From positions 1 to 40,232 of the forward strand of contig DAHVNA010000016.1 in NCBI GenBank assembly GCA_027319565.1: a DNA stretch of 40,232 nt, given 5' to 3'. The translations under genes and the position numbers were made by a program. Shown here in pieces: positions 1 to 40,232 of this stretch (within the stretch, counting starts at the first letter, position 1; every line of letters begins with the position of its first letter). This DNA comes from Elusimicrobiota bacterium (GTDB taxonomy: Bacteria > Elusimicrobiota > Elusimicrobia > UBA1565 > UBA9628). The notes beneath the pieces are model-generated. The model saw only the letters and a list, made by a program, of their open reading frames with translations, had not been told where the DNA came from and did not search any database.

Positions 1-284
1 AGGGCTTTGAGCAAGCGCTGGGCGTCTTTTCGATTTTTAGCCGGCGGATAATCGGCCGCGCGGCGCATCCAGCGAATATCGGCTCCCGCGCAAAAATCCG
101 GGCCGTTTCCCTTCAAAACAATCACGCGCGCGTTTTTTAAGAGCGGCGATTTTGAGAAAAATTCCGTCAATTCCGCGAGAGTTTGCTCATCGAGAGCATT
201 CCGCGCCTCAGGACGATTGAGAAAGACCTCCACCACAGAATGAGGCGCATGGCCTATTTGGTCATAGGTCGAAACTTTTAGCAT
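1..284 (-). CDS. Enoyl-CoA hydratase/isomerase (crotonase) family, probably methylglutaconyl-CoA hydratase; 3' end runs off the window
   Basis: Hand translation from ATG at 284: MLKVSTYDQIGHAPHSVVEVFLNRPEARNALDEQTLAELTEF...RVIVLKGNGPDFCAGADIRWMRR. It has the crotonase motifs LNRPxxRNAL and FCAGAD and lies directly downstream of the carboxylase beta subunit. Not in the ORF track. Confidence 0.9.
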   Translation of the reverse strand, partial: MLKVSTYDQIGHAPHSVVEVFLNRPEARNALDEQTLAELTEFFSKSPLLKNARVIVLKGNGPDFCAGADIRWMRRAADYPPAKNRKDAQRLLKA

Positions 285-335
285 TTTTCGTCAAACCTCA
301 TTTTTTCTCTTTGGAAATAAAAACTGCCCCTTTTA

Positions 336-1916
336 TTACATCCTGAAAACGGGGTATTTGGGATCCGCAATCGGAGCGTTTTGGACCGCGGCCAGGCAAA
401 AGCCTAAAATCTCGCGCGTTTTTGCGGGCTCGATAATTCCGTCATCCCAAAGCCGGGCGGTTCCGTAATAGGGATTTCCCTCCAGTTCATACTGTTTGCG
501 CACCGGGACTGCGATCTGTTCCGCTTCTTCCTCTGACAACTCTTTATTTTCGCGCCGCAGCTGCTCTCTTTTTACAATCGTCATCACCATAGAAGCCTGC
601 TCGGCTCCCATGACGGACACGCGGGCATTGGGCCAGGTAAACAGAAAACTCGGATTATACGCCCTTCCGCACATCGCGTAATTTCCCGCGCCGTTGGAAG
701 CCCCGACAATCACCGTGATTTTCGGGACGTTCGCGGTCGCGACCGCTTGAACGAGTTTGGCCCCGTGCTTGATAATCCCGGCCTGCTCATAATCTTTTCC
801 GACCATAAACCCCGGGATATTTTGCAAGAACAAAATCGGGATTTTCCTCTGACAGCAGAGTTCAATAAAATGCGCGCCTTTTAAAGCCGATTCCGAAAAT
901 AAAATGCCTTGATTGCCCAAGATTCCCACGGGATGCCCCATGATTTTAGCGAAACCGCAAACCAAGGTCTGACCATAATACTGTTTGAACTGCTGAAAGC
1001 GGCTGTCGTCAACCAAGCGAGAGACGATATCGGTGACCTTACATGGACGCCTTAAATCCCGGTGGACGATTTCGTAAAGCTCTTCGGGAGAAGATTGAGG
1101 AGCGGGACCCGCGGGAGCGCGGTAAAGAGGCGTATTCAAATTTTCGACTAAAGAGCGGCAGATTTCAATGGCATGTTCATCATTATCGGCCAAATGATCG
1201 GTCACTCCCGAAACCCGGCTGTGCATCTCGCCGCCTCCTAGTTCCTCAGCCGTTGATTCTTCCCCGGTCGCGGCTTTAACCAAGGGCGGCCCTCCTAAAT
1301 AAATCGTCCCCTGATTGCCAACGATAATCGCCTCATCTGACATTGCCGGAACATATGCCCCGCCCGCGGTGCACATTCCCATGACGATTGAAATTTGGGG
1401 AATTCCCAAAGAAGACAAAACGGCCTGATTGTAGAAAATCCGCCCGAAATGCTCCTTATCGGGAAAGACCTCGGCTTGCTTGGGGAGAAACACTCCTCCG
1501 GAATCAACCAGATAGACGCAGGGCAGACGATTTTGAAGCGCGATTTCCTGGGCGCGCAGATGCTTTTTGATAGTCTCCGCGAAATAAGTTCCGCCCTTGA
1601 CCGTCGCGTCGTTAGCCGCGATCACGCAGAGACGTTCGCTAATGACCCCCATTCCGGTGATAATGCCAGCCGCGGGAACCTCGTTATCATAAAGCCCGAA
1701 AGCGGCCAGGGGGGAAAATTCCAGAAAATAAGAGCCGGGATCGATGAGTTTTTCGACGCGCTCTCTGGCGGTCAATTTCCCGCGCTTTTTGTGGAGACTC
1801 ACCGCCTTTTCGGAGCCGCCGCGGCGCGCCGCTTCAAGATGCGCGCGAAGTTCGGAAATTAAATTCTCATGATAAAGCCTGTTTTCCTCGGCATCGGAAC
1901 GTGTTTGTGTCGCCAT
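336..1916 (-). CDS. liuB: 3-methylcrotonyl-CoA carboxylase beta subunit (carboxyltransferase)
   Basis: Motifs [64 protein letters not shown] and C-terminal VFRM; next to an enoyl-CoA hydratase. Confidence 0.93.
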
Positions 1917-1967
1917 GTTTGTATCCTAGCAAAAAAATTAATCGCCTCTTTTCGCTATAATGGCAAG
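1917..1967. promoter_or_regulatory. Back-to-back -10 elements, each 6 nt before a start codon (probable leaderless promoters)
   Basis: Minus strand: TGcTAGGAT (1931-1923), 6 nt, ATG 1916. Plus strand: TATAAT (1956-1961), 6 nt, ATG 1968. No SD sequence before either start. Confidence 0.6.
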
Positions 1968-2996
1968 ATGAATGTTTTAGAATTTCTCCGCAAGATGCCA
2001 AAGACGGAACTCCATCTGCATTTAGAGGGCACGATTTCGCCTGAAACTCTCTGGAAAATGGCGCGAAAAAATCACGTCTCTCTTCCAGTCGGCACATTAA
2101 AAGAGCTTCGCGCGCTTTATCAATTCGAGTCTTTTGACAAATTCGTCTCTTTGTGGCAGGCGATGTGCCGCTGCTTTAAATCCGAGTCCGATTACGCGGA
2201 AATGGTGGAAGGCTTTTCCAGGGACTGCCGGAGGCAAAACATCCGCTATGCGGAACTTCATTTTACGCCCTTTAACCACGAGAAATTCGCCATCGGTGGA
2301 AAACGCGCGCTCAAGGTCGTGACAAAAAAACTGGAGGCCTTGGAAAAAGCCGGCGGGCCCATCGTTCGCCTCATTACCGATATCCCAGCCGAAGCCGGAG
2401 ACAAAGCAGGGGAATACACCGCCCGCCTTCTTGAAGAAGAAAAAAACCCCTTGATCGTCGCGATAGGCCTTGGCGGCCCCGAAGCGGGTTTCCCACGCAA
2501 AAAATTTGCGCCTTATTACGAGCGCGCGCGGAAAGCCGGATATTTCTGCGTGGCTCACGCCGGAGAGACGGAAGGACACTCCCATGTTAGGGAAGCGATT
2601 CTCGATTTAAAAGCCATCCGCATTCAACATGGGGTACGCGCCGCGGAAAGCCCACAAACTCTGCGCCTTTTAAAGGAGAGAAACATCTGCTGCGACGTGG
2701 CATTAACCAGCAATCTCTGCTTAAAAGTCGTCAGAAAAATGACGGAACATCCCATCCAAAAACTTCTAGCGGCCAAAATTTCTCTCACCCTTAACACGGA
2801 TGACCCACCGTTTTTTAACACCGATCTAATCCGAGAATATCAAATCGCATATGAGGACTTAGGCTTGAGTCTAGACCGACTCTGGGAGATGAACTTAAAC
2901 GGACTGCGGTATGCTCTTTGCGAAGTCGCCATTCGCCGGCGCCTGATGATGGAATTTAACAATCAGGCGCCGGCTCTCAACAAATTAACGGTTTAG
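1968..2996 (+). CDS. add: Adenosine deaminase
   Basis: PKTELHLHLEG, YAELHFTP, AHAGE, RIQHG, SN and LNTDDP motifs. Start moved to ATG 1968 because the ORF-track start overlaps liuB. Confidence 0.9.
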   Translation: MNVLEFLRKMPKTELHLHLEGTISPETLWKMARKNHVSLPVGTLKELRALYQFESFDKFVSLWQAMCRCFKSESDYAEMVEGFSRDCRRQNIRYAELHFTPFNHEKFAIGGKRALKVVTKKLEALEKAGGPIVRLITDIPAEAGDKAGEYTARLLEEEKNPLIVAIGLGGPEAGFPRKKFAPYYERARKAGYFCVAHAGETEGHSHVREAILDLKAIRIQHGVRAAESPQTLRLLKERNICCDVALTSNLCLKVVRKMTEHPIQKLLAAKISLTLNTDDPPFFNTDLIREYQIAYEDLGLSLDRLWEMNLNGLRYALCEVAIRRRLMMEFNNQAPALNKLTV

Positions 2997-3137
2997 GCAG
3001 ATATGCCCCGGGCTGCAGGGGCTGACGATTTGGGGCTCAACACAGATGTGTCCCGGGCTGCAAGGGCTGACAATGGGAGCCTTTCCAAACGCCATTCCGG
3101 CCGACATCACGGCTAACGACAAGATGATTGATTTCAT
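2985..3137 (-). CDS. 50-aa secreted Cys-rich peptide with tandem IVSPCSPGHIC repeat
   Basis: Strong SD (AAAGGAGG) before ATG 3137. MKSIILSLAVMSAGMAFG looks like a Sec signal. The two 33-nt repeat copies differ at five sites, all synonymous third positions. Confidence 0.8.
   Translation of the reverse strand: MKSIILSLAVMSAGMAFGKAPIVSPCSPGHICVEPQIVSPCSPGHICLNR
2997..3074 (-). repeat. Two 33-nt direct repeats (45-nt period) encoding IVSPCSPGHIC
   Basis: att gtc agc cct tgc agc ccg gga cac atc tgt (3074-3042) versus atc gtc agc ccc tgc agc ccg ggg cat atc tgc (3029-2997). Confidence 0.95.
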
Positions 3138-3228
3138 ATTCTGACCCTCCTTTGGGTTATCTTTTCTCACACCCTTAGGATAGCTCAAAGCCCACCTCAG
3201 CCGCTATGAGGCAAGTTAAGGTCAAAAG

Positions 3229-3242
3229 TTGATTTAAATCAA
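3229..3242. promoter_or_regulatory. Perfect palindrome TTGATTTAAATCAA matching the FNR-box consensus TTGAT-N4-ATCAA
   Basis: Exact consensus match in the intergenic region upstream of the small peptide gene. Confidence 0.45.
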
Positions 3243-3261
3243 GTCTGTTTCCGAAGTAAAA

Positions 3262-4581
3262 TCACTCGTCGCTGAAAATCCCTTTGGCGCGAGAAGCATA
3301 GAAGGCCTCAACTTCCTTCGGAAAAGGAAACACTCTGAGGCGAACAGATTCCTCTAAAGGTAGAAGGCAAGGGATGCGGATGCCGTGGTATTCCGTGGGC
3401 TCACCGATTTGGTGCATCGTGACCCCGCCACGCCGAAGCGCCAGCCACAAAGCCCGCTCGATGGCTGCACAAACGTATGGTACTCCATTTTTTTGAGATT
3501 CCTGGAAAATGGCCAAAATGAGCGCGAGGGAGATTTCGCTGTGGCCTGCGCGAGATAAATCTTTCGATGATGAACTTGCATCCTCGCCACCTAAATTCCG
3601 CGGAATGGCAAAGCGAGAAAACTCTCCTAATTTTTTCCTGTCAATTTGCTCCAATGTTTTCGTAATGTCGTATTCTTTCTCGATAGGGAAACCCTTTTCT
3701 GAGTTTAAAACCAGCCTCGCAGTTCCAACAGCGCGGCCTTGATTGTCGCGAACCAGTAAATGGACGGAAGAGTCGTCATAGATATCTCTCTCAAGCCCAT
3801 CAGGATAATCCGCCGAATTTAAGAACTCATGCTCAACGCAGTAAACTTGATAGCGAAGCCTGAAAATATCCTCTAAATCTTTAGAGTTCTTGGCGCATAA
3901 AACCTCAAAAGCGGGCTTTGGAGAAGCGGGTTTTTCAGAGACTATCGCGGGGACTGTATCTTTCTTGTCTCCTGCATCTCTAGGAACAGACGTTTTTGGC
4001 AATACTTTTTTTAATGCCGCGGCATCCGCCAAAACGATCACGGTGGCCGCGCAGGATTGACTGTCCGAGAAAAATTCCGCGTGAGTCAAGATAGCCTCGG
4101 CATTTTCCGGCATCCGTTTTGTCGCCATGGCGACAATTTCCTGTTTCGTTCCGCGCGAGAGTTTTGGCGCCAGTGAAATAAAAGCCTCTCCGCAATGATC
4201 CGCCAATGACCCCAAAATCCCATGTCCCAAAATATTGGCCACTTCGCTAAAAACCGGGCGATCCATATCCGAATTGCCGATCCTGGTTCCAGTGGCTGCG
4301 GCAATGCTTTTTTCCAGTGGAATCAAACTCCATTCCGGAAACAACATCACGACTTCAAAAAAAAGCGGCTGTGAAATGCCGACAAAAGCGCCCATATTTA
4401 TTCCGATATCCAGCTTGAAAAATTCCGGAATTTTTTCTCTAGCGACCGTTCTTATGCCGGAGAAAGAAACCTTCCATTTGCCTTGGCCGAACTTGGATAA
4501 TTTACGGCCGCTTAAAAGCGCACCGTCATGAAGGATCGTTCCTAACAATTCCAACTCTTTGGGACTCAACAATTCGCTCAC
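3262..4581 (-). CDS. Fusion of a CheC-like phosphatase domain (N-terminal ~195 aa) and an N-acyl amino acid synthase / exosortase-associated-type GNAT acyltransferase (C-terminal)
   Basis: The N-terminal part follows the CheC pattern, with SEVAN followed by P exactly 22 residues later (E-x2-N-x22-P). The C-terminal part has FRLRYQVYCVE, GLERDIYD, VGTARLV, EFSRFAI and IGEPTEYHGIRIP, typical of LuxI/FeeM/TIGR03694-like acyl-ACP acyltransferases. The GTG start overlaps the upstream stop (GTGA). Confidence 0.8.
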   Translation of the reverse strand: MSELLSPKELELLGTILHDGALLSGRKLSKFGQGKWKVSFSGIRTVAREKIPEFFKLDIGINMGAFVGISQPLFFEVVMLFPEWSLIPLEKSIAAATGTRIGNSDMDRPVFSEVANILGHGILGSLADHCGEAFISLAPKLSRGTKQEIVAMATKRMPENAEAILTHAEFFSDSQSCAATVIVLADAAALKKVLPKTSVPRDAGDKKDTVPAIVSEKPASPKPAFEVLCAKNSKDLEDIFRLRYQVYCVEHEFLNSADYPDGLERDIYDDSSVHLLVRDNQGRAVGTARLVLNSEKGFPIEKEYDITKTLEQIDRKKLGEFSRFAIPRNLGGEDASSSSKDLSRAGHSEISLALILAIFQESQKNGVPYVCAAIERALWLALRRGGVTMHQIGEPTEYHGIRIPCLLPLEESVRLRVFPFPKEVEAFYASRAKGIFSDE

Positions 4582-4970
4582 TTAAAAGCCCCCGCGCTAT
4601 TACTGGATGATTGAGCGAATATTTTTGCGACTGCCGCTTGAATGTCGGCCACGGCAAAGGGCTTGGCGAGAAACGCCGCTTTTAACTTCGTCACGATTGA
4701 GCGAGTTTCTTTTTGATCGTTGGCGCTAAGGACCAGGACCTTGGCCTCGGGATACGCCGCTCGCAACTGACGCAAGACGGTCAAGCCGTCCGTGTCCTCG
4801 AAACTGATGTCTAGAATTAAGAGATCCGGATTTAAGCGGCGATAGGTGGCCAAAACATTCTTCCCGTTTGTTTCAACGCCCGCAACCTCGTGTCCTAAAA
4901 CAGCCATCTGCGCGGAGACCAAATCATGAACAACCGGATTATCATCCGCGATCATTATTTTTTTGGACAT
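4578..4970 (-). CDS. Single-domain CheY-like response regulator
   Basis: KKIMIADD, PDLLILD (phosphoacceptor Asp), DG, VLVLSA and AKPF motifs; start placed at ATG 4970 just after the promoter. Confidence 0.9.
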   Translation of the reverse strand: MSKKIMIADDNPVVHDLVSAQMAVLGHEVAGVETNGKNVLATYRRLNPDLLILDISFEDTDGLTVLRQLRAAYPEAKVLVLSANDQKETRSIVTKLKAAFLAKPFAVADIQAAVAKIFAQSSSNSAGAFK

Positions 4971-4977
4971 ATCTATT

Positions 4978-5006
4978 ATTATGGTATTGTAATTGGAAAC
5001 TGTCAA
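4978..5006 (-). promoter_or_regulatory. Sigma70-type promoter of the response regulator operon
   Basis: TTGACA (5006-5001), 17 nt, CATAAT (4983-4978), then 7 nt to ATG 4970. Confidence 0.65.
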
Positions 5007-5035
5007 TATCACGCATCAAATAAACTAAATTTAAT

Positions 5036-5064
5036 TTGACAACTCATCGTGTTTATGCCAGCAT
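5036..5064 (+). promoter_or_regulatory. Sigma70-type promoter of the ACT-ThiF-nitroreductase operon
   Basis: TTGACA (5036-5041), 17 nt, CAGCAT (5059-5064) with an extended TG at 5056-5057. Confidence 0.5.
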
Positions 5065-5071
5065 AGGAATC

Positions 5072-5140
5072 AAGAGCGTTCGTTTGCGCTCTTTAAATAT
5101 CCACGGGTGAAGAGTCACTCTCTCCCAGTGGATATTTAAA
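5072..5140 (+). promoter_or_regulatory. Structured 5' leader with two hairpins
   Basis: AAGAGCG/CGCTCTT (5072-5093) and a perfect 13-bp stem TTTAAATATCCAC/GTGGATATTTAAA (5092-5104 and 5128-5140) with further inner pairing; lies just before the AAGGAG SD. Confidence 0.6.
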
Positions 5141-5160
5141 TAAAAAAAGGAGAAAATAAA

Positions 5161-5604
5161 ATGACACAGAATAATAGCGAGTTCGCAGGGTTTGTACCCG
5201 TCCTAACTGTCCCATTAAGCAATACCCCCGGAGCTCTTGAACCGGTGTTTAAGGTCTTCTCGCAAAACAATGCAGAATTCGCCATGCTCTCTGGCTTTTC
5301 TGCAGGGCCCATGGGTTTTATCGCGTTTGCGTTTAAAAACCCGCAAGACGCACAGAAAGTGCATAAGGGCCTGCTACAGGCGGGCATTTTCAGCAGAATC
5401 ACCGATGCCCTGCGGATCGACACCAAATCCTTCGCCCCAGGAGATCTATGGAATAAGGTGTTCCAGCCCTTTTTCTCAAAGGGGGTTAACGTCGAGTTCT
5501 GCTTTGGATTTGGGGACACGCAATTCTTCTTCACAAGCGACCAAAAGGCCGCGGCCGAAATTCTCAAGCCGTTCTTGTCTACAAAAGAATTCATCTCCGC
5601 CTAA
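5161..5604 (+). CDS. Tandem ACT-domain protein (amino-acid-binding, COG4747-like)
   Basis: Two ACT-like repeats: LTVPLSNTPGALEPVFKVFSQNN and LRIDTKSFAPGDLWNKVFQPFFSKGVNVEFCFGF; SD AAGGAG. Confidence 0.65.
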   Translation: MTQNNSEFAGFVPVLTVPLSNTPGALEPVFKVFSQNNAEFAMLSGFSAGPMGFIAFAFKNPQDAQKVHKGLLQAGIFSRITDALRIDTKSFAPGDLWNKVFQPFFSKGVNVEFCFGFGDTQFFFTSDQKAAAEILKPFLSTKEFISA

Positions 5605-5618
5605 TATATGCGAGCTCG

Positions 5619-5658
5619 GACCGCTCTGGGCGCCTTGTCAAGCGCGCCTGGAGCGGTC
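5619..5658 (+). other. Intergenic GC-rich stem-loop
   Basis: GACCGCTC...GAGCGGTC outer stem with inner GGGCGC/GCGCCT and CTT/AAG pairing; no U-tract. Confidence 0.55.
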
Positions 5659-5711
5659 TCCGTGGCTGGCGCTCCGCCATTAATGTTCAAAGATCATAAG
5701 GATGCATTATA

Positions 5712-6599
5712 ATGGAATTCAAAAATAAATTCGATTACGCAGACGCTTTTTCCCGCAATATTGGATGGGTGACAAAAGAGGAACAAGGAATTTTGCGCAA
5801 GAAAAGAGTGGCTATTGCCGGCATGGGGGGCGTCGGCGGAATTCATCTATTGACCTTGGCGCGTTTGGGCATCGGATCCTTTCACATCGCGGATTTTGAC
5901 GAATTTGAAATTCACAATTTCAATCGTCAAGTGGGGGCGACGATGTCAAGCGTCGGAAGGCCCAAGGCCGAGGTTTTAGCTGAAATGGCCAAAGACATCA
6001 ACCCCGAACTCAATATCAAGATATTCCCCGAGGGAGTCAAGCCTGAAAATCTCTCGGAATTTCTTAAAGACGCCGATCTCTATATTGACGGTCTTGATTT
6101 TTTCGCTTTTTTAGCCCGGGAAAAAACCTTCTCCGCTTGCGCGGAAAAGGGCGTTCCCGCCGTCACCGCGGCTCCTTTGGGAATGAGCGCGGCGACGCTT
6201 AATTTCTTGCCCGGAAAAATGACGTTTGAAGAGTATTTTTGTTGGGGTAATTTGCCGGAAGAAGAAAAGGCTTTGCGCTTCTTATTGGGCTTAGCTCCCG
6301 CTGGGCTCCATTTTAATTATTTAGTTGATCCAAGTTCCGTTAATTTTAAGGAGCGCAAAGGTCCTTCGACCGGAATGGCTTGCCAAATCTGCGCGGGCAT
6401 GGCCGCGACCCAGGCCCTGAAAATTTTGCTCAAGCGCGGTCCGGTTTTAGCCGCGCCCCATAGTATTCAATTTGACGCCTATCGAAACAAGCTTTCGCGC
6501 TGTTGGCGGCCCGGCGGGAACAATAACCCACTCCAACGTTTGGCTTTAATAATTGCTCGGCGCCGCCTGAAAAAAATAGACTCAAGGGAGTCAAAATAA
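5712..6599 (+). CDS. ThiF-family adenylyltransferase (similar to the OxzB ThiF domain)
   Basis: FSRNIG, VAIAGMGGVG nucleotide-binding loop, IADFDEFEIHNFNRQ, GRPKAEV and DGLD motifs; no MoeB Zn-binding CxxC pairs. Confidence 0.9.
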   Translation: MEFKNKFDYADAFSRNIGWVTKEEQGILRKKRVAIAGMGGVGGIHLLTLARLGIGSFHIADFDEFEIHNFNRQVGATMSSVGRPKAEVLAEMAKDINPELNIKIFPEGVKPENLSEFLKDADLYIDGLDFFAFLAREKTFSACAEKGVPAVTAAPLGMSAATLNFLPGKMTFEEYFCWGNLPEEEKALRFLLGLAPAGLHFNYLVDPSSVNFKERKGPSTGMACQICAGMAATQALKILLKRGPVLAAPHSIQFDAYRNKLSRCWRPGGNNNPLQRLALIIARRRLKKIDSRESK

Positions 6600-7642
6600 T
6601 AATCTCTCGAGAAATTATCTCAGAAATCGCCCGCTATGCCCAGATGGCTCCCTCGGGAGACAATCTCCAGGATTGGCGATTCTCTCTAAACGGAGAATCA
6701 CTTGAACTTCTTGCGGAATTCATGGATCACCACCCCTTTAATTTGAATCATCGTCCATCACTGACCTCCCATGGGACGGTCTTGGAAAATGCGCGCATCG
6801 CCTCCGAAGAATTCGGATTTGAGATGATTGAAGAGTTATTCCCCGGGGGGGACATCATCGCCCGCCTTCGATTTTCCAAATCTCCATCTAAAACCCATCA
6901 CCCGCTTTTTCCTTATCTTGAGACGCGCACGGTCAACCGCCGAAATTATTTGCCCAAAGAGCTTCCGCCTGAAATTCGAGAACAACTCATCCAAACCGCC
7001 CAAGATTCAGGTTTTGGACAGCTCTTTCTCGCGGACAAACTCCCCGCTAAAAAATGCGCGGCCAGGGCCGCCTTTTGCGGCTCTCAAATCATGATGGAAC
7101 ATCGCGGCGTCCACCAGAGCCTTTTTCAGAACATTCGCTGGAACCTTGCGGATGCGGAAAAAACCCGGGATGGACTCTATATTAAAACCTTGGAATTGGG
7201 TATTCAAGAGCCAGCCTTTAGGCTTTTGCGCTCTTGGCGGCTCACCTCTATTCTTAATTTCCTTGGCCTGAGCCTTTTCGCGGCTTTCCAGGATTATCAA
7301 TTGTCCATGGGCTCTTCCGCCCTGGGTCTCATTGAAGTCCCCGATGATTCGCCTGAGTCCATTCTCAATGGCGGGAAATTGTTTGAACGACTGTGGCTAA
7401 AAATGACCTCCTTGGGCCTTTCCCTTCAGCCCGAAAGCGCGCTAGTGTATTTTCTTCATTTATTTTGGAATCAACCCAATCACTTTACGCCGTCTCAGCG
7501 CCGGGTTCTTGAAAAAGGAGCGCAAGCTCTCAAAGAAGCGTTCCCTATAAAAAATGATAAGGGGATTCTGATGTTTTTTCGCCTGGGATATGCCTCAAAG
7601 GCGCCTTCCGCCAAAAGCCTCAGAAAACTCGTTCAACTCTAG
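6596..7642 (+). CDS. Nitroreductase-family FMN-dependent oxidoreductase; start uncertain (ATA 6596, or frameshift fusion to ThiF)
   Basis: APSGDNLQDWRF, RTVNRRNY, GKLFERLWLKMTSLGLSLQP and FRLGY motifs. The in-frame upstream helix ISREIISEIARYAQ precedes the ORF-track ATG at 6644. Confidence 0.85.
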   Translation: MIISREIISEIARYAQMAPSGDNLQDWRFSLNGESLELLAEFMDHHPFNLNHRPSLTSHGTVLENARIASEEFGFEMIEELFPGGDIIARLRFSKSPSKTHHPLFPYLETRTVNRRNYLPKELPPEIREQLIQTAQDSGFGQLFLADKLPAKKCAARAAFCGSQIMMEHRGVHQSLFQNIRWNLADAEKTRDGLYIKTLELGIQEPAFRLLRSWRLTSILNFLGLSLFAAFQDYQLSMGSSALGLIEVPDDSPESILNGGKLFERLWLKMTSLGLSLQPESALVYFLHLFWNQPNHFTPSQRRVLEKGAQALKEAFPIKNDKGILMFFRLGYASKAPSAKSLRKLVQL

Positions 7643-7721
7643 CCCCGCAAGGGAAAAACCGCTAGGTCCAAAGACCCTCCGGGGTCTAGGCCCTTTGGCC
7701 CTGTCGGCGGGGCAAAACCCG

Positions 7722-7730
7722 TGATATACT
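7722..7730 (+). promoter_or_regulatory. Extended -10 element (TGaTATACT) 6 nt before ATG 7737
   Basis: Read directly from the sequence; no SD before the start. Confidence 0.55.
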
Positions 7731-7736
7731 GGACTT

Positions 7737-8579
7737 ATGGTGAGATTATATCGTTGTCTGATGGTCTTATCCTTCGTTGTCGCCTTAAGCCCCAAAATCG
7801 CCCATTCACAAAAGGGAAATGCCGCAGGCAAGGCGCCGATACTGGCGATGGCGGGCTTCCCATCTCCCGATGTTGACGTCAATCGCCTGAACTGGATGTT
7901 TGACCGGGAAATAACCAAGATTCAAGGAGCCGTTCCCGCGCCGAAACCCCAAGCCTCATCCAAAAAAGCCTTGGATAAACCCGTCAATCTCATCGGACTT
8001 CCAAGAAAAACCTTTTTAAAGATTCCTCCACCGCCTGTTTTCACGCGCTATGGGCGGCTTTTTAGCCAATTTACCTCCCATCCGCAAAAGACCGACCAGT
8101 ATGACCCCATCATCCTCAAATACGCCTCCATCTATCATCTCGACCCCCGGCTGATTAAAGCCGTCATCGCGGCCGAGTCCGGCTTCAACGAAAACGCGGT
8201 GTCTCAAAGGGGAGCGCGGGGGCTTATGCAGGTCGTGCCGAGAACGGCTTCTCATTTTGGAATTTCTTCTTATCGGCTTTTCTTTGGAGACGATAATATC
8301 GCGGCCGGAAGCGCCTATTTGGCGAATCTCTTTGCCAACATTTTAAAGAAGCTGGGCTTAAGCGGCGCCAAGGTCAAGCATTTGCCGAATTGGGTCATCG
8401 AGCGGGTCATTGCAGCCTATCACGCCGGTCCGCGCTTTTTAAAGAGCCGCTGGCTCTACCGCTCGACCCGCGAGTATGTCCGCAAAGTCATGCTCTTCTA
8501 TCATTCTCCGGTTTCTCAAATCAGAAACCCTCCATCGCCCCCAAAATCATTAGCGACGCGCTTTATCGCGGAAATTTAA
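7737..8579 (+). CDS. Secreted lytic transglycosylase (SLT domain)
   Basis: Signal peptide; LIKAVIAAESGFN (catalytic Glu), SQRGARGLMQ, NIAAG, AAYHAG and TREYVRKV motifs. Confidence 0.9.
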   Translation: MVRLYRCLMVLSFVVALSPKIAHSQKGNAAGKAPILAMAGFPSPDVDVNRLNWMFDREITKIQGAVPAPKPQASSKKALDKPVNLIGLPRKTFLKIPPPPVFTRYGRLFSQFTSHPQKTDQYDPIILKYASIYHLDPRLIKAVIAAESGFNENAVSQRGARGLMQVVPRTASHFGISSYRLFFGDDNIAAGSAYLANLFANILKKLGLSGAKVKHLPNWVIERVIAAYHAGPRFLKSRWLYRSTREYVRKVMLFYHSPVSQIRNPPSPPKSLATRFIAEI

Positions 8580-8580
8580 A

Positions 8581-9888
8581 ATGAAAAAGTCGTTGGCGGT
8601 TCTCTTCATCTTGGGGGCCCTCGTCTTTTTCGCCTATAAGACCCTCCCCGGCTCTCATTTTCCGGTCCTGAAAATGGGAAAAGCGGTCTCCCGTCACGGG
8701 ACGAAAGAACCATCAGGAATTTTAACAGAATCGGTTGATCCATTGGCGGCGCGCCTGGTAGAAGCTAATCCGAGGATAAAACCCATCAGCGCTCAAATCT
8801 GGCATGACGCGATGGCATCGGACGTTCCCAGGGAAATTAGCGCTTACGGCTCTCCGCAAAATATCCCTGCCGCGGATAATTGGGCGTTTATCGAAGGCGA
8901 ACGTCCTTCAAAAGAAGATGCCCATAAGCGGGTTTTGTCTCCCTATTCACTTAACTCCCAAATTCATTCTCAAAAAGAAGGAAAATCGGGAAACCTAAGA
9001 AATGAAGCCACGCGCTCATTTTCAGATCACGGCGCTCAAAACCGCTCTCAAGACAAGTCCGCATCCGATCTCGCATCGGAAAAACGCCTTCTCAATGAAT
9101 GGGTTAAAACCGGGAAGATGCCTTCCAAGGCAGAATTCAGAAAAGAAAAGCGAGTTTCTTTAAAGCAAAGACAAAAGCGCAATGGAGAAAAACGCCGATT
9201 ATCCGCTGACCCTTTAAGCCGCGCCTACGATTTAGCGCAAATGAAGGCGCGAAAAAGTTCCAGAAAAATGAAAAACCGCCGCAAAAAACTAGAGCAAAAA
9301 AAACATAAAAAAAGAAGCTCAAGAGGGCGTTCGGCTCTGGCCAAGATTCTGGGAAAGGGCAGTTTAAAAGCTCCCAAAATCAATAAAATTCCGCCCAATC
9401 CATGGAATCAAAGACAAATTCCGGCGCCGCCCGAAGGCCAATACATTTCCGGGGAAACTCTCAGCCCTGATGAAATCGCAAGCCTTCGTTTGCCGCCGCG
9501 AAATATGTTTTCCCATCAAAAGGGCTGGATCAGCGACGGGGTCAATTATTATTACCGGAATGGAAAACAGGAAGGAGTGTTACTGAACGGACATTGGGTT
9601 TGGATTATTCCCAGCGGGAAAAAATCATTTCTCTATCCATCGCCCGCGGAAAAGCCGCTCACTCTTTTTCAAGGCCATTTATGGACTGAGTCTGAGGGAG
9701 AATCCTTTATCGAGCAAAACGGACAAGCCCTTGGGAAAGATGAATTTCTCCTTTGGCGGGGGGAAAATCCCCAGTCTCCGAGGCCACTCATCCGCTACAG
9801 CAATGATTTAAAGCGGATGGCCATCATTTCAAATAAAAAAACCGCCGTCTACGATGTAACGACCGGGCAAAAGCTAGGAGAGTTTTAA
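8581..9888 (+). CDS. Hypothetical exported protein with a Lys/Arg-rich central segment
   Basis: 435-aa ORF starting 1 nt after the SLT stop; N-terminal hydrophobic anchor; aromatic, beta-rich C-terminus. Confidence 0.7.
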   Translation: MKKSLAVLFILGALVFFAYKTLPGSHFPVLKMGKAVSRHGTKEPSGILTESVDPLAARLVEANPRIKPISAQIWHDAMASDVPREISAYGSPQNIPAADNWAFIEGERPSKEDAHKRVLSPYSLNSQIHSQKEGKSGNLRNEATRSFSDHGAQNRSQDKSASDLASEKRLLNEWVKTGKMPSKAEFRKEKRVSLKQRQKRNGEKRRLSADPLSRAYDLAQMKARKSSRKMKNRRKKLEQKKHKKRSSRGRSALAKILGKGSLKAPKINKIPPNPWNQRQIPAPPEGQYISGETLSPDEIASLRLPPRNMFSHQKGWISDGVNYYYRNGKQEGVLLNGHWVWIIPSGKKSFLYPSPAEKPLTLFQGHLWTESEGESFIEQNGQALGKDEFLLWRGENPQSPRPLIRYSNDLKRMAIISNKKTAVYDVTTGQKLGEF

Positions 9889-11135
9889 AAACTTCTTTTC
9901 CTAGTCTTTTGCCTTTCTAGGGAAAGGTATTTAACAAATCTCTTAAAATCGGGATAAAACTTCTTGAAATAAGATTTCAGCGCCCGGTAGTGAATGAGAT
10001 AATATCCCGGACTCTTTGAAATGAGCCACGTTTCGGTCACAAAAACATCTGAGGAAGATCCCGGAAAATCATTTTTCGGGTAGACGTAACTCTTATAGCG
10101 AACGCCTTTGCCCGAATAGGTGGAAACATGAACGCGAAACAAGACGTGCGCGTCATCTAAAGTTCCGGCCTCTCGCATCTTTTCGAGAAAGACTTCTCGG
10201 CTTTGATAACCTTTCATCCCGGGCTCGAAGAATTGGACGGCAATCCGAGCCCGATCCTTGGGCTCAACCCACTCCGCGCCGCCTAAAATCAGCTTTCTCG
10301 GCCACCTTAATTTAGTCGGAATGTAGGAAAACGAGCTAATGGAAACGGCTTGAACCTTGCGCCTTTTCCAAAACGGCCCTTGCGTTGCGGGAGATTGCGG
10401 ATCGCCGATTTCAGCCAAGCGATTTTCTATCGCGTCCGACCAAAGGGTATTGGCGTAAAACCTGCGCGCCACGCGCAAGGATTCGGCCTCGGACAAAGCC
10501 GTTTGGTCCAAATGAACATAGTCGACCGGAGGCTTGACGGAATAAAGGCGAAACGGCCACCAAAGCCTTTTTAATCTCAATCCGATATTTTCGGCAATCA
10601 CCGCCGGATCCTCGGTCGCCGTATAAACGGTCAGATTTCCGGCGAAAGAAAATCTGTCTTCTTTGACTTTGACCTCCATTTCTTTTTCAAGCTCGGGCTT
10701 AAAGGGATAATAAAGGCGGAGTCCAAAAAGCCGGTAGGAAACTAAAATCGGGCGATAAGTTCCGGGCGGGATATTGACCGCGAAAAGACACCCGCTATTT
10801 CCCTGCTCGCCCAAAATGGGGTGATCTAAATCCAGATGGCCCAATTTGTCGGCCTGGGCCCAAATAATTTTAGTGGCGGGATGCGCGAAGAGACTAAACC
10901 AATCGGTGTGCAAAAAATAAACGCAAGCCGACATCGCCCCATTTTGAAGAGAAACGGCTTGCCTGGAGGCGGGCAAGGTCGAACACGCAGAAAAAAGGAG
11001 TAACGGCAAGAAACGAAAAGCAAAAGAAAGAGACGGAAAGCAACGGAGAGAAACGGAAAGTAAAAGAAAAAGACGAAACGGCTTTTTTCTTTTACTTCCG
11101 TTCCTTTCGGTAACTTCCATTGCTTTCCGTTGCAT
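9885..11135 (-). CDS. Hypothetical lipoprotein (start uncertain: 11135 or 11120)
   Basis: 416-aa ORF with lipobox-like LLFSA-C; the N-terminus is encoded by the repeat array. Confidence 0.7.
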   Translation of the reverse strand: MQRKAMEVTERNGSKRKKPFRLFLLLSVSLRCFPSLSFAFRFLPLLLFSACSTLPASRQAVSLQNGAMSACVYFLHTDWFSLFAHPATKIIWAQADKLGHLDLDHPILGEQGNSGCLFAVNIPPGTYRPILVSYRLFGLRLYYPFKPELEKEMEVKVKEDRFSFAGNLTVYTATEDPAVIAENIGLRLKRLWWPFRLYSVKPPVDYVHLDQTALSEAESLRVARRFYANTLWSDAIENRLAEIGDPQSPATQGPFWKRRKVQAVSISSFSYIPTKLRWPRKLILGGAEWVEPKDRARIAVQFFEPGMKGYQSREVFLEKMREAGTLDDAHVLFRVHVSTYSGKGVRYKSYVYPKNDFPGSSSDVFVTETWLISKSPGYYLIHYRALKSYFKKFYPDFKRFVKYLSLERQKTRKRSF

Positions 11136-11214
11136 CCGTTACTTTCCGTTACATCCGTTGCTTTCCGTTTCTCTCCGTTACTTTCCGTTACATCCGTTGC
11201 TTTCCGTTTCTCCG
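11000..11214. repeat. Inverted array of ~9-10-nt units (AACGGAAAG on the left arm, CTTTCCGTT on the right arm), including an exact 39-bp tandem duplication
   Basis: 11033-11063 acggaaagcaacggagagaaacggaaagtaa is built from the reverse complements of the right-arm units. tccgttactttccgttacatccgttgctttccgtttctc occurs at 11135-11173 and 11174-11212. Confidence 0.9.
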
Positions 11215-11251
11215 ATCTTCCTTCATGAAATCAGTTTAGTATAATTGGGGC

Positions 11252-11701
11252 ATGGCAGAGACAACGGACAATTTTGAATTTGAGAAACTCGCCCATGACA
11301 TGGCGCTTGTCCGCATCACTAAGGAAGACCCCAGCTATAAAGCCGCTGAAACAGCCGCTGATATTATTCAAGAACTGGTTTTTTTAGCGATTACCCACAC
11401 TAAAGGCAAACAAGATCCGCATATCACCCTCAAAGGAATTTTCCGCGGCGTCACCCAAGCTCTCTTTGCCTTAAACAAAGACATGCCCCAAGCCTGCGTG
11501 CGCCTCCTCCAGGAAATCCCGCATTTATCCGAGCGACTTGAGCTTGATTTCGCGACCTTGATGACCTGGGCCATGGAGGGAATCGCGAGCCTCGCCTCTC
11601 CGCTAGGACGCGAGAATTGCCACAAGATTCGCGCTAAGATTGATGAAAATTTCATGGGAACAGGAGAAATTTTTGAAAAACTTTGCGCCCAAAATCATTA
11701 A
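11252..11701 (+). CDS. Hypothetical all-helical protein, first gene of the nadE operon
   Basis: 149-aa ORF; TATAAT at 11240-11245, 6 nt before the ATG. Confidence 0.7.
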   Translation: MAETTDNFEFEKLAHDMALVRITKEDPSYKAAETAADIIQELVFLAITHTKGKQDPHITLKGIFRGVTQALFALNKDMPQACVRLLQEIPHLSERLELDFATLMTWAMEGIASLASPLGRENCHKIRAKIDENFMGTGEIFEKLCAQNH

Positions 11702-11717
11702 GGGCTCCTTTAAATAA

Positions 11718-13367
11718 GTGAAAATCGCTCTTGCGCAAATCAACCCGACCATCGCCGACTTTAACGGCAATCTCAAAAAAATCAGGGATTTTTCCGCCAA
11801 GGCCCGAAATCAAGGGGCCAACTTGGTCGTTTTTCCGGAGCAGGCACTATCTGGATACCCGGCTCTTGACTTATGGGAAGATCCCGCCTTTATCCGCGAA
11901 AACATCCGCGCGATCAAAAAATTAGCGGCGGGAAGCGGAGAATTAGGCATTATCGTCGGTTTTTCTTCGTTTAACGGCGCTCGCTTCGGAAAGCCCATCC
12001 ACAATTCGGCGGCCTTTCTCCACCAAGGAAAAATCAAGGCGGTGCGCCATAAGACCCTTTTGCCCACCTACGATGTTTTCGATGAAGCGAGATATTTTGA
12101 GCGAGCTAGCTCCAATTCGCCGTTTAAGTTTAAAGGGAAAACGATTGGGCTCAGCATCTGCGAAGACGCGTGGTTTGGCGAAAAAAACGGAAAGAGAAAA
12201 CTCTACCAAACAGACCCTATCCGTCTTCAAGCGCGCGAAGGCGCGGATATTCTCATCAACATATCTGCTTCGCCCTTTACTCGCGGAAAAAACATCCAGC
12301 GCCGGAAAATCATGTCGTCTCACGCGAAAAAAAACAAATTGCCGTTTTTTTACTGCAATATGACGGGCGGAAACGATGAAATTGTTTTTGACGGACGCAG
12401 CTGCGTCTTTGACCGCCAAGGACGCCTGATTCATCAGGCCAAAGCTTTCAGCGAAGATATCCTTGTCGTCGATTTAGAAAAAATGCCGCCGCCCGCTTCT
12501 CCCAATGAGATGAGCGAGATTGAGGAAATTGAGGGGGCGCTTGTCACCGGAATTCAGGATTATCTTTCCAAATCCAAAATTTCCAAGGTCTTTGTGGGTT
12601 TAAGCGGCGGAATTGATTCCGCCGTTGTCGCCGCCTTGGCGGTCAAGTCTCTGGGAAAATATCGCGTGACTGGAATCTCCATGCCGTCTCGCTATTCTTC
12701 GGAAGGCTCAATTTTTGACGCAAAAATTCTCGCTCAGAACCTTCAAATTCGCTTTCTCAGCGTCCCCATCGCGAATCTTCATAACGCCTATAAAGAAACT
12801 CTTACAAATTTTATCGACGGAAATCCCGAAGACCTTTGGGAACAAAACATTCAGGCCCGCATTCGGGGAAACATTTTGATGGCCCTAGCCAACAAAGAGG
12901 GGGGAATGGTTCTCACCACTGGGAACAAATCCGAGCTTTCGGTGGGATACTGCACGCTTTACGGCGACATGAGTGGCGGTCTTGCGCCCCTAGCGGACGT
13001 TCCTAAAGAGACGGTCTATCAACTCGCCGGATGGATTAACCGGGAAAGAGAAATTATTCCCTTAAATTCAATTCAAAAAGCGCCTTCCGCGGAATTAAAG
13101 CCTGGGCAAAAAGACGAAGACGATCTGCCGCCTTATCCGGTTCTCGATCAGATTCTCAAACTCCATATTGAGCAAAGGCTCGGCCTTGATGAAATCGCCA
13201 AAAAAGGCTTCTCTAAAAAACTCGTCCAAGAAACCTTGCGCCGCATCGAACTCGCCGAATACAAGCGCCGACAAGCTCCGCCCTGCATCAAAATATCCCC
13301 CAAGGCCTTTGGCGTCGGACGCAGAATGCCTATCGCGCGCGGAACTTATTTAGGCGAAGCGCCTTGA
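11718..13367 (+). CDS. nadE: Glutamine-dependent NAD+ synthetase
   Basis: Nitrilase domain (FPE, KTLLPTYDVFDE, SICED) plus synthetase domain (GLSGGIDS, NIQARIRG, TGNKSE, GYCTLYGD, PSAEL, EYKRRQ). Confidence 0.96.
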   Translation: MKIALAQINPTIADFNGNLKKIRDFSAKARNQGANLVVFPEQALSGYPALDLWEDPAFIRENIRAIKKLAAGSGELGIIVGFSSFNGARFGKPIHNSAAFLHQGKIKAVRHKTLLPTYDVFDEARYFERASSNSPFKFKGKTIGLSICEDAWFGEKNGKRKLYQTDPIRLQAREGADILINISASPFTRGKNIQRRKIMSSHAKKNKLPFFYCNMTGGNDEIVFDGRSCVFDRQGRLIHQAKAFSEDILVVDLEKMPPPASPNEMSEIEEIEGALVTGIQDYLSKSKISKVFVGLSGGIDSAVVAALAVKSLGKYRVTGISMPSRYSSEGSIFDAKILAQNLQIRFLSVPIANLHNAYKETLTNFIDGNPEDLWEQNIQARIRGNILMALANKEGGMVLTTGNKSELSVGYCTLYGDMSGGLAPLADVPKETVYQLAGWINREREIIPLNSIQKAPSAELKPGQKDEDDLPPYPVLDQILKLHIEQRLGLDEIAKKGFSKKLVQETLRRIELAEYKRRQAPPCIKISPKAFGVGRRMPIARGTYLGEAP

Positions 13368-15472
13368 AGCTCGGAGAGATCCGCGATCCGGTTAAAAAGG
13401 CCGACGAGTTTGGCCAAAAGCTTAAGACGCGCGCGCTTTAAATCCGGATTATCCGCCATCACCATCACTTTTTCGAAAAAGAGATCGAGATGCGGCTTGA
13501 TTTGGACAAGAGTCTTAAGGCTTCCCTCAAAATCATCGGACTCTATTTTTTCCTTGACTGCCTCTTCCATCTCCGTCAAAATTTTTAAAAGCGCGATTTC
13601 CGAAGGCTCCGTAAGACTCTCCGCGTTCAAAACCCCGTCGCCATTTGCGTAATGGGCTTGTTTTAAAATATTGGAAGCGCGTTTAAATGAAATCGCCAGC
13701 GGCTCGAAATCGGACTCTTTTCTAACGGCCTTAAGGGCGCTTAAACGAAGATAGGTTCGGTTGAGTCTCCCGAGAGCGCCCGCTTTCACCGCGCGAATTT
13801 CATCCACGGAAAATCCTTTTTCCTCGAAAAACGATTGGGCGCGGGCCCAGAGAAAGTCTAAAATCTCGTCTCGAAGCCGAAGAAAGCGATCTTCCACAAG
13901 ATTCATGGGCTGATTTCTCAAAGCCAGAGAAACCGCTTTTTCCAAATCAATCGGCAGCTGGCGTTCAAGAGAGATGCGAATAATGCCAAAGGCTTGCCTC
14001 CTTAACGCATAGGGATCGGCGCTTCCGGTGGGGATAAGGCCGACGGCAAAACAGCCGGCGATGGAATCTAATTTTCCCGCTAAAGAGGCGATAGAACCTT
14101 CCACCGTGGTCGGAATCGGCGATTTTGGGCCTATGGGGAAATAAAATTCTTCAAGTCCCAGGGCGATTCTCTCGTCTTTTCCGTCTAGTCTCGCGTAAAC
14201 CCCGCCCAAGGTTCCCTGCAATTCCGGAAATTCCTTGACAAGGTTTGTCGTTAAATCGGCATAACAAAGCCTGGATATCTCGGCACAAGAATCTTCGCTG
14301 ACCGGAAAATCGCCTAAAAGTCCGATCAAGTCTTTCGTCAGTTTTTCGACTCGAAAGGCTTTTTCCGCCATCGTGCCCAGATCTTTCTGGTAGACCACGC
14401 GCTTAAGTTCCTCCAAATAGGATTCAAGAGGACGTTTGCGGTCTTTCTCGAAAAAGAAAACGGCGTCATTTAAGCGCGCGACTAAAACCCGCTCAAAACC
14501 TTCTCTGACCAAATTCTGGCCTTCCGAAACGCCGTCCCTGACTCCCATAAAGGCGTTGATGACCCGCCCGGAACGCATGAGCGGAAAAAATTTAAGCTGT
14601 TTTTTCAAAACCAGGCTGATCAAGGGCTGCGGGAGTTCAAGAAACTTCTGTTCAAAATGCCCCAAGACCGGAACAGGGTGCTCTGTCATCGCGACAATCT
14701 CGGAAATCAAATCTTCGTCTTTATCCCAAGAGCCTCCGCCTTCTCCGGCGGCCCAATCCAATTTCTTGATTAAAATTTTCCGGCGCTCTTCAAGAGAGAC
14801 CAGAACCGCCATATTCCGCAAAATTTTTTCATAATCAGACGCATTTTCTATTTTTGCGGATTCCCCGTTAAGACCGCGCAAGACGCGGGAAGTTTTAATC
14901 CCGACCAAGGAAAAAGAAACCGGCAATGTCCCCCAAAGCGAGACAAAAGAGCGAATCGGTCGGGCGAATTTAAAGCGAGTCTCTTCCCATTCCATGGACT
15001 TGGGAAACTCGAGCGAAGAAATAACTTTAACCGCGGCCTCGGCTAAAATCTCGCGACACGCTCGGCCCGGACGGTTGACGGCAATCGCCAACTGTTCTCC
15101 CTTGGCGGTCGATTCTATGAGAAGCTGATCCGCAGTGACATTGTATTTCCGGGCGAAACCTTCGGCGGCCGAAGAATAGCTTCCGTCGGGATTTTTAAGC
15201 CGGGAAGCGGGGGGACCAAAAAATTTTTCGCTTAAGGCCTCGGATTTCGGGGCCACAGATTCGATCAGGACCGCAAGCCTTCGCGGAGTCCCAAAAGTTT
15301 TCAGCGATTTAAACGAAAGGCGGCTGGCCTTTAAAGCTTCCGAGATATTAGCGGCCAAACTCTCAAGAGCGAGAGACAAAAAGCGCGCCGGAAGGGGTTC
15401 AAGCCCTATTTCCAGAAGATAATCCTGCGCCTCCGACTCATTTTTGAGCGGCGAATTCTTTTTTCTTAGCAT
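13346..15472 (-). CDS. glyS: Glycine--tRNA ligase beta subunit
   Basis: [50 protein letters not shown] and FFEKVMVM motifs. Confidence 0.96.
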
Positions 15473-16313
15473 TTTCCAGTTCCCAATGACAGGTAATGAC
15501 TTTTTTGGCCAACCCGCGCACGCGAGCGATATAGTGAGCTCTTTCTGTCACCGACACCGATCCGCGCGCTTCCAAAACGTTAAAACAATGCGAAAGCTTA
15601 AGGACGCAATCGTAAGCCGGCAGAGAAAGCCCCTTTAAAACCAGGCGCTCGCCTTCCCTTTCATAATCTTGAAAATGGCGGGCCAACATCTCGACGTCGG
15701 CTTCCTCAAAATTGTATACGGAAAATTGCCGCTCGGCCTCTTTGAAAATTTCTCCGTAAGACCGTTCATCGTTAAATTGGAGATCGAAAACCGAATTTTT
15801 TTTCTGTAAATACATCGCGATCCGCTCAAGGCCGTAGGTAATCTCGACAGAAACGGGAAACAAAGGCGCTTGCCCCATCTGTTGAAAGTAGGTAAATTGA
15901 GTAATTTCCATTCCATCCAGCCAAACTTCCCATCCTAATCCGGAAGCGCCCAAGGTTGGAGACTCCCAATCATCCTCAATCCAGCGCAAGTCATGCTTTT
16001 TAATGTCCAAGCCTAAGCTCTTTAAAGAGCCTATATACAAATCGGTCACGTCGATCGGAACGGGCTTGAGGAGAACTTGAAACTGATAATATTTTCCCAA
16101 GCGATTGGGATTGTCCCCATAACGTCCGTCGGCCGGACGCCGACAGGGCTCGGGGTAGGCGATTTGAACTGGAGAAGAACTGATCGCGCCAAAAAAAGTC
16201 GCCGGATTAAAAGTGGCCGCCCCTTTTTCGACGTCATAGGGCTCGATTAGAAGGCATCCTTTTTGAGACCAGAACTCTTTTAAGGCCAAGATAATATCTT
16301 GGAAATTCATCAT
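15438..16313 (-). CDS. glyQ: Glycine--tRNA ligase alpha subunit
   Basis: [53 protein letters not shown] and EITYGLER motifs. Confidence 0.97.
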
Positions 16314-16990
16314 AATGATACGCACTCCTCTTTCGCCACAGCCGCCAACATAGATTTTATAAATATCGGGGTTTTTAAAACCCGGTGAGATTCCTCCTCT
16401 ATCTTTTGCTCGACCAAACGCCGAATCTGAGCGTTGAGGATTAAATCAAAAGGGAGCCGTGACAATTCGGCGAAAGAAGGGCGGTAGAACGCATCCCACA
16501 TCGAAGGAGAAATGGAATTTTGAAACGGAGATTTTTCACGCACGCCAAAACCCGCCAATTCCAAGAGACGAAGCCCGAAAGCCGCTATCGCCCAGTGATG
16601 GGACTCTTGGGAATCCAAAAACGAAAGCGCGTCCTTTAACAACTCGTATTTTTCAGGACCGGGAAGGCCAAAAACGGTCAAGGCGCTGAGAAATTCGCAA
16701 CAAAGAAAAGCTTCCGAAAGAGAGTCCAGGTTTTTTCTAATTCCGGGGAAACTCGAAAACAAGCTTCCGCCCGTCGCTTTGACATATCCCGTTCCGGGAG
16801 TCGCATGGAAGCGATATTCGCAATGAGAAAACGGCTCTGAAAAAGCCTTCATTTTCCGGCCCGCTCCATTGACCCCGGAAAACTTAACCCAGATTTTTCC
16901 CAAATCCCTCGTATAAACAACGGATAACCGCCCCGACTCCCCGAAGTCCCTACGGGACAAGACAATTCCCGGCGTCAAGATAAAAGGCAT
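16310..16990 (-). CDS. recO: DNA repair protein RecO
   Basis: [22 protein letters not shown] and LRLLELAGF motifs; conserved recO-glyQ-glyS order. Confidence 0.85.
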
Positions 16991-17328
16991 TAGATTCTCT
17001 CTTTTGACATAAGCGCAGCCAGCATATCATCGGCGATATTTTTTGGAATCTCCACAAAAAGGCCGCGCTCCCGATCCGAAAGGTTCTCAAGAACAGGCGC
17101 AATGGGTTGCGTCCCTAAACCGCAAAAAAGAAAATATTTTTCCGAGTCATCAACCTGGGCATAAAACTCAAGAGCTTTGGGAAGGGCTAGAAGTTTAAAA
17201 ACAACCAGGCGTTCCAGAGGTTTAAGGCTCTTCCATTCCGAAATAAGAGAAGACGTGGAATATCTTTCCAACAAGCGCTTTAAATCCGAATAGCGAGCGG
17301 AAGTAGTTAAAGAAGAGAGTGTCTCCAT
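16990..17328 (-). CDS. Stand-alone MgtE N-terminal-like helical domain protein
   Basis: Helical pattern (LKRLLE...LKPLERLVVFKLL...IAPVLENLSDRER...EIPKNIADDMLAAL) resembles the MgtE intracellular N domain; no CBS or transmembrane region. Confidence 0.55.
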   Translation of the reverse strand: METLSSLTTSARYSDLKRLLERYSTSSLISEWKSLKPLERLVVFKLLALPKALEFYAQVDDSEKYFLFCGLGTQPIAPVLENLSDRERGLFVEIPKNIADDMLAALMSKERI

Positions 17329-17382
17329 CGTGAATCATTATACAAACAAAATTTAAGCGATGCATTTTGGTAAAATATTTAA
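17329..17382. promoter_or_regulatory. Divergent -10 elements next to start codons
   Basis: Minus strand: TATAAT (17342-17337), 8 nt before ATG 17328. Plus strand: TGgTAAAAT (17368-17376), 6 nt before ATG 17383. Confidence 0.55.
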
Positions 17383-19926
17383 ATGAAAAATAAAATTTTA
17401 TTCTCGGCCGCTTTACTGATTATCATTTCGAGTTTAAATTCCGGATTTTCCCAGACACAAATTTCTCCCGCATCCAACGCCGTCACCATCAATTTTTTTC
17501 TACCCGGAGGAGCGGCCAAGGATATCGGCGAAAAAATTGAAAAAGCGGAACAACTCATTCACCAGCTTCTCAATATCTATGAAAAACACAAGCAGAAAAA
17601 GGCGGGAGAACACCCGAAGGAAATCATCACTTTTTCAGCCCCAGGATGGTCTCAAAAGATTTCCCGCAAGATCCGCTCCAAAATCATTCGCAAACTCATC
17701 TCCGACTGGGGCTCAAGAATTGAAATTATTTCCGGCAATCGAGTCTGGGCGCTCCACCAAGGCCATTTGCGGCTTATTTCAAAAAAAGATTTTAAAAAAA
17801 TTCAAAAGGAAGCTAAAGATCGTCTCAACCCCTTGATTGAAGGCCAATACACAAAAACATATGATGGCGGAAAAGATGGGGAGGACGGGTTAAAAGGAAA
17901 CGGGAGTCAGGCCGTGGCCGGGAAATATACCGAACAAAACCAAAACAGCCTCAACCCCGTCCAAACTCAACCCGGCGTTCAGATCAGCTATCTCGACCGC
18001 TCGGTCAATCCCTGCCAGGATTTTTATCATTTCGCCTGCGGAACCTGGATTAAGAAAAATCCAATTCCCGCCGAATATCCGCGTTGGGGCGCTTTCGACG
18101 CCCTGGCCCGCAAAAACAAGGTCTTATTAAAAGAACTTTTAAATCAACTGCAAGAACAGAAGACCAAAATCTCCTCTAATGAAGCGAAACTCTCCAATCT
18201 TTACGACTCCTGCATGGATCAAAAAAGCGTCGATAAAGAGGGGGCAAAACCTTTATTTACCGAGATTAAAAAAATCGACGCTTTGAGCTCAAAAAAAGAC
18301 CTGGCCCAAGAAATCGCCCAGCTGCAAATGTTGGGGGTCCCCGCGCTTTTTAATTTCGGTTCGGAACAGGATTATCAAAATGCCGATAAAATGATCGCGA
18401 CCTTGGATCAAGGCGGCTTTGCGCTTCCGGACCGGGATTATTATCTCAAAAAAGGTTTTTCCAAGGACCGCGCGGCTTATCTTAAGCACGTCCAAAAAAT
18501 GCTGGAACTCGCCGGAGAATCAAGCGCGCAAGCTCAACAAGACGCCGGGGAGGCTCTGGCCGTTGAAACCGCTCTGGCTCAAATCGCGCTTGACCGCGTT
18601 TCTCAACGAGACCCGCTCAAGGTCAACCACAAAATTACGCTAAGCGAACTTAAAAAAATTTCTCCGGACTTTAACTGGAGCGCCTATTTTAAGGCCGTGG
18701 GCGCGCCTCAATTTAAAGTTCTTAACGCCGCGGATTACGGCTTCATTAAAAACCTCAGCGCGGTCATCGAGCAAACCCGGCTTCAAAACTGGAAAGCTTA
18801 TCTGAAATGGCAGCTCGTTCACGCCGAGGCATCCGCGTTATCTTCCGCCTTCGTCGATGAAGACTTCGCCTTTTTCGGCAAAAGGCTGCGCGGAAGCAAA
18901 AAACTGATGCCAAGGTGGGAACGCTGCGTTAACTTTGCCAACAATGGAATGGGAGAAGCCTTGGGAAAAATCTATGTCGATAAAAATTTCCCTCCGGAAG
19001 CGAAAAAAGAGGCTCGGGAACTCCTCGTTCAAATCGAAAAATCCATGAACCAAGACATCCGTTCCATTTCCTGGATGGATATCAAGACCAAAGCCGCGGC
19101 TCTTAAAAAACTTGCCGCCATGAAAAACAAGGTCGGCTACCCCAAGCGCTGGCGCGATTATTCCAAACTCGCGATTATAAAGGGAGATAATATTGGAAAT
19201 TACGAGCGCGCCGCGGGCTTTGAATTCAAGCGCGATATTGGGAAAATCGGAAAGAAAACTGATCGGAGCGAATGGCAGATGACCCCGCCGACGGTCAACG
19301 CCTATTATGATCCGGCGGAAAACGACATGAATTTTCCGGCGGGCATTTTGCAACCGCCTTTTTACGATCCTAAGGCCGATTTAGCGTCTAATCTCGGGGC
19401 CATTGGCGCGGTCGAAGGACACGAACTCACCCATGGTTTTGACGATCAAGGCCGCATGTATGACGCGAAGGGAAATCTGCGCAATTGGTGGACACCCCAA
19501 GACGCGTCTAATTTTAAAAGCCGGGCGCAGTGTCTGATCAATCAATATTCGCAATATGTGGTTTCAAAAGATCCAAAGGATCCCAAAAAAGACCTCAAGA
19601 TTAATGGAAAGCTAACCTTGGGGGAAAACACGGCCGACAACGGCGGCATTCATTTGGCCTATTCGGCCTTGGAGAGAAATATCATTTCCCAACCGCAGAA
19701 AATTGGCGGCTTTACCCCGGAACAGAGATTCTTTATCGCCTGGGCGCAGACCTGGTGCGCCAATCAGACAGAACAGTCTAAAAAGCTTCAAGCTTTAACC
19801 GATCCACATTCTCTTCCAGAATATCGGGCCAACGGCGCGGTGTCTAATATGCCGGAATTCGGCCAAGCCTTTTCTTGCCCCGCCAACGCCCCCATGGTCC
19901 GCCAAAATGCCTGCCGGGTGTGGTAA
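17383..19926 (+). CDS. M13 family (neprilysin/PepO-like) zinc metallopeptidase with signal peptide and long N-terminal extension
   Basis: PCQDFYHFACG, VNAYY, FPAGILQPPF, GHELTHGFDDQG, GENTADNGG and DPHS motifs. Confidence 0.95.
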   Translation: MKNKILFSAALLIIISSLNSGFSQTQISPASNAVTINFFLPGGAAKDIGEKIEKAEQLIHQLLNIYEKHKQKKAGEHPKEIITFSAPGWSQKISRKIRSKIIRKLISDWGSRIEIISGNRVWALHQGHLRLISKKDFKKIQKEAKDRLNPLIEGQYTKTYDGGKDGEDGLKGNGSQAVAGKYTEQNQNSLNPVQTQPGVQISYLDRSVNPCQDFYHFACGTWIKKNPIPAEYPRWGAFDALARKNKVLLKELLNQLQEQKTKISSNEAKLSNLYDSCMDQKSVDKEGAKPLFTEIKKIDALSSKKDLAQEIAQLQMLGVPALFNFGSEQDYQNADKMIATLDQGGFALPDRDYYLKKGFSKDRAAYLKHVQKMLELAGESSAQAQQDAGEALAVETALAQIALDRVSQRDPLKVNHKITLSELKKISPDFNWSAYFKAVGAPQFKVLNAADYGFIKNLSAVIEQTRLQNWKAYLKWQLVHAEASALSSAFVDEDFAFFGKRLRGSKKLMPRWERCVNFANNGMGEALGKIYVDKNFPPEAKKEARELLVQIEKSMNQDIRSISWMDIKTKAAALKKLAAMKNKVGYPKRWRDYSKLAIIKGDNIGNYERAAGFEFKRDIGKIGKKTDRSEWQMTPPTVNAYYDPAENDMNFPAGILQPPFYDPKADLASNLGAIGAVEGHELTHGFDDQGRMYDAKGNLRNWWTPQDASNFKSRAQCLINQYSQYVVSKDPKDPKKDLKINGKLTLGENTADNGGIHLAYSALERNIISQPQKIGGFTPEQRFFIAWAQTWCANQTEQSKKLQALTDPHSLPEYRANGAVSNMPEFGQAFSCPANAPMVRQNACRVW

Positions 19927-19932
19927 AACTTC

Positions 19933-20622
19933 ATGGCTATTACATCAATTACCAACCGGAAAATAGGTCCGCTTAAAGTCATTGATGTCGGCGAAGAAAA
20001 AAACGCCCCGACCATCGTCTTGTTTCACGGCTACGGAGCCTCGGGTTCGGATCTGGCGCCCGTGTCCGCTGAAACCCCGCTTGATTTTCCAGCGCACTGG
20101 ATTTTTCCGGACGCGCCCAAGCGAACTCATTTTGGGGGACTCGCGTGGTTTGAGATTGATGAACAAGCTATTCAAAAGGCTCAACAGGATGGAATCTCCG
20201 CCGATTTTTCAAATTCAGAACCGCCTGATTTTAAAGAGGCGCAAAAAACTGCGGAAGATTTCATCAAAGCGCTTAACATCCCTTGGGAAAACATGATTAT
20301 CGGCGGGTTTAGCCAGGGTTCGATGCTGGCGACTGAAATCGCCCTCTCTCAAGAAAAACCGCCCAAGGGTCTTGCCATTTTTTCGGGGAACCTCATCCAT
20401 CAAAAATCGTTGCTTCAAAAAGCCCCTTTGAAAAAAGGGCTTCCATTTTTTCAAAGCCACGGAATTGCCGACCCTATTTTGGGGCTTTCCGGCGCCTTAA
20501 AGTTGTTTGATCTCTTGACCCACTCGGGGCTTAAGGGCGAATTTTTTAAATTCGAGGGCGGCCACACGATTTCACTCGAAGTCCTTGAAGCCTTTGGCTC
20601 ATGGCTTCAAAATCTCCGCTAA
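19933..20622 (+). CDS. Phospholipase/carboxylesterase (alpha/beta hydrolase)
   Basis: LFHGYG, GFSQG nucleophile, HGIADP and GGH motifs. Confidence 0.92.
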   Translation: MAITSITNRKIGPLKVIDVGEEKNAPTIVLFHGYGASGSDLAPVSAETPLDFPAHWIFPDAPKRTHFGGLAWFEIDEQAIQKAQQDGISADFSNSEPPDFKEAQKTAEDFIKALNIPWENMIIGGFSQGSMLATEIALSQEKPPKGLAIFSGNLIHQKSLLQKAPLKKGLPFFQSHGIADPILGLSGALKLFDLLTHSGLKGEFFKFEGGHTISLEVLEAFGSWLQNLR

Positions 20623-20633
20623 TCTGTCAAATA

Positions 20634-22631
20634 TCAGTCTTCTTCACGGCTCTGGAGTTTCTCAAGAGCGCCCAAGTCTTCCAGAGTCGTGATATCGCCT
20701 TTCACCGCGCCTCCGGCGGCTATTTCGCGAAGAAGCCGCCGCATGATTTTTCCCGAGCGAGTTTTGGGAAGAAGAGGAGTAAAGCGAAGATCGGCGGGCT
20801 TGGCAATAGGGCTAATCGTTCGCCCGACATATTCTGAAATCTCGCGCTTAAGAGACTCATCGGGATTTTGACCTTCTTTGAGAGTGACAAACGCGCTGAC
20901 GGCTTGCCCGGTCAAATTATCCGGACGACCCACGACAGCGGCTTCGGCCACCGCCGGATGGGAAACCAAGGCGGATTCTATTTCCATCGTTGAAAGTCTA
21001 TGTCCGGAAACGTTTAAGACGTCATCGATGCGGCCAAGAATCCAAAAATAACCATCCTTGTCTTTTCTGGCGCCGTCTCCGGTGAAATAATAGGGAATGC
21101 CTTTTTTTCCGGGCGCGCGAACCTGGCTAAAATACTGTTCTTTATAACGCGCGGGATTTCCATAAATGGTCCGCAACATTCCTGGCCAAGGTTTCCGAAT
21201 GACCAAGTATCCGCCAGTCCCCAGAGAAACGGGTTTTCCCTCCCGGTCGACAACCTCGGCGTCAATTCCAGGAAGCGGCAGAGAAGCCGAGCCGGGCTTA
21301 CTCGGAGTCGCGCCCGGAAGGGGGGAAATCATAATTGAGCCTGTCTCCGTCTGCCACCAGGTATCCACAATCGGGCATCTCCCGCGACCGATATTTTTAT
21401 GATACCACTGCCATGCTTCCGGATTAATCGGCTCGCCGACACTCCCCAAAAGCCGCAGAGATGACAGGTCGTGTTTTTGCGGCCAAGATTCCCCCAAACG
21501 CATAAAGGCTCGAATCGCGGTTGGGGCAGTATAAAGAACGGATATTTTGTGCCGCTCGATCATATCCCAAAACCGATCCGGAGCCGGATGCATCGGAGCG
21601 CCCTCATACATAAAAATTGTCGCTCCGTTTAAAAGCGGTCCATAAACCACGTAGGAATGTCCCGTCACCCACCCAATGTCTGCCGTGCACCAAAAAAGGT
21701 CCTCATCTTTTAAATCAAAAACATATTTGGTCGTCCAGGCGGCCTGAACCAGATACCCGCCGGTCGTGTGCAAAATTCCTTTGGGCTTTCCAGTCGATCC
21801 CGAGGTATAAAGAATAAACAAAGGATGTTCGCTGTCTAGCTTTGCGGCAGGGCAATTTTCGGAGGCCTCGGACAAAACCTCAAACCAATCGACATCCCGC
21901 CCCTCGATCCAGGAGGTGTTTTCCACGATCCCGCGATTAACGACTAAGACTTTTTGAACGCTGGGCGCGCTTTTAAGGGCTTCATCGACCACGTCTTTAG
22001 GCTTAACAATCAAGCCTTTCCGGAAAAATCCATCGGCGGTGATGACCAGTTTGGCTTGGGCGTCTTGAATGCGCTCCGACAACGCCGAAGCCGAAAATCC
22101 CGCAAAAACGACATTATGCGGGGCGCCGATTCTAGCGCAGGCTAAGATAGCGATGACGGCCTCCGGAATCATCGGCATATAAATCGCCACGCGATCGCCG
22201 GATTGAATACCCAAATTTTTTAAGGCATTGGCGGCGCGACAAACCTCGCGGTGAAGTTGAAGATAGGTAAGCACCCGCTTTTCTTTATTTTCGCCTTCCC
22301 AAATCAACGCGGCTTTATGCCGGCGAAAACCGGTTAGATGACGATCGAGGGCATTGTAGCAGGCATTGGTTTTGCCGCCGACAAACCATTTTGCAAACGG
22401 CGGCTTCCATTCCAGGGTTTTTCGCCAAGGCTTAAACCAAAACAACTCTTGAGCGGCGAGATTCCAAAATTTTTCCGGGTTTAAAAGAGACCCTTGCCGT
22501 ATTTTCTTAAGTTCCGAAAAACTCCCGACACGAGACGCGCGGCTAAATTCTTTCGGAGGGGGGTAAGAGCCTTTTTCCCGCAATAAAACATCTATTCCTG
22601 ATTCTTTCTTCCGTGAATTTTTAGTCGTCAT
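20634..22631 (-). CDS. acs: Acetyl-CoA synthetase
   Basis: [38 protein letters not shown] and [12 protein letters not shown] motifs. Confidence 0.97.
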
Positions 22632-22695
22632 ACCCGCATATTAACATTTTCAAGCGCGTAGAGACGACTGCGCTGGAGTCGACCGGAAACCGGGC

Positions 22696-23133
22696 TTATT
22701 TCACAAAACGCAGTATCGTAATTAGAAAGCTGAGGAAAGCAAAGCCTCCTAAAAACATCCGCTCCATATGCCGAAAGCGAGAACCCATTTCTTTTTGGAT
22801 GTAATCAAACCTCTGATCGACTCGCTCGAAACGCTGATTGACTTGTTCAAAGCGCCGATCGACTTGCTCAAAGCGCTGATTGACTTGTTCAAAGCGCTGA
22901 TCGACTTGTTCAAAGCGCTGATCGACTTGTTCAAAGCGCTGATTGATTTGTCCGAAACGATCATTGACGCTTTCCTCAAGATGAGCGATATGATTAAACT
23001 GCATCTTGAGCATCAGAGGAATAGCTTTATCTTCCGAAAGAATCCCCTTTTTGGTGACTTCTTCCTCCGCCTCTTTGACCTTTCGGTCCAAAAACCTCAT
23101 TAAAATTTCCATGGCCGCATTTTTCTCGAACAT
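22696..23133 (-). CDS. Heptad-repeat coiled-coil protein with C-terminal transmembrane anchor (DUF1640/Bdr-like architecture)
   Basis: FEQVDQR-type repeats; hydrophobic C-terminus; SD AAGGAGG. Confidence 0.8.
   Translation of the reverse strand: MFEKNAAMEILMRFLDRKVKEAEEEVTKKGILSEDKAIPLMLKMQFNHIAHLEESVNDRFGQINQRFEQVDQRFEQVDQRFEQVNQRFEQVDRRFEQVNQRFERVDQRFDYIQKEMGSRFRHMERMFLGGFAFLSFLITILRFVK
22807..22974 (-). repeat. Eight 21-nt tandem repeats (intragenic VNTR)
   Basis: Plus-strand unit aaagcgctgatcgacttgttc, with degenerate terminal copies. Confidence 0.95.
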
Positions 23134-23304
23134 ACCTTCCTCCTTATTTTAGCATCCCATTCGACGTTTCGCCAGGCTTTTCCAGCCGCTGGCCGATTGA
23201 CTCAACACCGCCCCATATATTACTTACGAAAAAGTCCCCAAAATGTTCCCGCGCCAAAACAATCGTAAAGGGAATTTGAGAATTTTTTGTATAATAAAGT
23301 CATT

Positions 23305-23442
23305 ATGCTACCTACATTTAGACCTCATAACAAGAAAAGAAAGCGAGCCATCGGGTTCCGAGCTCGGATGAAGACCCCCGGCGGACGCGGAGTTTTGAGC
23401 CGCCGAAGGCAGAAGGGTCGTCACGTCCTCGTCCAAGCCTAA
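23305..23442 (+). CDS. rpmH: 50S ribosomal protein L34
   Basis: Hand translation [51 protein letters not shown] at 23290-23295; precedes rnpA. Confidence 0.97.
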
Positions 23443-23827
23443 GACTTCGATTCGCTTTCGCCTCAACTCTAAGGCGCGGCTTAAATCCCGCAAAGAGTTT
23501 GGCCGAGTGTTTTCATATGGGAAAAAAATTGCCATTCCCGGCGTTGTTTTGCGTTTCTCAACCCGCCCAATCAGCGATCCCCAATCGTTTTCAATGAAAC
23601 CAGAAAAACCCCGCTTTGGAGTTTCGGTCGCCAAAAAGACCGGAACCGCCGTTAAAAGAAACAGGCTTAAACGCCTCGCCCGCGAATCCTTTCGGCTTAA
23701 CCAGAATCGGCTCAGAGGCGGAATTGACATCATCGTTTCAATTCAGCCTAACTGCGCCTGGCAAAATTTTACCGACGCGGAAAAAGACTTTCTCAAACTC
23801 TGCGAAAAAGCGGAGATTCTGGCATGA
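23423..23827 (+). CDS. rnpA: Ribonuclease P protein component (start uncertain, probably non-canonical)
   Basis: [25 protein letters not shown] (RNR motif); the conserved N-terminal [12 protein letters not shown] lies upstream of the first canonical start (GTG 23507). Confidence 0.93.
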
Positions 23828-24036
23828 AAAGGCTTTTTCTTTTTTTTATCTCCCTTTATCAAAAACTCTTTCGCCCTTTTTTACGCCCCTCATGCCGGTT
23901 TTATCCCAGCTGTTCCGATTACGCGAGAGAATCCATTCAAACGCACGGAAGCCTGCGAGGAAGCTATTTCTCTATTCGGAGACTACTCAAATGCCACCCC
24001 TTCCATCCGGGAGGGTATGACCCCGTAAAACCCTAG
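23824..24036 (+). CDS. yidD: Membrane protein insertion efficiency factor YidD
   Basis: CRFYPSCSDY and RLLKCHPFHPGGYDPV motifs. Confidence 0.96.
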   Translation: MKRLFLFFISLYQKLFRPFLRPSCRFYPSCSDYARESIQTHGSLRGSYFSIRRLLKCHPFHPGGYDPVKP

Positions 24037-24042
24037 GAAATT

Positions 24043-25563
24043 ATGGAATCAATGAACACGGAAAAAAATCTTCTAATCGCCGTCGCCTTGTCCGTCTTAG
24101 TTTACGGACTTTGGTTTGTCTTTATCCAGAAAAAATACGCGCCTATTGCCAAGGTTCAAGCCTCTCAAAGCCAGGAACAGGCCTCAAGCCCAATGCCGTC
24201 CGCATCCGCGGTCCCACAAAACCCCGTTTCTCTCTCCATCAAAAATTACCCGCCCATCAACATAGATTTTGGGAAAGCGAAACTGACGGTTAATCCCGCC
24301 GGAGCCGGAGTCATTAGCTGGAAATATCAAGAACCTCTTGGACTTGTCGAACTCGTTGAAAATCCAAATCCCGGGTTTTTAGCGGCGTTTCCCAATTTAA
24401 AATTTACTCAAGACCCAAAAGCTCCAAACCCCACCTTTGAGGCCCGCCGCTTGGATGGCCTCATCATCACAAAAGAATTAATCCCTGCCGCTTCGGACAA
24501 TAAAGTTCCTGAAATCCAAATTACCTTGACCAACTCTTCCAATCAGATGATTCAGACCGGAGCCTGGAGCCTATCGGTCGGACCGGGGCTTGGCACCGTC
24601 GCGACCGAACAGAAAGAAAACCACAAAGTTTGGCGCGCACTTGGCTTAAGATACGGCGGACACGGACTGAACGGGAAATTAGACGCGTTTAAGCCGGGAA
24701 ATCATCAAGGCCCCTTTCAGTGGGTGGGCATCGACAATCGCTACTTTTTAACCGCTCTTCTTCCCAAAAACGGGGAGTTTTCCATCTCGAGTTTTATGCC
24801 TCCTGAAATTCTTTTAACAGCCCCGAATCTCATTTTAAACCCAAAAGCCAGCCATGTTTGGACTATCCCTTTTTATATCGGTCCCAAGGGATATACCAGG
24901 CTATCGCGCTATCATCTGGGACTGGAGCGTTCGATTAGTTTCGGGTTCTTCGCCCAAATCGGGCACCTGATTCTTGAAATTCTGGAAAAAATTTATTTAG
25001 TCACCGGCAATTGGGGATGGGCTATTATCCTGCTGACAATCGGGCTTCAGATACTGGTTTTCCCGCTCACGCTCAAAAGCCTTAAAGCCCAAGTCGCGAT
25101 GCGCAAACTCCAGCCCGAGATCACCAAGATTCAAAAAAAATATGCCTCGGAACCCGCTAAAATGAACGCCGAAATGATGGATCTCTACAAAAAAAACGGG
25201 GCCAACCCGCTGGGCGGATGTTTGCCGATGCTGATCCAAGCTCCTGTTTTTATCGCCCTCTACACGACCCTGCGAAATGCCTGGGAACTTCACGCCTCGG
25301 GATGGATTTTCTGGATCAAGGATCTTTCGGCCAAGGATCCCTACTATATTCTTCCGATCATCATGGGAGCTTTGATGTTCGCCCAAAACAAGCTCAATCC
25401 TCCGCCCGGAGATCCCGCGCAAGCCCAGATCATGACATGGATGCCGGTCATTTTTACAGTCATGTTTTTAAATTTCCCGGCGGGGCTTGTTCTTTACTGG
25501 TTGACCAACAGCTTGGTCAACGCCGTCATCCAGTTGGGACTTAAAAAATATTACAAGTACTGA
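24043..25563 (+). CDS. yidC: Membrane protein insertase YidC
   Basis: GNWGWAIILLT, NPLGGCLPMLIQ, WIKDLSAKDPYY and FPAGLVLYW motifs. Confidence 0.96.
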   Translation: MESMNTEKNLLIAVALSVLVYGLWFVFIQKKYAPIAKVQASQSQEQASSPMPSASAVPQNPVSLSIKNYPPINIDFGKAKLTVNPAGAGVISWKYQEPLGLVELVENPNPGFLAAFPNLKFTQDPKAPNPTFEARRLDGLIITKELIPAASDNKVPEIQITLTNSSNQMIQTGAWSLSVGPGLGTVATEQKENHKVWRALGLRYGGHGLNGKLDAFKPGNHQGPFQWVGIDNRYFLTALLPKNGEFSISSFMPPEILLTAPNLILNPKASHVWTIPFYIGPKGYTRLSRYHLGLERSISFGFFAQIGHLILEILEKIYLVTGNWGWAIILLTIGLQILVFPLTLKSLKAQVAMRKLQPEITKIQKKYASEPAKMNAEMMDLYKKNGANPLGGCLPMLIQAPVFIALYTTLRNAWELHASGWIFWIKDLSAKDPYYILPIIMGALMFAQNKLNPPPGDPAQAQIMTWMPVIFTVMFLNFPAGLVLYWLTNSLVNAVIQLGLKKYYKY

Positions 25564-25570
25564 GAAATCC

Positions 25571-26065
25571 ATGGATACCCTCACTCACCCAAAAGCGGGA
25601 AAAGAAATTCTTCCGATCGCGGAAAATTTAATGAAAGAAATTTTAAACGCGATGGGATTTGAAGACGTCTCCGTCTCTTCTTTATGGGATGAAAAACAGG
25701 ATAGAGGCAAACTCTCCTTGGAGGGGGAACTCGCGCAATATCTGATCGGTTTAGAAGGAAAAACAATTGAGTCTCTCCAACTTATCTTCAATATCCTGCT
25801 GGGCCGGAAATCCGGAAAAGAATGCGCGATCCAAGTAGACGCCCTTGGATACTGGGACAAAAAAGAAAAAGAGATTTTCTCCAAGGTAGAATATGGGATT
25901 TCGGAAATCAAGCGTTCGGGAGCTCCTTATCGATTGCCGCCAATGAACGCGGCGATGCGGCGAATCATTCACAAAACCTTGGCCAATCACCCGGAGGTTG
26001 AAAGCTCTTCCGAAGGGGAAGGCGTTTGGAGAAAAATCGTCCTTTATCCGCGCAAAAATCATTGA
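25571..26065 (+). CDS. jag: Jag/KhpB-family KH-R3H RNA-binding protein (short form)
   Basis: LIGLEGKTIESLQ (KH), PMNAAMRRIIH (R3H) and SEGEG motifs; located between yidC and mnmE. Confidence 0.88.
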   Translation: MDTLTHPKAGKEILPIAENLMKEILNAMGFEDVSVSSLWDEKQDRGKLSLEGELAQYLIGLEGKTIESLQLIFNILLGRKSGKECAIQVDALGYWDKKEKEIFSKVEYGISEIKRSGAPYRLPPMNAAMRRIIHKTLANHPEVESSSEGEGVWRKIVLYPRKNH

Positions 26066-27423
26066 ACCAAGAAACCATCGTCGCCATTGCCACTCCACAA
26101 GGGAAAAGCGCGCTGGGAATCATTCGTCTCAGCGGCCTAAACGCTTTGAAAACCGCCGCAAGATTTCTTCAAATTGATCCTCAAACTCTCAAACCAAGGA
26201 CCGCGATTTTAACGAGAGCTTCTTTAAAAGGAGAGTTTATCGATGAGGTCATCGCGCTTTATTTTGCTCAAGCCGCAAGCCCGACCGGAGAAGATCTCAT
26301 CGAAATTACCTCGCATGGTTCGCCCTTCATTCTGTCTTCTTTGCTCAAAGCGGCGCTGGAAAGCGGCGCGCGGATGGCGACCCCCGGAGAATTTACCCGA
26401 AGAGCCTTTCTTAACGGAAAAATGGATCTCTCCCAGGCGGAAGCCGTCTGCGATCTGATACGCGCGGAAAATCAGGCCTCTCACCGCGCGGCTCTACTTC
26501 AAGTTTCCGGCGGAATCTCAAAAAGACTGAACCAAATCAAAACTCCTCTCCTTGAGATGCTCGCTCACATCGAGGCCTGCCTCGATCATCCGGAAGAAGA
26601 ATTGCCGCCGCCTCCGGAAAATGAATTTCTTCTTTCTCTCCATCAAACTCATCAAGCGATTACTAATTTCGCTTCAACATATGAAAGGGGAAAAAAGATT
26701 TTAAGCGGCCCGAGGATTTGCATCGCCGGCCTTCCCAATTCCGGAAAATCAAGTCTTCTCAACGCTCTTTTAGGGCGAGAGCGCGCCATCGTCTCTGAAA
26801 TTCCGGGAACGACCAGAGACACCATTGAAGAATCCCTGCCCTTGGGGGAAATAACGCCGCTTTTAATTGACACCGCGGGAATCCGGGAGCAAGCCTCAGA
26901 CGTTGTTGAACAAGAAGGAATCCGCAGAACGCAAGAAGCCCTGGAAAATAGCGATTTAACCCTCATCGTCATTGACGGCTCCCGGAGCATTTCTCTTGAA
27001 GAGGAAAAAACTCTTCTCTCTATCGCCAACGCCGCGAAAAAAGAAAATAAACCCGCCATTTTTGCTTTAAACAAATCGGATTTGCCGCGCCGCATCGCTG
27101 ATGACTGGGAAGGAATTTCCGTTTCGGCCTTATTGGGAGAAGGAATAGAAAACCTCAAAAAAACATTATCGGAACGATTGTCCCAAGAAACCCTGGGGCA
27201 TGAAATTCTCATCACCCATTTTCGCCATCATCAAGCCTTAACAGAAGCGGCCAAAGAAATTCTTCTAGCGGAAAATTCCATCCGTGATAATGTCAAAAAA
27301 TGGGAAGAAAGAGCCGCTTTCCACCTTCGGCAGTGCCTCTACTTTCTAGGAGAAATTACCGGCGACAACGCCGGCGAAGAGGTTCTCAACTCCATTTTCT
27401 CCAAATTCTGCGTTGGAAAATGA
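26062..27423 (+). CDS. mnmE: tRNA modification GTPase MnmE
   Basis: TIVAIATP, PGEFTRRAFLNGKMDL, GLPNSGKSS, PGTTRD, DTAG, NKSD and C-terminal FCVGK; TTG start overlapping the jag stop. Confidence 0.96.
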   Translation: MNQETIVAIATPQGKSALGIIRLSGLNALKTAARFLQIDPQTLKPRTAILTRASLKGEFIDEVIALYFAQAASPTGEDLIEITSHGSPFILSSLLKAALESGARMATPGEFTRRAFLNGKMDLSQAEAVCDLIRAENQASHRAALLQVSGGISKRLNQIKTPLLEMLAHIEACLDHPEEELPPPPENEFLLSLHQTHQAITNFASTYERGKKILSGPRICIAGLPNSGKSSLLNALLGRERAIVSEIPGTTRDTIEESLPLGEITPLLIDTAGIREQASDVVEQEGIRRTQEALENSDLTLIVIDGSRSISLEEEKTLLSIANAAKKENKPAIFALNKSDLPRRIADDWEGISVSALLGEGIENLKKTLSERLSQETLGHEILITHFRHHQALTEAAKEILLAENSIRDNVKKWEERAAFHLRQCLYFLGEITGDNAGEEVLNSIFSKFCVGK

Positions 27424-28628
27424 AAAAAGCCCACTCCGTTTTCTTGATTCTTTTTCTGATCAACCTTTTCAATTATATCGATCGCCAGGCTATCTATGCG
27501 GTCTTGCCTTTAATCCAAAAAGACCTCTTATTGTCAGACGCCCAGGCCGGCTGGCTTGCCTCCGCTTTCATGCTCGTCTATATGTTCGCCGCTCTTCCCA
27601 TCGGATACCTAGCCGATCGCTATGGCCGGGTGTTGTGGATTAGTCTGGGCGCGACGCTCTGGAGTCTCTCAACCGCGATGACGGCTCTCTGCGGCAATTT
27701 TACCTCGTTATTTTCGACTAGGGCCGCGGTTGGAATCGGGGAATCTTGCTATGGAGCGGTTTCCCCGTCTTTTGTCTGTGAAATGTATCCGCCGGAAAAG
27801 TCCGGAATGATTATGGCGCTTTTTTCGCTGGCGATTCCGGTCGGAAGCGCGCTTGGATATATCGGCGGCGGCGTCTTGGGACAAAAATGGGGTTGGAGAG
27901 ACGCTTTTATTTTCTTATCGATTCCTAGTTTAATTCTCGCCGCTTTCGCTTCTCGCCTTCAAGACCCGCGGGGGAAAAGAACTCTTTTAGACCACCCCTT
28001 AAAAAAATCTACTCTGACCCGCGAAACTCAGGCGCTTTTTTCCATCCCCAGCTACGCTCTAACGACTTTCGCGGGGGCGGCGATGACTTTTGCCTTAGGC
28101 GGCTTCGCCGTCTGGATGCCCAGCTTTTTTCATCGCCAATGGCATTTAAGCGTTGCAAAAGCGGGAATCATTTTCGGAGCGCTGACGGTGTTGTCGGGAG
28201 TCATCGGTTCTTATTTCGGGGGATTTCTATCGGAAAGATTGATTAAAGTCAATCCCAAGTCCTATTTCATGATTTCCGGACTTGGGCTTTTAATCGGAAT
28301 GCCTCTCGCCATTTTTTCTCTATTGGCCCCGAGCCTCAAGAGCGCGCTTGTGTCTCTTTTTGTCGCGGAAATTTTTCTTTTCCTTAATATGGGGCCCCTT
28401 AACGCCATCATTGTCGCGGTCACTCCCACGACCCAGCGCTCGCTCGCCTTTGGCGCCAACATGCTTCTCATCCATGCCTTGGGAGACGCAATCTCTCCAA
28501 CTTTGATAGGATATCTTTCGGACCTGGCGGGCCTTAAAATCGCCTTGATTAGCGCTAGTCTCTTTCTGGGCCCGGCCTCCGCCTTTTGTTTTTGGGGAAT
28601 GAAGCATTATCAAAACGATTTAATATGA
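27420..28628 (+). CDS. MFS transporter (spinster-like)
   Basis: INLFNYIDR, GYLADRYGR, RAAVGIGE and HALGD motifs; about 12 transmembrane segments; ATGA coupling to mnmE. Confidence 0.9.
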   Translation: MKKAHSVFLILFLINLFNYIDRQAIYAVLPLIQKDLLLSDAQAGWLASAFMLVYMFAALPIGYLADRYGRVLWISLGATLWSLSTAMTALCGNFTSLFSTRAAVGIGESCYGAVSPSFVCEMYPPEKSGMIMALFSLAIPVGSALGYIGGGVLGQKWGWRDAFIFLSIPSLILAAFASRLQDPRGKRTLLDHPLKKSTLTRETQALFSIPSYALTTFAGAAMTFALGGFAVWMPSFFHRQWHLSVAKAGIIFGALTVLSGVIGSYFGGFLSERLIKVNPKSYFMISGLGLLIGMPLAIFSLLAPSLKSALVSLFVAEIFLFLNMGPLNAIIVAVTPTTQRSLAFGANMLLIHALGDAISPTLIGYLSDLAGLKIALISASLFLGPASAFCFWGMKHYQNDLI

Positions 28629-29386
28629 TTAAAGTCATCCAACTGTGCCGGGATTATCTTTTTTTCCCGTCCCGAGGCGCCGCCCAAAATAAAGAAAGCG
28701 GGGAAATCCCGTCGAATCTCTCCATCTATCTTGTCTTTCTTTTACTCTCTCTTTTGTTTTATTGGCTCAAGCCCTGGAATTTTCCCGATCACTACGCTCC
28801 GTTTCCAAGCCAATCCCCTAATTTTAATTTCTGGCTCAAAGTGATGCTGTGGCAGCCTCCGCTCGAGATCGTCTGGATTCTTTGTCTTCTTGGAATCATG
28901 ATCTGGCTGGAAAAAGGAAACCTTTTCTTTAAAATCACTACCGGAATTTTCTGGACCGCCATGCCGTTTATTCTGATTGTCCTCTATGCCCAAAGAAATG
29001 GAATTTCAAAGCCGTTCTTTGATATCGGAGAAACTCTTTGTTTTGCCTTTTTTATTTTTCCCTTGCGTAAGATCGGGAAAAGCGAAGCCTTGCCCATCGC
29101 CGGGTTCATGCTCGGGCTCAACGCCATCGGGATTATTCTTTTTCTTCCGATGATTTTATCGGTATGGCTTAATTCAAGCTCCCTTTTTAACGGAAGCCAG
29201 ATTGTTGGCGGACTGTGGATGCTCTGGGCCGGAATGATGGGACTGAGGGAATTAAGAGGGCTTCGCCTCTCCCGGGCTTTTCTAGCGGTTCTATTTTCTT
29301 TACTCTTTCAAATCGCCTTTGCCTTTGCGCTTTATTTCATGGGCCTTGTCCCTAAGGAGATACTCAAAGCTCTTCTCTATGCCTAA
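28625..29386 (+). CDS. Hypothetical polytopic membrane protein
   Basis: About 7 hydrophobic segments; ATGA coupling with the MFS gene. Confidence 0.75.
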
Positions 29387-31163
29387 TTTTATTTCCTTTC
29401 CCCAAAGATACCAGGTCATCGTCCTGGGGGGCGGGCATGCCGGATGCGAAGCCGCTTTGGCTTCCGCCCGAATGGGAATGAAAACGCTTTTGATGACCCA
29501 AAACCTCGACACCATCGCGGCGATGTCCTGCAATCCCTCCATCGGAGGCGTGGCAAAAGGGCAAATTGTCCGGGAAATAGACGCCTTGGGCGGGGAAATG
29601 GCAAAAAACACCGACCGCTCCGGACTCCATTTTAAGATCCTCAATATCAGCAAGGGTTTTGCAGTTCAATCCCCGCGCGCTCAATGCGACAAAAAGCTTT
29701 ATCAATTTTCCATGAAAGAGGTTCTGGAAAACCAGGAAAATTTGGATTTAATTCAAGACGAAGCCACTCATCTTTGGATTGGAGACGACGCGGCAGTTCA
29801 AGGCGTTATCAGCCTCCGGGAAACTCTCTACTATTCTCAAGCGGTCGTGGTCACGACAGGAACCTTTCTCAATGGCCTCGCCCATATCGGGCTTAACTCT
29901 TTTGCCTCCGGCCGATTTGGAGAAAAGCCGGCAACAGAATTGACGAAAAGTATTCAATCTCTCGGCTTTTCTGTGGGCCGCATGAAAACCGGAACGCCGA
30001 TGCGGATTCAAAGCCGCTCTATCGATTTTTCACAATGCCAAATCCAGGAATCCGACAATCCTCCAAAACCCTTTTCGCATTCAAACGCACGCATTAGCAA
30101 CCAGCTTCTGTCTTGTTTTATCACTTACACCAATGAAGACACCCATCGCGTCATCTCCCAGTCTTTAGACCGCTCGCCGCTTTATTCCGGGGTCATCAAA
30201 TCCATCGGTCCGAGGTATTGCCCTTCGATCGAAGACAAGGTCGTCAAATTTCCGCACAAAGAAAGACACATCGTCTTTCTGGAACCCGAGGGATATCACA
30301 CCAATGAAATTTATGTCAATGGCTTGTCGACCAGCCTTCCGGAAGACGCTCAAAGAGAAATCTTAACCACGATTGCCGGATTAAAAAATGCCCATATCAT
30401 GCGCCCCGGATACGCGATTGAATATGATTACTGTCCGCCGACCCAGCTAAACCCGAGCTTGGAAACTAAAAACATCTCAGGACTTTATTTCGCCGGACAA
30501 ATTAATGGAACCACCGGCTATGAAGAAGCCGCGGCCCAGGGCCTTATTGCGGGAATCAACGCCGCCTTAAAAATAAAAGGGGAACCGCCTTTTATTCTAT
30601 CCCGAGATGAAGCTTATATTGGGGTTCTCATCGACGATTTAGTCACCAAGGGAGTCGACGAGCCTTACCGTATGTTTACTTCCCGCGCCGAATACCGCAT
30701 TAGTCTTCGCGCCGACAATGCGGATTTAAGGCTAATGGAAAAAGGCCGCCGGCTAGGACTTATTGCCGACTCTTTATTCGATTCTTTTAAGCGCTACCGC
30801 GAAAGCGTTCAAGAAAACCGGCAGTATTGCGATTCCGATCTTTATCCCTGGTCCATGAAACAAGCGCAAGAAGAAAAGGAAATAGAAAAAAGTTACGCGG
30901 GATACCTTGCGCGCGAAAAACAAATTGCCGAGAAGCTTCAGAAACTTGAACACGTCCGCATACCCGATTCCATTTCTTATCTTTCGATTCCAGCCTTGGG
31001 TCTTGAAGCGCGGCAAAAACTGGACCGCATCAAACCTAAAACCCTTGGGCAAGCCAGCCGTATTCCCGGAATGTCTCCCTCCGACATTCAAATTCTTTGG
31101 GTGCTCGTGGAGAAAAGCCGGATGCAAAATGAAACTGAAATACCGGCCGGAAATATCTGTTGA
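29379..31163 (+). CDS. mnmG: tRNA uridine-5-carboxymethylaminomethyl modification enzyme MnmG (GidA)
   Basis: [52 protein letters not shown] and [13 protein letters not shown] motifs. Confidence 0.97.
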
Positions 31164-31164
31164 G

Positions 31165-31866
31165 ATGAAGCAAACGAATCTTGAGACTCAACGCCTTTAT
31201 GACTGGGCCGCGCTGACAGGATTTCTCGATGAATGGAACGTCTCTTTAAGCGAAGAAAAGAAAAAACAGATCGAAAGCTACCTTAATCTGGTCGCATATC
31301 ACGATCTGGAAGCGGGACTGACCGCAGACATTTCTCCGCAAAATCTTCTCTTGCGCCATGCGGCGGACGCCTTGGCCTGCCTGCCCATCCTTAAACGCAT
31401 TCAAAATACCGTATCCCCTGATAAAATTTTACGAGTCGCCGATCTTGGATCCGGCGCCGGCTTTATCGGCATTGTCGTTAAAATCGCTTGCCCGGAAATC
31501 AATATGACCTTAATTGAGCCTTTAAAGCGCCGCTTTGACTTTTTAAATCTTGCGCTCATCGCCCTAGGCCTTAAAGAAATTCATCTCATTAAAAAGCCAA
31601 TCAGGGTCAATCAAGAGCCTTTTATCTTTGACATCGTCATTGAAAGGGCGGTGGCTCCGCTTGAGAAAGCGGCAAAAATAGTCGAACCGCTTTTAAGGCC
31701 CAAGGGATTTTTCATCGCCTATCAAAGCCAAAACTCAGGCGACAGACCCATGTCGGCCGATAACGCCGAACCCGCTTTACCGCTAGAAATCAAGGAAAAA
31801 TTGAACTACCGCCTTCCCGCGGATGACAAAAATCGCTATCTTATTATTTGCCAAAGAGGGGACTAA
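31165..31866 (+). CDS. rsmG: 16S rRNA (guanine527-N7)-methyltransferase RsmG (GidB); alternative start at 31129
   Basis: RHAADAL, DLGSGAGF SAM-binding motif, KRRFDFL and ERAV; follows mnmG. Confidence 0.88.
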   Translation: MKQTNLETQRLYDWAALTGFLDEWNVSLSEEKKKQIESYLNLVAYHDLEAGLTADISPQNLLLRHAADALACLPILKRIQNTVSPDKILRVADLGSGAGFIGIVVKIACPEINMTLIEPLKRRFDFLNLALIALGLKEIHLIKKPIRVNQEPFIFDIVIERAVAPLEKAAKIVEPLLRPKGFFIAYQSQNSGDRPMSADNAEPALPLEIKEKLNYRLPADDKNRYLIICQRGD

Positions 31867-31869
31867 TCC

Positions 31870-32376
31870 ATGCAAATGCTCAATCGCTACTTTACGCCGT
31901 TTGCCTTAATTCTGATTTTATCGGCCATTTATTTTAGCCAGCCCGATCCCCGCGACTACAAATTGTCTCTGCTCATCTTACTGACCTCCATTCTGGTAAA
32001 CTGGTGGTTGTCCAAAAACATTTACCGAATTCCGCGCCTCGCCCGCCATATCCGCAAAATTCAAGTTTGGATCAACTTCATTTGGGCTGTTCCGCTTTTT
32101 TATCTCCTTCAGCCGTATTGGGGGCCGATGTGGCTTCTTTTTGTCATGGCTCCAGTGACCGCGGCTCTCTATTTCACTTTTTGGCAAACCTGCTTAACCT
32201 CGACTTTTGTCTCTTCAACGATGCTCGCTATTTATTGGAAACGCGGGGTTTTTGACGGAGGCCCGGCCGCGGGCATGGCTTTTGTCGAAGCGGCATTTAT
32301 CGTCATCTTTTCTCTTTTCATTCATGGACTAGCCCAAGCGGCTCTAAGACTGAGAGACGCCAATATTAGCCGCTAA
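31870..32376 (+). CDS. Hypothetical membrane protein (about 5-6 TM)
   Basis: 168-aa hydrophobic ORF with SD GAGGGG. Confidence 0.75.
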   Translation: MQMLNRYFTPFALILILSAIYFSQPDPRDYKLSLLILLTSILVNWWLSKNIYRIPRLARHIRKIQVWINFIWAVPLFYLLQPYWGPMWLLFVMAPVTAALYFTFWQTCLTSTFVSSTMLAIYWKRGVFDGGPAAGMAFVEAAFIVIFSLFIHGLAQAALRLRDANISR

Positions 32377-32394
32377 TTCAACTTTGATCCCCCA

Positions 32395-33498
32395 ATGGAC
32401 ATATCCTTAAGGCTACGAATCCTTATTTGGATTACCGTCATTTCACTGTGGGGAACGATGCTCTACCAGGACATCGGCCAAAGCTCTTATTTAGGAAAGA
32501 AAATTTTTTCGGAAGGCGCTTCTAAAACGGGAGACAAAGATTATGTCGATCCTGAAAAACTCGCCGCGGCCGGAGCGGCGGCCGGAGAAGCCCTAGCGCA
32601 ATCTGAAAAAGCCTCCGGAATTGATTCTCCCTCTTCTCTGGATCTCATAACCCCAATCAAAGGCGCGGAACCGGACTATGAAACAGCTCAAACCCATCAT
32701 CCGCAAAGCTCTCAACCGGTCCAAGATGAGTCGTCTTCGCTAAGCGCAGTCGAACCTTCCGCCCCCAATGGTTTTTTTCTCGTAGAGAGTAAGCATTTTA
32801 ATATTTACTCTGAAGGACGCCCGCCCAGCAAAAGCTTTGTCTCCATGGCCGAAGATCTGCACAAAAACCTGATGCTCGATCTAGCCGCCTTTTCTCCTTG
32901 GGCCGAAGAAGGACGCGTCAGCATTTTTTTATTCCAAGATGCCAAGAGTTATCACTTAGTCACCGGCCGCCCGGAGTGGTCGGGCGGAGCCAGCGCGGTC
33001 TCCGAAAGAAAAATCTACGTCTATAAAAGCCGGGAATTAACGGGAATTCTCGCCCATGAGCTTTGCCATATTTATTATGACGGATTTTATATCGGCGGCC
33101 ACTCCGACCCCTTATGGCTGAGCGAAGGCATGGCCACGATGATTCAAGTCGAAAGAGGCTTTGCCAGGCCCCAATGGCTGCGGGATAATCTCAAGGTCAT
33201 TGAAGAGGGGGGAGGATATTCTCTTAAAGATTTAATGGCGGTCACGACCATGGGAAACGCTCCCACTTCCGAAATTCAATTGTGGTATGCCGAGTCCTAT
33301 AGCCTGGTGCATTATTTATTTCGCGAACATTATCCCAGCATGTTCTACCGATTCTCCAAATATATCCGAAACGGCTATCCCGTCCGGTCCAGCCTCTACC
33401 AGGCTTACGGAATGCCGTTTAACAAGATCAGTTCTCTTGAATACGCCTGGCGCGCGAGCCTAACGGGAAAAATTCCATCCTTATCCGCCGCGGACTAA
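32395..33498 (+). CDS. Membrane-anchored gluzincin (peptidase MA-like) protein
   Basis: LAHELCH...PLWLSEGMA and WYAESYSLV motifs; N-terminal transmembrane segment. Confidence 0.8.
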   Translation: MDISLRLRILIWITVISLWGTMLYQDIGQSSYLGKKIFSEGASKTGDKDYVDPEKLAAAGAAAGEALAQSEKASGIDSPSSLDLITPIKGAEPDYETAQTHHPQSSQPVQDESSSLSAVEPSAPNGFFLVESKHFNIYSEGRPPSKSFVSMAEDLHKNLMLDLAAFSPWAEEGRVSIFLFQDAKSYHLVTGRPEWSGGASAVSERKIYVYKSRELTGILAHELCHIYYDGFYIGGHSDPLWLSEGMATMIQVERGFARPQWLRDNLKVIEEGGGYSLKDLMAVTTMGNAPTSEIQLWYAESYSLVHYLFREHYPSMFYRFSKYIRNGYPVRSSLYQAYGMPFNKISSLEYAWRASLTGKIPSLSAAD

Positions 33499-33543
33499 AT
33501 CATTAAAGTTCCGCGAAAAATTTTTCGCGTCAAGACATGGGCC

Positions 33544-33572
33544 TTGACAAAAACGAGTTTGTCCTCTATACT
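33544..33572 (+). promoter_or_regulatory. Sigma70 promoter of the dcw (mraZ) operon
   Basis: TTGACA (33544-33549), 17 nt, TATACT (33567-33572). Confidence 0.85.
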
Positions 33573-33581
33573 GATTTCGCT

Positions 33582-33635
33582 GTGGTAAAAAATGTTAAAA
33601 AAATAAATAAAGTGGTAAATAGTGTAAAATAGTCC
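33582..33635 (+). promoter_or_regulatory. MraZ-binding direct repeats (10-nt period)
   Basis: GTGG at 33582, ATGT at 33592, GTGG at 33612, GTGT at 33622 and GTCC at 33632, with A-rich spacers, between the promoter and mraZ. Confidence 0.7.
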
Positions 33636-33639
33636 ATTC

Positions 33640-34089
33640 ATGACATTATTAATCGGCCGCTACGAATACAGACTCGACCCCAAAAATCGCCTGGGAGTTC
33701 CGCCTAAATTTCGAGAAGCGTTAAATGCGGAGAAAGGAAACCGCTTCTATATCACCAGCGGACTGGAGGAATGCCTTTATCTCTTTTTACCGTCTCAATG
33801 GAATCGCCTTTTAGAGAACGATCTTCAAGCCCTTTCCCTGGCGAAAACGGAAGAAGAACGCGCTTTTAAAAGAAAATTTTTCTCAGAAGCGGTCGAAGTC
33901 GAGTTAGACGGGGTAGGGAGAATTCTCATTCCTCAATACCTCAAAGAGCACGCCCACTTAAACGGCCCGGTTCTCGTTCAAGGCGCTGGCACTCGCGGCG
34001 AAATATGGGGTCTTTCAAATTGGAAGAGCTACCACAGAAAAAAAGCCGAGCCCGCTTATCGTCTGGCGACTAAAAGCCTAAGAATCTAA
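33640..34089 (+). CDS. mraZ: Transcriptional regulator MraZ
   Basis: LDPKNRLGVP and LDGVGRILIP (two DxxxR motifs), plus EIW. Confidence 0.95.
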   Translation: MTLLIGRYEYRLDPKNRLGVPPKFREALNAEKGNRFYITSGLEECLYLFLPSQWNRLLENDLQALSLAKTEEERAFKRKFFSEAVEVELDGVGRILIPQYLKEHAHLNGPVLVQGAGTRGEIWGLSNWKSYHRKKAEPAYRLATKSLRI

Positions 34090-34983
34090 ATGAGCGTTAT
34101 GCTTTATTCCCATAAACCCATCATGGAGAGAGAAATCTCTCAACTGATTCTGCGAGATCCAGATGGGCTTTATCTCGACGCCACCGTGGGACTGGGCGGA
34201 CACTCAAGCAAAATCACCGGCTTTCTTAAGGACGGAAAACTGCTGGGACTTGATCAAGATTCAGAGGCTCTTCTTTACGCCGAACAAACCCTCGCTCCTT
34301 TTCAAGGAAAATTTTATCTCGTTGAAGCCAACTTCAAAGACTCCGAGTCAATTTTAAAAGAAAGGGGTTTTTTGCCTTTGACGGGCGCTCTCTTTGATCT
34401 TGGGGTCAGCTCTCTTCAATTGGATAATCCCCGCAAAGGGTTTAGTTTTAGAGAAGACGGCCCGCTCGATATGCGCTTCTCCCCAAAAAATCCCTTGACC
34501 GCCGCGATGATCGTCAACCGCTGGCCGGAAGGGCAGATTTGCCAAATTCTAAAGGAATACGGGGAAGAGCCCTTGGCCCCAAAAATCGCCAAACAAATAG
34601 TTCTGGAGAGAAAGACAAAGCCCATTGAGACGACCAAAGAGCTTGCGGCTCTGATTTCTCGCATTGGATTTCACGGAAAAATTAACCCCGCAACCCGGAC
34701 CTTTATGGCGCTTAGAATCGCGGTCAATGGAGAGTTAGACGGTATTGAACCGGGAATTCGAGGATGTTTTTCCTGCCTTAAAAAAGGCGGACGCATGGCC
34801 ATTCTGACCTTTCACTCGCTGGAAGACCGCATCGTCAAAAATCTGTTTCAAATTTTTGTCTCTGAAGGCAAAGGCCAATTTGTCGGCGAAAAGCAAACAC
34901 GTCCAAGCCAAGAGGAAATTCAAGACAATCCGCGAGCAAGAAGCGCTAAACTTCGCGTTATGGAGAAAATAAATGAAAAATGA
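34090..34983 (+). CDS. rsmH: 16S rRNA (cytosine1402-N4)-methyltransferase RsmH
   Basis: DATVGLGGHS, DLGVSSLQLD, GPLDMR, ALRIAVNGEL, FHSLEDRIVK and NPRARSAKLR motifs. Confidence 0.97.
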   Translation: MSVMLYSHKPIMEREISQLILRDPDGLYLDATVGLGGHSSKITGFLKDGKLLGLDQDSEALLYAEQTLAPFQGKFYLVEANFKDSESILKERGFLPLTGALFDLGVSSLQLDNPRKGFSFREDGPLDMRFSPKNPLTAAMIVNRWPEGQICQILKEYGEEPLAPKIAKQIVLERKTKPIETTKELAALISRIGFHGKINPATRTFMALRIAVNGELDGIEPGIRGCFSCLKKGGRMAILTFHSLEDRIVKNLFQIFVSEGKGQFVGEKQTRPSQEEIQDNPRARSAKLRVMEKINEK

Positions 34984-35204
34984 GAATTCTCTGCACGGGT
35001 CTTGCCTTCTGCCTTACCCGCACGCGCAATATCAAACGCGCCCAATCGTCAGCTTGGTTTATTTGGAAAATGCGGGGCTTGGCGCCTATGTTTGGAAGCG
35101 AATATTTCTAAAGGAGGTAAACAAAATCCACTAATAATCTACAATACAAAATGAGCGTTTGACCCCACGAAAAGCGGGGAAATAAAAATTGAGGGAATGG
35201 GCTT

Positions 35205-35549
35205 ATGAAAAAAGATTTTATTTCGGGAAAATTGTTGTTCGGGCTAGCCTTGGGAATTCTTCTGATTGCCTGGGAAAGGATAGAGGCGACTGAATTGGGC
35301 TACCGGGTCGAAGAGGGGAGAAAATCTATAGAAGCTTTGCAATCCCAGGAGTCCCTTTTAGAGAAGCGTCTTGAAACCGCATCATCTCCTTTCGCCTTGG
35401 CGAGACTCGCAAGCGAAAAACTCCAGATGTCTCCGGCGCCGCTCAAATCCATTAAATTTATGGATTCGCCGCCCGCCCCGGAAATAGCCTCTTCCCAAGG
35501 TTTCCCCAACTCTCTGTGGAACAAATTTAAATTTTGGCGGCATTCATAA
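35205..35549 (+). CDS. ftsL: Cell division protein FtsL-like
   Basis: Single transmembrane segment, LGY coiled coil and LASEKLQM; located between rsmH and ftsI. Confidence 0.75.
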   Translation: MKKDFISGKLLFGLALGILLIAWERIEATELGYRVEEGRKSIEALQSQESLLEKRLETASSPFALARLASEKLQMSPAPLKSIKFMDSPPAPEIASSQGFPNSLWNKFKFWRHS

Positions 35550-35564
35550 CCGCATAGAATTCTA

Positions 35565-37229
35565 ATGTCGCCCAAAAAGAGAATTTCTCTAGTCTCTCTT
35601 TTCTTTCTTTTGCCCGTAATTCCGCTTCTGCTTCGGCTATTGCAACTGCAGGTCAGAGACCACGCCCAATTAAGCCTCAAAGCCGACAAAGAATTTTCGC
35701 GGACTTTGTGGGAAGTTTCCCCGCGGGCCGACATTACCGACAGAAAAGGAAATATTCTAGCGGAATCTCTTCCGGTCTGGCGTCTTTTCGCGGACAAAAA
35801 AATGATTCGAAATCCGGATTCCATCGCCAGAAAAATCTCAAGAGTCATAAAAGAAACCCCGCAGGAAATAGTCAGGCGTTATAAGTCCGAGAAACGTTTT
35901 CCCACGCTCGCCGATTCACTCTCATATGATCAAGCCGAGACTATCGAAAAAATGAAGATTTCAGGACTGGGGCTTTCACTCAGAGAACGCCGATTCTATC
36001 CCAACGGCTCGCTGGCGAGCAACATTTTGGGAAAAGCCTCCCACGGGCAAGGCCTCTCCGGAGTGGAATTATCTTGGAATGAGCGACTCAGCGGAGAACC
36101 GCAAAAATTAAGAGTCATTCGCGACGGCTCCGGAAAAATGATTTATCTTAACGCCGATAATTCCGGGTTCACCCCAAAACCGCTGACATTAACCATCGAC
36201 CGGGATATCCAGTATATCGCGGAAGAAGCCCTCGACTCGGCCGCAAAATCTCTTTCCATTAAAAGCGGAACCGTATTGATCGAAGATTCCCAGAACGGGC
36301 AAATGCTCGCGATGGCCTCATTTCCGCGAAGCGCGCTTAAAAATCCGGCGATCCAAGACACCTATGAGCCGGGTTCGGTGCTTAAGCTCGTCACCGCGAC
36401 AGCGGCCCTTGAAAATAAAGTCGTTTCGCCGAGCGAGCAGATTTTTTGCGAAAACGGAAGTTTCGCCATCACCCCCAGAGTCACTATTCATGACGATGAA
36501 CCGTCTCAATACCTGACACTCTCTGGAATTTTAGAACGCTCCTCCAATATTGGAATATCAAAAGTCGTCTTGAGAGTCGGCAAACCCTCTTTTTATAGAA
36601 TGCTCCGCGCCTATGGGTTTCTCAACAAGACAGGAATTCGTCTTCCCGGTGAAGCCGCGGGAGACTGGAAACTCTTTTCTAAGCGAGGAGAGATTTCTCT
36701 AACTTCCGCCTCCTATGGATATGGAATCGCCGTCACCCCGATTCAAGTCCTTGCGGCTTATAACAGCGTCGCGACCAGAGGACTTCTCATGCAACCCTTG
36801 ATCTCGACAGAGGAATCTCCGGTAACGGTCAGAAAAGTCGCCTCATCTTCGACGCTAGATACCCTCACCCAGTTTTTAGAAAATGTGGTTAAACGCGGAA
36901 CGGGAACCTTAGCTCAAATTCCCGGATATCCGGTCGCGGGAAAAACGGGAACCTCTCATCAGATAGATCCAAAAACTAAAAAATATTCGCGCACGAATTA
37001 CAACGCTTCTTTTGTCGGATTTTTGCCAGCCAATCATCCTCTATGGACTATTTTAGTGGTCTTAAACGGGCCGAAGGGCAGCTATTACGGAGGGCAAGTA
37101 TCCGCTCCGGTTTTTTCCGAAGTCGCCAGACGCATGATCGCGCTCAAGGGTTTAGCCCCGGAGCCAAGCCTGGATAATCAAGAGGCTAAGACGCCAAGAA
37201 CTGTCGCCGCCCTCAATCCTATCCACTAA
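35565..37229 (+). CDS. ftsI: Class B penicillin-binding protein FtsI/PBP3
   Basis: RADITDRKG, RFYP, GLSGVE, YEPGSVLK (SxxK), SSN and GKTGT motifs; dcw position. Confidence 0.92.
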   Translation: MSPKKRISLVSLFFLLPVIPLLLRLLQLQVRDHAQLSLKADKEFSRTLWEVSPRADITDRKGNILAESLPVWRLFADKKMIRNPDSIARKISRVIKETPQEIVRRYKSEKRFPTLADSLSYDQAETIEKMKISGLGLSLRERRFYPNGSLASNILGKASHGQGLSGVELSWNERLSGEPQKLRVIRDGSGKMIYLNADNSGFTPKPLTLTIDRDIQYIAEEALDSAAKSLSIKSGTVLIEDSQNGQMLAMASFPRSALKNPAIQDTYEPGSVLKLVTATAALENKVVSPSEQIFCENGSFAITPRVTIHDDEPSQYLTLSGILERSSNIGISKVVLRVGKPSFYRMLRAYGFLNKTGIRLPGEAAGDWKLFSKRGEISLTSASYGYGIAVTPIQVLAAYNSVATRGLLMQPLISTEESPVTVRKVASSSTLDTLTQFLENVVKRGTGTLAQIPGYPVAGKTGTSHQIDPKTKKYSRTNYNASFVGFLPANHPLWTILVVLNGPKGSYYGGQVSAPVFSEVARRMIALKGLAPEPSLDNQEAKTPRTVAALNPIH

Positions 37230-37230
37230 G

Positions 37231-38724
37231 ATGAACAAAAAATCTTTCGCTTCTCTTAAAACGCTGACAAAATCCGTGCCAATGATTGGAGAACTCAAAA
37301 ATCCAGGACAAATTATCACAAGCCTGGCCCATGATTCGAGAAAGGTTAAGGCCGGAAGCCTTTTTTTCGCCTTATCAGGAAGCCAAACAGACGGATTTCT
37401 CTATGCGCGGCAAGCCGTCAAAAAAGGCGCCGCGGCGGTACTCAGCGAAAAAGCGCAGCCGGCCGATATAAAGACCAATTGGATCCAAACACGCAATGCC
37501 GTTGAGTCCATGGGAAAAGTGTCCAATATTTTCTTTCAAGACCCGTCTTCCGCCCTGCGGATTATTGGAGTTACCGGAACCAATGGAAAAACGACCGTCA
37601 CTTATTTTTTAGAGTCGATTTTAAAAGAAGCGAAAAAAAAACCGGGGGTAATTGGGACAATTTCCTATCGCGGCCCCGGCCTTTCTCCGTCGAAAGCCGT
37701 TAATACCACGCCTTCTTCGTTAGAACTTCTTGAGATTCTCGCTCACCTGAGAGATTCGAAAGCGACCGATGTCGCGATGGAAGTCTCATCTCACGCCTTA
37801 GCGCTTGGGAGAGTCGAGGAAATTAATTTCGATACCGCCATTTTCACGAATTTAAAGCGCGATCATCTCGACTTTCACAAAACCATCCACGCTTATTTTA
37901 AAGCGAAATCCCACCTTTTTGAGCTTTTATCGCAATCGAAAAAGCCCGTCAAAACCGCGGTCATCAACACAGACGACCCTTGGGCTAAAAAACTGAGGCC
38001 TCTCATTAAGCATTGCCGCATTGTGTCTTACGGTCTAAAAGGCTCGGAAGATATTTCCGCCCAAGATATCCGAGCAAGTCTTGATGGAACCACATTTATT
38101 CTCAAACTTGGAAAAAAATTTTTTCCAGTCTCTCTCAAATTAATGGGAGAGCATAATATCTTAAACGCGATGGCCGCATCAGGCGCGGCCTATGCCATGG
38201 GAATCAAGGAAAAATGGATACTCGCGGGACTCGAAAATTTAAGATGCGTTCCAGGGCGACTAGAAGAAATTCCATCTTCCAAGCCTTTTAAGGTTTTTAT
38301 CGACTTCGCCCATACCGACAGCGCTCTTAAAGCCGTTCTCAGTCAGCTTCGCGCGCTGACCCAGGCCCGTCTCATTACGGTTTTTGGCTGCGGCGGAGAC
38401 AGAGACAAGACCAAAAGAGCCCCCATGGGGGAAATAGCGGCGAAATTCAGCGATTGGACCATCGTCACCAACGACAATCCAAGAAGTGAAAACCCCTTGG
38501 AAATACTGGCCGACATCGAAGCGGGAATTAAGAAGGCCGGACAAAAAAATTATAGAATGATTCCGGATCGCGCCAAAGCCATTGAAAAAGCCATCTCCTT
38601 GGCTCGAGCGCAAGACATCGTTCTCATCGCCGGAAAAGGGCATGAGGCGTATCAAATCCTCAATGGAAAAACGATTCCTTTTAACGATAAAGATGTCGCG
38701 AAAAAAGCGCTAAGACAATCATGA
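37231..38724 (+). CDS. murE: UDP-MurNAc-Ala-Glu--meso-diaminopimelate ligase
   Basis: GVTGTNGKTT, MEVSSH, DHLDFH, DFAHT, FGCGGDRD, DNPR (mDAP-type) and AGKGHE motifs. Confidence 0.97.
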   Translation: MNKKSFASLKTLTKSVPMIGELKNPGQIITSLAHDSRKVKAGSLFFALSGSQTDGFLYARQAVKKGAAAVLSEKAQPADIKTNWIQTRNAVESMGKVSNIFFQDPSSALRIIGVTGTNGKTTVTYFLESILKEAKKKPGVIGTISYRGPGLSPSKAVNTTPSSLELLEILAHLRDSKATDVAMEVSSHALALGRVEEINFDTAIFTNLKRDHLDFHKTIHAYFKAKSHLFELLSQSKKPVKTAVINTDDPWAKKLRPLIKHCRIVSYGLKGSEDISAQDIRASLDGTTFILKLGKKFFPVSLKLMGEHNILNAMAASGAAYAMGIKEKWILAGLENLRCVPGRLEEIPSSKPFKVFIDFAHTDSALKAVLSQLRALTQARLITVFGCGGDRDKTKRAPMGEIAAKFSDWTIVTNDNPRSENPLEILADIEAGIKKAGQKNYRMIPDRAKAIEKAISLARAQDIVLIAGKGHEAYQILNGKTIPFNDKDVAKKALRQS

Positions 38725-40091
38725 AACTCGATATCCGATGGGGAGACGCGGCCCGATTTGCGGGAGGACGTTTAGCTTCGGGCTTGGCCGACGATATACT
38801 CGATTCTATTTCCACCGACACCAGAACCATTAAAAATGGGGAAGCCTTTTGGGCGCTTCAAGGCGAAAAATATGACGCCCATTCTTTTCTAGACCAAAAG
38901 CTGGCTCAAAAGGCCTCCGGCTGGATCGTCGAAGAATCAAAATTGCCGAACTTAAAACCGCCTTTGCCGCCGCATCTCATTGCCGTTCCCAATTCCCTTC
39001 GGGCATTACAAGCCCTCGCCGCTCATCACCGAAAAAGATTCGATATCCCGGTCATCGGCGTAACCGGTTCCAACGGAAAAACGACGACCAAAGAAATGAT
39101 TAAATCCATTCTCGGCGAATTAGGCCCTGTTTGCGCCAGTCCGGGAAACTGGAACAATCAAATCGGAGTGCCGCTTTCGGTTCTCAATCTCGACTCAAGC
39201 CACCGCTGGGCGGTTTTTGAATTGGCGGATTCCCATCCTGGCGATATCAAGGAAATATCTCAAATCGCGCAGCCAACCATCGCGGTCTTTACCAATATCG
39301 GCCCCGATCATATCGAGTTTTATGGAAACATGGAAGCTAATTTCAAAACGAAACTGGAACTTCTAGATTTCCTTCCGCAAGACGCTTCCGTGATCATTAA
39401 CGGAGACGATCCCTGGCTGTCGAGTCTCGAAGGCCGCCTGGGGGGAAAAGCGGTCACTTTTGGAGAAGCCCCTCTGTCTCGGGTTCGATTTTCCAATCAT
39501 GAAATCATCATCGACCGCCATAAAATCATCGTCGAGCTAAAAGCCTTCGGCAAATTAAGCCACTACAACGCTGCGGCAGCGGCCGCCGCCGCTTGGGCGC
39601 TGGGGATTAATCCGGAGACCATTAGAGCGGGGCTAGAGAAGTATCAACCTTCCGCGATGAGAATGGAAAGATTATCCCACCCCAGCGGATGCGAAGTCGT
39701 TTTAGACGCTTATAACGCCAACCCCGCCTCCATGAAAGCTTCGATTGAATCATTTATCGCGGAATTTCCCGATAAGAAAAAAATCCTGGTTTTGGGAGAC
39801 ATGAAAGAACTCGGAGAACAATCGGCGAATTTTCACGCGGAGTTGGGAGATTGGCTCTCAACTTTGCCCATCTCTGAAATTTATCTCGCTGGACCGGAGA
39901 TGAAAGCGGCCGCGGAAAGCCTCTCAAGAAGAAAGCCTCCCATCGCTTTGTTTTATGAGGAAAATCCATCGAACTGGATTAAGAATCTCAAGAAATCGCT
40001 GAAAAAAAACTCCGCCTGCCTTTTTAAGGCTTCGCGCGCGATGAAACTTGAAAACGTCTACGCGGATATTTCAAAACCCGAAACCAAATAA
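38721..40091 (+). CDS. murF: UDP-MurNAc-tripeptide--D-Ala-D-Ala ligase
   Basis: VTGSNGKTTTKEM, NNQIGVP, DAYNANPASM, LGDMKELG and KASRAMKLE motifs. Confidence 0.96.
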   Translation: MKLDIRWGDAARFAGGRLASGLADDILDSISTDTRTIKNGEAFWALQGEKYDAHSFLDQKLAQKASGWIVEESKLPNLKPPLPPHLIAVPNSLRALQALAAHHRKRFDIPVIGVTGSNGKTTTKEMIKSILGELGPVCASPGNWNNQIGVPLSVLNLDSSHRWAVFELADSHPGDIKEISQIAQPTIAVFTNIGPDHIEFYGNMEANFKTKLELLDFLPQDASVIINGDDPWLSSLEGRLGGKAVTFGEAPLSRVRFSNHEIIIDRHKIIVELKAFGKLSHYNAAAAAAAAWALGINPETIRAGLEKYQPSAMRMERLSHPSGCEVVLDAYNANPASMKASIESFIAEFPDKKKILVLGDMKELGEQSANFHAELGDWLSTLPISEIYLAGPEMKAAAESLSRRKPPIALFYEENPSNWIKNLKKSLKKNSACLFKASRAMKLENVYADISKPETK

Positions 40092-40232
40092 ATGCTTTAT
40101 CTTCTCGCCGCGTTCAAAAAAACTTCCGGCGTTTTTAACATCTTTGAATACATCACTTTTAGAGCCGCCGGGGCCGCGGTCACGTCTTTAGTTCTTTCCC
40201 TCTTGATTGGCCCGTATTTTATCGATTTTCTC
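40092..40232 (+). CDS. mraY: Phospho-MurNAc-pentapeptide transferase MraY (5' part only)
   Basis: Hand translation MLYLLAAFKKTSGVFNIFEYITFRAAGAAVTSLVLSLLIGPYFI; FxYITFR N-terminal signature; follows murF. Confidence 0.9.
   Translation, partial: MLYLLAAFKKTSGVFNIFEYITFRAAGAAVTSLVLSLLIGPYFIDFL

What the first reader, a model, noticed from the sequence alone, without database searches (positions are those of the whole stretch)
2985..7642. Divergent locus coupling a CheY/CheC signalling module to an N-acyl amino acid / oxazolone-type biosynthetic pathway
Seen: two back-to-back TTGACA promoters. The minus-strand arm is response regulator, CheC-acyltransferase fusion, small Cys peptide. The plus-strand arm is ACT protein, ThiF, nitroreductase. 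The locus sits between housekeeping genes. Established: an N-acyltransferase (OxzA) together with a ThiF-nitroreductase enzyme (OxzB) converts amino acids into N-acyl amino acids and then oxazolones in proteobacteria. Inference: this is an oxazolone-like or acyl-amino-acid signal or metabolite pathway whose output is gated by phosphorylation state (CheY/CheC) and amino-acid level (ACT). I know of no description of such a layout.
Basis: partly seen in the sequence, partly recalled or inferred. Interest (0 to 1): 0.88.

Follow-up and report, generated by a model that had tools for sequence, protein, structure and literature searches.

The report
Oxazolone-type pathway with fused CheC switch
A 4.4-kb five-gene cassette in an uncultivated bacterium encodes the three enzyme types of the known N-acyl-amino-acid/oxazolone pathway, and its acyltransferase is fused to a CheC-type phosphatase domain and paired with a CheY-like receiver, which likely lets a phosphorylation signal switch the enzyme directly, a form of control not found described for these poorly understood molecules.

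Summary
The genes exist as described, with corrections. Minus arm: a CheY-like receiver (4578-4970) translationally coupled to a 439-aa fusion of a CheC-family domain and a TIGR03694/FeeM-type N-acyl amino acid synthase (3262-4581). Plus arm: a 147-aa orphan (ACT fold not confirmed), a PRK08223-type ThiF and an FDO-type nitroreductase. The enzyme trio, split and divergent, is already known (TyzACB of Mycobacterium; separate NAS, ThiF and nitroreductase genes in Thalassotalea, Massilia, Stieleria), so the chemistry is a new member of a known kind. The coupling is new. The CheC::NAS fusion is one of 1.84 billion representative proteins. A second genus has receiver, CheC-like and NAS as three adjacent genes. 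Other relatives fuse receiver to CheC-like. The CheC site E-x2-N-x22-P is kept. A complex model docks the receiver's phosphorylation site on that helix (0.80; best control 0.01), though a like complex is solved. One sister genome lacks exactly window ~3261-7655. It keeps the small Cys peptide, so that gene is not part of the unit. The ACT-like gene is missing from 2 of 4 cassette-bearing genomes of the genus. Best reading: a phosphorelay-gated acyl-oxazolone or N-acyl-dehydro-amino-acid synthase. This is a new variant of a known kind, of moderate interest.

The parts
3261..7655 (.). Limits of the five-gene cassette, present or absent as a block within the genus
   Evidence: G005 (same genus, 94% complete) has SLT next to the small-peptide gene. 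Its junction matches the window up to about 3260 and again from about 7656.
4578..4970 (-). Single-domain CheY-like receiver (130 aa from MSKK). Acidic pair D9/D10, phospho-acceptor D54 and K103 are invariant among 9 orthologues and neighbours of CheC-like genes.
   Evidence: Pfam Response_reg E 6.5e-19. Alignment A6. The stop overlaps the GTG start of the fusion gene by 4 nt.
3982..4581 (-). CheC-family domain (residues 1 to about 200 of the 439-aa fusion) with one retained active site, E113-x2-N116-x22-P139. The first CheC site is not conserved.
   Evidence: Family profile against PDB: CheC 3qta E 1.8e-17, 2f9z/1xkr 9e-15. N116 is invariant; E113 and P139 are kept in at least 90% of 42 sequences. 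The complex model puts residues 109-140 on the receiver's phosphorylation site.
3343..3912 (-). N-acyl amino acid synthase domain (residues 224-413) of the fusion
   Evidence: TIGR03694 152.3 bits, above its 111.95 cut-off. pLDDT above 90 over about residues 230-410. Foldseek: LasI 2.1e-9, FeeM 1.5e-8, BjaI 4.4e-8.
4971..5160 (.). Divergent control region. It holds the minus-strand promoter TTGACA-17-CATAAT (5006..4978) ending 7 nt before the receiver's ATG, a plus-strand TTGACA at 5036-5041, and two leader hairpins at about 5073-5092 and 5093-5139.
   Evidence: conserved in G003; fold z-score -4.46. No Rfam family matched.
5161..5604 (+). 147-aa orphan protein with a strong RBS. It is possibly a tandem ACT-like fold; this is unconfirmed.
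   Evidence: Only its own 90% cluster among 5.8 billion clusters. dN/dS about 0.08 against G003. Sub-threshold ACT hits. Atlas ACT neighbours at 0.85-0.87. Model pLDDT 44.7. Absent in G001, G004 and G295.
5610..5669 (+). Strong hairpin between the orphan gene and ThiF
   Evidence: fold of 5600-5715: -47.7 kcal/mol, z-score -3.19.
5712..6599 (+). ThiF-like adenylating cyclase of the PRK08223 type
   Evidence: NF006077 450.7 bits (cut-off 266). N-terminal half of NF011424 at E 1.2e-96. The nearest solved relative is TcdA, the ct6A oxazolone-forming dehydratase, at E 6.7e-17.
6644..7642 (+). Flavin-dependent oxidase (FDO)-type nitroreductase
   Evidence: C-terminal half of NF011424 at E 3.5e-52, Rv1355c (TrzS) family at 2.5e-37, Acg family at 1.4e-31.

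Best explanation
This is a 4.4-kb five-gene cassette that encodes a split OxzAB/TyzACB-type pathway, and its acyltransferase is likely switched at the protein level by a phosphorylated CheY-like receiver that is predicted to dock on the enzyme's fused CheC-family domain. Shown by the sequence: the domain identities, the fusion, the translational coupling of receiver and fusion genes, and the block-wise presence or absence of the cassette. Inferred from characterised homologues: the NAS domain N-acylates an amino acid, probably an aromatic one, from acyl-CoA or acyl-ACP. The ThiF-like enzyme then adenylates and cyclises the product, and the FDO nitroreductase desaturates it with O2. The result would be an N-acyl oxazolone or, after ring opening, an N-acyl dehydro-amino acid. 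Inferred mechanism of control: an unidentified histidine kinase (none lies in the window) phosphorylates the receiver at D54. Receiver~P binds the E113/N116 helix of the CheC-like domain and changes NAS activity, by analogy with CheC, whose binding to the enzyme CheD is strengthened by CheY-P. The CheC site then hydrolyses the phosphate and makes the pulse self-limiting. The direction of the effect (on or off) is unknown. The 147-aa orphan is an accessory found in one sublineage only.
For: Enzyme trio: TIGR03694, NF006077, and the two halves of the fusion family NF011424 and of the Rv1355c family. The NAS fold matches LasI, FeeM and BjaI, the same neighbours reported for TyzA (PMC10404671, section read). 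The published pathways use exactly these activities.

Functional unit: G005 lacks exactly window ~3261-7655.

Coupling of the signalling module to the enzyme. (a) The CheC::NAS fusion is found in 4 of 6 genomes of the genus, the window's own included. (b) G295, from another genus, has the receiver, a separate 200-aa CheC-like gene and an NAS gene overlapping it by 11 nt, divergent from a DAHP synthase and ThiF pair. (c) 3 of 43 representative homologues of the domain are receiver::CheC-like fusions; the best is 42% identical. (d) A receiver gene lies directly upstream of the CheC-like gene in 5 of 5 related loci examined.

Active site: N116 is invariant, and E113 and P139 are kept in at least 90% of 42 sequences. 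This matches the published E-X2-N...P motif (PMC12887009, passages). The receiver keeps D9, D10, D54 and K103.

Complex model: score 0.80 with best control 0.01. That mark was reached by 116 of 157 solved complexes and 2 of 215 mismatched pairs. The runs agree in at least 98% of contacts and the partner's pLDDT is at least 87. The interface is CheC residues 109-140 against receiver residues 10-14, 55-63, 82-89 and 103-104.

Precedent for CheC as a CheY-P-dependent regulator of an enzyme: PMC3513319 (start of the abstract, seen in the listing). O2 use is plausible: the genome has two COX1 genes and one cytochrome bd gene. An aromatic substrate is hinted at by the DAHP synthase next to ThiF in G295.
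Against: No product, activity or binding was measured. The complex pass may reflect likeness to the solved CheX-CheY3 complex (3HZH, named in PMC12887009), and my own alignments were used. The CheC-like domain folded poorly inside the full-length model (pLDDT 40-60), so no contact between it and the NAS domain can be read. The D/S position four residues before E113 is Pro in the window, and G295 has Asp in place of E113. No kinase is in the window: none of the 29 HATPase_c hits of the genome lies on this contig. In other families the receiver plus CheC-like pair occurs without any NAS, so the pair can work without the enzyme. The ThiF and nitroreductase were not placed on a tree with OxzB, TyzB or TyzC. 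In Thalassotalea, Massilia and Stieleria the same gene trio yields N-acyl dehydrotyrosines and no oxazolone was observed (PMC12479983), so the end product is uncertain.
Confidence: 0.6

Rival explanations
1. The information flows the other way. The NAS domain acts as a metabolite-sensing input (acyl-CoA, amino acid or product occupancy) that tunes the CheC-like phosphatase. This sets the level of receiver~P, which then acts elsewhere, for example on the flagellar motor or another CheY target.
For: The receiver is a single-domain CheY type with no output domain. The genome has one CheA/CheW cluster, on contig C37. The receiver plus CheC-like pair exists without NAS in other families, so the pair has an output of its own there.
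Against: The whole cassette, ThiF and nitroreductase included, is gained or lost as one block. That fits a biosynthetic unit with its own regulator better than a sensor. The NAS keeps the near-invariant residues of its family.
Confidence: 0.15
2. The CheC-like domain and the receiver are a phosphatase and phosphate-sink pair that merely travels with the biosynthetic genes. The fusion has no regulatory effect on the enzyme.
For: No interdomain contact could be modelled. Gene fusions of neighbours can be neutral.
Against: The association holds in two genera in two architectures, fused and as three coupled genes, with overlapping reading frames. It is rare and specific: 1 of 43 representative homologues, and 5 of 78 genomes of the family.
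Confidence: 0.12
3. One reading: output is gated jointly by phosphorylation (CheY/CheC) and by amino-acid level through an ACT protein, with the small Cys peptide as part of the minus-strand arm.
For: Sub-threshold ACT hits and ACT neighbours in the Atlas. The orphan gene is under purifying selection and has a structured leader.
Against: The ACT fold is unconfirmed. The gene is absent from G001, G004 and G295, which keep the rest. It came in together with a different ThiF lineage. The peptide gene persists without the cassette and has its own promoter elements.
Confidence: 0.08

Closest known systems
TyzA / TyzB / TyzC (Rv2336, Rv2338c, Rv2337c) N-acyl tyrazolone pathway of Mycobacterium tuberculosis (PMC10404671)
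   Same: It has the same three separate enzymes (NAS-type acyltransferase, ThiF-like cyclase, FDO nitroreductase), with the acyltransferase gene divergent from the other two.
   Different: TyzA has no CheC-like domain and no adjacent receiver is described in the sections I read. The gene order of ThiF and nitroreductase differs. Sequence relatedness to TyzB and TyzC was not measured here.
OxzA / OxzB of Pseudoalteromonas rubra and TrzA / TrzS (Rv1356c / Rv1355c) (bioRxiv 10.1101/2020.06.11.147165; PMC12856293)
   Same: The chemistry is the same. The window's ThiF and nitroreductase match the two halves of the ThiF-nitroreductase fusion families NF011424 and NF005901.
   Different: There ThiF and nitroreductase are one polypeptide; here they are two genes. 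The only regulatory context noted in print is that c-di-GMP turnover genes lie next to trzAS. 'Response regulator' and 'CheC' occur 0 times in the OxzAB preprint.
N-acyl dehydrotyrosine clusters (thalassotalic acids, kyonggic acids, stieleriacines; PMC12479983)
   Same: NAS, ThiF-family and nitroreductase-family genes are separate ORFs in one cluster.
   Different: Those clusters add methyltransferases. No CheY/CheC module is mentioned in the passages I read. Their observed products are open-chain dehydro-amino acids.
CheC / CheX / FliY CheY-P phosphatases, and the CheC-CheD-CheY-P adaptation module of Bacillus subtilis (PMC12887009; PMC3513319)
   Same: Homologous domain, retained E-x2-N...P site, a paired CheY-like receiver, and a precedent for CheC controlling an enzyme partner in a CheY-P-dependent way.
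   Different: It lies outside any chemotaxis operon. It has a single site, like CheX, on a CheC-length scaffold. It is covalently fused to a biosynthetic acyltransferase instead of binding CheD.
Earlier notes of this scan: a PilZ::N-acyltransferase operon with nitroreductase and ThiF (e1-1126586), and oxazolone synthases beside 7TM sensor kinases (e1-7218936)
   Same: A signalling input is attached to, or encoded next to, the oxazolone-type enzymes.
   Different: The input type differs (c-di-GMP receptor or membrane kinase against a CheY/CheC phosphorelay). These are unchecked AI notes on other genomes.

Membership tests
OxzAB / TyzACB / TrzAS-type acyl-oxazolone pathway | NAS/FeeM-type N-acyltransferase encoded in the cluster | tested here: met
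   TIGR03694 152.3 bits, above its 111.95 cut-off, and FeeM at E 6.5e-10. Fold hits LasI, FeeM and BjaI.
OxzAB / TyzACB / TrzAS-type acyl-oxazolone pathway | ThiF-like ATP-dependent cyclase related to the ThiF half of the fusion enzymes | tested here: met
   NF006077 450.7 bits. NF011424 N-terminal half at E 1.2e-96, NF005901 at 2e-19. The GxGxxG-like 'GMGGVGG' and 'DFDEFEIHNFNRQ' are visible in the translation; reading these as the ATP motif is from recall.
OxzAB / TyzACB / TrzAS-type acyl-oxazolone pathway | FDO-A-type nitroreductase next to the ThiF gene | tested here: met
   NF011424 C-terminal half at E 3.5e-52 and Rv1355c family at 2.5e-37. The gene follows ThiF after 44 nt. Pfam Nitroreductase is below its cut-off.
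OxzAB / TyzACB / TrzAS-type acyl-oxazolone pathway | Placement with OxzB, TyzB, TyzC or TrzS in a tree or similarity network | not tested
   No reference sequences were available from the tools. The trees hold only unnamed homologues of the same phylum; there, split and fused forms are interleaved.
OxzAB / TyzACB / TrzAS-type acyl-oxazolone pathway | Formation of N-acyl amino acid and oxazolone products | not testable with these tools
   Needs expression and LC-MS.
CheC / CheX / FliY phosphatase family | Sequence homology to solved CheC | tested here: met
   Profile A3 against PDB: 3qta 1.8e-17, 2f9z/1xkr 9e-15. The single sequence alone gives only NF041093 at E 2.2e-4 and no Pfam hit.
CheC / CheX / FliY phosphatase family | Active-site consensus D/S-X3-E-X2-N-X21/22-P | tested here: inconclusive
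   E113, N116 and P139 are present and conserved. The D/S position is Pro109. The first CheC site is not conserved in the family (alignment).
CheC / CheX / FliY phosphatase family | Docking of a CheY-like receiver at the active-site helix | tested here: met
   In silico only. Complex score 0.80 with best control 0.01; the mark was reached by 116 of 157 solved and 2 of 215 mismatched pairs; runs agree in at least 98% of contacts; partner pLDDT at least 87. A like complex is solved, so the pass may show likeness only.
CheC / CheX / FliY phosphatase family | Encoded within a chemotaxis or flagellar gene cluster | tested here: not met
   The only CheW/CheA cluster found lies on contig C37. Related receiver plus CheC-like pairs sit among unrelated genes.
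TIGR03694 'PEP-CTERM/exosortase system-associated acyltransferase' | Genome carries an exosortase (EpsH) system | tested here: not met
   PF09721 was not found in G000, which is 91.65% complete. The HMM membership itself is met.
ACT domain proteins | Pfam ACT-clan hit at the gathering score, or a confident ACT fold | tested here: not met
   ACT 14.8 bits against a cut-off of 27; ACT_8 13.6 bits against 23.5. Model pLDDT 44.7. The only leads are Atlas features at 0.85-0.87 and PDB 2f06 at E 0.12.

The most novel reading that the evidence does not exclude
CheC-family domains are not confined to chemotaxis. Here one serves as a built-in phospho-CheY receptor and timer on a small-molecule synthase, so that a two-component phosphorelay controls production of an acyl-oxazolone-type signal at the enzyme level in seconds, without transcription. 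The stand-alone receiver plus CheC-like pairs scattered through related families would then be portable switch modules that can be plugged onto different enzymes.
Probability: 0.35. Interest if true: 0.75.

Novelty: new variant of a known kind. Interest (0 to 1): 0.58.

Why it matters
The physiological role and the regulation of bacterial N-acyl oxazolones are stated to be a major unresolved question (PMC12856293, Discussion). A cassette in which the first enzyme is fused to a phospho-receiver-binding domain gives a direct handle that can be tested in vitro on when the pathway is switched on. It supports the idea that these lipids are signal or stress molecules. It would also be a rare case of a CheY/CheC module recruited to control metabolism post-translationally, which broadens what CheC-family domains are thought to do.

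Tried and rejected
1. A tree of the ThiF and nitroreductase with OxzB, TyzB, TyzC and TrzS could not be made.

The three-sequence alignment A5 found only 4 loci in genome contigs, all unnamed MAGs, and nothing in metagenome contigs. P0131 alone gave two weak partial hits. The context of the receiver::CheC-like fusions is therefore unknown.

3. The structure of the orphan protein failed (pLDDT 44.7), so no fold search was run on it. Its sequence gave only E 0.12 against PDB.

4. The CheC-like part of the full-length model was poor, so I cannot say how the two domains of the fusion touch.

5. Rfam found nothing in 2800-7900, so the leader hairpins remain unassigned.

6. I rejected the idea that the NAS N-terminal extension in G160 (L042) is also CheC-like: hhalign probability 0.1.

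7. Taxonomy was not obtained. The records are titled 'MAG: bacterium'. The nearest named nitroreductase homologue is 42% identical, from a 'Deltaproteobacteria bacterium' MAG.

8. The Atlas search of the small peptide gave no usable hit.

9. Literature searches for a CheC-acyltransferase link found none, but 'chec' also matches 'check', so one search is noisy. No supplementary files of any paper were opened. The genome-neighbourhood figures and tables of PMC10404671 and PMC12856293 could mention regulators that I did not see.

Full report
WHAT IS THERE

Six ORFs fill window 2985-7642.

On the minus strand:
- A receiver. The longest ORF is 4578-5012. The orthologues start at the ATG at 4970, MSKK....
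- A 439-aa protein (3262-4581). Its GTG start overlaps the receiver's stop by 4 nt.
- After 73 nt, a small ORF (2985-3188).

On the plus strand:
- A 147-aa ORF with an AGGAG ribosome-binding site (5161-5604).
- A ThiF-family gene (5712-6599).
- A nitroreductase-fold gene (6644-7642).

The flanks are an adenosine deaminase and an SLT lytic transglycosylase.

IDENTITIES

The receiver hits Response_reg at E 6.5e-19. It keeps D9, D10, D54 and K103, numbered from MSKK, all invariant among nine related receivers.

The C-terminal half of the 439-aa protein is an N-acyl amino acid synthase (NAS):
- TIGR03694 scores 152.3 bits against a cut-off of 111.95. FeeM, Autoind_synth and Acetyltransf_5 also hit.
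- The structure model is confident there, with pLDDT above 90 for about residues 230-410.
- Foldseek returns LasI (2.1e-9), TofI, FeeM (1.5e-8) and BjaI. FeeM and BjaI are the neighbours reported for TyzA (PMC10404671, section read).

The N-terminal 200 residues are weak as a single sequence: NF041093 at E 2.2e-4 and no Pfam hit. An exhaustive search of 1.84 billion representative proteins found 43 homologues. A 42-row alignment built from 37 of them, four stand-alone homologues translated from genome loci and the window's own domain matches solved CheC structures at E 1.8e-17 and 9e-15.

In that alignment N116 is invariant, and E113 and P139 are kept in at least 90% of sequences. This is the E-X2-N...P phosphatase motif of the CheC/CheX/FliY family (PMC12887009, passages). 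Only the second of CheC's two sites is kept. The D/S position is Pro in the window.

The ThiF gene is a full-score member of NF006077 (450.7 bits; cut-off 266). It also matches the N-terminal half of the ThiF-nitroreductase fusion family NF011424 at E 1.2e-96. The nitroreductase matches the C-terminal half of NF011424 (3.5e-52), the Rv1355c family (2.5e-37) and the Acg family (1.4e-31). Rv1355c is TrzS, the tryptazolone synthetase (PMC12856293). The nearest solved relative of the ThiF is TcdA (6.7e-17). According to the ThiF review, TcdA makes the oxazolone ring of ct6A (PMC12596934).

THE TWO DOUBTFUL MEMBERS

The 147-aa protein is a real gene: dN/dS is about 0.08 against G003. It is also an orphan. 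Only its own 90% cluster appears among 5.8 billion clusters.

The evidence for an ACT fold is weak and consists of:
- sub-threshold Pfam hits (ACT E 0.025, ACT_8 0.058, ACT_AHAS_ss 0.11);
- language-model neighbours at 0.85-0.87;
- PDB 2f06 at E 0.12.

The structure model failed (pLDDT 44.7).

The small ORF is also real (dN/dS about 0.03). Its true start is MKSII at 3137. It encodes a signal-peptide-like N-terminus and two IVSPCSPGHIC repeats. It has its own AAGGAGG ribosome-binding site and a perfect TTGATTTAAATCAA palindrome upstream.

THE UNIT IS A CASSETTE

Within the genus, G001, G003 and G004 carry the locus in the same place. G005 is 94% complete. It has no nitroreductase homologue, and its SLT gene lies directly beside the small-peptide gene. 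Its junction matches the window up to about 3260 and again from about 7656.

So receiver, CheC::NAS, orphan, ThiF and nitroreductase come and go as one 4.4-kb block. The peptide gene stays behind.

G001 and G004 lack the orphan gene, and their ThiF is only 47% identical to the window's. On trees the four nitroreductases form one clade (100/100). The ThiF genes split into two lineages: G000 and G003 with G203 (96/94), and G001 and G004 with G314 and G207 (90/97). The ThiF gene, together with the orphan, has therefore been exchanged in one sublineage.

THE COUPLING OF SIGNALLING MODULE AND ENZYME

The full-length fusion is rare.
- It forms 4 clusters among 118 hits in the 5.8-billion-cluster search. 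The other 114 hits cover at most 51% of the query, the NAS part only.
- It is 1 of the 43 representative homologues of the domain.
- Among the 78 genomes of the family that were searched, it or a close CheC-like homologue is in 5. That is 4 of 6 in the window's genus, own genome included, and 1 of 38 in a second genus.

The second-genus genome is G295. It has the same parts unfused: the receiver, a 200-aa CheC-like gene, and an NAS gene (TIGR03694 150 bits) overlapping it by 11 nt. These are divergent from a DAHP synthase (TIGR00034 477 bits) followed by a ThiF (NF006077 348 bits).

Three of the 43 homologues are receiver::CheC-like fusions. In 5 of 5 related loci a receiver gene sits immediately upstream of a stand-alone CheC-like gene, among unrelated genes rather than chemotaxis genes. 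The receiver and the CheC-like domain are therefore an established pair. In two genera this pair is attached to the acyltransferase.

A complex model of the window's receiver with the CheC-like domain scored 0.80, with a best control of 0.01. That mark was reached by 116 of 157 solved complexes and by 2 of 215 mismatched pairs. The runs agree in at least 98% of contacts, and the partner's pLDDT is at least 87.

The interface places residues 109-140, which include E113 and N116, against receiver residues 10-14, 55-63, 82-89 and 103-104. These residues surround the phosphorylation site. A CheX-CheY3 complex is solved (3HZH, cited in PMC12887009) and I used my own alignments. The pass therefore shows likeness. 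It does not prove that this copy binds.

HOW IT MOST LIKELY WORKS

The following steps are inferred from characterised homologues.
- The NAS N-acylates an amino acid. An aromatic one is likely, given the published pathways and the DAHP synthase in G295.
- The ThiF-like enzyme cyclises the product with ATP.
- The FDO desaturates it with O2. The genome has two heme-copper oxidase genes and a cytochrome bd gene, so O2 exposure is plausible.
- The product would be an N-acyl oxazolone or an N-acyl dehydro-amino acid. The latter is what was observed in Thalassotalea, Massilia and Stieleria with the same gene trio (PMC12479983).

The control is also inferred. An unidentified kinase phosphorylates the receiver. 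Receiver~P docks on the CheC-like domain, changes NAS activity and is then dephosphorylated.

The precedent is CheC, whose binding to the enzyme CheD is strengthened by CheY-P (PMC3513319, start of the abstract in the listing).

No kinase lies in the window: none of the genome's 29 HATPase_c hits is on this contig.

A related genome, G160, has a classical HAMP kinase and an OmpR-type regulator directly upstream of two NAS genes and a ThiF. Two-component control of such clusters therefore recurs, there at the transcriptional level.

WHAT SPEAKS AGAINST THIS READING, OR IS OPEN

- Nothing was measured.
- The CheC-like domain folded poorly within the full-length model.
- The D/S motif position is not kept, and G295 has Asp at the position of E113.
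- The receiver plus CheC-like pair works without NAS in other families.
- The reverse flow of information, from enzyme occupancy to phosphatase activity, is not excluded.
- No tree with OxzB, TyzB or TyzC was possible.
- The family name 'exosortase-associated' does not fit. No exosortase was found in this 91.65%-complete genome.

COMPARISON WITH WHAT IS KNOWN, AND NOVELTY

The enzyme trio, its split form and the divergent layout are in print:
- tyzA-tyzBC (PMC10404671; abstract, sections 5 and 11 read);
- separate NAS, ThiF and nitroreductase genes (PMC12479983; passages read);
- the fused forms OxzB and TrzS (bioRxiv 10.1101/2020.06.11.147165, passages; PMC12856293, passages and Discussion).

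I found no description of a CheY/CheC module on these pathways.
- The preprint has 0 occurrences of 'response regulator' and of 'CheC'.
- The TrzAS paper notes only adjacent c-di-GMP turnover genes.
- Searches gave nothing relevant. One search is noisy, and no supplements were opened.

Earlier notes of this scan, on other genomes, report other signalling inputs on oxazolone-type operons: a PilZ::N-acyltransferase fusion (e1-1126586) and 7TM sensor kinases (e1-7218936). I did not check them. They suggest a wider theme.

VERDICT

This is a new variant of a known kind. The chemistry is ordinary and the mode of control is new. The finding has moderate interest because it offers a direct experimental handle on how and when oxazolone-type lipids are made.

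Noticed in passing
window 2985-3242 (-): A conserved small secreted-type peptide gene (true start 3137; MKSII... signal-like N-terminus, then two IVSPCSPGHIC repeats). It has its own RBS and a perfect FNR/CRP-like palindrome TTGATTTAAATCAA at 3229-3242 (1 match in the window; 0.08 expected). It is present in all 5 genus genomes examined, including G005, which lacks the cassette. No family or Atlas hit.
   Followed up: partly
L011 (G001), L012 (G004) against window 5161-6599: Within one genus the ThiF gene belongs to two different lineages (47% identity), while the adjacent nitroreductase is monophyletic. The lineage in the window comes with the 147-aa orphan gene. In G001 the ThiF and receiver start codons are only about 40 nt apart.
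   Followed up: partly
L047 = G295:C61:1106-2197 (-): A DAHP synthase (TIGR00034 477 bits) stands directly upstream of the ThiF gene, in the place where the window has the orphan protein. This hints at a dedicated aromatic amino-acid supply. An IS481-like transposase lies downstream of the NAS gene on this 5.9-kb contig.
   Followed up: partly
L042 = G160:C1:801000-820999 and other G160 loci: One genome of the same class has five PRK08223-type ThiF copies (split, fused to nitroreductase, and fused to a methyltransferase). One cluster reads HAMP histidine kinase, OmpR-type regulator, two NAS genes, ThiF. The first NAS ORF has a 240-residue N-terminal extension of unknown type that is not CheC-like (hhalign probability 0.1).
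   Followed up: partly
window 5045-5165 and 5600-5715 (+): A structured leader lies before the orphan gene (two hairpins; fold z-score -4.46) and a strong hairpin lies between the orphan and ThiF (z-score -3.19). No Rfam family matches either.
   Followed up: partly
G000:C33:10196-10687 (-): A second, distant CheC-like ORF in the same genome (E 1.4e-5, 23% identity), with counterparts in G001, G002 and G003. It may be the canonical chemotaxis phosphatase.
   Followed up: no
window 4978-5006 (-): The receiver's promoter-like site ends 7 nt before its ATG, so the receiver and CheC::NAS transcript may be leaderless or nearly so.
   Followed up: no

Follow-up and report, generated by a model that had tools for sequence, protein, structure and literature searches.

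The locus lies in the window, i.e., the whole stretch of 40,232 nucleotides analysed from an uncultured Elusimicrobiota bacterium (genome G000), and forms a block of five genes (3261-7655). On the plus strand, positions 5712..6599 encode a 295-aa cyclase of the ThiF family (Pfam ThiF, 5.9e-46), which is of the stand-alone PRK08223 type (450.7 bits against this NCBIfam model, cut-off 266) and resembles TyzB and the N-terminal part of OxzB. It is followed on the same strand by an intact reading frame (6596..7642; 348 aa from 6596) for a two-domain oxidase of the nitroreductase fold, resembling TyzC and the C-terminal part of OxzB. The AlphaFold2 model of the oxidase has a mean pLDDT of 96.4, and its best fold match is the Acg homologue 2ymv (E 1.2e-12, TM 0.71); a sequence search for a solved structure found none. 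The oxidase keeps P19, S20, N23, R111, R115, R329 and other residues that are invariant in the family (71/71 aligned sequences). Identity to the closest relative, G003, is 94% for the cyclase and 80% for the oxidase, while the cyclase is 47-48% identical to those of G001, G004 and G013. Both proteins resemble the fused families PRK14851 and PRK07877, with scores far under the cut-offs of those families.

Divergently from thiF, the minus strand carries at 3262..4581 a fusion of a CheC-like domain with an N-acyltransferase resembling FeeM and OxzA (TIGR03694, 152 bits at a cut-off of 112; FeeM, 6.5e-10; CheC, 2.2e-4), which is found at the same place in G001, G003 and G004 and likely provides the first pathway step. 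The fusion gene directly follows a stand-alone receiver-domain gene (3262-5012, minus strand); acyl-amino-acid synthesis may be tied to a phosphorelay. The match to CheC is weak (E 2.2e-4). The fifth gene (5161..5604, plus strand) encodes a 147-aa protein of no family, without a match in Pfam or NCBIfam, that is 95% identical in G003, was not found in the G001 and G004 loci, and accompanies only the type of thiF present in G000 and G003. The thiF of these two genomes, which branches elsewhere in the tree and comes with the 147-aa gene, is 47% identical to that of G001 and G004, whereas the flanking genes reach 66-87%; it looks like an in-place replacement. The nearest relative of the window thiF outside the genus (55%; long branch) is a lone thiF without an adjoining oxidase gene on a 186-kb contig of the IMG/VR viral collection (L281). 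Taken together, thiF and the nitroreductase-fold gene appear to be two separate genes of an acyl-oxazolone-type pathway comprising an acyltransferase, an ATP-dependent cyclase and a flavin oxidase, with the chemistry predicted from sequence.

The junction between the two genes

Re-read from the sequence, thiF (5712-6599) closes with CTG AAA AAA ATA ... AAA TAA. The original prediction had placed the oxidase in the -1 frame of thiF, free of stops from at least 6569; the frame relation holds, and the stop-free stretch starts even further upstream, at 6527. It had also stated that this frame lacks ATG, GTG and TTG upstream of ATG 6644, which the sequence bears out; near-cognate codons in the frame are ACG 6536, ATA 6596, ATA 6599, ATC 6602 and later ATT and ATC codons. 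The sequence elements it had listed at the junction are likewise all present. In the reading frame of thiF, the A7 run (6570..6576, plus strand) falls as AAA AAA A; it is not conserved, G003 having GAG AAA ATA instead. A 5-bp hairpin (6579..6592), with a predicted stability of -4.9 kcal/mol alone and -6.4 kcal/mol with its flanks, is absent in G003; its loop and 3' arm hold the Shine-Dalgarno-like (SD) motif AAGGGAG (6584..6590), from the GGAG end of which it is 5 nt to ATA 6596 and 8 nt to ATA 6599. These two adjacent ATA codons (6596..6601) are candidate near-cognate starts, the first of which overlaps the thiF stop TAA (6597-6599) as ATAA in the -4 geometry of ATGA. The first in-frame ATG (6644..6646) encodes a conserved internal methionine without an SD motif and is the start in the public protein set (P0001, 332 aa). 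On the minus strand, the hairpin and the A run resemble a terminator-like site, 10 of which were found versus 4.6 expected.

The junction was checked on assembled contigs, which drop rare variants. For study P1, which may be the source, contigs of runs X1-X3 cover 5600-7700, and for study P2, record 18 of X5 covers 6476-6740 at depth 4, in both cases with 0 differences and 0 gaps; the identical junction is, thus, present in two studies, two years apart. Because of this exact match, with the A7 run ungapped in contigs from four runs, a sequencing error, which the original prediction had considered, is very unlikely.

The junction in relatives and in homologous loci

The thiF-oxidase pair occurs in four of 60 related genomes and is split in all four, three of which have an NTGA overlap at the pair. 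At the codons aligned to ATA ATA (6596/6599), these relatives have ATG ACG (G003), GAT ATG (G004), ATC GTG (G001) and GTG AAA (G013), and P0016, another close protein and the fifth case, has its start at the position of 6599. With canonical ATG or GTG codons at the aligned positions, the comparisons support the proposal of an SD motif preceding an ATA that overlaps the stop in the manner of ATGA coupling. ATG 6644 is present as an internal methionine in G001, G003 and G004, all of which start upstream of it. The closest relative, G003, has a short spacer between the genes, no A7 run, and its oxidase in the +1 frame; its junction differs from the present one by 11 nt in length, and those 11 nt contain the thiF stop of G003. 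Protein searches for the N-terminus of a closer strain yielded P0016 but none between this genome and G003. One partial thiF protein (P0004) has inner residues like those of G003 and a C-terminus exactly as in this genome; it may be a recombinant or stem from a chimeric contig, with the junction perhaps shared.

A metagenome scan with the single protein as query found no relative, and an alignment-based scan returned only distant relatives (29-42%). A wider set of 160 homologous loci (the best 80 of 307 metagenome matches and the best 80 of 209 genome matches) was collected with the oxidase alone as query, and about 90 of these loci are without thiF directly upstream. The set comprises 10 fusions, one of which (L158) was assigned by hand, and 150 non-fused genes, representing 130 distinct non-fused junctions among which kin are not independent. 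A canonical start lies 13-21 codons before the conserved proline in 141/150 non-fused loci versus 1/10 fused ones; ATA 6596 and ATA 6599 lie 18 and 17 codons before it. Among the other nine non-fused loci, six start slightly outside this range, one (L168) is frameshifted near the N-terminus, and the remaining two (L068 and L159) show an overlap of the type GTAA. The missing canonical start of the window oxidase exceeds chance expectation; its frameshift-like features do not.

The two GTAA cases (L068:1507-1510 and L159:2501-2504) are distant thiF-oxidase junctions at which a canonical start is absent from that place, in parallel to ATAA; among loci related to them, L032 shows TTGA, and in L059 and L062 an ATG lies close by. 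The oxidase gene of L168 is frameshifted at 2430-2504, and in one public assembly close to G004 the oxidase is in two pieces (P0015 and P0009); both cases reflect either error or decay.

All 10 fusions form one clade far from the window thiF (tree support 100/99); therefore, the pair did not arise by the recent splitting of a fused gene, an origin that had initially been entertained.

Initiation of the oxidase and its alternatives

Lacking a normal ATG start, the oxidase gene is probably translated at a low level, with a rare ATA as its start codon. We moderately favour the interpretation that the locus holds a split oxazolone-synthase pair like TyzB and TyzC, the oxidase of which would be started weakly at AUA behind a good SD motif. 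The motif at 6584-6590 is stronger than those of 85% of 365 ATG genes and stronger than that of G003, scored against an assumed anti-SD of the E. coli type, since the 3' end of the 16S rRNA was sought in the assembly and none is assembled. The spacing from GGAG to the start peaks at 5-8 nt in the genome, and both ATA codons fall within this range. A second candidate for initiation at AUA is infC (contig C28 of this genome, L195; further loci L276-L280), in which an ATG start is absent and GAGGG-AAT-ATA, together with the following codons, is invariant in 6/6 genomes of the genus; infC probably starts at AUA, with a GTG eight codons downstream as the alternative, and AUA initiation is, thus, probably available in the genus. 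It is not a general habit of the genome, given that the oxidase is the only ATG-to-ATA case among the 40 flagged of 712 ORF pairs shared with G003, a set that covers 988 kb or roughly half of that genome and includes some antisense shadow ORFs. A genome-wide screen for shared non-canonical starts, which flagged 50 cases, was dominated by antisense shadow ORFs and set aside.

As for the strength of such a start, AUA reached 0.1-3% of AUG in the E. coli reporters described in 10.1101/063800, and it matched AUG in competition in the one in vitro context reported in PMC5499595. For overlapping stop and start codons, PMC6728339 describes coupled translation in 13 of 14 tested pairs, with a contribution of the SD motif in E. 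coli. A narrow literature search for a bacterial AUA start codon combined with translational coupling found none, which does not show the case to be undescribed.

We infer the use of AUA in vivo, at one or the other codon, its coupling to thiF, the part played by the hairpin and the chemistry of the enzymes along the following lines. An 11-nt deletion in this lineage would have removed the old stop of thiF together with the spacer, leaving thiF to stop atop the oxidase start. The start codon or codons would have changed from ATG to ATA, a G-to-A exchange by which the overlapping TGA becomes TAA and is, thus, preserved as a stop. Ribosomes finishing thiF would open the small hairpin and expose the SD motif; after termination at TAA 6597, they would start anew at AUA 6596 or 6599, and the outcome would be a full-length oxidase of 347-348 aa at a lowered level.

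This reading has a speculative extension, which we regard as improbable: the start at AUA, together with the new hairpin that hides the SD motif, could be a selected dial. Oxidase output would then depend on thiF termination and, as at infC, on IF3 or translation stress, and the balance between acyl-amino acid and oxazolone would be set in this way. If so, start codons at thiF-oxidase overlaps should decay to NTAA repeatedly, as is hinted at by the GTAA of L068 and L159, and the induction of oxazolones by translation inhibitors reported in 10.1101/2020.06.11.147165 would fit.

The main rival to weak initiation at AUA is recent silencing, i.e., a start codon lost very recently, leaving the oxidase a young pseudogene in effect and the block on its way out. 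It was absent from the options of the original prediction, of which the SD-led ATA start is supported by the comparisons and error, gene split and recoding are not. In favour of the rival are the ATG-to-ATA change as a lone case, a sister genome without the block and variants in X5. The sister genome G005, which is 94% complete and no more distant than G003, is without the whole block 3261-7655: in its contig C10 (L282), the adenosine deaminase gene is joined directly to the SLT gene, and the genes for the acyltransferase fusion, the response regulator, the small protein, the cyclase and the oxidase are missing, so the pathway is dispensable. The block was likewise not found in G002 (71% complete). 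At least five X5 variants fall in the oxidase, three non-synonymous and two synonymous among those listed (depth 3-8); one of these low-depth variants alters the invariant Q278. In addition, the ATA is private to this species (two studies), and AUA can fall to 0.1% of AUG.

Against silencing, all 348 codons are intact and amino-acid changes are not in excess on the branch. The dN/dS of the oxidase versus G003 is 0.22 (0.09-0.22 for the neighbours); non-synonymous and synonymous changes number 25/28 on the branch of this genome and 32/28 on that of G003 (Fisher p 0.57), far under the neutral 3.4:1 (p 2e-6; 50 ambiguous sites excluded). Hence, the oxidase is under purifying selection, and no relaxation is seen on this branch in a test that is blind to a loss within the last 8-22% of it. 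Moreover, the junction was the same two years apart, the SD motif is stronger than that of G003, and up to three base changes separate the start regions of the two genomes, which suggests that the ATA state is not brand new. On balance, silencing appears unlikely, albeit by a degree that keeps it a serious contender.

A functional start at ATG 6644 would give a 332-aa protein lacking the first helix; in its favour, this codon is the sole canonical start and the public gene call. The helix (residues 5-15; 6608..6640, plus strand), which lies wholly upstream of 6644 and which the original prediction had expected ahead of APSGDN, is modelled with a pLDDT of 94-97 and under coding constraint, codons 2-16 showing five synonymous codon differences but two amino-acid differences relative to G003. 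A segment that is folded confidently and diverges mostly synonymously makes 6644 an unlikely functional start, and 149/150 non-fused homologous frames extend across it, the exception being L168, which is frameshifted there. Furthermore, ATG 6644 lies 45 nt past the thiF stop, corresponds to the internal methionine of the relatives and has no SD motif (4th percentile of SD strength). We, thus, give this start little credence, and the public 332-aa annotation should be corrected, as it lacks a helix kept by homologs.

Equally hard to sustain is the view that ribosomes slip by -1 at the A7 run, or that an A is added there, with an OxzB-like fusion as the main source of the oxidase. The -1 frame is indeed open from 6527, an A_AAA tetramer is present, and true fusions exist (PRK14851, OxzB, and the 10/160 loci above). 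However, the register is G_AAA_AAA rather than an X_XXZ_ZZN heptamer, the hairpin is weak with a spacer of 3 nt, and neither run nor frame is conserved, the oxidase of G003 lying in the +1 frame without an A7 run. The product would also be unusual, as its span from the conserved asparagine to the conserved proline would be 42 residues versus 52-55 in the 10 natural fusions (seven measured by script and three by eye), corresponding to a linker 10-13 residues shorter. According to PMC4066793, six tetramers are active in E. coli, of which A_AAA is the weakest, shifting at about 0.26% even with the IS3 pseudoknot and barely over background without it, and in the IS3 cassette the stimulatory structure lies 5 nt from the motif; transcriptional slippage is described in PMC1088944 as mostly exploited at 8-9 A.

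The features that point to frameshifting are also common. Runs of A7+/T7+ occur at 0.89 per kb in this genome, and a 25-nt downstream fold as good or better is found at 10.6% of its 1801 A7+ runs. Of the 292 ordinary NTGA overlaps examined in this genome, 185 have a -1 frame that stays free of stops for at least 9 codons and 73 for at least 23 codons, 12 have an A7 run within 40 nt, and 27 combine an A6+ run with a frame open to the start. The frame relation varies across the 54 distinct split junctions compared (-1 in 32, +1 in 14, 0 in eight); 18 of them combine an active tetramer with a stop-free -1 frame, at positions scattered within a Lys-rich helix. Programmed -1 frameshifting and phase variation, both raised at the outset, are not borne out, nor is an OxzB-like di-domain protein made by slippage or an extra A, the stop at 6597 being confirmed in four runs. 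The junction is not a new recoding signal; at trace level, frameshifting at the A7 run could still occur. Genuine heptamers (A_AAA_AAG or A_AAA_AAA) lie in the final thiF codons of three other split junctions (L058, L080 and L133), where the -1 frame is open but canonical starts are present as well; these junctions outrank the window as frameshift candidates, although the heptamers probably arose by chance.

Finally, the least credible explanation is an A8 fusion as the true gene, disguised by assembly error or phase variation: homopolymers are prone to sequencing error and rare variants are lost from contigs, but the ungapped A7 in all four runs, the split pair in relatives and the single distant clade of fused homologs speak against it.

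Comparison with known systems

The significance of the locus is modest. It offers a natural, datable change of an ATGA-type to an ATAA junction, with close relatives as controls, in which the tolerance of re-initiation for near-cognate starts can be tested. It further extends split oxazolone-type clusters, here with a CheC-acyltransferase fusion, to an uncultured mine drainage lineage.

In described oxazolone pathways, the ThiF and oxidase parts are either fused, as in OxzB (10.1101/2020.06.11.147165) and TrzS (PMC12856293), or adjacent, as in TyzB/TyzC (PMC10404671). The TyzA/TyzB/TyzC tyrazolone pathway, as presented in PMC10404671, is similar in having separate adjoining genes for a ThiF cyclase and a flavin oxidase of about 340 aa, an acyltransferase gene on the opposite strand and an Acg-like fold. 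In contrast to that pathway, the acyltransferase of the window belongs to the FeeM/TIGR03694 type and is joined with a CheC-like domain in one protein, genes for a response regulator and a small protein of no family intervene, and the oxidase is without a canonical start. OxzAB (10.1101/2020.06.11.147165) and TrzS/Rv1355c (PMC12856293) share the two domains in the same order, and the halves match PRK14851 and PRK07877; those proteins are described as single fused chains, whereas the pair is split here and both halves stay under the cut-offs of the fused families.

With the -1 signals of the IS3, IS1 and dnaX type treated in PMC4066793, the junction has in common an A-rich run followed by a hairpin and the A_AAA tetramer; it differs in that the heptamer is absent, the spacer short, the stem weak and the whole not conserved. 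Near-cognate starts (AUU of infC and pcnB; AUA) and termination-reinitiation at -4 overlaps provide the other parallel, combining a near-cognate codon, a good SD motif and the overlap of stop and start. While the infC start, as far as described, is conserved and regulatory, the ATA at the present junction is private to one species.
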